From Eledone cirrhosa (taxonomy: Eukaryota): a stretch of DNA of 64,000 bases. The notes under the pieces are model-generated. The model was not told where the DNA came from, did not search any database, and was given only the letters and a program-made list of their open reading frames with translations. A program made the position numbers and the translations under genes. The DNA lies in the NCBI GenBank assembly GCA_964016885.1, contig OZ024740.1:378944001-379008000 (forward strand). Reading direction: 5' to 3'. Shown here in pieces: positions 1 to 64,000 of this stretch (position 1 is the stretch's first letter; every line of letters starts with the position of its first letter).

Positions 1-1671
1 TTGAAACTTCCGCTCGAAATTCTATATTGTTTAGATGTAGTCAACTGCAAAAATATTCCATGGGAAAGTATGAAACAAAGAAATGTCTGTGAAAATATTT
101 TGACTATAAATCGACGTTTTCGAGTCTATAAAATAGGAATGAGATCCCGAATGTCTCAAATTTGTGCTATGTAATTTGACTGGCAGGCAATTAATCTACC
201 ATTTTTGTTAAATTTTCCTCAATCGTAGTACATTTATATAGTTATAGGAAAATAGCTTTGCCAATAATTATAAATATTTAGAGACAAGCTATATTTTTTA
301 CCAGAGATCTATAAATTTTAATGACATCGGACTTAGGCACAAGACCATGCATTATGTAAAAGATGTAGAATGGATTAAATCGACTCCAGTATTTCACTGG
401 TACATGTCATCGACTTCAGAATTTAGAAAACAGTTTTAACACGTGTAATTTTCCCTGCCAGCCTAGCAATTCCCACCTTCATCGCCTTTAATATATCCGA
501 TCTACGCCTATGAATTTGCAATAATGTTTGTCAAACTCACTTGAAATTTTACCTAGAAATAGCTGTCAAATTCCTTCAAAAATTCCAATTAAAAAAAAAG
601 CATAATGGGCAATGTAATGCATGATATGCAAAAAGACGTGATAGACACGGCTGGAAACCTTTGAACAGGAAGTAAACCAACAGCAACAACAACATTGGAG
701 TTTGTTTATTAGTAACTTTATATTATTAGTAACTTTACATTCGAGTACAACATTTTCCATTTTCATATGGTAAAGGAGTTCTTGAAGTCTATCATAGATT
801 GATAATTCCATGACTCCACAAAAATACTTGAGGCTATAATCATTACGTTTCAGCGAGATTGTGTTTCAAGCATATTTATACATCATTAACATTACATGTA
901 CTTTCGTTTGATGAGCTGTTTGGTAATTATGCTACATGACGTTTCTTAGAATTTTATCTATAATGTTTATATAGACATAAACACATACATTACATACACA
1001 CAAGTACACATATGCATTTATATACTAATATTTAAGTATATTTATGTATATATGTTTGGGCTTGCATTTATACCTATCTCTTTCTCCCACCTTCTCTCTA
1101 TTTCTGTGTATCATATATGTGGATATATGTCTCAAGATATAAGTTCTTTCTCTGTTTTCGATTTAGTTTGTTCTTTTTATATAGTCAAACATATATGACC
1201 TATCAGCTGTAGAACGTTAGCTAAGTCTTTTTGATGTATATACTTGAGAATTAATTCTGAAAAGAATTATTAACCATCAAGTAAATATTTTTCATGCCGT
1301 CACAATGCTTCATATAGAAAGAGATGTTGGGACTTCAATGCCTTTCTCATGTAAATTAATCCTACCACGAATCAAAGCTGGTTTCTGAATCAGAACCACA
1401 AGATGTTCACCTCAACGGCATGCCTTATGAAAGTGTTTGGAGAAGTATAAAAAATGCAGTTTCTAAAATTAGTTTTGTAATTATTCTGAAAGTAGAAGTA
1501 TTTTCCAAGTACCCGTTCTGTTCACCAGAAACTGTGTAAGGTAAATTCAATTCCTTCAACGTGTTATCAAGTAATGAACAGTATAAAACTGTAACGCGTT
1601 AAAGTTTTCGTTACTATTTCTAACTAAATACATTGTATGTCAATTAACTGATGAAGAATTTTGAGTGATTT

Positions 1672-1745
1672 ACGAAGATAGTAACTAAGAGTATAATTCT
1701 TATTTAAAACGAAGATAGTAACTAAGAGTATATTTCTTATTTAAA
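1672..1745. repeat. 37-bp tandem duplication
   Basis: ACGAAGATAGTAACTAAGAGTATA(A/T)TTCTTATTTAAA occurs twice in tandem. Confidence 0.9.
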
Positions 1746-4554
1746 ACTGTGTTGGAAAATTTTAATTTAATTAATGGTTCATAGGACCACAGGGGTTTAG
1801 GTATTATTTAACTTCTGCTCACTCTTATCTTAGTACATATTTTACAGGAAACTGTCAAGGCTAGTTTCAGTGTGTTGTGTCAAAACAAGGACGTCGTATG
1901 AATTAATGTGAGGTTACTGCAAGCAAAGTTGAGAGGGTGTCAGTTTACTGACCTCAGGATGAAAAGTTGTTTCGTGAGTGCGTTGTGTTCACGATCAAAG
2001 TACTTAAGATTCACACTGGTTTAGACCAACTATCAGTAAATAAGTACTTTGGAGCAATATATCTAATTGATTTGGATAGCAAGGATTAAATAATTGAGAA
2101 ATATTTCAATGAGTAAGCTTGGAGAATTATTTATGTGACATCATATTCTTATTATTTATAATACTTTAGATACATAAACATTCATTTATTTGGTGAATAA
2201 TGAATTATTATTGACAAAGACAAGTTCAAATCTAATTGAAATGGATACGAATGTTATAATAATTTTCAGATAAGTGTAGAGAAGCATCATCATTCATGCA
2301 ACATAAGTCTTTATAAAAATGTAAGTCGTAATAAGATAACAATTTTAAAGGTGCTGAGAATTGATGTTTTAATTAGCTTTGAGCCTCTCATGTCACCAAG
2401 ACCATAAATGAAATGATGTTACATCTGTATTTGACCAAAGGGCATTATGTGTATAAATGTAGAAAGTTTGAAACTAAACGCGAACATCAATTGCATAACT
2501 AGATGGACGTGGTCGGAGTATAGCAGCTACTGTTTTTTGCAATCATCATTTGATAATGTGTATAAACCATTTGAGTTTTTATAGACTGCGTTGTTAGGAT
2601 AGTATTATTATAGTGCTGTAGTAGTGTTCTGAGGATGCTTTTAGATATATCTGGGTGCTCTTTTTAGATATGTCTTGTGGTCTTTCAGTTTCAGTAGTTT
2701 TGTTTCATTGTTTACGTGATCCTTGTTGTAGTCTATGTGCAACCTATAGTTTTTTTGTATTCTTTGTTGTTTGCAGTATGCATTTAGTATGTACTAGATG
2801 CATAGTTTATATATTTATCGTGTATTTCACCATGATTTAACATTTCCTGCCTTAGGAGTGGTGTAATCTGCTGTTTAAAGTGTCAAAATAGAATTCTATG
2901 TATATAGAGCATAATTTGGCTGCTATTGCAGTTGCAACTATACATTCTTAAATACAGGAATAATTTTTATTGTTATTTTAGTGAAATTACAGTAATTTCT
3001 CTTATATAAGATCTATAATGTTTTTCAGATAAAGTTATGTATGTTACAACAAATCATTATCTCTACAAACCAACATTTGTATATATATATAGTCGACAAA
3101 GCTTTGGACTCTTTTTTTATGGATACTGAGTTAGTATTTGGTTACTGTATTACAGTGCTCTAGCGCAATGTCGTCTTTATTCTCCTTGGCATAACATCCT
3201 TAACTGAATGTTTAAACCATAAATTGAACAGAAGGGGTAAACAGTAGAAATTTGTGAGTATTTATGAAATCAAATATCCTATCAAAATTAATTCAGCCTA
3301 TAAATAACCTAGATAGAATTTTTTACGTTGGTAAAATGCTACGGAAATATACCAGAGATGATATATAAAACTACATGATGTTCATGCATTTCCGATGCTT
3401 ACATCCTGTTGTAAAGCTCTGCATCAAACAGTTAGTATAATTATTGAAATAGCCTCAAGAAACACTTCATTAGCAATGAGAATAAGCGGCTTATATAAGC
3501 AGTTGTAAAAGAATATCACTTTTAGCAAATTAAAAAGTTGTATAGCAACAACATAAACCATAGTTTTAGTAGTTATTTTCAAAATTCTAAATCAGCACCA
3601 GCTATATATACATCCTGAACAGCAATCTATGTATTCCATTTCATAAAAGTATTATATATTTCTTTACATTTCAACTAAAATATTAAAGGAAAATATGTAA
3701 TCCAGTTGAAGAATAAGAATGGCCAATGTTTTTAGCTGTTTAGAGAATAAATTCGATTGTATAGAAAAACAAACTGCAAATTACAAATTCATTAGAACGT
3801 GAGTAATTAGGCTACTTGGAGCAAATTGATGAATTAATCACTACTTTTCTAGACTAAACTCTTTAAAATTTCACTGGAAGAGGTCGAGTAAGATGGTCAT
3901 TAGATATTACTTTCACTTAGGTTTCTACTTTATCAAAGAGCTTCTACTTTGAAGCTTATTACTTTTTTCAATTATCTAGAATCAACAAGTAGCTTCCTTT
4001 GTTAAGAGACACTTGATTTTACAACATTGTTATCCTGTATTACTAAATGGTGACTCAAATGGTGCCCAGAGGAATAGTGTTAACAAATAATTATGTGTTC
4101 ATAACAATTTAACCTGAAACAAATCACCAGTTAGTAACATTTTCAGATATTTGTTAGTCTTAATGCTGTTATGTCCAAAAGCAACATTTTATAAATAACT
4201 ATAACAGAGATTTGGTCATTAAAATGGAATAATATAACAAAGAAATACGAAGGCACCATAAAAGAACACGCACAGGCGTACACACACAGCTGACAAGAAC
4301 ACCCCAGTCAACACGAACACTTACACAATACGTCAAATTGGATAGGTAAATTATGTCTGTTACATTGTGCGAAACATTAATACGTTCGCCAAGAAAAGTT
4401 CAATTACAGACGACAGGTTTCTTCCAATTTTACTTTCTCAAATTATTATTACAGATATTTACGGAGCAAACATGCAACAATTTACGCTACAGGGAGATAT
4501 CAACTTCTCTATTCGGGAATTAAGTTAATTTAGAATTATGTCTTGTTTCGGTAT

Positions 4555-4908
<354 letters not shown>

Positions 4909-4913
<5 letters not shown>

Positions 4914-5915
4914 CTGGGGGGAAATGCTTCATAATAAGGGAGAGAAAGATCTTAGCTAATGGTGTGGCCACCTCCATATTATATGGTGGGTTATACCATA
5001 TAATGCGTCGGGATCTATTTTTCCTAGGTCTATGCTCATACTCGGTATATGCTACCTTATCGACAAATCCACTCCGAGCAAGAGCTTCATTGGAATACGG
5101 CGAATGGTCGGTGAAAATATGCTCGATTGTAGATAGACGGGAAAGCCTCAAAGAAACGTTTCTTACCAGGTTCTTGGTTATGCTGGCAGGATGGTTAGAA
5201 TGCTTACTTATGTAATTAAGCGTATCATTCGGCTTTCTATACGGGTAGTACAAGCCATTCGACAAACTGAGGGTGACATCGAGGTAATTAACGACCGAGA
5301 GGTTGGCCTCAACCTATATGGAGAGGTTGAAACCTTTAAAGAAGGCAGTGAGTTCTTTTCTGAACCTGTCGCAAGCACGTGGGCCGCACTTTGTCATGGT
5401 CAAAAGACCGTCATCACGATATAAACTACCGCCCACGTAGGGGAATTCTTCCTTGATAGAGAAAAGAAGGAAAAGGCCGATAAGATCAGTAACCTCCGTA
5501 GAATCGCTGATGCCCATACTCACGTCGAATGGGTTACTATTAGATTTTTTAATCCAAATAGAGTCGTCGACTTAATCACCGACTTACTTAATCACCGACT
5601 TACGGGGATTGAGGATGACATCAACTTCGAAATCCTTAACCACTGTGAGTGTTTTAGCGAAATTGATAGTTCTAAGGAGAAGTGGTAAAGTGATGGAGGA
5701 GTAGTAATTATTAATGTCGAATTGGATAAAACGGCAATGTTCCTTGTTGCATATGCCGTTGAACCAATCAATCACCGTGAAAGAATTGTTCCACAGTGCA
5801 AGAGGGGCCAAGCTTCAAATTTCAGGTATAATTCTATCTAAAACCCTTTTACTAACTCTACCTAAATCGGACTTCGTAGGGTTAATAAGCCGAATAGAGG
5901 GGTTGTTCGGGAAAT
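4909..5915 (-). mobile_element. Penelope-like element (PLE) reverse transcriptase fragment, frameshifted; possibly Hydra clade
   Basis: Collinear minus-strand peptides RLINPTKSDLGRVSK, WNNSFTVIDWF..FIQFDINNYYSSI, LYRDDGL (catalytic DD), [18 protein letters not shown] and [18 protein letters not shown] are typical of PLE RT and thumb regions. The fragment is truncated into (TA)n before any GIY-YIG domain. The clade assignment is from recall of motifs, not from a search. Confidence 0.85.
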
Positions 5916-5920
5916 TGGAT

Positions 5921-6035
5921 TATACACACACATCCGGATTCAGTGGTCTGCTTCTAGGGTATTTATTAAGAAATTTAAATACACTATATATATACCCAAG
6001 AAGCAGACCACTGAATCCGGATGTGTGTGTGTATA
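5921..6035. repeat. Fold-back (inverted repeat) at the 5'-truncation point of the PLE
   Basis: TATACACACACATCCGGATTCAGTGGTCTGCTTCT..GGGTAT pairs with ATACCC..AGAAGCAGACCACTGAATCCGGATGTGTGTGTGTATA. A second hairpin lies at ~6063-6108. Confidence 0.85.
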
Positions 6036-6356
6036 TATATATATATACATATATATATGTTTATTGACATACCAGGGGCCTAGAAATGTAGGTCCCTGGT
6101 ATGTCAATTGGTAGACATGCGATGATTCTCATTCTATATAAGGTGGGAATTGAATTCGATTATATTCTGTTTTAATTTAATATAATTTTTAAAATCCTCT
6201 GAGAAAACACCATTATGTAAACACCATAATGTTATTTTAAATTGATTTATTGTTTTGTATGTAGTATTTATTTTTTGCTTATACGAGTTACTCATAATAT
6301 CCTTTCAGTAAAACAGACCTTTCCACCTATATTTTTGATTATATATATATATATAT

Positions 6357-6570
6357 ATTAGAAAGTGAGTTTTTTTTTACAAAATGAAAAATAACCGAGG
6401 TGTCCTACACGAGTGAAAGTATAAAGAAAAAGAGATGAAATCGAAAATGCAACTGGAGTCTTATTTTTTTTAAAAATATATATATTTATTTGGTTCCTTT
6501 ACCGGTTTCGCAGTTCTTCTGCTTTTCAAAAGGTGAGTTGAGATGGAGGGTCTGTGGTTTTTCTCACATC
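6357..6570 (-). mobile_element. Short PLE-terminus-like element, family HH-A, next to (TA)n
   Basis: Near-identical reverse complement of 41000-41207. Contains a hammerhead motif followed by AATAAA on the minus strand. Confidence 0.75.
6496..6533 (-). ncRNA. Minimal type I hammerhead ribozyme, U3:A8 core variant
   Basis: Minus strand reads CCTT-TTGAAAA-GCAG AAGAA CTGC-GAAA-CCGG-TA^AAGG: 4-bp stem I, 4-bp stem II, palindromic stem III (ACCGGT), GUA cleavage triplet. Confidence 0.7.
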
Positions 6571-8157
6571 TCGTAAGATAGGACGACTACAGTGGGCCTG
6601 TATCTTACGAGGTTAACTGTTTAGAAGGGGCGATCACGTCAAATTATGAGGAATTTGAGAAAACTCAGGAAAAGAATAATAGCAGTAGAGATTAGAATGT
6701 TCTTTCTGAGATTAGTTGACATAGTTTCATGCGGGAAAGGACATTAAGAGAGTTTTTAAGTTTTGGGAACTGAAAAAATAAAAGTTTCTGCCTACATATA
6801 TTCAAAACAGCATTATATAAACTCGCGTAAGATGCGGGTTCAATGTAAATGCGATACACAAATCCATATCTCTAGATATTCCATACGACCGTGTATTTGA
6901 GGACCTTACTGCACGTTTTAACTTCCAATTGATCTTCCTTATTCTAGCAAGTGTCGCATCTTTCTTCAGATAGATATATTTGGTGTGATGTCTCCAGCAA
7001 TGACAAAAAAACATGTGTGTTTAAAAATATATATACACACATAGTCGAAAGATATTTGATAGTTTCAATGGTTTGTCATCTACAGGTGTATAATACCAAA
7101 ACGTTGATATTGGCATGGTTCATTTGCAAAAGTATCAAGAAAGACTTTGGGAAGCTGGTCAGAATATGCGTTGCATCTTAGAAGGCAAAGATGCATCATT
7201 AGGCACCTTTGCTTGGCGTGATGTGAGGTTAAAGGACATACACCGAATGCACCAACCGTAGCGAATCTCTCGGGAAAAAAGGAAAACTATATTATACATA
7301 ACACGCCAGTGATGTGAATTAGCATTCACATATTTGATTTGCTATTAATCAATTAATTAATTCTACTGAATCAATCAACTGGTACCTAAATTCATAGTTA
7401 GCAGTCACAATCAGCATAATTATAGTAGAAGTAGAAGCAGCTCTACGGTGACCATTTAGAGACCAGCCAACATTTAGCACTACGCTATATAAACAACCAT
7501 ATTTAGTCGGTAGGAGACAGCGATAGCTGCCGTAATATAGACTGCGGAATAGTTATGCATCAAAACAGCTACTGCACACAGACAAGTATTTTTGTTAACA
7601 GCTGATCAGATAGCATCGTTTAGCAACAGTTTACTAACCGGCATTGCAAAACACCCACAGCTCAACAAATTACCAGCAGTTTTTCCAAGAACCAACTCAA
7701 TGTTGTGAGTATATTGCCTGGATTGATGTTATGCCGACCAGCAGAAATATATATTAGTGAGAGATGCGGAGAACGTGAGAGATGGAGGCAGTGGCAGTGG
7801 GAGTTTGGTTATTTTGTGTTCGGACCTTGTTTCACGGACACACACTCATGTATGTCATCATCAACTATAGTAGACAATCGGTAGCAACACTCAGTTACAA
7901 CTATGCAGAACAGCTCAGTGGTGGTTTTACGTGAATTACTGTAATGCATTGAACCAGAAACTGACATGTTTCACAGCCAACAGTTTTCAAGAACATTCGA
8001 CAAATAAATTATACTGCCTTACTATCAAGCATAGCTTTCATTTAGAATTATATATGTATATATGTAGAATTTAGAATTATATGTGTATATACTTTAAAAC
8101 GAAAATACCACTGCAAACCTTACTTGCATGTTTACACATGCGTATTTACACACATAT

Positions 8158-9510
<1,353 letters not shown>

Positions 9511-10239
9511 TACATTTACCTCCCTCAACTATGTATGTGTATACTACATTAACAACATTTGTAGAACGCTTTGTTAATTTCTGTAATCAATAGCATTTTA
9601 GCATTTTGCATAATAGTTTTCACTTCCACATTGAATCGCATATTTTATGGAACATTAATTTTATTGTTGTTGTGCAAGCTTGTCACAGCTAACTTAATTT
9701 ATCGGCAAATAGAAAATATATTTATCCACTCTGAGAATATAAATATCTTTATGGTTTACTCTGCATTCCGTTTTTTTTTGTTGATGCTAAAATATATTTT
9801 GTACGAGTTACGTTTTCGACATTTTTATACTTGCTTTCATTTGGTGTATACTAATTTGTTTGTTGTTAAGGCAGGTTTTCAGATTTTAGAAAAAAGAAAA
9901 TGGCGACATTTCAGCTTTCCATTGAAATTTTATTGTAATTTAGGATTGTTTAGTGTTATCTAATTGTATATATACGTGCATATTTTGGATACTCTTAACC
10001 TTTGGAGGTGTTCTGTAGTCATTTGATTCACAGCCAATTTAAATAAATTGATTACCCCGTCTTTTTTCTCGAATACTTCATCCATAGTATTCTCACTCAT
10101 TTTTATAGGATGAGTGAAGTGTTTTATTCTATTTACAGTGTTAAAGGGTAACGCCACCCCCGAAATGTAAAGAGATGAGTTTGTGTCAGAGGTTTGCTCA
10201 TAAAAATAATTTGCTAACAACATTGCATTGCAACCTACA

Positions 10240-10805
10240 GGATAAAGTGGGAAGCGTTGGTGGATAAAGAATTCAAAACCAGGTGTGCAGACACTATTGC
10301 ATCCAAATTCAGAGAACGCACTGAGCAAGCTGAGGAGGTTGAGACAAAGTGGAGATTGTTCAGCTCAGTTGTTTCTGCTTCAGTTGTGAAACGCTGCGGA
10401 CGAAAGACGCTTTGTGTGGCGCCAGATGGCTGGAGAACGCCTAGGTTCAATCAGGAAAGCAAAGGAGGCCTACAAAGCTTGGCTTGGAAATACGTCATCT
10501 TTTTTTAACTTGTGGTACAATCAGGCACAAAGAATCGCAGCAGAGACAGTAAAGGCGCCCGAAATTAAGACATGGGAGGATTTGAGGGTTAAGCTGGAAT
10601 CCGACGTCAGGTAGACAAATAAAGTGTTCTGGCAGACCACCCGCTGACTTCATAATAATATGTCCCCCTCCACACCTGCTATTAAGAACGCCTCTGGAGT
10701 TCTCTACTTTTCAGAGAGGTGTATCCTCGCGAGGTGGAGAGAATACTTTGCTGATCTTCTAACCCCAATCACAACAGCATTTTCCGATGCTAACAAGGTG
10801 CATCT
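10240..10805 (+). mobile_element. RTE-clade LINE fragment (linker between endonuclease and RT), degraded
   Basis: Peptides ETKWRLFSSVVSASVVKRCGRK, KEAYKAWL, KTWEDL..KLESD, KVFWQT and ILARWREYFADLL resemble Expander/Rex3-type RTE ORFs. Several frameshifts are present. Confidence 0.7.
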
Positions 10806-10807
10806 GA

Positions 10808-10985
10808 ACGCCGGACACTCTGCTTCGCTACATAGAATTATGTCCCTTTTCGTTCTGAGTGCAAATACCGCCTTTCATCGTAACAGGGTTGATAAAATAA
10901 AGTATCAGTAACGCACTGGGGTCGATTTAATCGACTTTCCCCTTACCCCATAATTGGTGGCTTTGTGTTTAAATCGGAAACCATT
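10808..10985 (+). mobile_element. tRNA-derived SINE (family S1), diverged
   Basis: GCCTTTCATCG..GGGTTGATAAAATAAAGTATCAGT core shared with the other S1 copies. Confidence 0.7.
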
Positions 10986-13254
10986 ATGACGGAAATTCTT
11001 TTTTATTAAAATCAAATTGGTTTAGCCGATGTTGAATAAATTGCTTAAATTTAATATTTGAAATGAGTAAATCGATTTGGTAAAAACCGACACTAACTTC
11101 TTTTAACATAATGCTACAATTATTTCAAAAGTCTGCAGACAATCACTGGCGTGCATTTATCCTCTTTTTGGCGTTGAAAGTAAAGAAAACAATAATTTTT
11201 GTGTTAATTCTATCAATTTACTCAACAAACAACGATTGTCTGCGATAGTTATTTATTCGAAGTTGGAAATAGAAATTATCTTCTCGAACAATTTCACTTA
11301 TCATCATGTTGTTTCATCTGTTGCCATGACTAATTTAATCTCATACTCGTTCTACGCCATTTAATTTCCTGTAAAAATGTTTCAATGTACATATTTTTTC
11401 TATTTTAAATTCCCTCATTGAATAGGAAATTCCGCCGACGAATCAATGCAGTCTAAAATGTATAATGTTCATAGCTTATTTATTCTGTATTTGGTTTTGG
11501 AAATTACAAGAATATTTCCAAATAAATTACTCGAATAAAGGTATTACTAGTTATTTTTTATACTCTGTAGCCTCGTCCAGATGATGTCACATTGTTTACA
11601 AAGTAAATGTTGTTTAGGATGATCCTCGATCGATAATGCTTCGAAGCTTTATAGTATATGCTGATGGCACGTACACCATTGAATATGTTTCATTTACAAA
11701 AACATGATGTTGTTTGTGTCATTTGTTAATGCAAACTTATATTAAAATGTATTTTAATTTTGAAACTGCTGTCGTTGTATTTTGAATGTAATGTTTTCTT
11801 TTATTTTACCATTGATCTAAATTATGCTAGTCTCTCGAGCAATAGTTTAATGTTTTATGGTCAAAAACGGTGACTGACTTATATAATAAGAGCTTTGGAC
11901 TACAAAAATAACGTAATTACTTTCCGTTATTCAACTCTTGTGAATACTGAAGTGAATCGATTTCTGATAATGCAAGCTATCAAATGGAAGCTATCTAGCT
12001 GTTATCTTAAAAAAGAACTCCCCACCCCACAAAAAACCTATAACAAAGGACAATTAGGAATTGAAACTCTAATTTTCGAGCTATCAAATTATAAATATAA
12101 ATGATGGAACACAAGCAATGTCAGAATATCAAACTGCAGCAACTATTCCATTGTAATGTAAATTTCACAAGAGAAGATCTCTTCAAAATCGTTCAAATTA
12201 TAGCAGAAATAAACCTTTTCATATGAAATCGGGTATAATGTTATTCATCAGAAAACAAAATTTGTACACGTTTCTTTAGAACTACTAAAATAATGTTTTC
12301 TTCAGAAAGCTCTGTATTTCGTACTCATTATTCAATATGCATTTCTTTGCTGTTTGCAGCAAAATCCAAGATAGTGAATTTGGAAAAGCTTTACAATCTC
12401 ATTGATTACAACGTTATCTCGGAAAGGAACGACGACCAAACAATGAAAAATATATAAGAAGCTGCAACAGCATCAATGGCATGCTCAACCGTGTGGTCAT
12501 TCACCCTTCATGGTTTAAACAGCCCCAAACGATTCAACACATCCGATCATATTAAAACGAGGAAGTGTGGATCCAGGATAATAAGTTTAAATATACCATA
12601 AAGAAAACCCGCATGATTAAGGCTAGAAAACCTTTGATCGTAGACCTGTTAAATCGGGGCTAATGTTGGGGATAAACGATGGCAACAACAATTACAACCA
12701 AGAGGCGAAGAGCTATTCAATTTATTAGAAAAAGCAGCCAAATATCATTAAATCACACCCTACATCCTTAGTAAAGCAGGTTAGGTTAGACAATGAAATA
12801 TTAGATATAATATGCTTTAAAGAAAGACTAAATTAAAAGCGACGGACACTCTTTTGATTAGACGTTTGTACAATCAGAGCTCACCCGTGATAATTGAAGG
12901 ACAATATATCAAAATATGCAAGTATACTTAATTGGAGAAAAGCATAAACATTATGAATATATAAAAAAACAACAAAAAACGAGATATAGTGTTTACGCCT
13001 CTAACGAGGGTGCTAGCATAGGGACTATAGTCATTTTAACGTCATTTAGATCTTTTGCGATTTCCTATAGTTCATGCTTACTAAATATATTTATTTCTTA
13101 ACTAAGCCCACGCGTTATTAGGGTAAGTTATATTTGTTTGAATATCTCTACTTTACCAGAGGGTCTTATCATATCGACAGGAAGTTTCAAAGTTAAATAT
13201 AACCTTTGAGAGAAATAAAATGCAAAGTGACAAAACTAAACAGCCCTAGTTATT

Positions 13255-13395
13255 AATTCCAGCATAGACGTAGACATGGGTTCGATCCTACAGTGAGTTT
13301 ATCGGGAAAGTATCTCATGCCATAGCCCCATGTCGACCCAAGCCATGTGAGTAAATATTGGTTTAACAGAAACTGTGTGGAAACACGTCGTATGA
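13255..13395 (+). mobile_element. Degenerate tRNA-derived SINE (family S2-like)
   Basis: B-box-like GGGTTCGATCC followed by CAAGCCATGTGAGT...GAAACTGTGTGGAAACACGTCGTATG. A related remnant lies at ~37385-37525. Confidence 0.45.
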
Positions 13396-14166
13396 AATCT
13401 GTCTTTAATTCAAACGTCCAGCTTTGTCACATATTGTCAATCTGTTTTGGACTGAGAATTGCGTTAAGAGTGACATGTATCTGTGGAATACTCAGCCACT
13501 TACATGTTAATTTAATGAGTAGAAGGTTCAGATAAGCAAACAACTGAAAGCTCATCCTCGAAAGCGACGGAGGATCTACCTATTCGAGTACTGCAACCTC
13601 TCTGCCAGTACTATCTAACGTCCTCACAATCATCTTTGTCTTTGAGCTCACCTCTAGACAATCCCATTCATTCTCTGAGTCATTGGAGTAGAAATACCGC
13701 CCACTCTGCGGAACTACTGACTGAAGTTATGTTATCACTATGTAAATGTATATATAAATGAGAGTGAAAATTCTACAGCTCTATATTTCCCCCAGTTGTG
13801 TTAACAAATTATTTATAGCATACTTAATCTAGATATTTTCTTATCACCCTCTATCTAAAGTAAAATAACTCAGTAGCTGAAATATGTTTATATACCAAAA
13901 CTCGCATCAAAATGAGAGTTTCAATGCACGTTCATATATAATATCTGCACGTGCTGAAGACAAATGTAAGCATACTTGCACTTATATTTCTAGACATTTT
14001 ATTTCATGTTTATACATATCAACCTAATTTCCATATTTAAATCTGGCGTATCATATAACCAAATATTGCGCCAATATGCTCAGGAATTACCTTTTGTGTG
14101 CGATACTTTTCTTTCTATTTTATTCTGTTTACGAAAGTTCTGCAATAAAAGAAGTGAAAAAAGACT

Positions 14167-14346
<180 letters not shown>

Positions 14347-15630
14347 GCTAAGTTCGACTGAAAACAAAATAGTAACCCTTCAAAGGAAATAGAAAAAAAA
14401 TCTCCAGACCAATAAATGTATATATATATATATATACATATTTGCACACGTTTTTATACGTATCTATGTATGAATGTATATATGTATAAATGTATATGGT
14501 TAAATAATTTATATATGTGTCTTTACATTTAGATCTGAGAGTGGTTTTCAGAATCATAATAATTAACAAAAGAACAAAAAAAAGAAGCCAAGAAATATAC
14601 ATAACAGGGATAATTGAAATTGCCAACAAATTAGGCAGAATAACAGAATATTTACTGATTAATAAAAACTAAAATATTCCTGTAATTTTGAATAACATTT
14701 CTTCTACAGCGTACGTTCAACGTGAATAATGCAGCATATTTTTATGACTGCTATTTAAATGAAATTTAATCACATTTTTAACGAATCTGAAATTAGTTTT
14801 ATGGATAGCAGCAAGCTTATCTTATCATCTTAAAATTTAGCAAATTGATACCCTCTGGTCACGTAATTTTAAACATCGCTGACGATACCAACTTTAAATT
14901 TAATGGAGAATTTTAAATAAACATTCCCAAAGATGTGATGTCAGCAATACATTACATTAAAAGTATATACAATGTTTCTTAAAACATACAAATTGGATTT
15001 TCTTATCATAATTAGGATATCCTTTGATTTACATCAAAGGTTCTCAACCCATTTCGGCCAAACGCCCCCTTTTCCCTTCGAAATCACGAAACGCCCCCCT
15101 ACCCTTTTTTTCCATTTTTCAATATACTACTGATTTTGATATCAGTAGATTACTAAAAAAATGATTAACGATATTCCAAAGATACCATTGCAGGCAGCTG
15201 AGAGTATAAATACATTCCTTGAAAGGAATATATAAATTTCAAAAAAAGGAACATAAATGTTATTTTTTATGAATTAGGACCAGTTGAATTTGTTATATTC
15301 CCACCAGACGATAGCAGCTATTTTGAACATTTATACAAGAGCAATTCTGTCTATTCAAAGAGTGCTCTTATCTGGAAGAAAGTGGCAATTGTATTATTTC
15401 AAAGCTTTCCAATTTTCCCTTCAATGAAACGGACAGAATAAATGTTGATATCTAACTTGATGTCCCCTCCGCTTTGTGACCACGCAAGAGGGTTTTCATG
15501 ACCTCGTAAGAGGGTATATTCATTAGTAAACGGTAAAATATATACAACAAATGAGTAAGTGAATTGTGGTAGATGGTTTCCAGTCCAGTCAGACTGCAAC
15601 TACAAATAAAAAATCGACTTTGACCTCGTA

Positions 15631-17391
15631 TCAATGGGACCCTTGAGCTTCATGGAGTCTAGCTAACTCTTTGACGTCAGGCTGGATTTTCGTGAGCTGT
15701 AGCCGGAGATCTCCACGTGCAATCACATTGTAGCGATTGCGAGCCTTACTATGCAGTCTGGAAACAACGCCAAACCCCCTCTCGCCTAAGTATGAGCTAG
15801 GAAAAGGCAAAGCAAATCTCTTAGCCTCTGCATGTAGGAGTAAAAATCGACGCTGAATTTCCTTTTGCATCCAAAAAAGGGGTTCACCTATTTTGGAAAA
15901 TTTCATTTTGATCATGTCATGTCTGAAGTTCAATTAATTCTTCCTGAAATTTAACTTCGAAATCGTCGACGTTGGTTATGAAGGGATCTGCTATCCACAT
16001 TGGGATGTCCATCTGCAAAAGGTCTACAAACCGTTCGCTCATGTTGTCTTGTAGTGCACGGAGGTGCGCGGTATAAATTTGCAGTTGGTCATCGCTCACA
16101 ATGTTTTGAACATTGGCGACACTAGGAAAATTATAGAATTCCCGTCGACAAAGATTCCTTTCGATGACTTTCAATTTGGCCAGGAATATTTTCACAGCAT
16201 TCCTTGCTGTGGTGATCTTCTCCCCCTGCAAAGCCATAATGAGACTATTGCATTTGTCAAAGATGTCGGCGAGGTAGGCATAGTCTTGCCTCACATCGAG
16301 GGTTTTTTTTTTAATATAGTTCTGTGTTGCGTCCTCGAAGAAACTCAATGATAGAGTTGAACAGTTTAAAGAAGCGAGTAAGGCACTTGCCCTTTGAAAG
16401 CCACCTCACTTCAGTATGAAGGAGCAACTCGACGAATTCTTCGTCATTATCTTCGCACAGTTGCCGGAAAATTCGTTCATTGAGGGCATCAATGGATACC
16501 TGCAAAGACTTGCTCAGCGGCTCGCTGAGCTGCTTCGCAGCCAAGTGTTGTCGATGAATGACACAATGAACAGCAAATACAGATGGATTTTCCCTCTTCA
16601 GAAGAGAGACGAAACCCATATGTTGGCCTACCATTGCTCTTGCGCCGTCCGTAGCACATGATACAATATTGTTAAGAGGTATCTCTTTTTCTTCGAGGTA
16701 TCCCTTGACAGATTCAAAGATCGTGGCACCTTTAGTATCTGTGGCTAGATTCAGAGTGAAGAGAAGCTCCTCGTGCATTTCGTTTTGGTGGAAAAATCGC
16801 ACGTATCCCAGTAGTGAGGACTGATTCCCGGAAAGTGTGCTTTCATCAAGTTGCAAAGCAAATTGTGTCGATTTCAAGATGTTGCATAATTGTTGTTCAA
16901 CATTTTCCGCCATTTCGTCGATGCGTCTCCTTATTGAGTCGTTACTCAACGGAATACATTTCAAGGTCTTTAACGGGTTCTGACGTTGAAAGAACTTCTG
17001 TTGAAAGAACTTCTGAGATGACAGGGGCTACCAATGTTTCACGCAAGGAATGGGGCTTGCCACACTTTGCGATTATGTTGGCAATATTGTAAGATGCGAC
17101 AAGTCCAACAACATTTGAAGCTTCAACTTTTGAAAAGGCAGAAGAAATTAGTGTTGTTTTCTGGAATTGGTCCCTAAGAGACTGAAAGTATGCTAAATCT
17201 TTATATCTCTTATCGGGGTGCCTCACCTCCAAGTGTCTACTGAAACGCGATGGCTTCATCGCCTCATTCGAAAAGGACTCCTTGCAAATTAAACACATGG
17301 GTGACAGGTGGTTCGACGGCGATGGGATGAGTCCGAACCGTAAGTAATCAACGCTGTACTGCCTGCATTTTTTCTTCATTTCTGAGGCCAT
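15631..17391 (-). pseudogene. Buster-type hAT transposase (ZBED5/SCAND3-like), split by frameshifts into 4 ORFs
   Basis: BED-like finger PMCLICKESFSNEAMKPSRFSRHL..H, followed by IPLSNDSIRRRI, FALQLDEST, ATDGARAM, HCVIHRQHL, HTEVRWLSKG, FPSSYLGERGF and GDLRLQLT. Confidence 0.92.
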
Positions 17392-18129
17392 TTTCTGTTT
17401 AGCGAATGTGTTTGGTAAAGTTACGCAAAGATTTGCCTATATAAGCCTATAAAATTATGTATAAGGAACTTACTATAATGAGTCCTGCTCCAGTATGATA
17501 AAGTTTCAAGTAATGTTCTGGAATAACACTTTGTAATAAACAAAACTGCAATGAAAAAGACAAATACTGTCATTAATTAACCAAGTCGAGACAAGTTATA
17601 TATGGAGATTAACCAGTCTTTCATGTAGGAATAGTAATAACTTAGCTTGAAGGAATTAAGGTGGCAGACTCAATAAAGGATCAACGAGGCAACGAGTTCA
17701 AGAGAACTTAATGCAAGAATGACTAGTAATGTGCTATTTTGAAATGGAATTCATCAATTAAGCACGTAGTGATAAGACGCGATAATACTAAGTTAAGACA
17801 TTACTTATTAGTCAGAGTTACTCAAATTATCCCCCTTACCTTAATGCATCACTGTGATATTCTTGTAATGGTGCTGCAATTATAATGGATGACTGTTGAA
17901 GACTACAAAAGCACTTCCTTAAGCCCAAGGCTATAACAAGACTTGATCGTAGTATAAACAGTCAGTTTATATAGGAATAGCAACAACCTAGTTGTAGAAT
18001 AAATGATGTGGAAATGCAATGAAGATAAGATGGGGTCAAGCAAACCGAATGTTAGTAAGAATGAGCTGAAGTATCGAGGTCAAGCCGATCACGGTGATGA
18101 ACGGGTCAGTGAATAATGTTGCTCTTTTC

Positions 18130-19420
18130 CAGGGGCCTCGTTTACCTTAAAAATGTGAGGGGGAAAAACCAACATTTGTTGGAGCATTTTAGTATTACTT
18201 ATGGTGTCTTTCCTGAACCCTATCACATAAGTAAAAATTTCTTTACGCTAATTAAATTTTATATATTCAAATGAAGTTCAGATATAAAAAAAAAAAAGCT
18301 TAAAAAGTATTTATTATATCAAATAAACAAAAAATAAAACATAGACGTTTGAATAAAAATCATATAAAGTAAATTTATTTTCTTTTAGAACTTTCCAAAT
18401 GTATCATATCTCGCATCATTGCTGTCAATAAATAATTTAGCAACTTCTTCACAACTAATCTTTTTCAAAACATCTTTATGAACGTCTCATATTAGAATAT
18501 GATTCAACCTTTGCTAAGTCATGGTCGATCGCAACCAAGCTTTGAGTCTCTGCAGAGCGCTAAAATATCTTTGAGCTTCACAAGAACTGGTTGGAAACAT
18601 TAAAAGTAGCCTGAACAATCGCACACCATTTAGAAACATGCGACGGACTTCTGGTTGCATTTCACCGAATATTTTACGATGATCCTCGAGAGATGATCCA
18701 CTATGATGATTTCTATAAAAAAAGTATTTCGTTCCTTAAAGAAATTCATCAAGCTCTGGATACTGTATGATCACTTCAGCACAAACATTTCCATTCCTGG
18801 TATCTTTTAGGAACTTTTCATTGCCTAGGTAGCTTCAAAGAGAAATATCGAGTTGATAAATCATTTTTTCTGCTGTATTGAACAACAGCTCCTGAAATTT
18901 TTCTTCACTGCGTAGATTTTTTTAGCTCCTCCTGCACCAGTTTGACACTATGCAACATGCTACCTAGATTGAAGGTGGTACTTTGAAAATATTTGTTCAA
19001 TCCTTCAAGGAATTGAAGTAATGGAACTACAACGTGCAATCCAAGGACACATTGGCCCGGAGAGTGACACTTAAGAATAACATTAGCTCTGGATGCAATG
19101 TTGGTGCCAAACACATTTGTTGCCTCTTGTAAAGAAATAGGGACATCTGAATAATTGTCAAGAAGGGCTTTGACTGCAGAAAGTCGTGTTAGCCATCGAG
19201 TAGGGCACACAGGTGTTAAGGAGCGTGGTGACGATACTTCATTTTCTTCATCATGTTGTGATAAATACGCTTGCTTAAATTTTCCTGATGTACTATATAG
19301 TTTCCGCAATTGATTCACGCAACCAAGAACATTTTTGATAAGTGAAGCTTGTTGTACAGACTTAGTTATAATAAGTTGAGAAATATGAATGCCGCAGTGC
19401 ACGTAATGGGCCAAATCAAG
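18130..19420 (-). mobile_element. Second hAT transposase fragment (Tip100/ZMYM1-like, C-terminal half) nested in the Buster element
   Basis: HYVHCGIH..L, CPTRWLTRLSAVKALLDNY, and the dimerisation motif FPTSSCEAQRYFSALQRLKAWLRSTM..RLN (~18500-18610). A candidate terminus CAGGGGCCTCG lies at 18130; the other end was not found. Confidence 0.75.
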
Positions 19421-20107
19421 TTATGTTAGAATGATCTTTAAAAAAATACCCGTACGAATTAAATACAAAAAAAGTTTCAATCCAAAACAAAAGCAAACTA
19501 TTTCAAATTATATATTTTTGAAAAATAGACGTGAATGTTCTCAAAGACTTGATTTCAGTCGAAAAAGCTTTTTTTTTTAAATTCTATATTTCACTGTTAG
19601 CGGTTGTAATATTTTGATTGGATAAACAATTCTACAATTCAAACTGTAAAGTCAAAATACAAAAGATATAAAATATGAAGAATTTCTTACCTTTCTCTGA
19701 AATCACAAACTCAGGGGAAAAATAGTATCTTGCAAAATAAAATACCTCGTAGCAAAATAAAATACTTAGCAACGAATGATGCTTGGGGACAGTGAGAAAG
19801 TAATATTTGTATCCCTTATATATATATATATATATACATAGATAGATACACAGACACACACAAACACATAGACACGCACGCACGCACACACGCACACACA
19901 CACACATATATACACACACACAAGTTTGTGTGTATGTATGTATGTGTGTGTGTGTGCGTGTGTGCGTGTCTATGTGTGTTTGTGTGTATCTGTGTATCTA
20001 TCTATGTATATATATATTGGTTTGGGTACAGAAAGAATTTTGTCTACAGTTTTTTATTGCCAGGTCAAAGGCCACTGCTCTTTTCAACAACGCCAAATAA
20101 CAACGCT

Positions 20108-20202
<95 letters not shown>

Positions 20203-20281
20203 AATGAAGAGAGAAAGAAGGAGGGACAGAGAGAGTAAGAAATGTGTGTGTTTGGTACACATCTATCTATCTATCTATCTC

Positions 20282-20859
20282 TATGTAGAACGACTATTGT
20301 CGCGGGTGGGACCAATCCAGTTGACCACCGAGTCCATTGTCATGATCAAACCGCCACCCTCCTTCAAAAACGAAGGAGAGGCGGTTTTCCTTTGTGTGAT
20401 AGCTATGGCGAAAGAGGTTGTATGGTGGACAAGGTTGAAAGGGCTGAGGTCAGACACCTTTCTCTCTGGCCAACAACTGATTCTTTTTTTCAAATACCAC
20501 TTTGGAAGAAGAATCAGGATGGAGAGAGAGGTGCTGTACCCCAGCAAGTTTTATGAAAGGTGGGTGAAAGTGGCGAGAATGGCCCGAGTGAATGGGCCTT
20601 CTCTCTATATCAGCCTGTAGGTTGAGGAAAAGGAGGAGGAGGGGAAAGGAGTACAAGCTCTTCGTACTCCTGGAGATGAGGGTTGCACATTTTTTTCGGG
20701 GGTATGTGTTACCCATATAAACTGTCTCCCTCTATTGGGGAAAATCGACTAACTTTTAAATTCCATCTGTGATAACATTTTACACGTTTTTATTGTATGT
20801 AAACTTCCCCCTTTGTATTTGTCCCCTTCTTTTGTGCCCCTGTGGCTAATAAAGAAATA

Positions 20860-20860
<1 letters not shown>
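20282..20860 (+). mobile_element. Tx1/L1-clade LINE 3' fragment flanked by (TATC)n
   Basis: Encodes YVERLLSRVGPI..KEVVWWTRLKGL..FYERWVKVARMARVNG, nearly identical to the C-terminus of the 29.7-33.1 kb element. AATAAA precedes (TATC)n. Confidence 0.9.
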
Positions 20861-20912
<52 letters not shown>

Positions 20913-20916
20913 CCAA

Positions 20917-21090
20917 CAGGGGGCTCACACATGCGGCTCGCGAACTACTTATCTGTGGCCCGTGGTAGAACCAATATTTCATATCGCATTATAACTGGTG
21001 AAAATGTTCACCCACCACCACGTTTGGCCCCCTGTGCCTCTCCTCCAGGACGTAATAGCCCTTTTGTGTCCTTGAGTTTGAGAGCCCCCT
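20917..21090. mobile_element. Short hAT/Buster-like MITE remnant
   Basis: Imperfect TIRs CAGGGGGCTCACAC ... GTTTGAGAGCCCCCT, with ATGCGGCTCGCG after the left TIR. No clean TSD. Confidence 0.45.
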
Positions 21091-21220
21091 TCTACATACA
21101 CACATACGGACATATTTTACTTTTTTTTCTGTCTCTGGACTACGCCATGCTGGAGCATCACCTTGGTATGTTATGGGGACGTCAACAAACCAACAAGCAT
21201 TGGTGGGAAGGCAAACACAA

Positions 21221-21811
21221 ACAGCCACTACTTTATATCCATGTAGGAGAACCCCTACCGATGCGCTGAACGAGTGTGACTTTTCAGTCCAGCCAGCGAC
21301 TTGAAAACTCTGGTACAAACACTACACCTGTGACAATTATTGACACATAGTGCTTGGCCCATGGTACCATGTGACGACAAGTGCAGAGAGATCAGAGATC
21401 TCCAGATATAAAGCAATGCCTGTGCCGTGAAGCTTTTATAGTGAGCAAAGGCACTGCACAAAGCCAGTCCCACTCTCTTAACCAAGATGATATTTACCAA
21501 AAAGAAGAACAAGTCAACATCATTGGATACCATCAGGGTTGCAGGTGTTATATCAGAGTTTTCCTTCTCCTAGAATTCTGCCTTGACAAAGGCTAAGGGG
21601 TCATCTCTCCCAGTGATTTTGGATGGCCATTGACTCTTAAGAGCTCCTTTGCCCTTTGACAGGTTTTGTTTTTAGTCGTACAGGAAGTCCAAAGTCACCC
21701 TCCTCACCAAGAAACCTTGGTGGGGTTGCCAGTTTAGTCGCCAACGACCCGACCATGGGACAGGTTGTACTGGGATACATGTTACCAGTAGCACCAACTG
21801 GTGACCTGACA
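21221..21811 (-). mobile_element. Bipartite non-autonomous RTE-derived retroelement (isolated copy)
   Basis: Homologous to the three copies at 44875-46765. Carries the RTE-5'UTR-like motif CTAGGAGAAGGAAAACTCTGA and an RTE C-terminal C2H2 finger CSVCTRVFKSLAGLKSHTRSAH*. Adjacent to (CATA)n. Confidence 0.7.
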
Positions 21812-22038
21812 CATACATACATACATACATACATACATACATACATACATACATACATACATACATACATACATACATTTATATTTAAGTGTGTAAGGAT
21901 GTTGATATGATCTATGTCTTCTTTTTTTGGTAAGGAGAACATTTTTGTCGCCAGATTTTATTACCTAGAGAGATAAATACCACACTTCTGGCTGAAAGCT
22001 GACCAGGTTCTCAACCTCATCAAACACTAATGCCGACC

Positions 22039-22115
<77 letters not shown>

Positions 22116-22741
22116 ATGTATGTATGTATGTATATGTTCACCACCATTGCTTCTTCCTGTCATTTTTGTTGAAGGAATCCTTACTTTCATTCACCTTGAT
22201 TTCTTTTGATTTTCTTTTATCTCCCTAGCGAATTCGTTGGCAAGCTTTTATTTATTTTCGTTTTCTTCATTCAAATCACTGACTGTCTAAGAGACGTACA
22301 AATATGACTTATCAAACTTACCAAACTAAAGGGGCTTCTAGCGCCCTCAAAGTTTCAAACGCCCCTTACTGCATAACAACGCCCCCCTAACGCCACCTCA
22401 CAGCATAACGCCCCCCCCCCCCCAGCAACGAAACGCCCCCCTCCCCCCGTTGAGAACCTTTAATTTACATTAAGCTACTATCGGCATTTGCATTCTCAAA
22501 TCTTCCTTCATCCATAACAATTCCCGTTTCTGTTTAAGCATAGTGCAATTAGGACTATATTATTCAATGTAAGGGACATTTAGCAAATATTTCTGGCAAG
22601 TCGAGCTACTCCGTCACATGTTTCGTTAGTTGGCTCTCAGACACCTCCAGCATTAATACCAGCAAACATTTAATATGCCTCAAGCATCTCTAGCACTGTT
22701 GCCTTCTTTGATTCCTTAATGTTATAAGAACGATAGTAACT

Positions 22742-25700
22742 GTGATGATCATGATGATAGTTATGATGGTTATGATGATAGTTATGATGATCATGATGAT
22801 AGTTATGATGGTTATGATGATAGTTATGATGATCATGATGATAGTTATGATGGTTATGATGATAGTTATGATGATCATGATGATAGTTATGATGGTTATG
22901 ATGATAGTTATGATGATCATGATGATAGTTATGATGGTTATGATGATAGTTATGATGATCATGATGATAGTTATGATGGTTATGATGATAGTTATGATGA
23001 TGATGATGATAGTTATGATGATGATGATGATAGTTATGATGGTTATGATGATAGTTATGATGATGATGATGATAGTTATGATGATGATGATGATAGTTAT
23101 GATGGTTATGATGATAGTTATGATGATGATGATAGTTATGATGATGATGATGATAGTTATAATGATCATGATGATAGTTATGATGATCATGATGATAGTT
23201 ATGATGGTTATGATGGTTATGATGATAGTTATGATGATGATGATGATAGTTATGATGATGATGATGATAGTTATAATGATCATGATGATAGTTATGATGA
23301 TCATGATGATAGTTATGATGGTTATGATGATAGTTATGATGGTTATGATGATAGTTATGATGATGATGATGATAGTTATGATGATCATGATGATAGTTAT
23401 GATGATCATGATGATAGTTATGATGATCATGATGATAGTTATGATGGTTATGATGATAGTTATGATGATGATGATAGTTATGATGATGATGATGATAGTT
23501 ATAATGATCATAATGATAGTTATGATGATGATGATGATAGTTATGATGGTTATGATGATAGTTATGATGGTTATGATGATAGTTATGATGGTTATGATGA
23601 TAGTTATGATGATGATGATGATAGTTATGATGGTGATGATGATAGTTATAATGATCATGATGATAGTTATGATGATGATGATGATAGTTATGATGATCAT
23701 GATGATAGTTATGATGATCATGATGATAGTTATGATGGTTATGATGGTTATGATGATAGTTATGATGATGATGATGATAGTTATGATGGTTATGATGATA
23801 GTTATGATGGTTATGATGATAGTTATGATGGTTATGATGATAGTTATGATGGTTATGATGATAGTTATGATGGTTATGATGATAGTTATGATGATGATGA
23901 TGATAGTTATGATGGTGATGATGATAGTTATAATGATCATGATGATAGTTATGATGATGATGATGATAGTTATGATGATCATGATGATAGTTATGATGAT
24001 CATGATGATAGTTATGATGGTTATGATGGTTATGATGATAGTTATGATGATGATGATGATAGTTATGATGGTTATGATGATAGTTATGATGGTTATGATG
24101 ATAGTTATGATGGTTATGATGATAGTTATGATGGTTATGATGATAGTTATGATGGTTATGATGATAGTTATAATGATGATGATGATAGTTATGATGATCA
24201 TGATGATAGTTATGATGATCATGATGATAGTTATGATGATCATGATGATAGTTATGATGATGATGATGATAGTTATGATGATCATGATGATAGTTATGAT
24301 GATCATGATGATAGTTATGATGATCATGATGATAGTTATGATGGTTATGATGATAGTTATGATGGTTATGATGATAGTTATGATGGTTATGATGATAGTT
24401 ATAATGATGATGATGATAGTTATGATGATCATGATGATAGTTATGATGATCATGATGATAGTTATGATGGTTATGATGATAGTTATGATGGTTATGATGA
24501 TAGTTATGATGGTTATGATGATAGTTATAATGATGATGATGATAGTTATGATGATCATGATGATAGTTATGATGATCATGATGATAGTTATGATGATGAT
24601 GATGATAGTTATGATGATCATGATGATAGTTATGATGATCATGATGATAGTTATGATGATCATGATGATAGTTATGATGGTTATGATGATAGTTATGATG
24701 ATGATGATGATAGTTATGATGATGATGATAGTTATGATGATGATGATGAGTTATGATGATCATGATGATAGTTATGATGGTTATGATGGTTATGATGATA
24801 GTTATAATGATGATGATGATAGTTATGATGATCATGATGATAGTTATGATGATGATGATGATAGTTATGATGATCATGATGATAGTTATGATGGTTATGA
24901 TGGTTATGATGATAGTTATGATGATGATGATGATAGTTATGATGGTTATGATGATAGTTATGATGGTTATGATGATAGTTATGATGGTTATGATGATAGT
25001 TATGATGATGATGATGATAGTTATGATGATGATGATGATAGTTATGATGATCATGATGATAGTTATGATGATCATGATGATAGTTATGATGGTTATGATG
25101 GTTATGATGATAGTTATGATGATGATGATGATAGTTATGATGATGATGATAGTTATGATGATGATGATGATAGTTATGATGATCATAATGATAGTTATGA
25201 TGGTTATGATGATAGTTATGATGGTTATGATGATAGTTATGATGATGATGATGATGATGAGTTATGATGATCATGATGATAGTTATGATGGTTATGATGA
25301 TAGTTATGATGATGATGATGATAGTTATGATGATGATGATGATAGTTATAATGATGATGATGATAGTTATGATGATCATGATGATAGTTATAATGATGAT
25401 GATGATAGTTATGATGATCATGATGATAGTTATGATGATGATGATGATAGTTATGATGATGATGATGATAGTTATGATGATGATGATGATAGTTATGATG
25501 ATGATGATGATAGTTATGATGATCATGATGATAGTTATGATGATGATGATGATAGTTATGATGATCATGATGATAGTTATGATGATGATGATGAGTTATG
25601 ATGATCATGATGATAGTTATGATGGTTATGATGGTTATGATGATAGTTATGATGATGATGATGATAGTTATGATGATGATGATGATAGTTATAATGATCA

Positions 25701-25850
25701 TGATGATAGTTATGATGATGATGATGATAGTTATGATGATCATGATGATAGTTATGATGATGATGATGATAGTTATGATGATCATGATGATAGTTATGAT
25801 GATGATGATGATAGTTATAATGATCATGATGATAGTTATGATGATGATGA
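22742..25850. repeat. 3.1-kb minisatellite with a 21-bp unit ATAGTTATGATG(ATC/GTT/ATG)ATGATG
   Basis: Directly visible. It derives from (ATG)n, has three main unit variants, and includes 18- and 30-bp length variants. Confidence 0.97.
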
Positions 25851-26146
25851 CGGTGACGGTTGTCAATTGGAATCTTCAACAGACTTCAAACAAATAGTCT
25901 TCAACGTTGCAAGGAGAAGACTTGTTAGATAAAAGTTCCCATGACAGTAAGCTCTTCTTCATAACTCTCTCTTAATAAATTCTACAAAAGTAGACCACTT
26001 GCGCTTCATATCCTTCCATTAGTGTTTCTCTATAATATATTTACTTGCAATAAAAGAAGAAAAAATCCTTTTATATCCATTACTAGCTTTACATTAACTG
26101 ATAACTCGTAGTAGAAAATCAATTTTCTTAAATAGGTATATGGACG

Positions 26147-26244
<98 letters not shown>

Positions 26245-26811
26245 CATGCACACATATCATTCTGGGGTATTGTACTTAGTTTTGCAAGTCTGTTACTTAT
26301 TTTAAGCCACAAGACATAAATTCAAAGAGACGTAAACATAAACAGAGTACGAGGAAATTCGTATTTCTACCATGTTTACATGTCCACATATATTAAAAAT
26401 ATATATATTTACATACACATTGGCGCAGTCTCAGTTACCCACTTTGTATATATACATATCTAACTTTATCGCACGCTCCATGTGCTTGGCGCACTTCTTA
26501 ATGCATATCTTAATTAACTACTAGTACGTGTTTCTATGTTGTTTAATTAATTTTCACACATTCTTGTGAAGACCCAACTTGGTCCGTAAATCGACTAAAG
26601 GTGCTTTTCATTTTTTTTTTATTTACAGGGACATTCTATTTCTGGCATGTTTACATGTTTATATATAAGAAAATGTGCATATTTATATATATATATTGGC
26701 GCAGTCTCGGGCACCCACATTGTTTACACACAGATATAACTTTATTATACATTTCGGCTGCTTGGCGCACTTCTTCATATACATATATATATGTACACGT
26801 CTATACATATA

Positions 26812-26960
26812 AGAGGCAACGAATTGACAGAATCGTTAGAACGTCGGATAGAATGCTTGGTTCTCTGCTCCCTCAGTTCAAATCCCGCCGAGGTCAACTT
26901 TTCCTTTCATCCATTTGAGATCCATAAAAAGAGTACCAGTCAAGTATTGGTGTCGATTCT
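26812..26960 (+). mobile_element. tRNA-derived SINE S1
   Basis: B-box AGTTCAAATCCCGCC followed by the S1 core TTTCCTTTCATCC..AGTACCAGT. Confidence 0.7.
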
Positions 26961-27329
26961 TCTTCTATATTTCTTTCTCACTTTCATTCACTCACTCCCT
27001 GTCCTTCTCTGGAAGAAATCTGCTGTATTCAGACCTGGAGAGGAGATGTGATTCCCCAGGTTTAAAAATGCCATAGAATCGCCGTATGTCAAAACGGAGC
27101 CCCTTCGACTCCCCCAGGAGTTACAGGATCATGCATGCAAGCTATACATATAAGCACCCGAAATTATAATGATTTCCAAAGACAGTCGACGAGGGGCAAC
27201 TATCCTTGTATCCGTCTTTTCTAGATTTCTGTGTCCTTTGTATGTCCCATGTGTTTTGTAAATGATATAGCCGACACATACACAAACACACACAAACACG
27301 CACACACACCCATATATATATATATATAT

Positions 27330-28265
27330 AATCTGGGACTTGTCTATTTCTTCTCACTTTCCGTTGCTTAAACCATTTTGTTTGTTACCCTAACGTCCCC
27401 TTTATTTACGTGTCCCAACGACTTTTTTTAGCCGTTGTTCGCACCAACCTGAGGCATATGGCCTTTAAAGCGATGAAATGCCTGGGACGGTTGGAGGGTC
27501 ACTGATGAAGGACTTACTTTTTCATATGCACCACCATTTGCAACGCGCAGCCATCATTATTATCATATTTACACATAATTTTTCTTTTGCTGCCACCCGT
27601 CTGTTTCGTTCTTTGTACCTTTTACCCTTTCTAGCAGTCTCTCTCTCTGTTAGCCTCCTCCTCAACTTTCACTCACTCATTCTCTGTCACTACCTCTCCT
27701 CCTCCTCTTTCCTCCTCCTCCTTCAAGTTTGACCTGTGTGTAATTCTTTTCTCGCGCGGTCTTGGTCAAGCTGGTATGGAATTTTTTTCTCTCTCTCTCT
27801 TTCGTCTGCGACTTCACAAAACTTATGTTTACCGAATTCGTAGACCAGACCCCTTCTTCTTCTTCTTCTTCTTCTTCTTCTTCTTCTTCTTCTTCTTCTT
27901 CTTCTTCTTCTTCTTCTCCCCCCCCCCCGTTAGACCTGTGCGAAATTCCTTCCTTGCTCACATTTCAACCAGGTTTGATGGTCTTTTGTCTCTTGTTCAC
28001 GATTTCACCGAGTTTATATTCATAGAGATCTGGGACTTGTCTATTTCTTCTCACTTTCCGTTGCTTAAACCATTTTGTTTGTTACCCTAACGTCCCCTTT
28101 ATTTACGTGTCCCAACGACTTTTTTTAGCCGTTGTTCGCACCAACCTGAGGCATATGGCCCTTAAAGCGATGAAATGCCTGGGACGGTTGGAGGGTCACT
28201 GATGAAGGACTTACTTTTTCATATGCACCACAATTTGCAACGCGCAGCCATCATTATTATCATAT

Positions 28266-28266
<1 letters not shown>
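27330..28266. mobile_element. ~935-bp element with ~235-bp direct terminal repeats, embedded in (TA)n
   Basis: 27330-27568 and 28028-28265 are near-identical (697-bp offset). The interior contains (TTC)n at 27854-27917, and (TA)n lies on both outer flanks. Confidence 0.6.
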
Positions 28267-28360
<94 letters not shown>

Positions 28361-28446
28361 AAAGTTATATTTAAAATTGTTGGGTTACAACTAGTAAATA
28401 TTTATAACTGATATAAAAGCACTCGACAAATATTTGGAGTATATTT

Positions 28447-28686
<240 letters not shown>

Positions 28687-28687
28687 T

Positions 28688-28806
28688 AGAAAATGAAAAA
28701 TCAGTGATGCATCTGAACTCAATTTGTTGTGTGTTACAATTGTTTCGCCGGTGGACAGCTCGAGACGCGATCATTGTGTGGATCTGTCTGATTCTGGACC
28801 CGCAGG
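28688..28806 (-). mobile_element. Short repeat family HH-F, reverse complement of 35518-35635
   Basis: ~120 bp of clear homology. Contains GAAACAATTGTA-ACACAC, a hammerhead-like 3' half. Confidence 0.65.
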
Positions 28807-28908
28807 ACATGGCAGCGATAATGAGGGGCAGAGACCGCTGGAGAGAACTCGTCCATGGATCTCGGGAATTTTACCCGCCCTAGAATATATATATATATAT
28901 ATATATAT

Positions 28909-29025
28909 AGGAACAAATAAGACCACAAGGGGTCTTACTTGTTCCTATTACCCACTCTACTACCCTAAGTATTGAGTACTTTGGTGCGTTATGGTCCACC
29001 TGGTTCCTTACCACATTTCCTTCGT

Positions 29026-29057
<32 letters not shown>

Positions 29058-29263
29058 TATATATATATATATATAACGAAGGAAATGTGGTAAGGAACCA
29101 GGTGGACCATAACGCACCAAAGTACTCAATACTTGAGGTAGTAGAGTGGGTAATAGGAACCAGTAAGACCCCGACAGCTGAGCTCAAGCCGTTTCGACGG
29201 CTAATTCAGTCCAGAATTAGCCGTCGAAACGGCTTGAGCTCAGCTGTCGGGGTCTTACTGGTT

Positions 29264-29308
<45 letters not shown>

Positions 29309-29416
29309 AATATATATAGGAAAAGAGTCAGGACACCGACGGCTGAGCTCCGGCCGTTTCAACAGGTAGATCCGAACTGTTATGGTCCACCTGGTTTCTT
29401 ACCACACTTTCTTTGT
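28909..29416. mobile_element. Nested fold-back cluster of PLE-terminus-like family HH-E
   Basis: Arms 28929-29027 (+) and 29074-29172 (-) flank a TA spacer. A perfect palindrome spans ~29153-29267, and a related subfamily arm lies at 29318-29378. The same family occurs at 40700-40848 and 41352-41535. Confidence 0.75.
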
Positions 29417-29449
29417 AATATATATAAATATATATATATATATATAGAT

Positions 29450-32400
29450 AATTTTCTTTTTATTTGCCACCAGAGCAGTAAAAAGTGGGACAAGTACAAT
29501 GGGGGGAGTTTACATAACAAGGCGTCCTCAATAAGGAGGAGGCAATAACAAAATATAAAAATAAAATAAAATATAACAAAATAAATTTTATAACAAAATC
29601 CTCAATAGGGAGGAGGCGCTTTGGGGGGTCGCATACACCTCCGAAAAAAAGTGTGCAACCCTTCTCCTCAGGAGCACAGAGAGGGGGTGCTCCCTTGATC
29701 TTTCATCTTCCTCACCTATAGTCTGATGTAGAGTGAAGGCCCATTCACACGGGCCATTCTCGCCACTTTCACCCATCTTTCATAAAAACGGCTGGGGTGC
29801 AGCACCTCTCTCTCCATCCTGATCCTTCTTCCGAAATGATATCGGAAGAAACGGACCAGTTGTTGGCCAGAGAGAAAGGTGTCTGACCTCAGTCCTTTCA
29901 GACGCGTCCACCATACAACCTCTTTCGCCATGGCTATTACGCACAGAAACACCGCCTCTCCTTCGTTTTTGAAGAGGGGAGGCGGCTTGATCGTTACAAT
30001 AGACTCGGTGGTCAACCGGATCGGTCCCACCCTTGACAGCAGTTGTTCGACATAGCCCCACAGATCGGCAATGCCCGAGCAGTGTACCAATGCGTGTGCA
30101 ACGGTTTCCTCGTCGCACACGCATCTGGGACAGATCTTTTTTGAGGGGTCCCTACCCGGGCGTCCGTGTCTGTAGAGCCTTTCTCGAACGGGAAGAGCCC
30201 CTCGTAGCACTGCCAGTCCAGGGACCTCTGGAAGTTATCCATGGGTCCCGGGCTGAATGTCCTACTGAACAGGTTGGCCGGTTCGTCTTCCTCCATGCCT
30301 AGGGCTTCTCCGAGGGCGTCGTTGCACCTGCTAACCACCAGCCCTCTATAGAATGACGAGGTGGATTCTCCACTGACAGCCGGGTCCGCCTGCCAGAGAG
30401 CCGTGAGAGCCTGGGCACACTCGGTGTGCCAGGCGCCCAGTTTTCTCGGTCTTTGCTTGACCCAGGATTGCAGCTCGGTGAGGGAGACGAGTCTAGGAAA
30501 GGCTCGCCTCACAAACGGGGCCCACACCGGTTGACTGGTGAGGAATACCTGGAGGTGCCGTAGCCTTAATGCGTGTTTACGTATCACTAGCCACGGCATC
30601 CCCAGCCCTCCTTTCGAAGGGTGTTGACAGCAGATGGATCTCCTCCCCATAGGAGCCCGCTTCTTCCAAAGGAATTGATGAGCGTTTCCCTTGGGCAAGG
30701 CACAACGGTCAGGCGGTAGTAGATGACGGACGCTATATAAGTGTTCGCCACCTCCACCCGACCTTTCAGGGACAGTTTGCACTCGGCCCACTTCTGGGTC
30801 AGTGCAAACACCCTGTTCGTTACCTCACCCCAGTTCTTCTCCTCATGGAGGTCTGGTCCGAACAAGACCCCGAGCAACTTCATCGGGCCCTCCGTCCAGC
30901 GCCCGACGACGCCATCGGAGGGCATCGATCTGCCCCTCCACGTGCCGAGTTGCAGACCGATCGACTTGTCCCGGTTCAGCTTAGCCCCTGTAAACCTTTC
31001 GTACTCCTCCAGTAAGGTGCCGATCGCCCCGATTTCAGAGTCCATCGACACCATTACTGTTACGTCGTCGGCGTAGGCCGACACCGCTTTCCGCAATCCC
31101 GGTTCCAATGGGATGACCTGCAACAACTCCAACTTCCGCAGCAGTGGCTCTAGAGTCATTACATACAGAAGGGAAGAGAGAGGGAACCCTTGTCGGATGG
31201 ACCGCGCGATTTCGAACGGCTCCGAGAGGTAGCCGTTCACCTTGACCCTAGAGCAGATGCGGCTGTTGTGCATGGCATTGATCCAGCCCCTGAAAACGGG
31301 TCCGAATCCTACCACCACTAGCACCGGATCCAGCTAATCATGGTCGACCCTACCGAACACCTTAGATTGATCCAAGTTGATCAGGGCCCCACCAAAGCCG
31401 GGTTCGTTCCCAACCCTCTCTATGATGTATCGCATGAGGTGGAGGTTGTCGTGGATGGACCTGGACGGGATAGCACATGTCTGCGCATCTCCCACCAGGT
31501 TGCCCACGACAAGCGCCAACCTCTTTGCTAGCACCTTGGCCAAAATCTGTAACTCTGTATTTAGCAGAGTTATGGGCCTGAAATTATTTATATCGTACCC
31601 CTTGTTCTCGTCCTTCCTCAGTAGCGTGACTACGCCCTTGGTCACAGCACAGAGAATTCTCCCGTTCTGTTGCCAGTTGCAGTAGACCGCCTCGAGGAGA
31701 TCGGGGAACAAGTCCGGCATAGCTAGATATAGTTCGTATGGAAGACCATCGAGACCAGGGGATTTGCGTTTGCCGTATTGGCTCAGCACGTCCTCTATCC
31801 CAGCGGCTGAAATCGGCCCCTCGCAGGACTTCGCCTCCCTGTCCGAGAGACGCGGCAGGCCGTCGAGGTATGGACCGAAGTCCACTTCCCCAACCGGCTC
31901 CCCGCCCCTTCCGAACAATCTGGCAAAGTGCCTTTGAAAAGCCTCGCACATCTGCTTAGGCTCAAGGATCACCCGTCCATCCTGGTCTCGCAAAGACCGG
32001 ATAGTGGATCTACTCCCTCTTTTGGCTTCTGTCACGCGGGCCCAGCTAACAGCTTTGGTCCCCTCGTTTCCCAGAGCACGTATTTTGCTTCGGACGATGC
32101 AGCCTTCGTGTTTCGCGTCGAAAAACTGGCCCAGGGCCGTTCTCGACGCTAGCACTCTGTCCACGTCACCGCTTCTAATTGCCTCTTCTACACTATCTAC
32201 CAACTCCCTTTCCTTCCTATTTCTATTTGAGGCTAACTCCTTACTAAATTCTATAGAGACTACTCTAATCTCTCTTTTGAGAGATCCCCACCACCTGCTG
32301 TTGACGATGGCGCCCGTCAACCGCTCCTTAACTAAAGTGCTAATCCGGTCCCTGTAAGCCTTACTTGCCGGTAAGGACAAGTTGAGCTTCCAGTAACCGG

Positions 32401-33380
32401 CTCCCTGTCTATGCGTTCTGTCGAGGTTGACCATGCAGATCACTAACTTATGGTCTGAATAGCCAACCATGCGCATTTTTGGACAACTTAAAAAGTCCTT
32501 ATCCTTATTTCTAACTAAGAACCTATCTAGGTACGACCTAGATGATCCGCTGCGATTTGCCCAAGTCCAGGTTGGCGCAGTCGGAAAATCTAGTCGATAT
32601 CTATCGGCCAGGTCAAATCGACCGATTAATCCTTTGCGGCTATTACACCCCTCTCTATCGGAACAGGCCCCTACGTAGTCCCAGCGTGCATCTAGGATAC
32701 CATTCCAGTCCCCCACTAATAGCAAGGAGCGGGTCGTCCATAGAAAAGTCTCCAGACGATGGAAGAAGTCCGGCCGCATTGACCCGAAAGGGCCGTAGAC
32801 GGCTACCAACCTAAACGCTCCGTCTTCACCACTGCCAAGGTCCAGAACCACTAGTCGACCCTCCGAGTCCAAATGTACCGTCTGTGTTGCGAGACCCAGA
32901 TGTTTTTGCAGCAGAACGACAACCCCACCCCCGCCTCTGGGTTGACAGAGAGATGCGTGCATCTCAAAGTCATAAAGGTGGGGGCCAGCTGTCGCACGTT
33001 GCTGATCCGGGCCTCGCAAATAACCATCACATCTATACGTTGTGACCTGAGGTCATTTAGCAGCATTGCTTGCTTCCAAGTTGAGCCCAGGCCACGCGCA
33101 TTTAGACAGCCTACTCTTAGCATAGCCATGTTGGTGGTGAAGAGAAAAGGCACTTACCTCTCTGCGTCCCGGGTATCGGGCTGAACAATTTCCATTAGGG
33201 TGGGGGATGGGTTGTTGGGTGGGGTGGTGGTTTGTGGAAGTGTAGGGGCATCAGTGTGTTGCGAGGTTGGGGTGTTTGGAGTTGTGTGGGTGTTTGGGAA
33301 GGGGGTGGCGTATTTTTTTTAATGAGAACGCGGTTAATGGGCCCGACGCAAGGGGGGGCCCATCTCCTCTTTAAAGTTGT
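29450..33380 (-). mobile_element. Tx1/L1-clade non-LTR retrotransposon, 5'-truncated within ORF1
   Basis: 3' UTR ends in AATAAA and then a TA-rich microsatellite. A Pro/Thr-rich ORF1 tail ends at ~33154, followed by ORF2. Confidence 0.92.
29716..33129 (-). pseudogene. LINE ORF2 (APE endonuclease + RT + C-terminal zinc knuckle), frameshifted
   Basis: Motifs GCLNARGL, GDWN, SYLDRF, YSDH, KSPGLDGLP, FRPITLLN, LDQSKVFGRVDH, RQGFPLS, AYADD and CPRC..ETVAHALVHC are spread over 5 ORFs. Confidence 0.93.
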
Positions 33381-34149
33381 TTATATATATATATATATAG
33401 ATAGAGAGAGAGAGAGAGAGCAACCATTAAATTGATTTGTTGATTTGTATTTAAACAATCAATTCAATCGAAATACTACTTTAAAAAGTCGTGATTAAAA
33501 GCTTTTTTTTTTCAATTACCTCTTCCCCAGTTTATTTTCAGAATACACACATGATCAGTCTTGTTATTTTCTGTTCAGATCTAGGATTTAACGACAACCT
33601 GCGTTTCGTAAAACGCATAATACTTATCAATATGTTCACTGTAAGTTTTTATGTAGCTGATTCGATGCTTTCGATTAACACTCGCAACATTCTTGAATTG
33701 ATTTGCACAGCTAATGTATATGGGGAAGATATGAATGTTGTAACATGTTTGATGTTACTTATGATTATTGTAAACATATTGCGTTAAAATCTTTCCATGC
33801 GCTAACCTGCTTTGATTCTTGCTCGAAGTAGTTTGGTTTCTTTAATATTGATAATACTCCATGGAAATCGTGAATGCTGGAAATGTTTATCTCCTCTTCA
33901 TGAATGAAGTAAGAGATTAATATATGTAATAAAATATCATGCTGTTTTCTTCCAAAAAGATTTTAGAAATGTCGCATATGTCTTGAATTCAAAGACGTGT
34001 TTATTTTACATTTTGTTAGACAACACATTTTTCGGAGCTCATATCCTGCTAGAATGAATTAATCAATTGACAGCGAAAGCAGAAAACATGCTAGAAATAA
34101 AGCAGCTAAATCTCCATAAGTTATACTCTACTGTATTATAATGATTCCT

Positions 34150-34360
34150 AGTATAGGCAGAAGGCCAGCAATTTTGGGGGGAGGGAAAAGTCGATGAAAT
34201 TGACCCCAATGCGTGACTGGTACTTTATTTTATCGACCCCGTAAGGATGTAAGGCAAAGTTAACCTCGGCGGGATTTGAACTCGGATCATAAAGGGCCGT
34301 AACTCTATGCGGTAAAGCATGGTGTCCGACTCTCTACCGATACTGCCATTCCACCACCCT
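34150..34360 (-). mobile_element. tRNA-derived SINE S1, full length
   Basis: Contains ACTGGTACTTTATTTTATCGACCCCGTAAGGATG..GGCGGGATTTGAACTC (reverse-complement B box) and a tRNA-like head. Confidence 0.85.
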
Positions 34361-35107
34361 ACTCTACTGTATTATAATAAAAGTAAGAAGACATTGAATA
34401 ATGAAGTTTTGTGTACAAACAAGACGAGATGGCTACGACTGGAATGCTCTTGGCCATTTGCCTGTTCAATTAGTGTTGACCTGGAGTTAAAATAATAACA
34501 CAAGACTTTATACACGATGAAACATTTGAAGTCAATTCATTCATCATACTACTTAAAGCGAAAACAATATATTTTGCCGATATACTGTAATTAGGTTCTT
34601 TCGCAAGAATAATTATCAAGAGATATTTTCCATCAAGAAAGAATATTCATTCTTGAAAGAAACTATTTTTATGTAGTCAATATTTGATGTAGTAATTAAT
34701 TCCTTTCCTATTCTGTGATAACAGATGAAAATGTCTCCTTTTTGGTAATAGACGAAAATATCTATTGTTTTTGATTTAAATAAAGATTAATTATTTAAAT
34801 ATATTTCGAATGTATCTAATTTCACATATCGAAATAATTATTCAGCTTTAATAGCTTTGATTCATGAATAATGCTTTTTGACATTACACCCTTATTGCTG
34901 AAAATATCCTTTCACGGGATTAAAATATTTTCTCGCTACTTAACTGGGAATAATATTTGATTTGATTTATATTCTACATATTCTCTTTATAAGTTGTTTC
35001 AAAGTTGTAGCTGATAATGTTTAAAGGATGTTAAAGGGTTCTTGGGCCATACTTCTCAATGACTGCAGTCTCTTAAAAATCGTTGCCATAAGTTGGTACA
35101 CTATATA

Positions 35108-35231
<124 letters not shown>

Positions 35232-35329
35232 GGATGGTAGCTACGACAGTCGGTATCTATGTGGTTGTGTCTGTGTGTATGTGTGTGTGAGTGCGCGCAT
35301 GGATGTGTGGACTACCAAACACAGCAGTA

Positions 35330-35637
35330 ATTAATTGAAGCGTAGCAGACATACGACAGCGAAATAATACCTGTGGTCAGTATTTATGATGACGTAGGCA
35401 ACCAGCGGCCAATCACTGGACGCGCGAAGAGGATGAAGTTTTTGACAGTATTGGCCCACAGGGTCAGATACCCCAGTGGAAAAATATGCTCCGAAATCAT
35501 TAGACGTGTCCGTCGAACCTGCGGGTCCAGAATCAAACAGATCCACACACTGATCGCGTCTCGAGCTGTCCGCCGGCGAAACAATTGTAACACACAATAA
35601 ATTGTGTTCAGATGCATCACTGATTTTTCGTTTTATA
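35330..35637 (+). mobile_element. Short repeat family HH-F (longer copy)
   Basis: The 3' 120 bp match 28688-28806. It ends GCCGGC-GAAACAATTGTA-ACACAC-AATAAA. The 5' boundary is uncertain. Confidence 0.55.
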
Positions 35638-35642
35638 TTATA

Positions 35643-36620
35643 CTAGCAGTAAAGCCCGGCGTTGCTCGGGGTCGCTCAGTAGCTGTGTTAAAGTTACAAT
35701 ATTAAGTTTCTTTCTTGGCTTAAAAACTGTAGTGTCTACTGTGCAGACTTGCATGTGGTGTTTTTGATTAATATTCCCTCAACCAACAATATGCCTTATG
35801 AAGTTAAGAAAACATAACGATAACCCGAATGTTATAACAAAATAGGATGCTGGGGATAGAAACTGCACTGGTTATTTATTAACAAAGATCGAAAATGTAA
35901 ACACTGCAACGCAGAGAAAAACATTAGCGTAACCAAATTATCAGTTATGTCTGTCTGCACGCCTATATCACCTCTCTGCACGACTGTCTGTCTGCACGCC
36001 TATATCACCTCTCTGCACGACTGTCTGTCTGCACGCCTATATCACCTCTCTGCACGACTGTCTGTCTGCACGCCTATATCACCTCTCTGCACGACTGTCT
36101 GTCTGCACGCCTATGTCACCCCTCTGCACGACCGTCTGTCTGCACGACCGTCTGTCTGCACGCCTAACGAAATTTACAGATACATATATTTTAAATAAAC
36201 TTATATAATTTTTGCTTTTTTTTACGAAATATTTGCTTGTTTTACGTAGTCTTTAAATAGACTTGTTTTCAAGTAAAAATATTGTTTTAAAATGCTTTTA
36301 AATGGAAATGAAGCAAAAGTTCGTGTATTGTGTTAATGTCATTTTAAACGCTGAGAAAGCCAGCGTAATTTTTTACGTAAGACGCTCAATGTAAACAGAA
36401 CAAAGGGAAATAACTGATCACTTACGCTCAAAAATCGATACATTATATTCGATTTCGTCACATAGGGTGGGTCAATTTGAAATTTTTTTTTTCCGATGTC
36501 TTCGCTAGGGCTCAATGTAGAAGTATAGCAATTTCGGTGCAATTCCGTGAGAGATTCTAAGAGGAGATGTGTGCCAAAAATCGATAGACAGACAGACAAC
36601 CACAGTTTTATATATATAGA
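35643..36620 (-). mobile_element. Non-autonomous Helitron
   Basis: The minus strand begins A|TCTATATATATAAAA..GTCTGTCTGTC. It ends with the GC-rich hairpin CCCGAGCAACGCCGGG, an 8-nt spacer and CTAG|T. This is the Helitron 5'-TC / CTAG-3' signature in an AT target, with no TSD. Confidence 0.85.
35948..36165. repeat. 37-bp minisatellite (~5.5 units) inside the Helitron
   Basis: Unit CTGTCTGTCTGCACGCCTATATCACCTCTCTGCACGA. Confidence 0.95.
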
Positions 36621-36705
36621 TTATATATATATATACATAGTAATAATAATAAATGTGAAGACTAAAATCCGAAGAGGGCTTTGCTTAAATTTTAATCTTT
36701 TATTG

Positions 36706-36745
<40 letters not shown>

Positions 36746-36869
36746 TGAGTGGCACTGCTTCTAGTGTTCAGCAATTTTTAGACAACTTTATCAGAGAAAC
36801 GATTGTTAGACTGTAAATAAATCCCCCTTTTTTTGTACTGTTGACTATGTTATTCTCCACTTTTTCAAT

Positions 36870-37095
<226 letters not shown>

Positions 37096-37861
37096 ACCAA
37101 GAAAGAATTGCATCATTTACGATTGATTTTTGCTTCCATTTTCTGAGTATAATGCGAAAATGTATGTCACTTGCCAATTGACAAGAGAAAATTACTGGAC
37201 CGAGTTATTGTTGACAGTTCTTAAATTGATAACGCCACAACATTTTCCACTTACTTCACTGCTGTGGTCGTTTCCAATTAATTTTGCTTTGAAATATATA
37301 AATAATTAACGTTAGATTGATCTTGAATATGGAAAATCAAATTATTTTGTTCGTTTCTTCCTAAATATATGAGCTTAATTCCATAAGCCATGTGGTAAAA
37401 TGTTTTTTTGCAATCAGGCATTCCAAAATCGACCCCACTTCACGACAACCACGAAAATACCTTCTATCATAACCTGGTAATATCAAGCCTCGTGTGGATA
37501 GACGAAAACTATGCGGATATTTGTCAGATGAACTGTATTTGTTACTGGGTTTAAAACTTAAGTCTTTATTCGATTTAACACTTCTATCTGATACTTGGAT
37601 ACCTTTAGTGGAGTCTGCTTTCTAACACTAATCTTGCGTGTTTTGAAAAATTCATGGGAGCTGTCCTCCCTCTAACGACTACGCCATGAAAATATAGAAA
37701 GCTGATTTTTAAGATAGTTAGCAATCTACCACAAAATATGCAGTGGTATACGACAAAGTCTATTAGTATTCCCTCCAAAATGCAATACTTTACAGGATTT
37801 TTCTTATCAATTAGAATGGTTAACTATATACTATATATATATATATAACTATATAATAGAT

Positions 37862-38350
37862 AAGTCTTTCTAACATTGACACAAGATCAGCACTTTGAGG
37901 GAGGACAAATTGATTTATCGACCTCAGTACTAAACTGGTACATTATTCTATCGATCCCGGAAGGATGGAAAGCAGAGCTGAACTCGGAATGATTTGAACT
38001 CAAACTATATGTAAATTAATTGTTTCTACGTTTGGCTCAAGGCCAGTAATTTAAAGAAAAGGAGAAATCGATGAAATCGGCCCCAGTGCATTAAGCCGTA
38101 CTTTATTGTACCGACACCGGAAGGATAAAAAGCAGATTTGAACTCAGACTATATTTTATATAATTGTTTCTACTTTAGACACAAGGCCAGCAATTACCCA
38201 GTGGATTACTGGTACTTTATTTTATCGACCCCGTAAGGATGAAAGGCAAAGTCAACCTCGGCGGGATTTGAACTCAGATCGCAAAGGGACGTAACTATGC
38301 TGGAAAGCATGGCGTCCGACCCTCTACCGATACTGCCAATCCACCGCCCT
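37862..38350 (-). mobile_element. Three tandem SINE S1 copies (two truncated or diverged, one full length)
   Basis: Repeated blocks TTTCTA..CACAAGGCCAG..GGTACTTTAT..GGATGAAAG..GATTTGAACTC at ~37865, ~38020 and ~38162. Confidence 0.8.
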
Positions 38351-39611
38351 TACTATATTTTATATAATGAACTATATTTTATATAATGAAATCAAATATG
38401 AGAATTCGAAGAATATGACGCAACGAAAATGAATATCGAAAGTTTGAAGAACAAGGAAGCTTCTATGCGGTCGCTTGATCGCAGCGAGATGTCTTTCATA
38501 TCACTCGTCATAAACATTGAACACATACATAAGGTAATACTGTTCGAGACACTTTTAAAGCGTCATGGCTGAACTGGGACTAAAAAACAATTTTAATTAT
38601 CAACAAGAACTACAAGGTTGTTTGATTTGCTAGAAATATAAAGCAAATTTCCCTTAAATCACCCTTTATCTGCGGCTGAGATAAAACAATAAAGTTGGAT
38701 AATGTAGTTTCTAGTATTAACGAAACTATGTATTGGTCGTGATTGATACGTCTTTAATCATAGATCTGCTTATAAGGATGGACTGGGGCTATACAAAAAC
38801 AACTATCTTTTGACATCAAAGTAGATGAAACCAAGAAAATATATTCTAAAAATATAGTAACTGTTTAGAAACGTCTTTCTCTTAGGCTGTTTTACATTGC
38901 CTTGCCTAGATGTGGAAGGATGAGAAGTATTATATATTTTGGGATATGTATTTCGATTTTAATACTAAAAAAGAAGAGAAAATAGCTCTTTATGCCTATA
39001 GAAATAGATTCTATAATTTATTTTCTTCCCTTAGTTTTTCGATTGATTTTTTCCCCAATTTGTTTGTTTCTTAACAAGTATATTTTTTCTTTGATTCCTG
39101 TTGCTCAAAAATGAATATAATATTGTGATTAGTTACTTACGCCACTGTAAGAATTTGGTGTATGCAGAGCCAGCTAATTAACCAGCTTTAGCGTATTTTG
39201 CTCGAAACAAATCGATACTAAAATGGGATCTCATCAACGCTAGCAAACGAGACATATAGTTATACGTTTCATCCCTTGTTTATAACAAACAGGAAGCTAA
39301 ATTCACGCATGATATCTATTTACAGCTAAGTCAATGTAGCCATCGACGATTTAAGAATCTTCAGTCTGCAAGTCTACATCATCCCGTCTCGGCTTCAGGT
39401 ATGAGGGTTATCAGGGAAAAAGGCGAAGTATTTGCTAATATCAATTACTTATTTGCTAGCATTCAAAGTTCTTAATTTCGAATATGCACAAAAATACAAT
39501 AACATATGAGTAGTGATATAAAAGAATTCAATCTAACACGACTTACATGTGGGATTATAAAAGTTGTATGAAAATTGTTGATCTCCCGTGTGAATTAGAT
39601 TCATTATTAAT

Positions 39612-40000
39612 CAGGTGGATTGGCAGTATCGGTAGAGGGTCGGACGCCATGCTTTCCAGCATAGTTACGTCCCTTTACGATCTGAGTTCAAATCCCGCCG
39701 AGGTTGACTTTGCCTTTCATCCTTACGGGGTCGATAAAATAAAGTACCAGTAATGCACTAGATAATTGCTGGCCTTGTGCCTAAAGTAGAAACAATTATT
39801 AATCAGGTGGATTGGCAGTACCGGTAAAGGATAAGATGCCATGCGTTGCAGCATAGAGTTACGCCCCTTTACAGTCTGAGTTCAAATTCCGCCGAGGTAA
39901 ACTTTGCATTTCATCCTTACAGGGTCGATAAAATAAAGCACCAGTATTGCACTGGGATAATTGCTGGCCTTGTGCAAAAAAAAACAAAAACAATTATTAA
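39612..40000 (+). mobile_element. Two head-to-tail full-length SINE S1 copies
   Basis: AGGTGGATTGGCAGTA head, B-box GAGTTCAAAT, core TTTCATCCTTAC.GGGTCGATAAAATAAAG and tail AAACAATTATT, each present twice. Confidence 0.88.
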
Positions 40001-40102
40001 TCAGTTATTCTACATTGAAAAATCTGGAATAATTTTGAGGTGGATTGCATGTTAGGACCTGTTGCTTTGTATTATTTTAAAGATTGAAAGAAACGTTACA
40101 CT

Positions 40103-40159
<57 letters not shown>

Positions 40160-40619
40160 ATACTTGGGGAGAGTCATATTTGTGTAATATTGCCAGAAGT
40201 ATAACAATATTTGTTTCGACACACGATTTCATATAAAAAACCTCGCAAAACTAATTTATCGCCGTAATAATAAATCAAAGACCAAAATCCGAAAAGGAGT
40301 TGGATAAGCATGTAACATGTATTGCGCTACCTTGCAGGGCAAGTGTACCATATAATTAGACTTCTTCAGCCACTTTCAGGCGAAGAACCAAACTATGTAC
40401 AGTTGTATTTCACAGTAATATGAAAACCGAAGCACAGACAAGTTATGAAAGGAAAAAAGAAACAAAGTATGAAATCATATTGCAACTACAATATATGTTA
40501 CATACATGAAACAACTATATCAGTAGTTCCAGATGTCCCACAGAAAAATATTTGAATGAAATTTCGTTATTTTCTTTCATCCAGGCAACACCGGGTACTT
40601 CTGCTCGAACACACACAAG

Positions 40620-40701
<82 letters not shown>

Positions 40702-40935
40702 ACGAAGGAATTGTGGTAAGGAACCAGATGGACCATCACGCACCAAAGTACTCAATACTTAGGGTAGAAGAGTGGGTAATAGGTAATAGTCCAGAAATAG
40801 CCGTCGAAACGGCTTGAGCTCTGCCGTCGGGGTCATACCTGTTCCTACATATATATATATATAAAGAAAAAAAGATGAAATCGAAAATGCAACTGGAGTC
40901 TTATTTTTAAAAATATATATATATTTATTTGGTTC

Positions 40936-40971
40936 CTTTACCGGTTTCGCAGTTCTTCTGCTTTTCAAAAG
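40936..40971 (-). ncRNA. Minimal type I hammerhead, U3:A8 variant (HH-A)
   Basis: Reverse complement reads CTT-TTGAAAA-GCAG AAGAA CTGC-GAAA-CCGG-TA^AAG. Confidence 0.62.
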
Positions 40972-41032
40972 TAGAGTTGAGATGGAGGGCCTCACATGTG
41001 AGAAAAACCACAGACCCTCCATCTCAACTCTA

Positions 41033-41068
41033 CTTTTGAAAAGCAGAAGAACTGCGAAACCGGTAAAG
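41033..41068 (+). ncRNA. Minimal type I hammerhead, U3:A8 variant (HH-A)
   Basis: CTT-TTGAAAA-GCAG AAGAA CTGC-GAAA-CCGG-TA^AAG. Predicted cleavage after 41065; AATAAA at 41075-41080. Confidence 0.62.
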
Positions 41069-41199
41069 GAACCAAATAAATATATATATATTTTTAAAAA
41101 TAAGACTCCAGTTGCATTTTCGATTTCATCTTTTTTTCTTTATACTTTCACTCGTGTAGGACACCTCGGTTATTTTTCATTTTGTATAAAAAACCTCAC

Positions 41200-41323
<124 letters not shown>

Positions 41324-41561
41324 AGATATATATATATGTATAGATATATATAGGAAAAGAGTCAAGACCCCTCCGGCTGTTTCGACAGCTAGATCAAAGT
41401 TCGGATCTAGCTGTCGAAACGGCCGGAGCTCAGCCGTCGAGGTCCTGACTCTTTTCCTATTATCCACTTTACTACCCAAATATCGAGTACTCTGGTGCGT
41501 TATGGTCCACCTGGTTTCTTACCACACTTTCTTCTATATATATATATGTGGGTGTGGGGGT

Positions 41562-41592
<31 letters not shown>

Positions 41593-41810
41593 AGCGAGAA
41601 TGTCTGTTTGTATACGTCTATACATTTTTATATGACCATGAACAAGTTAGCATAAATCGTATGGTTGTGTATATACCTGTTCGCTGCAATCAGCTAAGCT
41701 GCTTTTAGGTGAAATTTAGATGAAGGATGCTAAATTTCGCTTCTCCATGTAGCAACGTGTAGAATCTGTTTTGTTGGCGACAGGGTGTGTCGAAGGAGAT
41801 GGTCTACAAA

Positions 41811-43275
41811 TAATTGTTTCTACTTTTGGCACAAGGCCAGCAAATTGCCCAGTGCATTACTGGTACTTTATTTTATCGACCCCGTAAGGATGAAAGGCAA
41901 AGTTAACCTCGGCGGGATTTGAACTCAGAAATGAAAGGGCCATAACTCTATGCGTCAAAGCATAGCGTCCGACCCTCTACCGGTACTGCCAATCCACCGC
42001 CATAAATAGAGTTTCTACTTTTGGAACAAGGCCAGCGATTACCCCAGTGCACCACTGGTTCTTTATTTTATCGACCTCGTAAGGATGAAAGGCAAAGTTA
42101 ACCTCGGCGGATTTGAACTCAGAACGCAAAGGATGGTCTACAAATAATATCGTAAAATAATATCTGTTCTGTGTTGCTGCAACGTGATATAATCAGGATT
42201 ATATATTCGTGTATTATGTTCTGCTGACGACACCGTGTCTAGAATTAACCACTATTTGTTGCTACAATGGATTTAATCATGGTTTTCTTCGCATAACAGT
42301 CTGTGTAGAAATAACTGTCATTTGTTGGACGCACGTGTTAAAATAATTGTTTCTAAAATAGACAGAAGGACAGCGATTTTGGGTAAGGGAAAAGTCGATT
42401 AAATCGAATCAGTATGTGTCTGGTACTTTATATTCTCTACCTCGCAAGGATGAAAGGTAAAGTTGACCTCAGACGGATTTGCCCCCAGAGCGTAAAGTGC
42501 CGATACAAATATGACAAAGTGTTTGTCTAACACATTATCAATATTGTCAGTTCACCTCGCTTACAGGCGTGGGAATAATGATTTCTACCTTAGGTACAGT
42601 TTTGAGGGAGAAGAAAGTCGATTAAATCGACACCAGTACTTCACTGGTACATTTTACCAACTCCAGAAATTGGTGGGACTTGTACTCAAATCGTAAAGCA
42701 TCGTATAAATAATTGTTTCTATTTTTGGCACAAGGCCTGCAATTACCCAGTGCATTACTGGTACTTTATTTTATCGTCTCTGTAAGGATGAAAGGCAAAG
42801 TTAACCTCGGCATCGTATAAATAATGATTTGTGATTTAGGCACAAGGCTAACAATTTTAGGAGAGGGGAAAGTCGATCAAATCGACTCCCATTGCGTTAT
42901 TGGTACTTTATTTTATCGACCCAGTAATGATGAAAGGCAAATCTAACTTTGGAAGGATTTGAACTCAACGCATAGGGACGTAACTATACTCCACAAAACC
43001 TGTTGTCCAGCGCTTTTCCGATACTGCCAATCCATCACCCTATTGATATATCTAATATTGGTTTCTGTTTTAGGCACAAGGCCAACAATTCTGGAGGAAA
43101 GGAAAGTTGATCAAATCGATCACAGTGTGTTATTGGTAGTTATTTTATCGACCCAGTAATGATGAAAGACAAAGCTAACTTCGGCGGGATTTGAACTCAG
43201 AACGCATAGGGCCGTAACTATATGCCGCAAAGCATGTTGTCTGACGTTCTACCGATACTGCTATTCCATCACCCT
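41811..43275 (-). mobile_element. Cluster of ~7 co-oriented SINE S1 copies
   Basis: S1 blocks start near 41811, 42010, 42345, 42577, 42710, 42823 and 43058. Confidence 0.85.
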
Positions 43276-43680
43276 TTATGTGTTGAAATAATAATCACTG
43301 ACTGATTGAGAATTAATTAAATTAATTCATCCGCGAAACAAGCCGTGTGGTCGCTCTCTTATAGAGGAGCTAATAATGAGAGAGGAGAGATTCAATTTTA
43401 TCAGTTCCCCCATCTCCCCAATACGGGTTCTCCAGAGAACCAGGGGTGAATAAAAATAATGTTCGGAAGACGATATGAAGAGGCTGGATTGATACTATGA
43501 AGCCAACACACTGTAATGTTGTCAAACACGTCGAAACATTGTAATGGAAAATTTCCGAATAAATTGTTGTAAAAACCCATTTTGCATATTCATTTTTCAC
43601 GGCATATACTTCGCCAGGATCACCTGATGCAATCTACGACGCTTCAGGATGTTGAGTGCTTACCTCAGGATACTTTGAGA

Positions 43681-43753
<73 letters not shown>

Positions 43754-43975
43754 ATTTGTGTGTGATCCAATGTGTAGGGTATATATAATATATATATATA
43801 TATAATAAATACAATAACAGAGATAGTTTAAAGCTAATCTCTGACTGGTAACCATCTCACTCAACAAACATTAGGTTATATTTTAATATAAACCCAATTT
43901 AAGTGTTTGAGGTGCTAACAATATGTATTATGTGGAAAAGCCAGTTGTATTATTTTATGAGATATAATTAAAGTT

Positions 43976-44161
<186 letters not shown>

Positions 44162-44162
44162 A

Positions 44163-44284
44163 GTGAAGGCGTGTGGCTGAGTGGTTGGGAAATTGGATTC
44201 GCAATCGCAAGGTTGTGAGTTCGATTCCTAGACCAGGCAATGCGTTATGTCCTTGAGCAAGACACTTTATTTCACGTTGCTCCT
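44163..44284 (+). mobile_element. tRNA-derived SINE (family S2), 5' part
   Basis: A-box TGGCTGAGTGG and B-box GAGTTCGATTCC, followed by the SINE central-domain-like TGTCCTTGAGCAAGACACTTTA. There is no tRNA acceptor stem. Confidence 0.8.
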
Positions 44285-44398
44285 TCTACTTGGAGTTGCG
44301 ACCGATAGATAGTATTAGCAATTGGAAAGACCAACGGAAACATTGTTCCCTCGGTCCGATTTGACAAAAAAGTCGATCGTCCTTTAAATATATATGTG

Positions 44399-44471
<73 letters not shown>

Positions 44472-44483
44472 TTAATATAGATG

Positions 44484-44534
44484 AGATTCTACAGGACTAG
44501 AACTGTTTCATTCTTTAGAAATCATCAGGAATCT
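44484..44534 (-). ncRNA. Type I hammerhead ribozyme, canonical core (family HH-C)
   Basis: Minus strand reads AGATTC-CTGATGA-T TTC TAAA GAA T-GAAA-CAG TTCTAGTC CTG-TA^GAATCT: 6-bp stem I, short stem II, 4-bp stem III, GUA site. Confidence 0.8.
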
Positions 44535-44874
44535 ATGTATATATATATATATACATACATATATATGTGTGTGTGTGTGAACCAATGTGTAGTGGTTCAC
44601 ACATCTTTTTAACACGCAGAAAGGTCGTGAGTTCGAAACTCGCTCGATCCTATGTTACTATCGAATATATATATATATATATGGATATCGTCATACGGTC
44701 CCGGTGTCAATCTATCTGTAGTTTTCTTATATACCATTTTACCTTATTAATACAGATGTTAACTCACTGTAGACATCCATTCGAGATTCCCTCGACTCCA
44801 TATTATTCTCAGGTAAAATTTAGGACCGCGTTTACAGATAACCTATATGGTCACAAACACATATATTCACACAT

Positions 44875-46765
44875 GGTGGCTGCCAACTCGATTTCGAGTA
44901 CGGCCACTACTTTATATCCATGTAGGAGAACCCCTACCGAATCACTGAACGAGTGTGGCTTTTTAGTCCAGCCAGCGACTTGAAAACTCTGGTACAAACA
45001 CTACACTTGTGACAATTATTGACACTTAGTGCTGGGCCCATGGTACCATGTGACGACAAGTGCAGAGAGATCTCCAGATATAAAGCAATGCCTGTGCCGT
45101 GAAGCTTTTATAGTGAGCAAAGGCACTGCACAAAGCCAGTCCCACTCTCTTAACTAAGATGATATTTACCAAAAAGAAGAACAAGTCAACATCATTGGAT
45201 ACCATCAGGGTTGCAGGTGTTATATCAGAGTTTTCCTTCTCCTAGAATTCTGCCTTGAAAAATGCTAAGGGGTCATCTCTTCCGGTGATTTTGGATGGCC
45301 ATTGACTCTTAAGAGCTCCTTTGCCCTTTGACAGGTTTTGTTTTTAGTCCTGCAGGATGTCCAAAGTCACCCTCCTCACCAAGAAACCTTGGTGGGGTTG
45401 CCAGTTTAGTCGCCAACGACCCGACCATGACACAGGTTGTACTGGGATACATGTTACCAGTAACACCAAGTGGTGACCTGACATACATACATATATACAT
45501 ACATACATACTTATAAAGATACATACATGCATACATGGTGGCTTCCAACTCGTTTTCGAGTACAGCCACTACTTTATATTCATGTAGGAGAACCCCTACC
45601 GATGCGCTGAACGAGTGTGACTTTTTAGTCCAGCCAGCGACTTGAAAACTCTGGTACAAACACTACACTTGTGACAATTATTGACACTTAGTGCTGGGCC
45701 CATGGTATCATGTGACGACAAGTGCAGGGAGATCTCCAGATATAAAGCAATGCCTGTGCCGTGAAGCTTTTATAGTGAGCAAAGGCACTGCACAAAGCCA
45801 GTCCCACTCTCTTAACCAAGATGATATTTACCAAAAAGAAGAACAAGTCAACATCATTGGATACCATCAGAGTTGCAGGTGTTATATCAGAGTTTTCCTT
45901 CTAGAATTCTGCCTTGACAAAGGCTAAGGGGTCATCTCTCCCGGTGATTTTGGATGGCGATTGACTCTTAAGAGCTCCTTTGCCCTTTGACAGGTCACCA
46001 GTTGGTGCTACTGGTAACATGTATCCCAGTACAACCTGTCTCATGGTCGGGTCGTTGGCGACTAAACTGGCAACCCCACCAAGGTTTCTTGGTGAGGAGG
46101 GTGACTTTGGACATCCTGCAGGACTAAAAAAAAAAAAAAACCTGTCACATACATACATACATACATGGTGGTGGCTGCCAACTCGTTTCGAGTACGGCCA
46201 CTACTTTATATCCATGTAGGAGAACCCCTACTGATGCGCTAAACGAGTGTGACTTTTCAGTCCAGCCAGCAACTTGAAAACTCGGGTACAAACACTACAC
46301 TTGTGACAATTATTGACACATAGTGCTGGGCCCATGGTACCATGTCACGACAAGTGCAGAGAGATCTCCAGATACAAAGCAATGCCTGTGCCGCGAAGCT
46401 TTTATAGTGAGCAAAGGCACTGCACAAAGCCAGTCCCACTCTCTTAACCAAGATGATATTTACCAAAAAGAAGAACAAGTCAACATCATTGGATACCATC
46501 AGAGTTGCAGGTGTTATATCAGAGTTTTCCTTCTCCTAGAATTCTGCCTTGACAAAGGCTAAGGGGTCATATCTCCCGGTGATTTTGGATGGCCATTGAC
46601 TCTTAAGAGCTCCTTTGCCCTTTGACAGGTTTTGTTTTTAGTCCTGCAGGATGTCCAAAGTGACCCTCCTCACCAAGCAACCTTGGTGGAGTTGCCAGTT
46701 TAGTCGCCAACGACCCGACCATGAGACAGGTTGTACTGGGATACATGTTACTAGTAGCACCGACT
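44875..46765 (-). mobile_element. Tandem array of three ~600-bp bipartite RTE-derived non-autonomous retroelements separated by (CATA)n
   Basis: Copies at 44875-45482, 45537-46147 and 46167-46765. On the minus strand each has a structured 5' end, the RTE-like CTAGGAGAAGGAAAACTCTGA motif, C2H2 finger codons, a 3' stem-loop GTGGC..CTCG AAA CGAG..GCCAC and an (ATGT)n tail. Confidence 0.78.
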
Positions 46766-46847
46766 ACATACATACATACATACATACATACATACATACA
46801 TACATACATACATACATACATACATACATACATACATACATACATAC

Positions 46848-49800
46848 AGTGTCCGATAATCGGACGTGTGTAATTACGGCTTACATGAAGGCAACATACC
46901 ATATATTGGAAAAAGTTGAGCTACATTACGCGGTAAGATGACATACAATAATTCTACATAAGTGTTTCAACTGTAAGTGTGTTGTAAAACACCTATTTAT
47001 ATGAACGATAGATACACTTATGATATATGAACGATACATGCACTTTAACATATAAATGTAACGTTGTTATATTACATTTATAAAGAAATATACAAGTAAC
47101 GTTTTCGATTCAGAAACAAAAACATAAGTGTTTGAACTGTGAATATGTTGTGAATAGGTTGTAAAACACCTATTTATATGAATGATACATAAACTTAACA
47201 TATAAATACAGCGTTGTTATATTATATTACATTCATAAAGAAATATACTAAGTAACGGTTCTTTTTGTTCTCGATTCAAACGATTCAAGAACAACGTTTA
47301 AAACACAGTTGTAGAATTAAAAACTAACTGAAAAGAAATATTACCCAAGCTGTGAATAACTTTAAATTTGATTCTGACAGAACTTTGTCGAAACTTTTAA
47401 AGAAGATCATCGACTATTTTGAAAAATAAATACGAAATATTAGTGAATAGACGAACTCATCATGGCAAAAAGTACAAGTCTCCTTCGACCAAATAGCAAC
47501 TACAACCGTTGTATACATTGGAGCTACGAGCTTAACAAAGTATTATATGAAGCATACAAACAATCTGAACCCCAAAAGTTCGGTTTTATGCAAAGGCTAA
47601 ACACTTTATGGAACTCTAAACACCCAGAATTAGACTTTTCTCCAAAGCATTTAAATGAACAGGCTAAACGTATCATTAGATGTAAATTGATACATCTAAC
47701 GGAATTGAGTGATACTACAAATACAGCCCTTGTAGACAACCATCCCACCTCCACTGACAGACAAAGAGAATGGCCAGCTAAATCTAACAGTGAACAGCTC
47801 ACCAACAATTTTGCTGAAATCCATCCCACTTCCACTGAAGAACAGCGAGAATGGTCAGCTAATTCTAGTAGTAATTGTCACCACATCAACAACGAGGCTG
47901 AAATTCATGACTCTACTGAACAAACAGAGCACCAAAAACTTGTGGACACCCTACAAGTGATATGGAACGATATGTTTCAAGAGATACACAGCCTTAATGT
48001 GAGTGACAGACCATACAACACTAGAGTCAGTAAAGAACCCACTAAATTGGAATTGGAAGCGGTGAACGAAATAGCTGGCAATTATCTGAAGGCTATACGA
48101 TCTAAAGGTGTAGAAATGACATGACATTTGAAACGCTTAATGTTTTGTTATATGTTTCAGCTGTCACATTACTATCATATAACACACATCTAAAACCACG
48201 CAATCAAGATACAAACAGAAAGCCTGAACCAGCGTGGATGCGAAATTTAAAAACCAAAATTTTGTCCCTGAGACGAAGTATCTCACACATCGCAGTCGTT
48301 ATGAAATGCAACATAGAGAGCAACTTCACACGACACCAGGAAGACCTAAAAAAAAAGTTAGAGAGACGATTTGGAGATACAAAATTTAAAACTTTGAACT
48401 CCAAATTACACCAGTTGAAACAACAACTCACAGCTACAACAGAAATACTAAAATATAGGTCAACAGCACATAAACGACAAGTGCTAAATAGATTGTTTGC
48501 CAGAGATCCTAAATCAGTTTATCGCAGCTTCGGTGGCAAAAGCTCAATCTCTGTAAACGACACCCATACAAAAGAACAGGTTGAGAGCTACTGGAGATCT
48601 GTATGGGAAACGGATGACGGATTCAACAGACAAACTAATTGGCTAAAAGAACTGGCACAGGACTACTGCCAACATGTCCAGACAAAAAAATATGACATAG
48701 ATGGGTCAATACTGGAAACAGCTCTACGGAAAATGTCGAATAGGAAATCGCCAGGCCCAGACCTCATTACAGGATACTGGTTGAAGAATTTCACTTTCTA
48801 TCGGCAAGATCTCATACGGCTGTTTACAGAAACCATTAAAGGCACACAAGAACTGCCCAGATGGTTATCAACTGCCACTACTCTCCTCATTCCCCAAAAT
48901 AGCCAAACCACCCTTGCTAAAAATGACCGCCCAATAGCCTGCCAAAACATCATGTATAAATTATATACTGGGTGCCTTAACCTGTTCTTACAGGATCACT
49001 GTGCTACCAACAACATCATAACACCTGAGCAAGCTGGTGGAAAGAGGGAGGTGTGGGGTTGCATTGATCACCTACTAACTAACAAAATGATTCAGGAAAA
49101 AACAACAAAGAATCGCAGAAACATGACTGTGGTGTGGCTGGACTATCAAAAAGCATTTGATAGTGTACCTCATGGTTGGATTATTAAGGCTTTACAGTTA
49201 GCTAAAGTCCCACAACCATTGGTAGCTGCTGTTGAACGCCTGACCAAGAACTGGTACACCAATTTGATCCTTAGAGGTGAGAAGGAGCAAGTTAAGACTG
49301 ATAAGATACATTACCAGAAGGGCATCTTTCAAGGTGATAGCTTGTCAGTGCTACTCTTCGTTCTCTCACTGAATCCACTATCTTACCTACTCAGGAAACA
49401 AGGTGGACAAAGAAGTGGGCCCAGAAGTATCTCCCATCTTTTCTTTGTTGATGACCTGAAGTTGTATGGGCCAAATATCAATGACATCAAGAAACAATTG
49501 GACCTCATTACACAATTTTCAACCGACATCAAAATGAAATTTGGTGAGTCCAAGTGTGCATATTTGGCAGTAAAATATGGAAGAGCTGTGCCCTTCTCTA
49601 AAAATCTAGAGATGAACGGCCTGACAATACAACCTCTACATTCAGGTGACAACTACAGATATCTTGGACAGGATGAGAATGTCAGATATGATGGACCTAT
49701 AAATAAGGAGAGAAGCAGAACTGGTCATCAGAACTGGTCATCAGAACTTATGCTGTGCCAATTCTAACGCCAACATTTGGCCTGCTGAACTGGTCATTGC

Positions 49801-50970
49801 AAGAACTAAGTGAGATGGATGTAAGAACTCGAAAACTTCTCAGTGTTACTGGGAACTTTAACATCGATGGTGATGTGGATAGGCTATACTTCTCACGCAA
49901 GGAAGGTGGCCGGGGTCTAAAATCAATATTAACAACATATAAGACACGGATAGTAACACTGAAGCAACACCTTCAACAGAGGAAAAACGTTGGCAACCAT
50001 CTTGCCGAGGTTTATGAGCATGAAAAAAAAAATATCATTAGAAAAGCGACTGATCTGGAGGAGAGATATGGAATAAAGCCTGATATAAATCTTTCACCCA
50101 GAGAAATCGGAAGATCCTATTCAATGTTCAAACAAGATAAAAAAATTGACCAAGTTACAGAAAAAGTTGTGCATGGATACTTGAGGCGTAAAACACAGAC
50201 CATAGAGGGGATAAACCACTCAAAAAGCCTGGCATGGAGTTCCGACAAGTTTATGACATCACACATTGAGGGATATCTCTATGCAATACAGGAACAAGAA
50301 CTCCCTACCAAATATCTGCTGCACAATGTAAAACAAAGATCGAGGATGTAAGCCACATTGTTGCCAGCTGCGAAAGAATGTCATCTCGCTACTACCCCCA
50401 CATGAGACACGCTGGGATAGCTAGAATCATCTGGAACGCACTTCGGAAAACAAAATTAACAACAAACGTGGAAGAATATATTGAGACAGATGGCACTAAG
50501 GAATACTGGTGGAACCTGAAAATAAAAACTGCCACCAAATTAACGCACAACCGGCCTGATATTGTTGTTTGGGACCACACATTGAAAACGTGTTCTGTTG
50601 TGGAGATCAGCTGCCCACTTGATGTAAACGTTGTCAGAAAAATACAGGAGAAGGAGGACATCTACGGACCATTGATGAGGAGTTTACAAATCCAGTATCC
50701 AAGATACACCTTTAGCTTCATACCCATCATTATTGGAGCTACGGGTTATATACCAACCCGCTCGGACCAAAGTATGACTGAACTTGGATTTGCGGACAAA
50801 AAGCGCAGCTCCCTAATTCTTAGTCTACAAATGGCTGCGATAGCTGGCACCTTCAAAATTTGCAAAACATTCTTGCGATTCAAGGGATGACAATTTCTTT
50901 TCTTTTACAACCTTGCCACCAGGAAGGTGGCCGGTCAAAAAATATACTCGAAATTAAGAGAAAGAGATAA
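46848..50970 (+). mobile_element. R4/Dong-type non-LTR retrotransposon (RT + restriction-like endonuclease), near full length, inside (CATA)n
   Basis: Single-ORF architecture. (CATA)n tracts lie on both flanks (46765-46847 and 50971-51214). The 5' UTR contains an internal ~170-bp duplication. Confidence 0.88.
47462..50890 (+). pseudogene. R4/Dong-like polyprotein, frameshifted
   Basis: N-terminal WSYELNKVLYEAY..GFMQRL..W; RT motifs KSPGPD, WLDYQKAFDSVPH, GIFQGDSLS, HLFFVDDLKLY and YRYLG; partial CCHC (C..EDVSHIVASC); RLE motif NRPDIVVWD..VEISCP..K. Lesions include an ATGAC duplication at ~48116, a 13-bp duplication with deletion at ~49720 and a deletion at ~50320. Confidence 0.92.
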
Positions 50971-51661
50971 CATACATACATACATACATACATACATACA
51001 TACATACATACATACATACATACATACATACATACATACATGCATGCATGCATGCATACATACATATATAGATACATACATGCACACATACATACATACA
51101 TACATACATACATACATACATACATGCATACATACATGCATACATGCATACATGCATACATGCATACATGCATGCATACATACATACATGAAACATACAT
51201 GCATACATACATGCAAGTAGAGAATTACCAGGCTACCATTTTTTGCGTTTATTAATTGATTTAGCTATTTGTGAAGACCAAATCATGAATTTCTTTTTAC
51301 ACCCAAAGGTATTAAAGTCAATACGTATTTGCAGAGGAAAAAGATTTATAGTAAAAAAAAGAACGGGTTGTTCGTGTAAGAAAGAAATTGATTTGAAATA
51401 TGAGGTGTGAATTTGTTTGTTAATGGCAATTGAGAACGAAGCATAAACGGAAGCTAACAAACTCGTTAGCTTTGGAAATGATAGGCTGTCATCTTCTTTT
51501 TAATATGGACTTGTTTAGAGTTAGATATGATTTGCTTACTGAAATCAGGTTTCCTTATTCGTGGGACTTAAGCATATATCATCGATTCTGGTTTCTCATT
51601 ACATTTTCTAGTTAAAGTTTTTCCTATTAATTTTACCACACCCTCATACACATACATGCAC

Positions 51662-51723
<62 letters not shown>

Positions 51724-51807
51724 CCTATCTCTCTCTCCCTCTCACATGCATGTGTGCGCGCACACGTACGCACACTATACGATTAGCATTTTTATTATTT
51801 TCATATG

Positions 51808-52243
51808 AAGGTGGCGAATCATTAGAGCGCCGGACAAATGGTTAGTATTTTTTACTGGTTATTTACGTTCTGAGTTCAAATGTCACCGAAGTTAACTTTG
51901 CTTATACATTCCTCCAGGGTCAATAATAGAACGTACCAGGCGAGTACTGCAGCCGATTTAATCAATCTTGCCTTCTCCTAAATTTCTGGTCTTGTGCTTA
52001 ATTTAGAAACCATTACCTGCATATGTGAAGGTAGTGAATTGGGAGAGTCGTTAGAATGTCGGACAAGTGCTATGTAGCATTTGCTCAGTCTCGTTAAGTT
52101 CTGAGGTCAAATCCAACCGAAGTCACCTTGTCTTTCACCCTTCCATGGTCGATGAAATAAAGAACCAGTAATGTAGTGGGTCAGTATAATTGAATTTTCC
52201 CTTTTTCTAAATTGCTGGCCTTGTTCGCAAATTAGAAAACATT
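51808..52243 (+). mobile_element. Two diverged SINE S1 copies in tandem
   Basis: GAAGGTGGCGAA / GAAGGTAGTGAA heads, B-box-like CTGAGTTCAAAT, the S1 core and TTAGAAAC.ATTA tails. Confidence 0.7.
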
Positions 52244-54489
52244 ATTTTCATTGTGCACCAGTGGTTGTAATTATACACATGCATATGTGAGTGCGCGAGT
52301 ATTTGTATTTGTTTAAAAGTAGGAAATTTCATGGAAGTTTGGTGTTGTTAAAGATATCCTGCATAATCTACACGTGTGATTGGAATAGTAAAGATTCGTC
52401 TCCGCATTCTCTTTACTGCCTTCTCGAAAAGGATTCATTGGAGTTTTATCTTGTGAGAAGCAGTTCCTTATATAATACATGACCACCTGTATTCAGTGTC
52501 TGATTAGAATATATATAATCTTTGTAGTGTCAATCCTGTCAGGAATTTCAAAAATTCTTATTAAAGTTGTTGTAAATAAGCAAATATGCAACTCATCTCA
52601 GCAGCAACAGAACGAAATGATTTTTAGAGTGAATATAGTCGATTGAATGGGCTTCCTCTATTTGACTGATATTTGGTTTATACAAGAAGAACATTTAGTT
52701 TGACTCTCTAGCACTACTACGTCACCACAATATTTTCGTAGGTTGTAATGAGAGTTTGATATCTTACTACCGAGCTGAATTGATACACACCCACACATTT
52801 TATAAACACCAACCCATCAGTGGTGGTTTTATTATCAATGAGTTACAATACACATGATTACAATCGTATTTAACTGACATTTATATATCCGTCTATTGAA
52901 AATAAAAAAAGAATGTAATGGAAAATATTGATTTAAAACCATTTAAAATGAGTTATTTGCAAAATACGTCTAGCTCTGGCTATGTTGTTAGATCAACATA
53001 ATATCTTGATTTTTAAGAATGGTATTTCACAGTTGGTAATATATTTTATGGGTTTATCAATTTTAAGTGGTCGAAGCACACATTTTCAACTCATACTTTA
53101 AATATTGTAATAATGATAAATTATATATGCCATGAAACTGTTCAGCAGCTTCTCCAAGTCCATTAATTGGCTGAAATTGCACGATACAGAATTTCAACTC
53201 AGTTACTTTTTAAAGACGGATATTTATGAATACAAGTACACACAGCGTTATTCAAGTGAAATAAATATACAATGTATTACGGAGTTATGTATGAAACTTC
53301 ATTGATTTGATCTTTAGATATCTATATATTATGAGTATGCTGTAGACACTATGTATGCCTACACCAAAATAGCTATGAAAACTTATGATGAGTTAGGCTG
53401 CTGATTTGAGTAGTGTGACGGTTTCAGAAACTGGTTATCGATCAGATAGTTGATTGTTTGGTACGGAATTAGCGACTGGTTGCAGAAACAATTCCGTCTT
53501 CCGGATAGTGAAAAAATTCTAGTTGCATTCTAGCAGAGTGGTAAATGTTGCATTAGGTATTTACTTGTCTATTAGTGACAAGGACACAGTCACCACTAAA
53601 TAATAGATAACCGTTATTCTATTGTTACTGAATGTTACCTGTATCTACTAGGTCTAAGGTTATCTACACTATTGTCTACATTGAAAATTAAGATGTCAAT
53701 CAGAACCAAGAACAGTTATAAAAGCCAACGGAACACAGGCATTCTTTGCTTTGTGCCTATAGAAAAAGAAAATGAATCGGACAGTTAATTTACTGTTCTC
53801 ATGAAAGGATAGCGTTTCTTCAATCATTTTATTAGAAACAAACCCAAATTTGTCGTTCAGTTCAATAAACATCACGTATAAGACATTTTTTTCTCTGAGC
53901 GTGTTTTTGTTCTGGCGTAGATTGTATGTCACTATCTAAATGCACTTTGACACACCAAGTAAACGGTGATTTTGAGATAATAAACATACAAAACAGACGA
54001 GAAAATACTTTTCACATATAGGCACATTACAGAAATATATTAAATATATTCCAACGGCTAAGGGAGACTTTCGTTTCACTGTAAAAAATACAAAATAAGC
54101 ATTTGAGATGTCTGACTAAATGAACGCTTCTGCTGCTAAATATTTAAGCCCAGGAAGTTATCTTCATCGAGTGCTATTAGGCCTGTGTTATAGCTAGCTG
54201 AACATTCTAAATCAGAAGAAGAATGCCTGTGCAAAAATCCCTTCTCTTTACTGAGCTGATATCAAATTTTGTTACACAAATATCCATAAAGTTGAAATAA
54301 AATTTAATTATATTAATATCAATACCTTTCTGAAGATTTCTAGTCTCTCAAAACTAGTTATCTAGAATTTTGTAAAGGCGTTTCTGTGTCATATTTCTCC
54401 AAATTCTATATCAACAATACAGATGAAGAAAATATCACAGTAAATTCAAATCTTTAGATAAACTGGAATTTTCTAAGAAATTAGTATAC

Positions 54490-54870
54490 CCACGGCGATG
54501 AGTTTGTTTTGCAAGGTTTTTGATATGAAATTGTGTGTTGAAACAAATATTGTTGTATTTGGGGAGGATCATGTTGTTATAATATTGTCAGAAATATTTA
54601 ATAAAACACACTCACCATTTGGTTCGGGTTGGCTTTCGCTTCAGTATATATTGTATCCCTACAAGTTAAAAATATAGATATCTATATTTTTAACTGTTGG
54701 TCAATCAATGATACACATTGATTGCCAGCTAAATTAACTATAGGGATACAACATATACTGAATCAAAAACCAACCCAAACCAAACAGTGAGTGTGTTTTA
54801 TTATATATTTCTGACAATATTATAACATGACCCTCCCCGAAAATAACAATATTAGTAAACACAATTTTCC
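54490..54870. mobile_element. Fold-back element with ~135-bp imperfect inverted arms and a central perfect palindrome
   Basis: 54529-54661 pairs with 54740-54868. AGTTAAAAATATAGATATCTATATTTTTAACT lies at ~54664-54695. A rearranged homologue occurs at ~40160-40265. Confidence 0.7.
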
Positions 54871-54954
54871 TCTGAGGGTGTTTATAATAATAAAAACAAG
54901 TAAAGGAGTTACTTCAGCTACATTGTTGATATGCCACTATATTACATCTATTTC

Positions 54955-55015
<61 letters not shown>

Positions 55016-55017
<2 letters not shown>

Positions 55018-55408
55018 TTAACACCGGCCAGAGTTACCTCCCTTGACCTGCTGCAAAATCAAAACAACCTATTTTTGCGAGCAATGAACCTTGACGTAGA
55101 TTTAACCCCAAAACTCTTTCCGAGCAATGTAAGGAACACTTTTGATTATTTATGCCCTTGAGAAGCCCAACCGGGCGAAACGTACGTAGGTGCTGTTTTA
55201 AATAAACATGTTTTAACGGTCTATTCTCCGATTTCTTACTTTCCCACGTGCTTACGCTCTGCTAATTCTCTAGCCCACTAAATATTAACACTTCGAATAT
55301 TTAATACTGCCGGCACTAGTATCGAGCACCTTTGGCATACGCTACTTGGCAAATAACTATATGTATCACCTATCCTCCCCTTTTTTTCTCTCTCTCGATA
55401 CGTAAATA

Positions 55409-55411
<3 letters not shown>
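55016..55411 (+). mobile_element. ~400-bp (TA)n-flanked PLE-terminus-like element (family HH-B)
   Basis: (TA)n on both sides, with a hammerhead motif followed by AATAAA at 55201. Confidence 0.6.
55154..55193 (+). ncRNA. Minimal type I hammerhead, U3:A8 variant (HH-B)
   Basis: GCCC-TTGAGAA-GCCC AACC GGGC-GAAA-CGTACG-TA^GGTGC: perfect 4-bp stem II, palindromic stem III ACGTACGT, weak (bulged) stem I. Confidence 0.62.
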
Positions 55412-55451
<40 letters not shown>

Positions 55452-55527
55452 AATGTAAGTATGTATGTATGTATTTAAGTAAGTGCCGTACTAAGAGTGA
55501 GAAATGAAATTTCGTTTCATTCTATTC

Positions 55528-55663
<136 letters not shown>

Positions 55664-56291
55664 ATATTTAGAGTGGTCATTCTTAATCTTCCTTCTAAGA
55701 GAGGACACCGAAAGATGTTGGTTACACTCCCCATTTTCTACTAATGAGCAGTTCCAATCTAAACAGCACTATGTATTTTGCTAAAAACTTCCGATCACTT
55801 CTCATATTGGAATTATTTTTTTTATTGGTTGTTTTAGATTTTAAACACTCCAGAGAGACCATTTGTTCACTAATTGTTTGAATTTCGGTTGGTGTGAAAG
55901 TTAAAAGTCACTGTACTATATATGTGAGACCCTACCGTAGTATGGAAAGCACTCCATTGAAGGTATTTTTTGCTTCGATCATATTGTTGATTTTTATCCT
56001 ATTACTGTTTTATAACTGCAGCTTTTCTGCGACAACTGTCGACATTAACAGGAAGAAAAAAACTAATTATAAGTTGACTCTTGTATGATATTCAAAATCA
56101 TTATATAACCCAAACTTTGAACTTTAATAAAATATGCGAAACAGATGAAATAAATTTAACGTTTAATTAATCCAGACAACTTTCCTTAAGACTAATCGAT
56201 TTTAGTTTTCGCCACTATTTCTGTTTCTATGCAATACATTATTTAAATATAGTAAAATCTCACGAAAAATTTATCATGTTAGTGCAGGCAG

Positions 56292-56354
<63 letters not shown>

Positions 56355-56397
56355 GACGTAAATAAGAAAGTTATGAAAATTGACTTACTAAAATTTC

Positions 56398-56478
56398 ACT
56401 CCAACTAATTAGTTTCCGTAAGGGGATAAATATGATTACGGAGCGTATCCACAGAGAAGCCTTACGTCATCAGGGAGT
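56398..56478 (-). ncRNA. Type I hammerhead ribozyme with a long stem II loop (HH-D)
   Basis: Minus strand reads ACTCC-CTGATGA-CGTAAGG[36 nt]CCTTACG-GAAA-CTAATTAG-TT^GGAGT: 5-bp stem I, 7-bp stem II, palindromic stem III, GUU site. Confidence 0.8.
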
Positions 56479-56738
56479 CTATTCTCAGCAAAACTTGCCG
56501 AAATTACTACTATGATTAATAGTAGTGGCTAAGCCCTGTCTTAATAGCACCCCCACTCCCCACTGATTAACCTCAGTGTCACGTGATTGATTCTTTTGAA
56601 TTTGCCACTTGACCAAGTAGGCAGTGAATTTTTCAATGTCTTGGAATCTAGTCCCCGCTCGCTTTTTTCCATCCACTGAATTATTTTAATATAAGTTCCC
56701 AGTGTCCTCGCATTGCCTGGAAGCTTAGCTGAGAATAG

Positions 56739-56819
56739 ACTCCCTGATGACGTAAGGCTTCTCTGTGGATACGCTCCGTAACCATATTTATCCCCTTACA
56801 GAAACTAATTAGTTGGAGT
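56739..56819 (+). ncRNA. Type I hammerhead ribozyme with a long stem II loop (HH-D)
   Basis: Same motif on the plus strand, with one mismatch at the base of stem II (CCTTACA). Predicted cleavage after 56814. Confidence 0.75.
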
Positions 56820-56995
56820 GAAATTTTAGTAAGTTAAGTCAATTTTCATAACTTTCTTATTTACGTCTTTCATATAATTGTTCTGCATCCCCTTGCATAG
56901 AACCACAATGTTACTAAGACAAAACATATATATTTGCTAACATAGGTATGCCTCTGTATACATATGTTGGTAGATATACTAATTCTTTATATATA

Positions 56996-57031
<36 letters not shown>

Positions 57032-58481
57032 TGTATGTATGTATGTATGTATGTATGTATGTATATACACTCATACACGCATACACATGTACTCACACCC
57101 ACACATGTATCGCCGCACATATTGTAAAAGCTCCTAAATCTATTATCAAACTTTTCATATTAATGACTTTAGGCTTCAGTTTTTTTTTTGACAGCTTTAT
57201 TATTATGACAAGACAATTAATTAGAGAGATAAAGGTTTAAATTTAATAATGAGGAGCATTAGATCGTCGAATAATTGGCGTTGAACGAAGGAAATTGGTT
57301 TCAAATAGGTAAACTAGCACACAAACTCAGCACTGTCGAAATTTTCCTATTTCAATTGTATAACGGAGTAAAACACACACATAGACAAAAGCACGCGCAC
57401 ACACATGTACACAAACACACACACACACACAACACACACATATATATATATATGTATGTCAGCAAAGCGTGAGAGCGAAAATATCTAAGGGGAGCACTCT
57501 GCAAAATGTCTATGCATATAAATAGAGTTTCACATTCTTAATTTGGAGGATGGGTGAGAAACTCATAATATCTTCTCAGTGAAGCATATACACTTTGCAA
57601 GTTTCTGTGACTAAAGATGGTCTAATAAAGATATAGAAAAGTAGAAAGAAATAATGCGCTGATTATGTTGTTTTAAAAAGCTTACATCAGCGAAGTCTAT
57701 AGGATTTATTTTCCTTGCTTGCTTCCATGACCTAATATCCCTAAAGGGTCTTTATTTCTATCTCCTACTCCTATATCTTTATCGGGGCTTCTTTAGTCAA
57801 CTTGTAATGTGCATATCATTCGCTGAGATCTAACAGCATGTCTCTTGTTTTCAAAAAGTTGGCTTATCTGTTAGACACGCAGTGACTAACTACAGAATGT
57901 TTTAAGTCTGTATATCTTATGCGTAGCTTGTGAATACAAAATTCAAGGGGTTTCGCTGGCCGTGGTGAATTTATAATATAGAATTCGGTTTAAGTGCATT
58001 TCGTATTAATCATTACTAAACATCTAATATGAGATATTGAACATTAGCTTAAATAATTATCGTGTCGTCTTGAGTTCGTTATGAGTCTCTTTTTTATAAA
58101 AGGATGCCACAGAGTGTACGATAGATAATGATTACAATATTTTTGAGCAACAACTCTAGTCCCACACTTTTGAAGGTTTATTATAACATTCTGTCGCTCT
58201 TTTGAGCTTGCGCATTTTTCAGGTCTAGTAAACAATGTCCACTCTAAAGCTTAACTCAGCCAAGGCTGCAGGACTTATCTTCCTTTCCTGCTTCCAAGAC
58301 CGAGCGCCCTTAAAAGTAGTTTCGGTCTTGACAATGTAAAGATAGTCTCTGATGAATTGAGTTTTTCCTCCACTCGTCATATTCAGAAGGCGTGACTACA
58401 TTTGTATATATGTAGATAGCCATGTATGCACACACGCACATACACATATATATATGTATATATATTTTAATATAGATGAGA

Positions 58482-58526
58482 TTCTACAGGACTAGAACTG
58501 TTTCATTCTTTAGAAATCATCAGGAA
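58482..58526 (-). ncRNA. Type I hammerhead ribozyme (HH-C second copy, shortened stem I)
   Basis: Identical to the 44.5-kb copy over ~60 bp. Stem I is reduced to TTC/GAA. Confidence 0.7.
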
Positions 58527-58532
58527 ATTCAT

Positions 58533-58947
<415 letters not shown>

Positions 58948-60949
58948 ATTGTCAAATTTTATGACTTACGTAAAAACATTTATATGGGTCCGAAAACTCT
59001 ATGGACGTTTTCTCAATATCCTGTTCTTAGGTCATATTTTTCCACGAGGTAAATTTAACGAAATCATATGAAACATGAAATAGAATTTTCTATTGAATAT
59101 TGAATATACTTGTAATGTATAAATTAATATTACAGTTGAATATTACAGTACACATTCTAATCAGTATAATGAAGTTATTCATACAACCGTTATAAAACAA
59201 TTTCGTTATTATGATCAGTAGCTAAAAAACATAAAATACAGGAAATTAATAATGGAGTAAGTTACTTGCAGCATTGTAATAAATGAATTTTGTCAAAATA
59301 CAAATCACATTAAACCTCTCGTGACTTCATACAATTGACGTCATCTGTTCTGTGCGTGCGCACACACTTGCGCATATATGCTTATTGATTTGTTGGGTTA
59401 GTTTCTATTAATCATGAAATGATATCGGAATCTCTAAAGATTTTGTCTTGACACATGCTGTTTCTTTTCACTACCCCTTCAAACGATGCTACAACGATCA
59501 GCCATGAAATGCTTGCTTATTTAATTCAGGCACCTCTGACACATTTGTCACTTCTCGTCCCAGATGCTGCATCAAACACGGTTCTCAGTAGTTTTCCCTC
59601 AGAACTGCGACAGTATCACCCCCCCCCCCCTACACACACACTATACATTTCCTGCACGCACCAACCTATAATTGTCCTCACTGAAACTCAACTACATCAT
59701 TCTGGGAGGCTTTACAATAATTTTGACTAATAAGTAAACGCCAGTGTAGTAGAAACATCATTCTCTAAGCTATACTCACGCACAAAGTTGAATTCAGCAG
59801 GTGAGGCTAAGGGAGTACTTGTGAACTTTACAGTACTACATATGAATGTACAAGAGTGACCTTTATGTCGTTTTAGTACCAATATATATTTTGCAGGACT
59901 GAGACGTATATTGCTACTTGACACGAATCCAAATAAATAGTACTTTTCAGTTTCAATGTAGGCAGACGAAATACTTGTCTTTCAGTATTCACACCATATC
60001 TGCATATACATACAAAATTGGAGTATCCAGCAACACAGGTTTCAAGGAAACAAACATACGTATAGAAATATGCTAATAATTCCTGACAGTTAGACCAATA
60101 AAAGTATATTCGATATATTTTATGACCAGTTGCACATCAAAACGACAGCCACTGGTTTGAATGCACAATCCATGAAATGTTAATATAAAATGTAATAAAA
60201 TGTTGGCATAAATCGCGAATAAATGGAAGTGAGAAAATTAGAATAAGTCAGAATATCTATTGGAAACAATTTTTCAGGCGTTTATTGTTCCAATAAAAGT
60301 TCAAAAATTACATAACCAAAACAGAACATCGCGACAAAGGGAATAAAAGATAATTTAGAAGCTTATCGGTGTAGTAAAATGGTGGAATCTGAAATATAAC
60401 GATACAATTCCTGTCGCAACAAAGTTTGATCCGTTGTTTACTTTGACATGTCAGCGTTCAGTGGATATATTTGAGTGCGGTTAAATTATAGTGTTCATTA
60501 ATTTCACAGTGATAGGAAAACATTCAAGTTAGCTACAATCACAGAAGAATTATGAAAGACAAAATATAAAAACCAAAATAAATGCAACAAAATAATAATG
60601 GTTGACATGAGTTCAGTTATTTTAAGTGTGGGAACACTCAGTTCAATCTGGAACATATTATGAGATAAAAGGCAAGGTAAACCTTGGTGGAATTTGAACA
60701 TAGATCAGAGAGAAGTATAACTAAATACATATAGGTATTTTGTACGACACTCTTATGATTCTGTCACAAATTGCGATAGCAGTAATTATGATAATAACTC
60801 TTTTTCTCACTAAGCACAAGTCTTCATTGTGTTGAGAATATAATTGATCCTAGCATACAACTTGTACTTAGTCAATCAAAGCTAGAGTGATGAAAGTTTA
60901 AACCAATAGGATTTGAACTGACTACCTAATGTTCTGCCTTAACGATTTA

Positions 60950-61950
60950 TGAAATTGCTGACTCGTCTTAGTGATGATAGGAGCTGGGCCTAATAATTTC
61001 AGTGGTAACAGATCTTTGAACATGAAGAATATTTTCGTAATTCTTCCCACATCTTGAACGCATTCCATTGATGTCTGTAGCAAGTCTGTAGAGGTTATTT
61101 TGTACCTAACACACCCCATGCTATAGTAGCTCTCTGCCAAGAACCTGTGGACATTTTCCATAATCCTGGACTTGAAATGTTTCCGATAAAAGTTAGTAAT
61201 ACACAAACGAAGGAACGGAGGAATTCTCTGCTTTCGTTAAATGTTCAACTCATTTCTGAGAGAGATTAGTCCTTATTCCCCAGTGGTCTAGACGAAATCA
61301 CGATCACTTAGGCAGGAAACGGATCAGTCACTAATAATAGCCAAGATGGACTTGCTTCCCAAGATATTTAGTTGCAAACCTACCGACTTCTTGTTAATTC
61401 TTGCATCTATTGCTATTTAAAATTATCTCGAAATTCTGGCACCATTAACTTGACAGCATTAACCTGATACCACCTGCTTGTGAAGATAGCACCACATTAT
61501 TTTCCATTTCTATTGGGAGACAAAAGCATACAGAATTACTAATGGACTGAACACAGGATGATAAAACGCCACTGAATATCATTGCCAACGAAATGTAGGA
61601 TAAGATATTTTACCGACCACATCTGTAGCATTAATGAATCATTTTAATTTTTACATAGAAACGACACTGTGAACTGATATTCAAAAAGGAAACGAAATTG
61701 CATAGCGTTATTGCTTTTCTTAATAACACAAATGGCATAAAGAAGTCTTATGCTGACAATCACGAAGCGTCCTGTTCGAAAGGTTAGACTTCTGCTTTTC
61801 CTTGCGGCAAATTAATTTATTCAATTTTGGGAACTGTTAGTATGTGTTAGGATTCTCCAACGCAGACAATCAGTAATTTCTCGGATACTACTGTTACACC
61901 AACAAACATGATTTGAAGATGGAGAAAGCAGTGAAGGAAATAAATAATTT
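60950..61950 (-). pseudogene. Possible very old BEL/Pao LTR-retrotransposon integrase remnant
   Basis: Weak collinear peptides across frames (NLPQGKAEV*PF, GNDIQWRFI, LAESYY..LQ..RHQW..KDLLP) are reminiscent of Pao integrase and its C-terminal domain. Heavily degraded. Confidence 0.25.
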
Positions 61951-62532
61951 ACTCATATAGCCTGGTCTTTGTTTTCATCTAAAAGAAATATTCTAAGTGT
62001 TTACGGTTGTTTTAAAGATGTATCGAAACCTGTTGTGTTAATCAATAACGTCTTGTATACAATTATCTACGTCAAAGAGAAAACTATTACTCACACTTAA
62101 CTACTGTGTATTAACGTATGTGTTTACTCGTATGTAATAAACACCTACTTTTAACGGCCATCTGTGAAATACCCCAGTAAAGTATTGATCGTTCTCCTTG
62201 TAGAAACTCAATTAAAAACTTATTACATGAAAGGTTAAACATGATCCCTAACGGTAATATTCAATTATTCAAAATATTTAAAGAATTGATTGCAGCAATA
62301 AATGAATTATCTGATACTTATCATACTTAATGTATCAGTCATAATTTGTTTTAATTGTAATAATCTCACCAAAATAACGTTATCGATAATATAATTCAGC
62401 GAATAGGAAGAATCGCAAACGATAAGGTGCTGGATAAATAGTTGTTTTATATTTCTGTAAATGATACATCAATGCTGGGAACGATTAAAACTTTCACCTC
62501 TCCAATACCAATAAAGTAAGTAATAGTAATAT

Positions 62533-62697
62533 AATTGTTTCTACTTTTGGCACAAGGCCAGCAATTACCCAGTGTATTACTGGTACTTTATTTATCGACC
62601 CTGTAAGGATGAAAGGCAAAGTTAACCTCGGCGGGATTTGAACTCAGACCATAAAGGGCCGTAACTCTTTGCTGCAAAGCATGGCGTCCGACCCTCT
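62533..62697 (-). mobile_element. tRNA-derived SINE S1
   Basis: Close match to the 38162-38350 and 41811-42000 copies. Confidence 0.88.
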
Positions 62698-64000
62698 GGT
62701 TTCTAATTTGCGGTCAAATTATATAACGATGAAACTTACGTATTTGCGACAAAACATCTCTACAACACTCCTTATCTCTCAGACAGTCATAGACGATTTG
62801 GTGCAAACAATGTTTTCAGCTGTTACTTTGCTAGAGGCTCAAAGTTAATTTCTTCTCCATCTCGTTGTTGTTTTTGATAACCTGCGAAACCCAGCTATTT
62901 TCTCGACGTTCCGGCAAGACGCAATTGTGCTAAAATCATTTTTGTTTTGTTTTGAGAACACTTCAATTAACATTTTAAAAACATAACCCCTATTACTAAA
63001 TTTTCTTCAAATGTAGCTTTAAACATTCGACGAGTCGAGTTTGTATTCTTGATTGATTTTCATGTTGACGCTATATGTTTTAACGTTCATCACTAATATG
63101 ACTGATTTCACTTTTCCTGTAAAATTGTGTCCCAATATATGAAAATAATATAGGCTTATTTATTGCGTTTTAAAATGCCCCTTTCTTATGGAGTACATAA
63201 ACAATCAATAAATAGGGAGCCTCGGCAAAATCACTGGACCTATTAAAAATAATAGACAAATCTTTGTAAAATATAATAAAAATGCAAGGACGTACTGGAT
63301 AAAGTAATCTTAAATAGACCAATCCTAAAAGAACAGGATGGGCACGACTGGAATGTATTTGCGCATAGTTCTGTGTGATCATGGTTAATCTGAAGCTAAG
63401 CAACAAAACATTATGACAAAAAACTTTAGATGTTCATGCTTAAAAATACAACAAAACATCAACTGCAATGTAAAAGGCAAATAAAGATATTGTTGAAGAT
63501 GATGGTGGCTTCCTCATTAATAGGGTGGTGGTGGTGAAACAGTTGAATGAATTGGTTAATAGAGCTTGAGTACAATTTCCCAGAAAGAATTTCACAAAGT
63601 TATTGGTTCCTAAATTTTATTCTCTGTACACCATCTTACATACTTTTTATATTTGTGTAAGAAATTGGTGTCCAATATTGAAAGAATGTTACTTGGAATA
63701 GATTGTCATCTTATTCAATGGTAAATTTATCTCATCATCCTCTCTATGCTTTGAAATCAGAGTTAATCATCGATTCTTATGAACCCCACGGACCTTTAGA
63801 AACATTTACAGTATTTTCAAGTGAAACAAAGAGTCTGAATCGCGTTCAGACGACAAAGTGCACGCACATAAATCTTAAAATACAAAATCAATATTGTAAA
63901 TAAAGAAAATGAAATCAGTCGAGATGGGTTTACACTGTGGCAAAATGTTCATGTGACTAGAAAAAAACAAATGTTTTATGGTATAGTTTTGAGTATTAGA

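What the first reader, a model, noticed from the sequence alone, without database searches (positions are those of the whole stretch)
41033..41068. Hammerhead family HH-A uses a compensated U3:A8 catalytic core
Seen in sequence: all three copies (6496-6533, 40936-40971, 41033-41068) read UUGAAAA instead of CUGANGA, while stem II (GCAG/CUGC), GAAA, palindromic stem III (ACCGGU) and the GUA site are intact. Established knowledge: positions 3 and 8 form a tertiary Watson-Crick pair in the active fold, so C3U plus G8A is a compensatory double change. Inference: this is a functional variant that standard CUGANGA descriptors would miss.
Basis: partly seen in the sequence, partly recalled or inferred. 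Interest (0 to 1): 0.75.

Follow-up and report, generated by a model that had tools for sequence, protein, structure and literature searches.

The report
Known U3:A8 hammerhead in Penelope retroelement
The motif is a real hammerhead-shaped RNA element at the end of a very abundant Penelope-like jumping gene, and its U-A core pair (instead of C-G) is already published for such elements, so it is an ordinary new example that likely self-cuts only slowly and only as a pair.

Summary
Observation confirmed: three identical UUGAAAA-core hammerhead motifs, none expected by chance. They are truncated end-stubs of a young Penelope-like retroelement (RT + GIY-YIG, (TA)n target) with 12,454 motif copies. 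Better evidence: U3:A8 persists in three sister families at 53-57% protein identity while stems I/II change in a compensated way, and a more distant family has C3:G8. The variant is not new: U3-A8 is published for natural hammerheads (PMC3088659) and for Penelope-like elements (PMC4209133), and this scan noted it in several other genomes. One correction: the 40936/41033 pair is inverted, not tandem; a read-through RNA would bury both motifs in a long hairpin. Most stubs start 30-46 nt upstream of the motif, with no pile-up at the cut site, which points to uncut RNA as template. Cleavage is untested. New member of a known kind; interest 0.2.

The parts
41033..41068 (+). Minimal type I hammerhead motif: stem I 41033-41035/41066-41068, core U3(41036)-A9(41042) with A8 at 41041, stem II 41043-41046/41052-41055, GAAA 41056-41059, palindromic stem III 41059-41064, A17 at 41065 (predicted cut after 41065)
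40936..40971 (-). Second, identical hammerhead motif (3-bp stem I), inverted partner of the first
6496..6533 (-). Third hammerhead motif, youngest subfamily (4-bp stem I CCUU/AAGG)
40993..41212 (+). Long arm of an inverted Penelope-like element stub: starts about 40 nt before the motif, ends at the distal 3' end (with the tail)
   Evidence: 95% identity over 220 nt to the pLTR/5' region of full-length element L067; arm type
40860..40992 (-). Short arm of the same inverted stub: ends at the proximal 3' end (no tail)
   Evidence: 93% identity over 133 nt to L067
6352..6574 (-). Single 5'-truncated stub of the same element, long 3' end, inserted in (TA)n
   Evidence: 97% identity over 223 nt to L067
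41206..41352 (.). (AT)n microsatellite adjoining the long arm, the likely insertion target

Best explanation
The motif is the minimal type I hammerhead carried in the pseudo-LTR of a young, very abundant Penelope-like retroelement, its U3:A8 core pair is a family-wide, already published variant, and it likely self-cleaves slowly, as a dimer, only in full-length element RNA. Shown: element anatomy (motif - ORF1/ORF2 with RT and GIY-YIG - motif), copy number, U3:A8 in four related families with compensated stems, and the window copies being truncated stubs. Inferred: two motifs about 4.7 kb apart in a pLTR-ORF-pLTR transcript pair through the 6-bp ACCGGU palindrome and U3 pairs with A8 in the active fold. 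Also inferred: cutting is slow or protein-assisted, so most new insertions are copied from uncut RNA. The inverted pair at 40936/41033 is a by-product of insertion and would be inert, because each strand folds into one long hairpin.
For: Stubs match a full-length element at 93-97%. 3 of 20 fetched long-ORF loci (L064, L067, L070) have same-strand motifs on both sides of a 775-codon frame with Pfam GIY-YIG (E 3.7e-6, above cut-off) and RVT_1 (E 4.9e-6, below cut-off). 12,454 motif copies, control 0; C3:G8 0, C3:A8 55, U3:G8 25. In loci chosen by protein, not by ribozyme: U3:A8 in 75 of 75 copies of this family, 21 of 21 of F2 and 18 of 18 of F3; C3:G8 in 12 of 16 of F5. F2, F3 and F6 are 53-57% identical in protein and form one clade (100/100) with this family, apart from F5. 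Their stems differ but pair: stem II GCAG/CUGC, GCAU/AUGC, GAUGG/CCAUC; stem I CCUU/AAGG versus UUUU/AAAA. Subfamilies ordered by decay (9.6%, 4.2%, 4.2%, 1.6%) gained three Watson-Crick pairs in stems I/II with no core change. The monomer hammerhead fold is unfavourable (+2.4 to -0.4 kcal/mol) and co-folding gives the intermolecular palindrome with probability 0.92. 40 of 69 copies start 30-46 nt before U3, and there is no sharp pile-up at the cut site. This agrees with PMC11167929, where uncut RNA is the dominant template and the ribozyme is protein-assisted.
Against: No cleavage or RNA data were obtained. Within the family the test has no power: independent mutation predicts about 0.11 double variants (55 x 25 / 12,454) and 0 were seen. 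The dimer energy gain (-7.5 kcal/mol) is not beyond shuffles (mean -6.7, sd 2.9; 32% reach it). U3 is predicted to pair with A17 about half the time (0.53), which would block the cut site. Sister family F3 has GCAA in place of GAAA in the EN-linked copies read and F8 has A before UGAAGA in 26 of 30 loci, so the core is not strictly held in this clade. The tree is midpoint-rooted only and U3:A8 may have arisen once, so it is one event, not repeated covariation. The lack of 5' ends at the cut site fits a non-cutting motif equally well.
Confidence: 0.78

Rival explanations
1. The motif keeps the hammerhead fold but no longer cuts; it is kept as a protein-binding, dimerisation or template-positioning structure for the element's RT-endonuclease.
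For: Most stubs contain the intact motif and start upstream of it (40 of 69); no clear pile-up of 5' ends at the cut site (5 of 30 loci within 0-2 nt versus 2-4 per 3-nt bin nearby). Predicted U3:A17 pairing. Further core departures in sister families. In PMC11167929 ribozyme-dead mutants did not affect insertion in vitro; PMC8557442 reports that Naiads spread without a canonical hammerhead.
Against: The 3-8 positions stay Watson-Crick complementary in four families (U:A) and in the more distant family (C:G). That pair belongs to the active fold (PMC3884650, introduction passage). UH at the cut site is kept in these families. A Penelope-like element hammerhead was shown to cut and to need the 3-8 pair (PMC11167929).
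Confidence: 0.15
2. U3:A8 is two neutral or damaging substitutions frozen in one master element and multiplied by recent amplification; the complementarity is accidental.
For: Young copies are nearly invariant everywhere, including the loop of stem II (listing). The genome is AT-rich, which favours C-to-T and G-to-A changes. A single origin of U3:A8 fits the tree.
Against: The pair has lasted across families whose proteins diverged to 53-57% identity and whose flanks and stems were rewritten; position 7 varies (A or U) while 3 and 8 do not.
Confidence: 0.05
3. The stretch is a MALAT1-like (ENE) triple-helix or a microRNA-type hairpin rather than a hammerhead.
For: Best Rfam hit on the region is MALAT1, 19.8 bits, E 0.61; weak miRNA-family hits cover the inverted centre.
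Against: The MALAT1 hit is far below its gathering score of 70. The miRNA hits are also below their cut-offs and reflect the perfect inverted repeat. Sister families conserve the hammerhead positions and not the U/A runs.
Confidence: 0.02

Closest known systems
U3-A8 minimal hammerheads of Cercyon Penelope-like elements, Schistosoma mansoni (Cervera and de la Pena 2014, PMC4209133; read parts 1-2 of 4)
   Same: Type I minimal hammerhead in pseudo-LTRs, U3-A8 instead of C3-G8, missed by the standard descriptor, mostly single truncated copies, some pairs 100-700 bp apart on opposite strands, predicted to act as dimers.
   Different: Here stem II is 4 bp (7-8 bp there), there is no extra nucleotide between 9 and 10.1 in this family, stem III carries a CCGG palindrome, and one near-uniform family has over 12,000 copies (about 1,300 heterogeneous hits there).
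Natural U3:A8 hammerhead core variants (Perreault et al. 2011, PMC3088659; read section 8)
   Same: Same compensatory change; the paper states such ribozymes had already been proven active in vitro.
   Different: Those are 'several examples' from a general survey; no Penelope context in the passages read.
PAc (Poseidon) element of Anolis carolinensis (Frangieh et al. 2024, PMC11167929; read parts 1-2 of 4)
   Same: Hammerhead near the ORF start, two adjacent 3' ends defining a tail, AT-rich targets, evidence that uncut RNA is the template.
   Different: PAc has C3:G8, a 30-40 bp tail and a hammerhead overlapping the start codon; here U3:A8, a 68-nt tail, a cut site about 170 nt before ORF1, a zinc-finger-like linker and two overlapping frames.
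Neptune/Nematis clades of endonuclease-positive Penelope-like elements (Craig et al. 2021, PMC8557442; passages)
   Same: C-terminal GIY-YIG, CX2-5CxxC linker, DKG motif, partial tandems, inverted 5'-truncated copies, tail, microsatellite targeting.
   Different: Clade placement against reference elements was not tested; ORF1 and ORF2 overlap here.

Membership tests
Minimal type I hammerheads of metazoan Penelope-like elements | Core CUGANGA (or the U3-A8 variant) ... GAAA ... UH in type I order with stems I and II | tested here: met
   U3-A8 variant as in PMC4209133
Minimal type I hammerheads of metazoan Penelope-like elements | Short palindromic stem III that allows a dimer | tested here: met
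   ACCGGU; intermolecular A15.1:U16.1 probability 0.92 in co-folding
Minimal type I hammerheads of metazoan Penelope-like elements | G10.1-C11.1 pair | tested here: met
   G41043-C41055; G.U in the oldest subfamily
Minimal type I hammerheads of metazoan Penelope-like elements | Extra nucleotide between 9 and 10.1 (common, listed as a recurring trait) | tested here: not met
   Absent in this family; a U sits there in F2 and F5, opposite a U before GAAA
Minimal type I hammerheads of metazoan Penelope-like elements | Located in both flanking repeats of an RT + GIY-YIG element | tested here: met
   L064, L067, L070 (3 of 20 loci); Pfam
Minimal type I hammerheads of metazoan Penelope-like elements | Self-cleavage, weak and dimer-dependent | not testable with these tools
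   needs a bench assay; no RNA holder listed
Endonuclease-positive Penelope-like elements, Neptune/Nematis type | RT with DKG motif followed by C-terminal GIY-YIG | tested here: met
   (RVT_1 below its curated cut-off, GIY-YIG above)
Endonuclease-positive Penelope-like elements, Neptune/Nematis type | CX2-5CxxC linker before the endonuclease | tested here: met
   C-x4-C-x2-C read by eye in the translation; definition from PMC8557442
Endonuclease-positive Penelope-like elements, Neptune/Nematis type | Partial tandems, inverted truncated copies, one-sided tail, (TA)n targets | tested here: met
   10 of 10 complete inverted pairs in L001-L030, plus the window pair, have one long and one short end; ends at two fixed places 68 nt apart followed by (TA)n
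Endonuclease-positive Penelope-like elements, Neptune/Nematis type | Single open reading frame | tested here: not met
   400-aa ORF1 overlaps the RT frame; PMC8557442 Fig. 1 legend allows an ORF1 separated by a frameshift in some PLE types (figure not seen)
Endonuclease-positive Penelope-like elements, Neptune/Nematis type | RT phylogeny places it in Neptune or Nematis | not tested
   no reference proteins were in hand; tree holds only this genome's elements
Non-LTR retrozymes | Non-coding head-to-tail tandem units, each with a hammerhead | tested here: not met
   no tandem array at these places; pair is inverted; family has coding full-length members
Rfam hammerhead families | Covariance-model match | tested here: not met
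   none among 4 hits on 41010-41090, none among the 150 of 196 rows shown for the window

The most novel reading that the evidence does not exclude
In this clade of Penelope-like elements the U3:A8 core combined with a GUA cut site is a built-in brake: U3 pairs with A17 and covers the cut site (like the known C3:G17 trap), so the RNA stays uncut as template until dimerisation or the element's protein releases it. The clade also offers a natural series of working core variants (U3:A8; U3:A8 with A13C; C-A-UGAAGA) on one scaffold.
Probability: 0.15. Interest if true: 0.55.

Novelty: new member of a known kind. Interest (0 to 1): 0.2.

Why it matters
The variant itself adds little, since it is published for this class of element. 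Its use is practical. Hammerhead counts made with CUGANGA descriptors or Rfam miss over 12,000 motifs in this genome. The dated subfamilies and sister families give a natural allelic series (stem gains, A13C, a possible insertion after C3, U3 with A17 or C17) for the open question of whether Penelope-like elements need to cut their own RNA.

Tried and rejected
Within-family covariation test: uninformative (0 doubles seen, about 0.11 expected; 8 of the 55 C3:A8 matches lie in one 90-kb cluster on C1 and may be duplicates). Two C3:G8 look-alikes of the oldest subfamily (L141, L142) and L143/L144 were inspected; they are isolated decayed or rearranged copies, not a subfamily. Search for a C3:G8 sister of F2 returned only 8 one-mismatch F2 copies, none C3:G8; family F7 (L147, L148; C3:G8, same stem III) could not be tied to a protein. 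No hammerhead was found within about 1.3 kb after the F4 endonuclease in 2 of 2 loci. In the tree the row labelled L262 is a neighbouring F4 frame, not the L141 element; 6 of 22 loci gave no alignment and were left out. One of the two F6 rows is a spurious match, so F6 rests on two copies (L145, L217/L260). Footprint of cleavage in insertion ends: no sharp pile-up; the script on 30 loci mis-sorted three junctions (L279, L284, L290), corrected by eye; a by-eye tally of the 100 listed rows gave about 15, 11, 7 and 9 junctions in successive 3-nt bins from the cut site. Dimer energy gain is not beyond shuffles. Expression: no RNA holder listed; the three laid runs are contigs and cannot show RNA ends, but show no other letter at 5% or more at the core positions. 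PDB sequence search of the RT frame: no hit. MALAT1/ENE and miRNA readings rejected. Lunse et al. 2017 (PMC5785218) and Przybilski and Hammann 2007 (PMC1986816) are not held; only their titles were seen in reference lists, so measured rates for U3:A8 are not cited. No supplements were read; those of PMC4209133 and PMC3088659 may already list A13C or insertion variants.

Full report
Observation. The 30 nt from U3 to A17 occur three times without mismatch (6500-6529 minus, 40939-40968 minus, 41036-41065 plus) and never in 100 shuffles. A generic type I scan gave these three plus one weak chance hit at 5337-5403. Stem II is GCAG/CUGC, followed by GAAA, the palindrome ACCGGU and GUA at the predicted cut. 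Stem I is 3 bp in the two copies near 41 kb and 4 bp in the copy at 6.5 kb. Rfam has no hammerhead hit on the region. The two copies near 41 kb are on opposite strands and point outwards.

What carries it. The motif pattern matches 12,454 places in the 3.0-Gb genome, reversed control 0. Walking upstream from one copy led to a GIY-YIG fragment, then to many long open frames. In 3 of 20 such loci the layout is motif - ORF1/ORF2 - motif on one strand, about 4.7 kb apart. The long frame has RVT_1 and GIY-YIG matches, a DKG motif and a C-x4-C-x2-C linker (by eye). These are marks of Neptune/Nematis-type Penelope-like elements in PMC8557442 (passages). The window copies are stubs of this element at 93-97% identity, each ending in (TA)n. 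The family has two fixed 3' ends 68 nt apart, 79 and 147 nt past the cut site. All 10 complete inverted pairs among L001-L030, and the window pair, have one long and one short end. This is the tail signature that PMC11167929 (parts 1-2) traces to two internal reverse-transcription start sites.

Is U3:A8 the family state? Yes. Genome-wide: C3:G8 0, C3:A8 55, U3:G8 25. A wider pattern for older forms gave 1,574 matches, 99 of the 100 listed being U3:A8. In loci picked by protein, 75 of 75 copies are U3:A8.

Is the pair under selection? Better evidence comes from relatives found by their endonuclease. F2 (UUGAUAA, stem II GCAU/AUGC) is U3:A8 in 21 of 21 copies and F3 (stem I UUUU/AAAA, stem II GCAU/AUGC) in 18 of 18. 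F6 (stem II GAUGG/CCAUC, GUC site) is U3:A8 in the two copies seen. Their proteins are 53-57% identical to this family and group with it at 100/100, apart from F5 (48%), which has C3:G8 in 12 of 16 copies. Position 7, both stems and the flanks changed while 3 and 8 stayed paired. Within the family, subfamilies ranked by decay (9.6, 4.2, 4.2 and 1.6%; n = 14, 13, 29, 94) turned G.U into G-C and a mismatch into G-C in stem II and A.G into C-G in stem I, with no core change; the numbers are small. Against this: the tree has only a midpoint root and one origin of U3:A8 suffices. F3 has GCAA for GAAA, and F8, nested in the clade on one partial protein, has A before UGAAGA in 26 of 30 loci.

How it likely works. 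A single motif cannot close stem III (hammerhead fold +2.4 to -0.4 kcal/mol). Two copies pair through ACCGGU with probability 0.92, the dimer geometry described in PMC4209133, although the energy gain is not beyond shuffles. In a pLTR-ORF-pLTR transcript the two same-strand motifs could do this (inferred). The pair in this window cannot: each strand holds one sense motif and folds into one long hairpin of about -220 kcal/mol. 40 of 69 copies begin 30-46 nt upstream of U3, likely the transcription start (inferred; lead from e1-8612152). Copies beginning at the cut site are few and not sharply enriched over neighbouring positions. So most insertions were likely copied from uncut RNA, as PMC11167929 found in vitro for an anole element whose ribozyme needs protein and the 3-8 pair. 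Folding also pairs U3 with A17 about half the time, like the C3:G17 trap in PMC3884650 (passages); this would slow cutting and is untested.

Comparison with what is known. PMC3088659 (section 8) reports C3:G8 covarying to U3:A8 in nature and says such ribozymes were already shown active in vitro. PMC4209133 (parts 1-2) reports U3-A8 in Penelope-like elements of Schistosoma mansoni, missed by its first descriptor, about 1,300 hits, and opposite-strand pairs. PMC6765202 (passages) reviews the dimer model; bioRxiv 10.64898/2026.07.22.740005 (part 1 of 5) links retrozymes to these elements. The scan's own notes list 11 similar findings in at least 7 genomes (unchecked). I found no paper on the U3:A17 trap or on A13C in these elements, but two key papers are not held and no supplements were read, so that is not a claim of absence.

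Verdict. New member of a known kind, interest 0.2.

Noticed in passing
L067:2959-4161 and 4071-6398 (G000:C1:399.39-399.40 Mb); also L061-L079: The full-length element has a 400-aa ORF1 overlapping the RT frame, with a U UUU UUA heptamer in ORF1 frame at L067:4091, present in 18 junctions from 17 of 20 loci. A -1 shift would fuse the frames. In family F4 (L195) an ORF1 homolog (31.5% over 257 aa, E 2e-30) lies in one 1096-codon frame with RT. The downstream hairpin is weak (-8.7 kcal/mol). PMC8557442 Fig. 1 legend mentions ORF1 frameshifts in PLEs.
   Followed up: partly
L159, L161, L174, L177, L179, L185, L194 (family F3): Sister family with U3:A8 plus GCAA in place of GAAA (A13C) in the EN-linked copies read; stems intact.
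   Followed up: partly
L229-L258 (family F8, 85 pattern matches): Hammerhead-like family reading C-A-UGAAGA: either A3 opposite G8, or C3:G8 with one inserted A, in which case stem I (about 4 bp) abuts C3.
   Followed up: partly
window 40700-40847, 41350-41540, 28928-29380: A second (TA)n-inserted fold-back repeat family (GUCGAAACGGC motif) flanks the stub pair; many copies in fetched loci. Earlier scan notes describe a re-ordered hammerhead in a repeat family of this genome; whether this is that family was not checked.
   Followed up: no
L064:8489-9455, L019:1953-2450: Canonical CUGAUGA type I hammerheads with 7-bp stem I, repeated about 466 nt apart on one strand: retrozyme-like or short pLTR tandems.
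   Followed up: no
L081-L110: Another family, CUGAUGA ... GAAACCGGUC, making up most of the 105 canonical-core matches with the CCGG palindrome; no endonuclease within 1.5 kb upstream.
   Followed up: no
window 22743-25850: 3.1-kb minisatellite of a 21-nt (TGA)n-derived unit with strong GC skew.
   Followed up: no
window 39603-39975 and 42820-43275: Two-copy tandem repeats of 194 and 234 nt of a SINE-like repeat.
   Followed up: no
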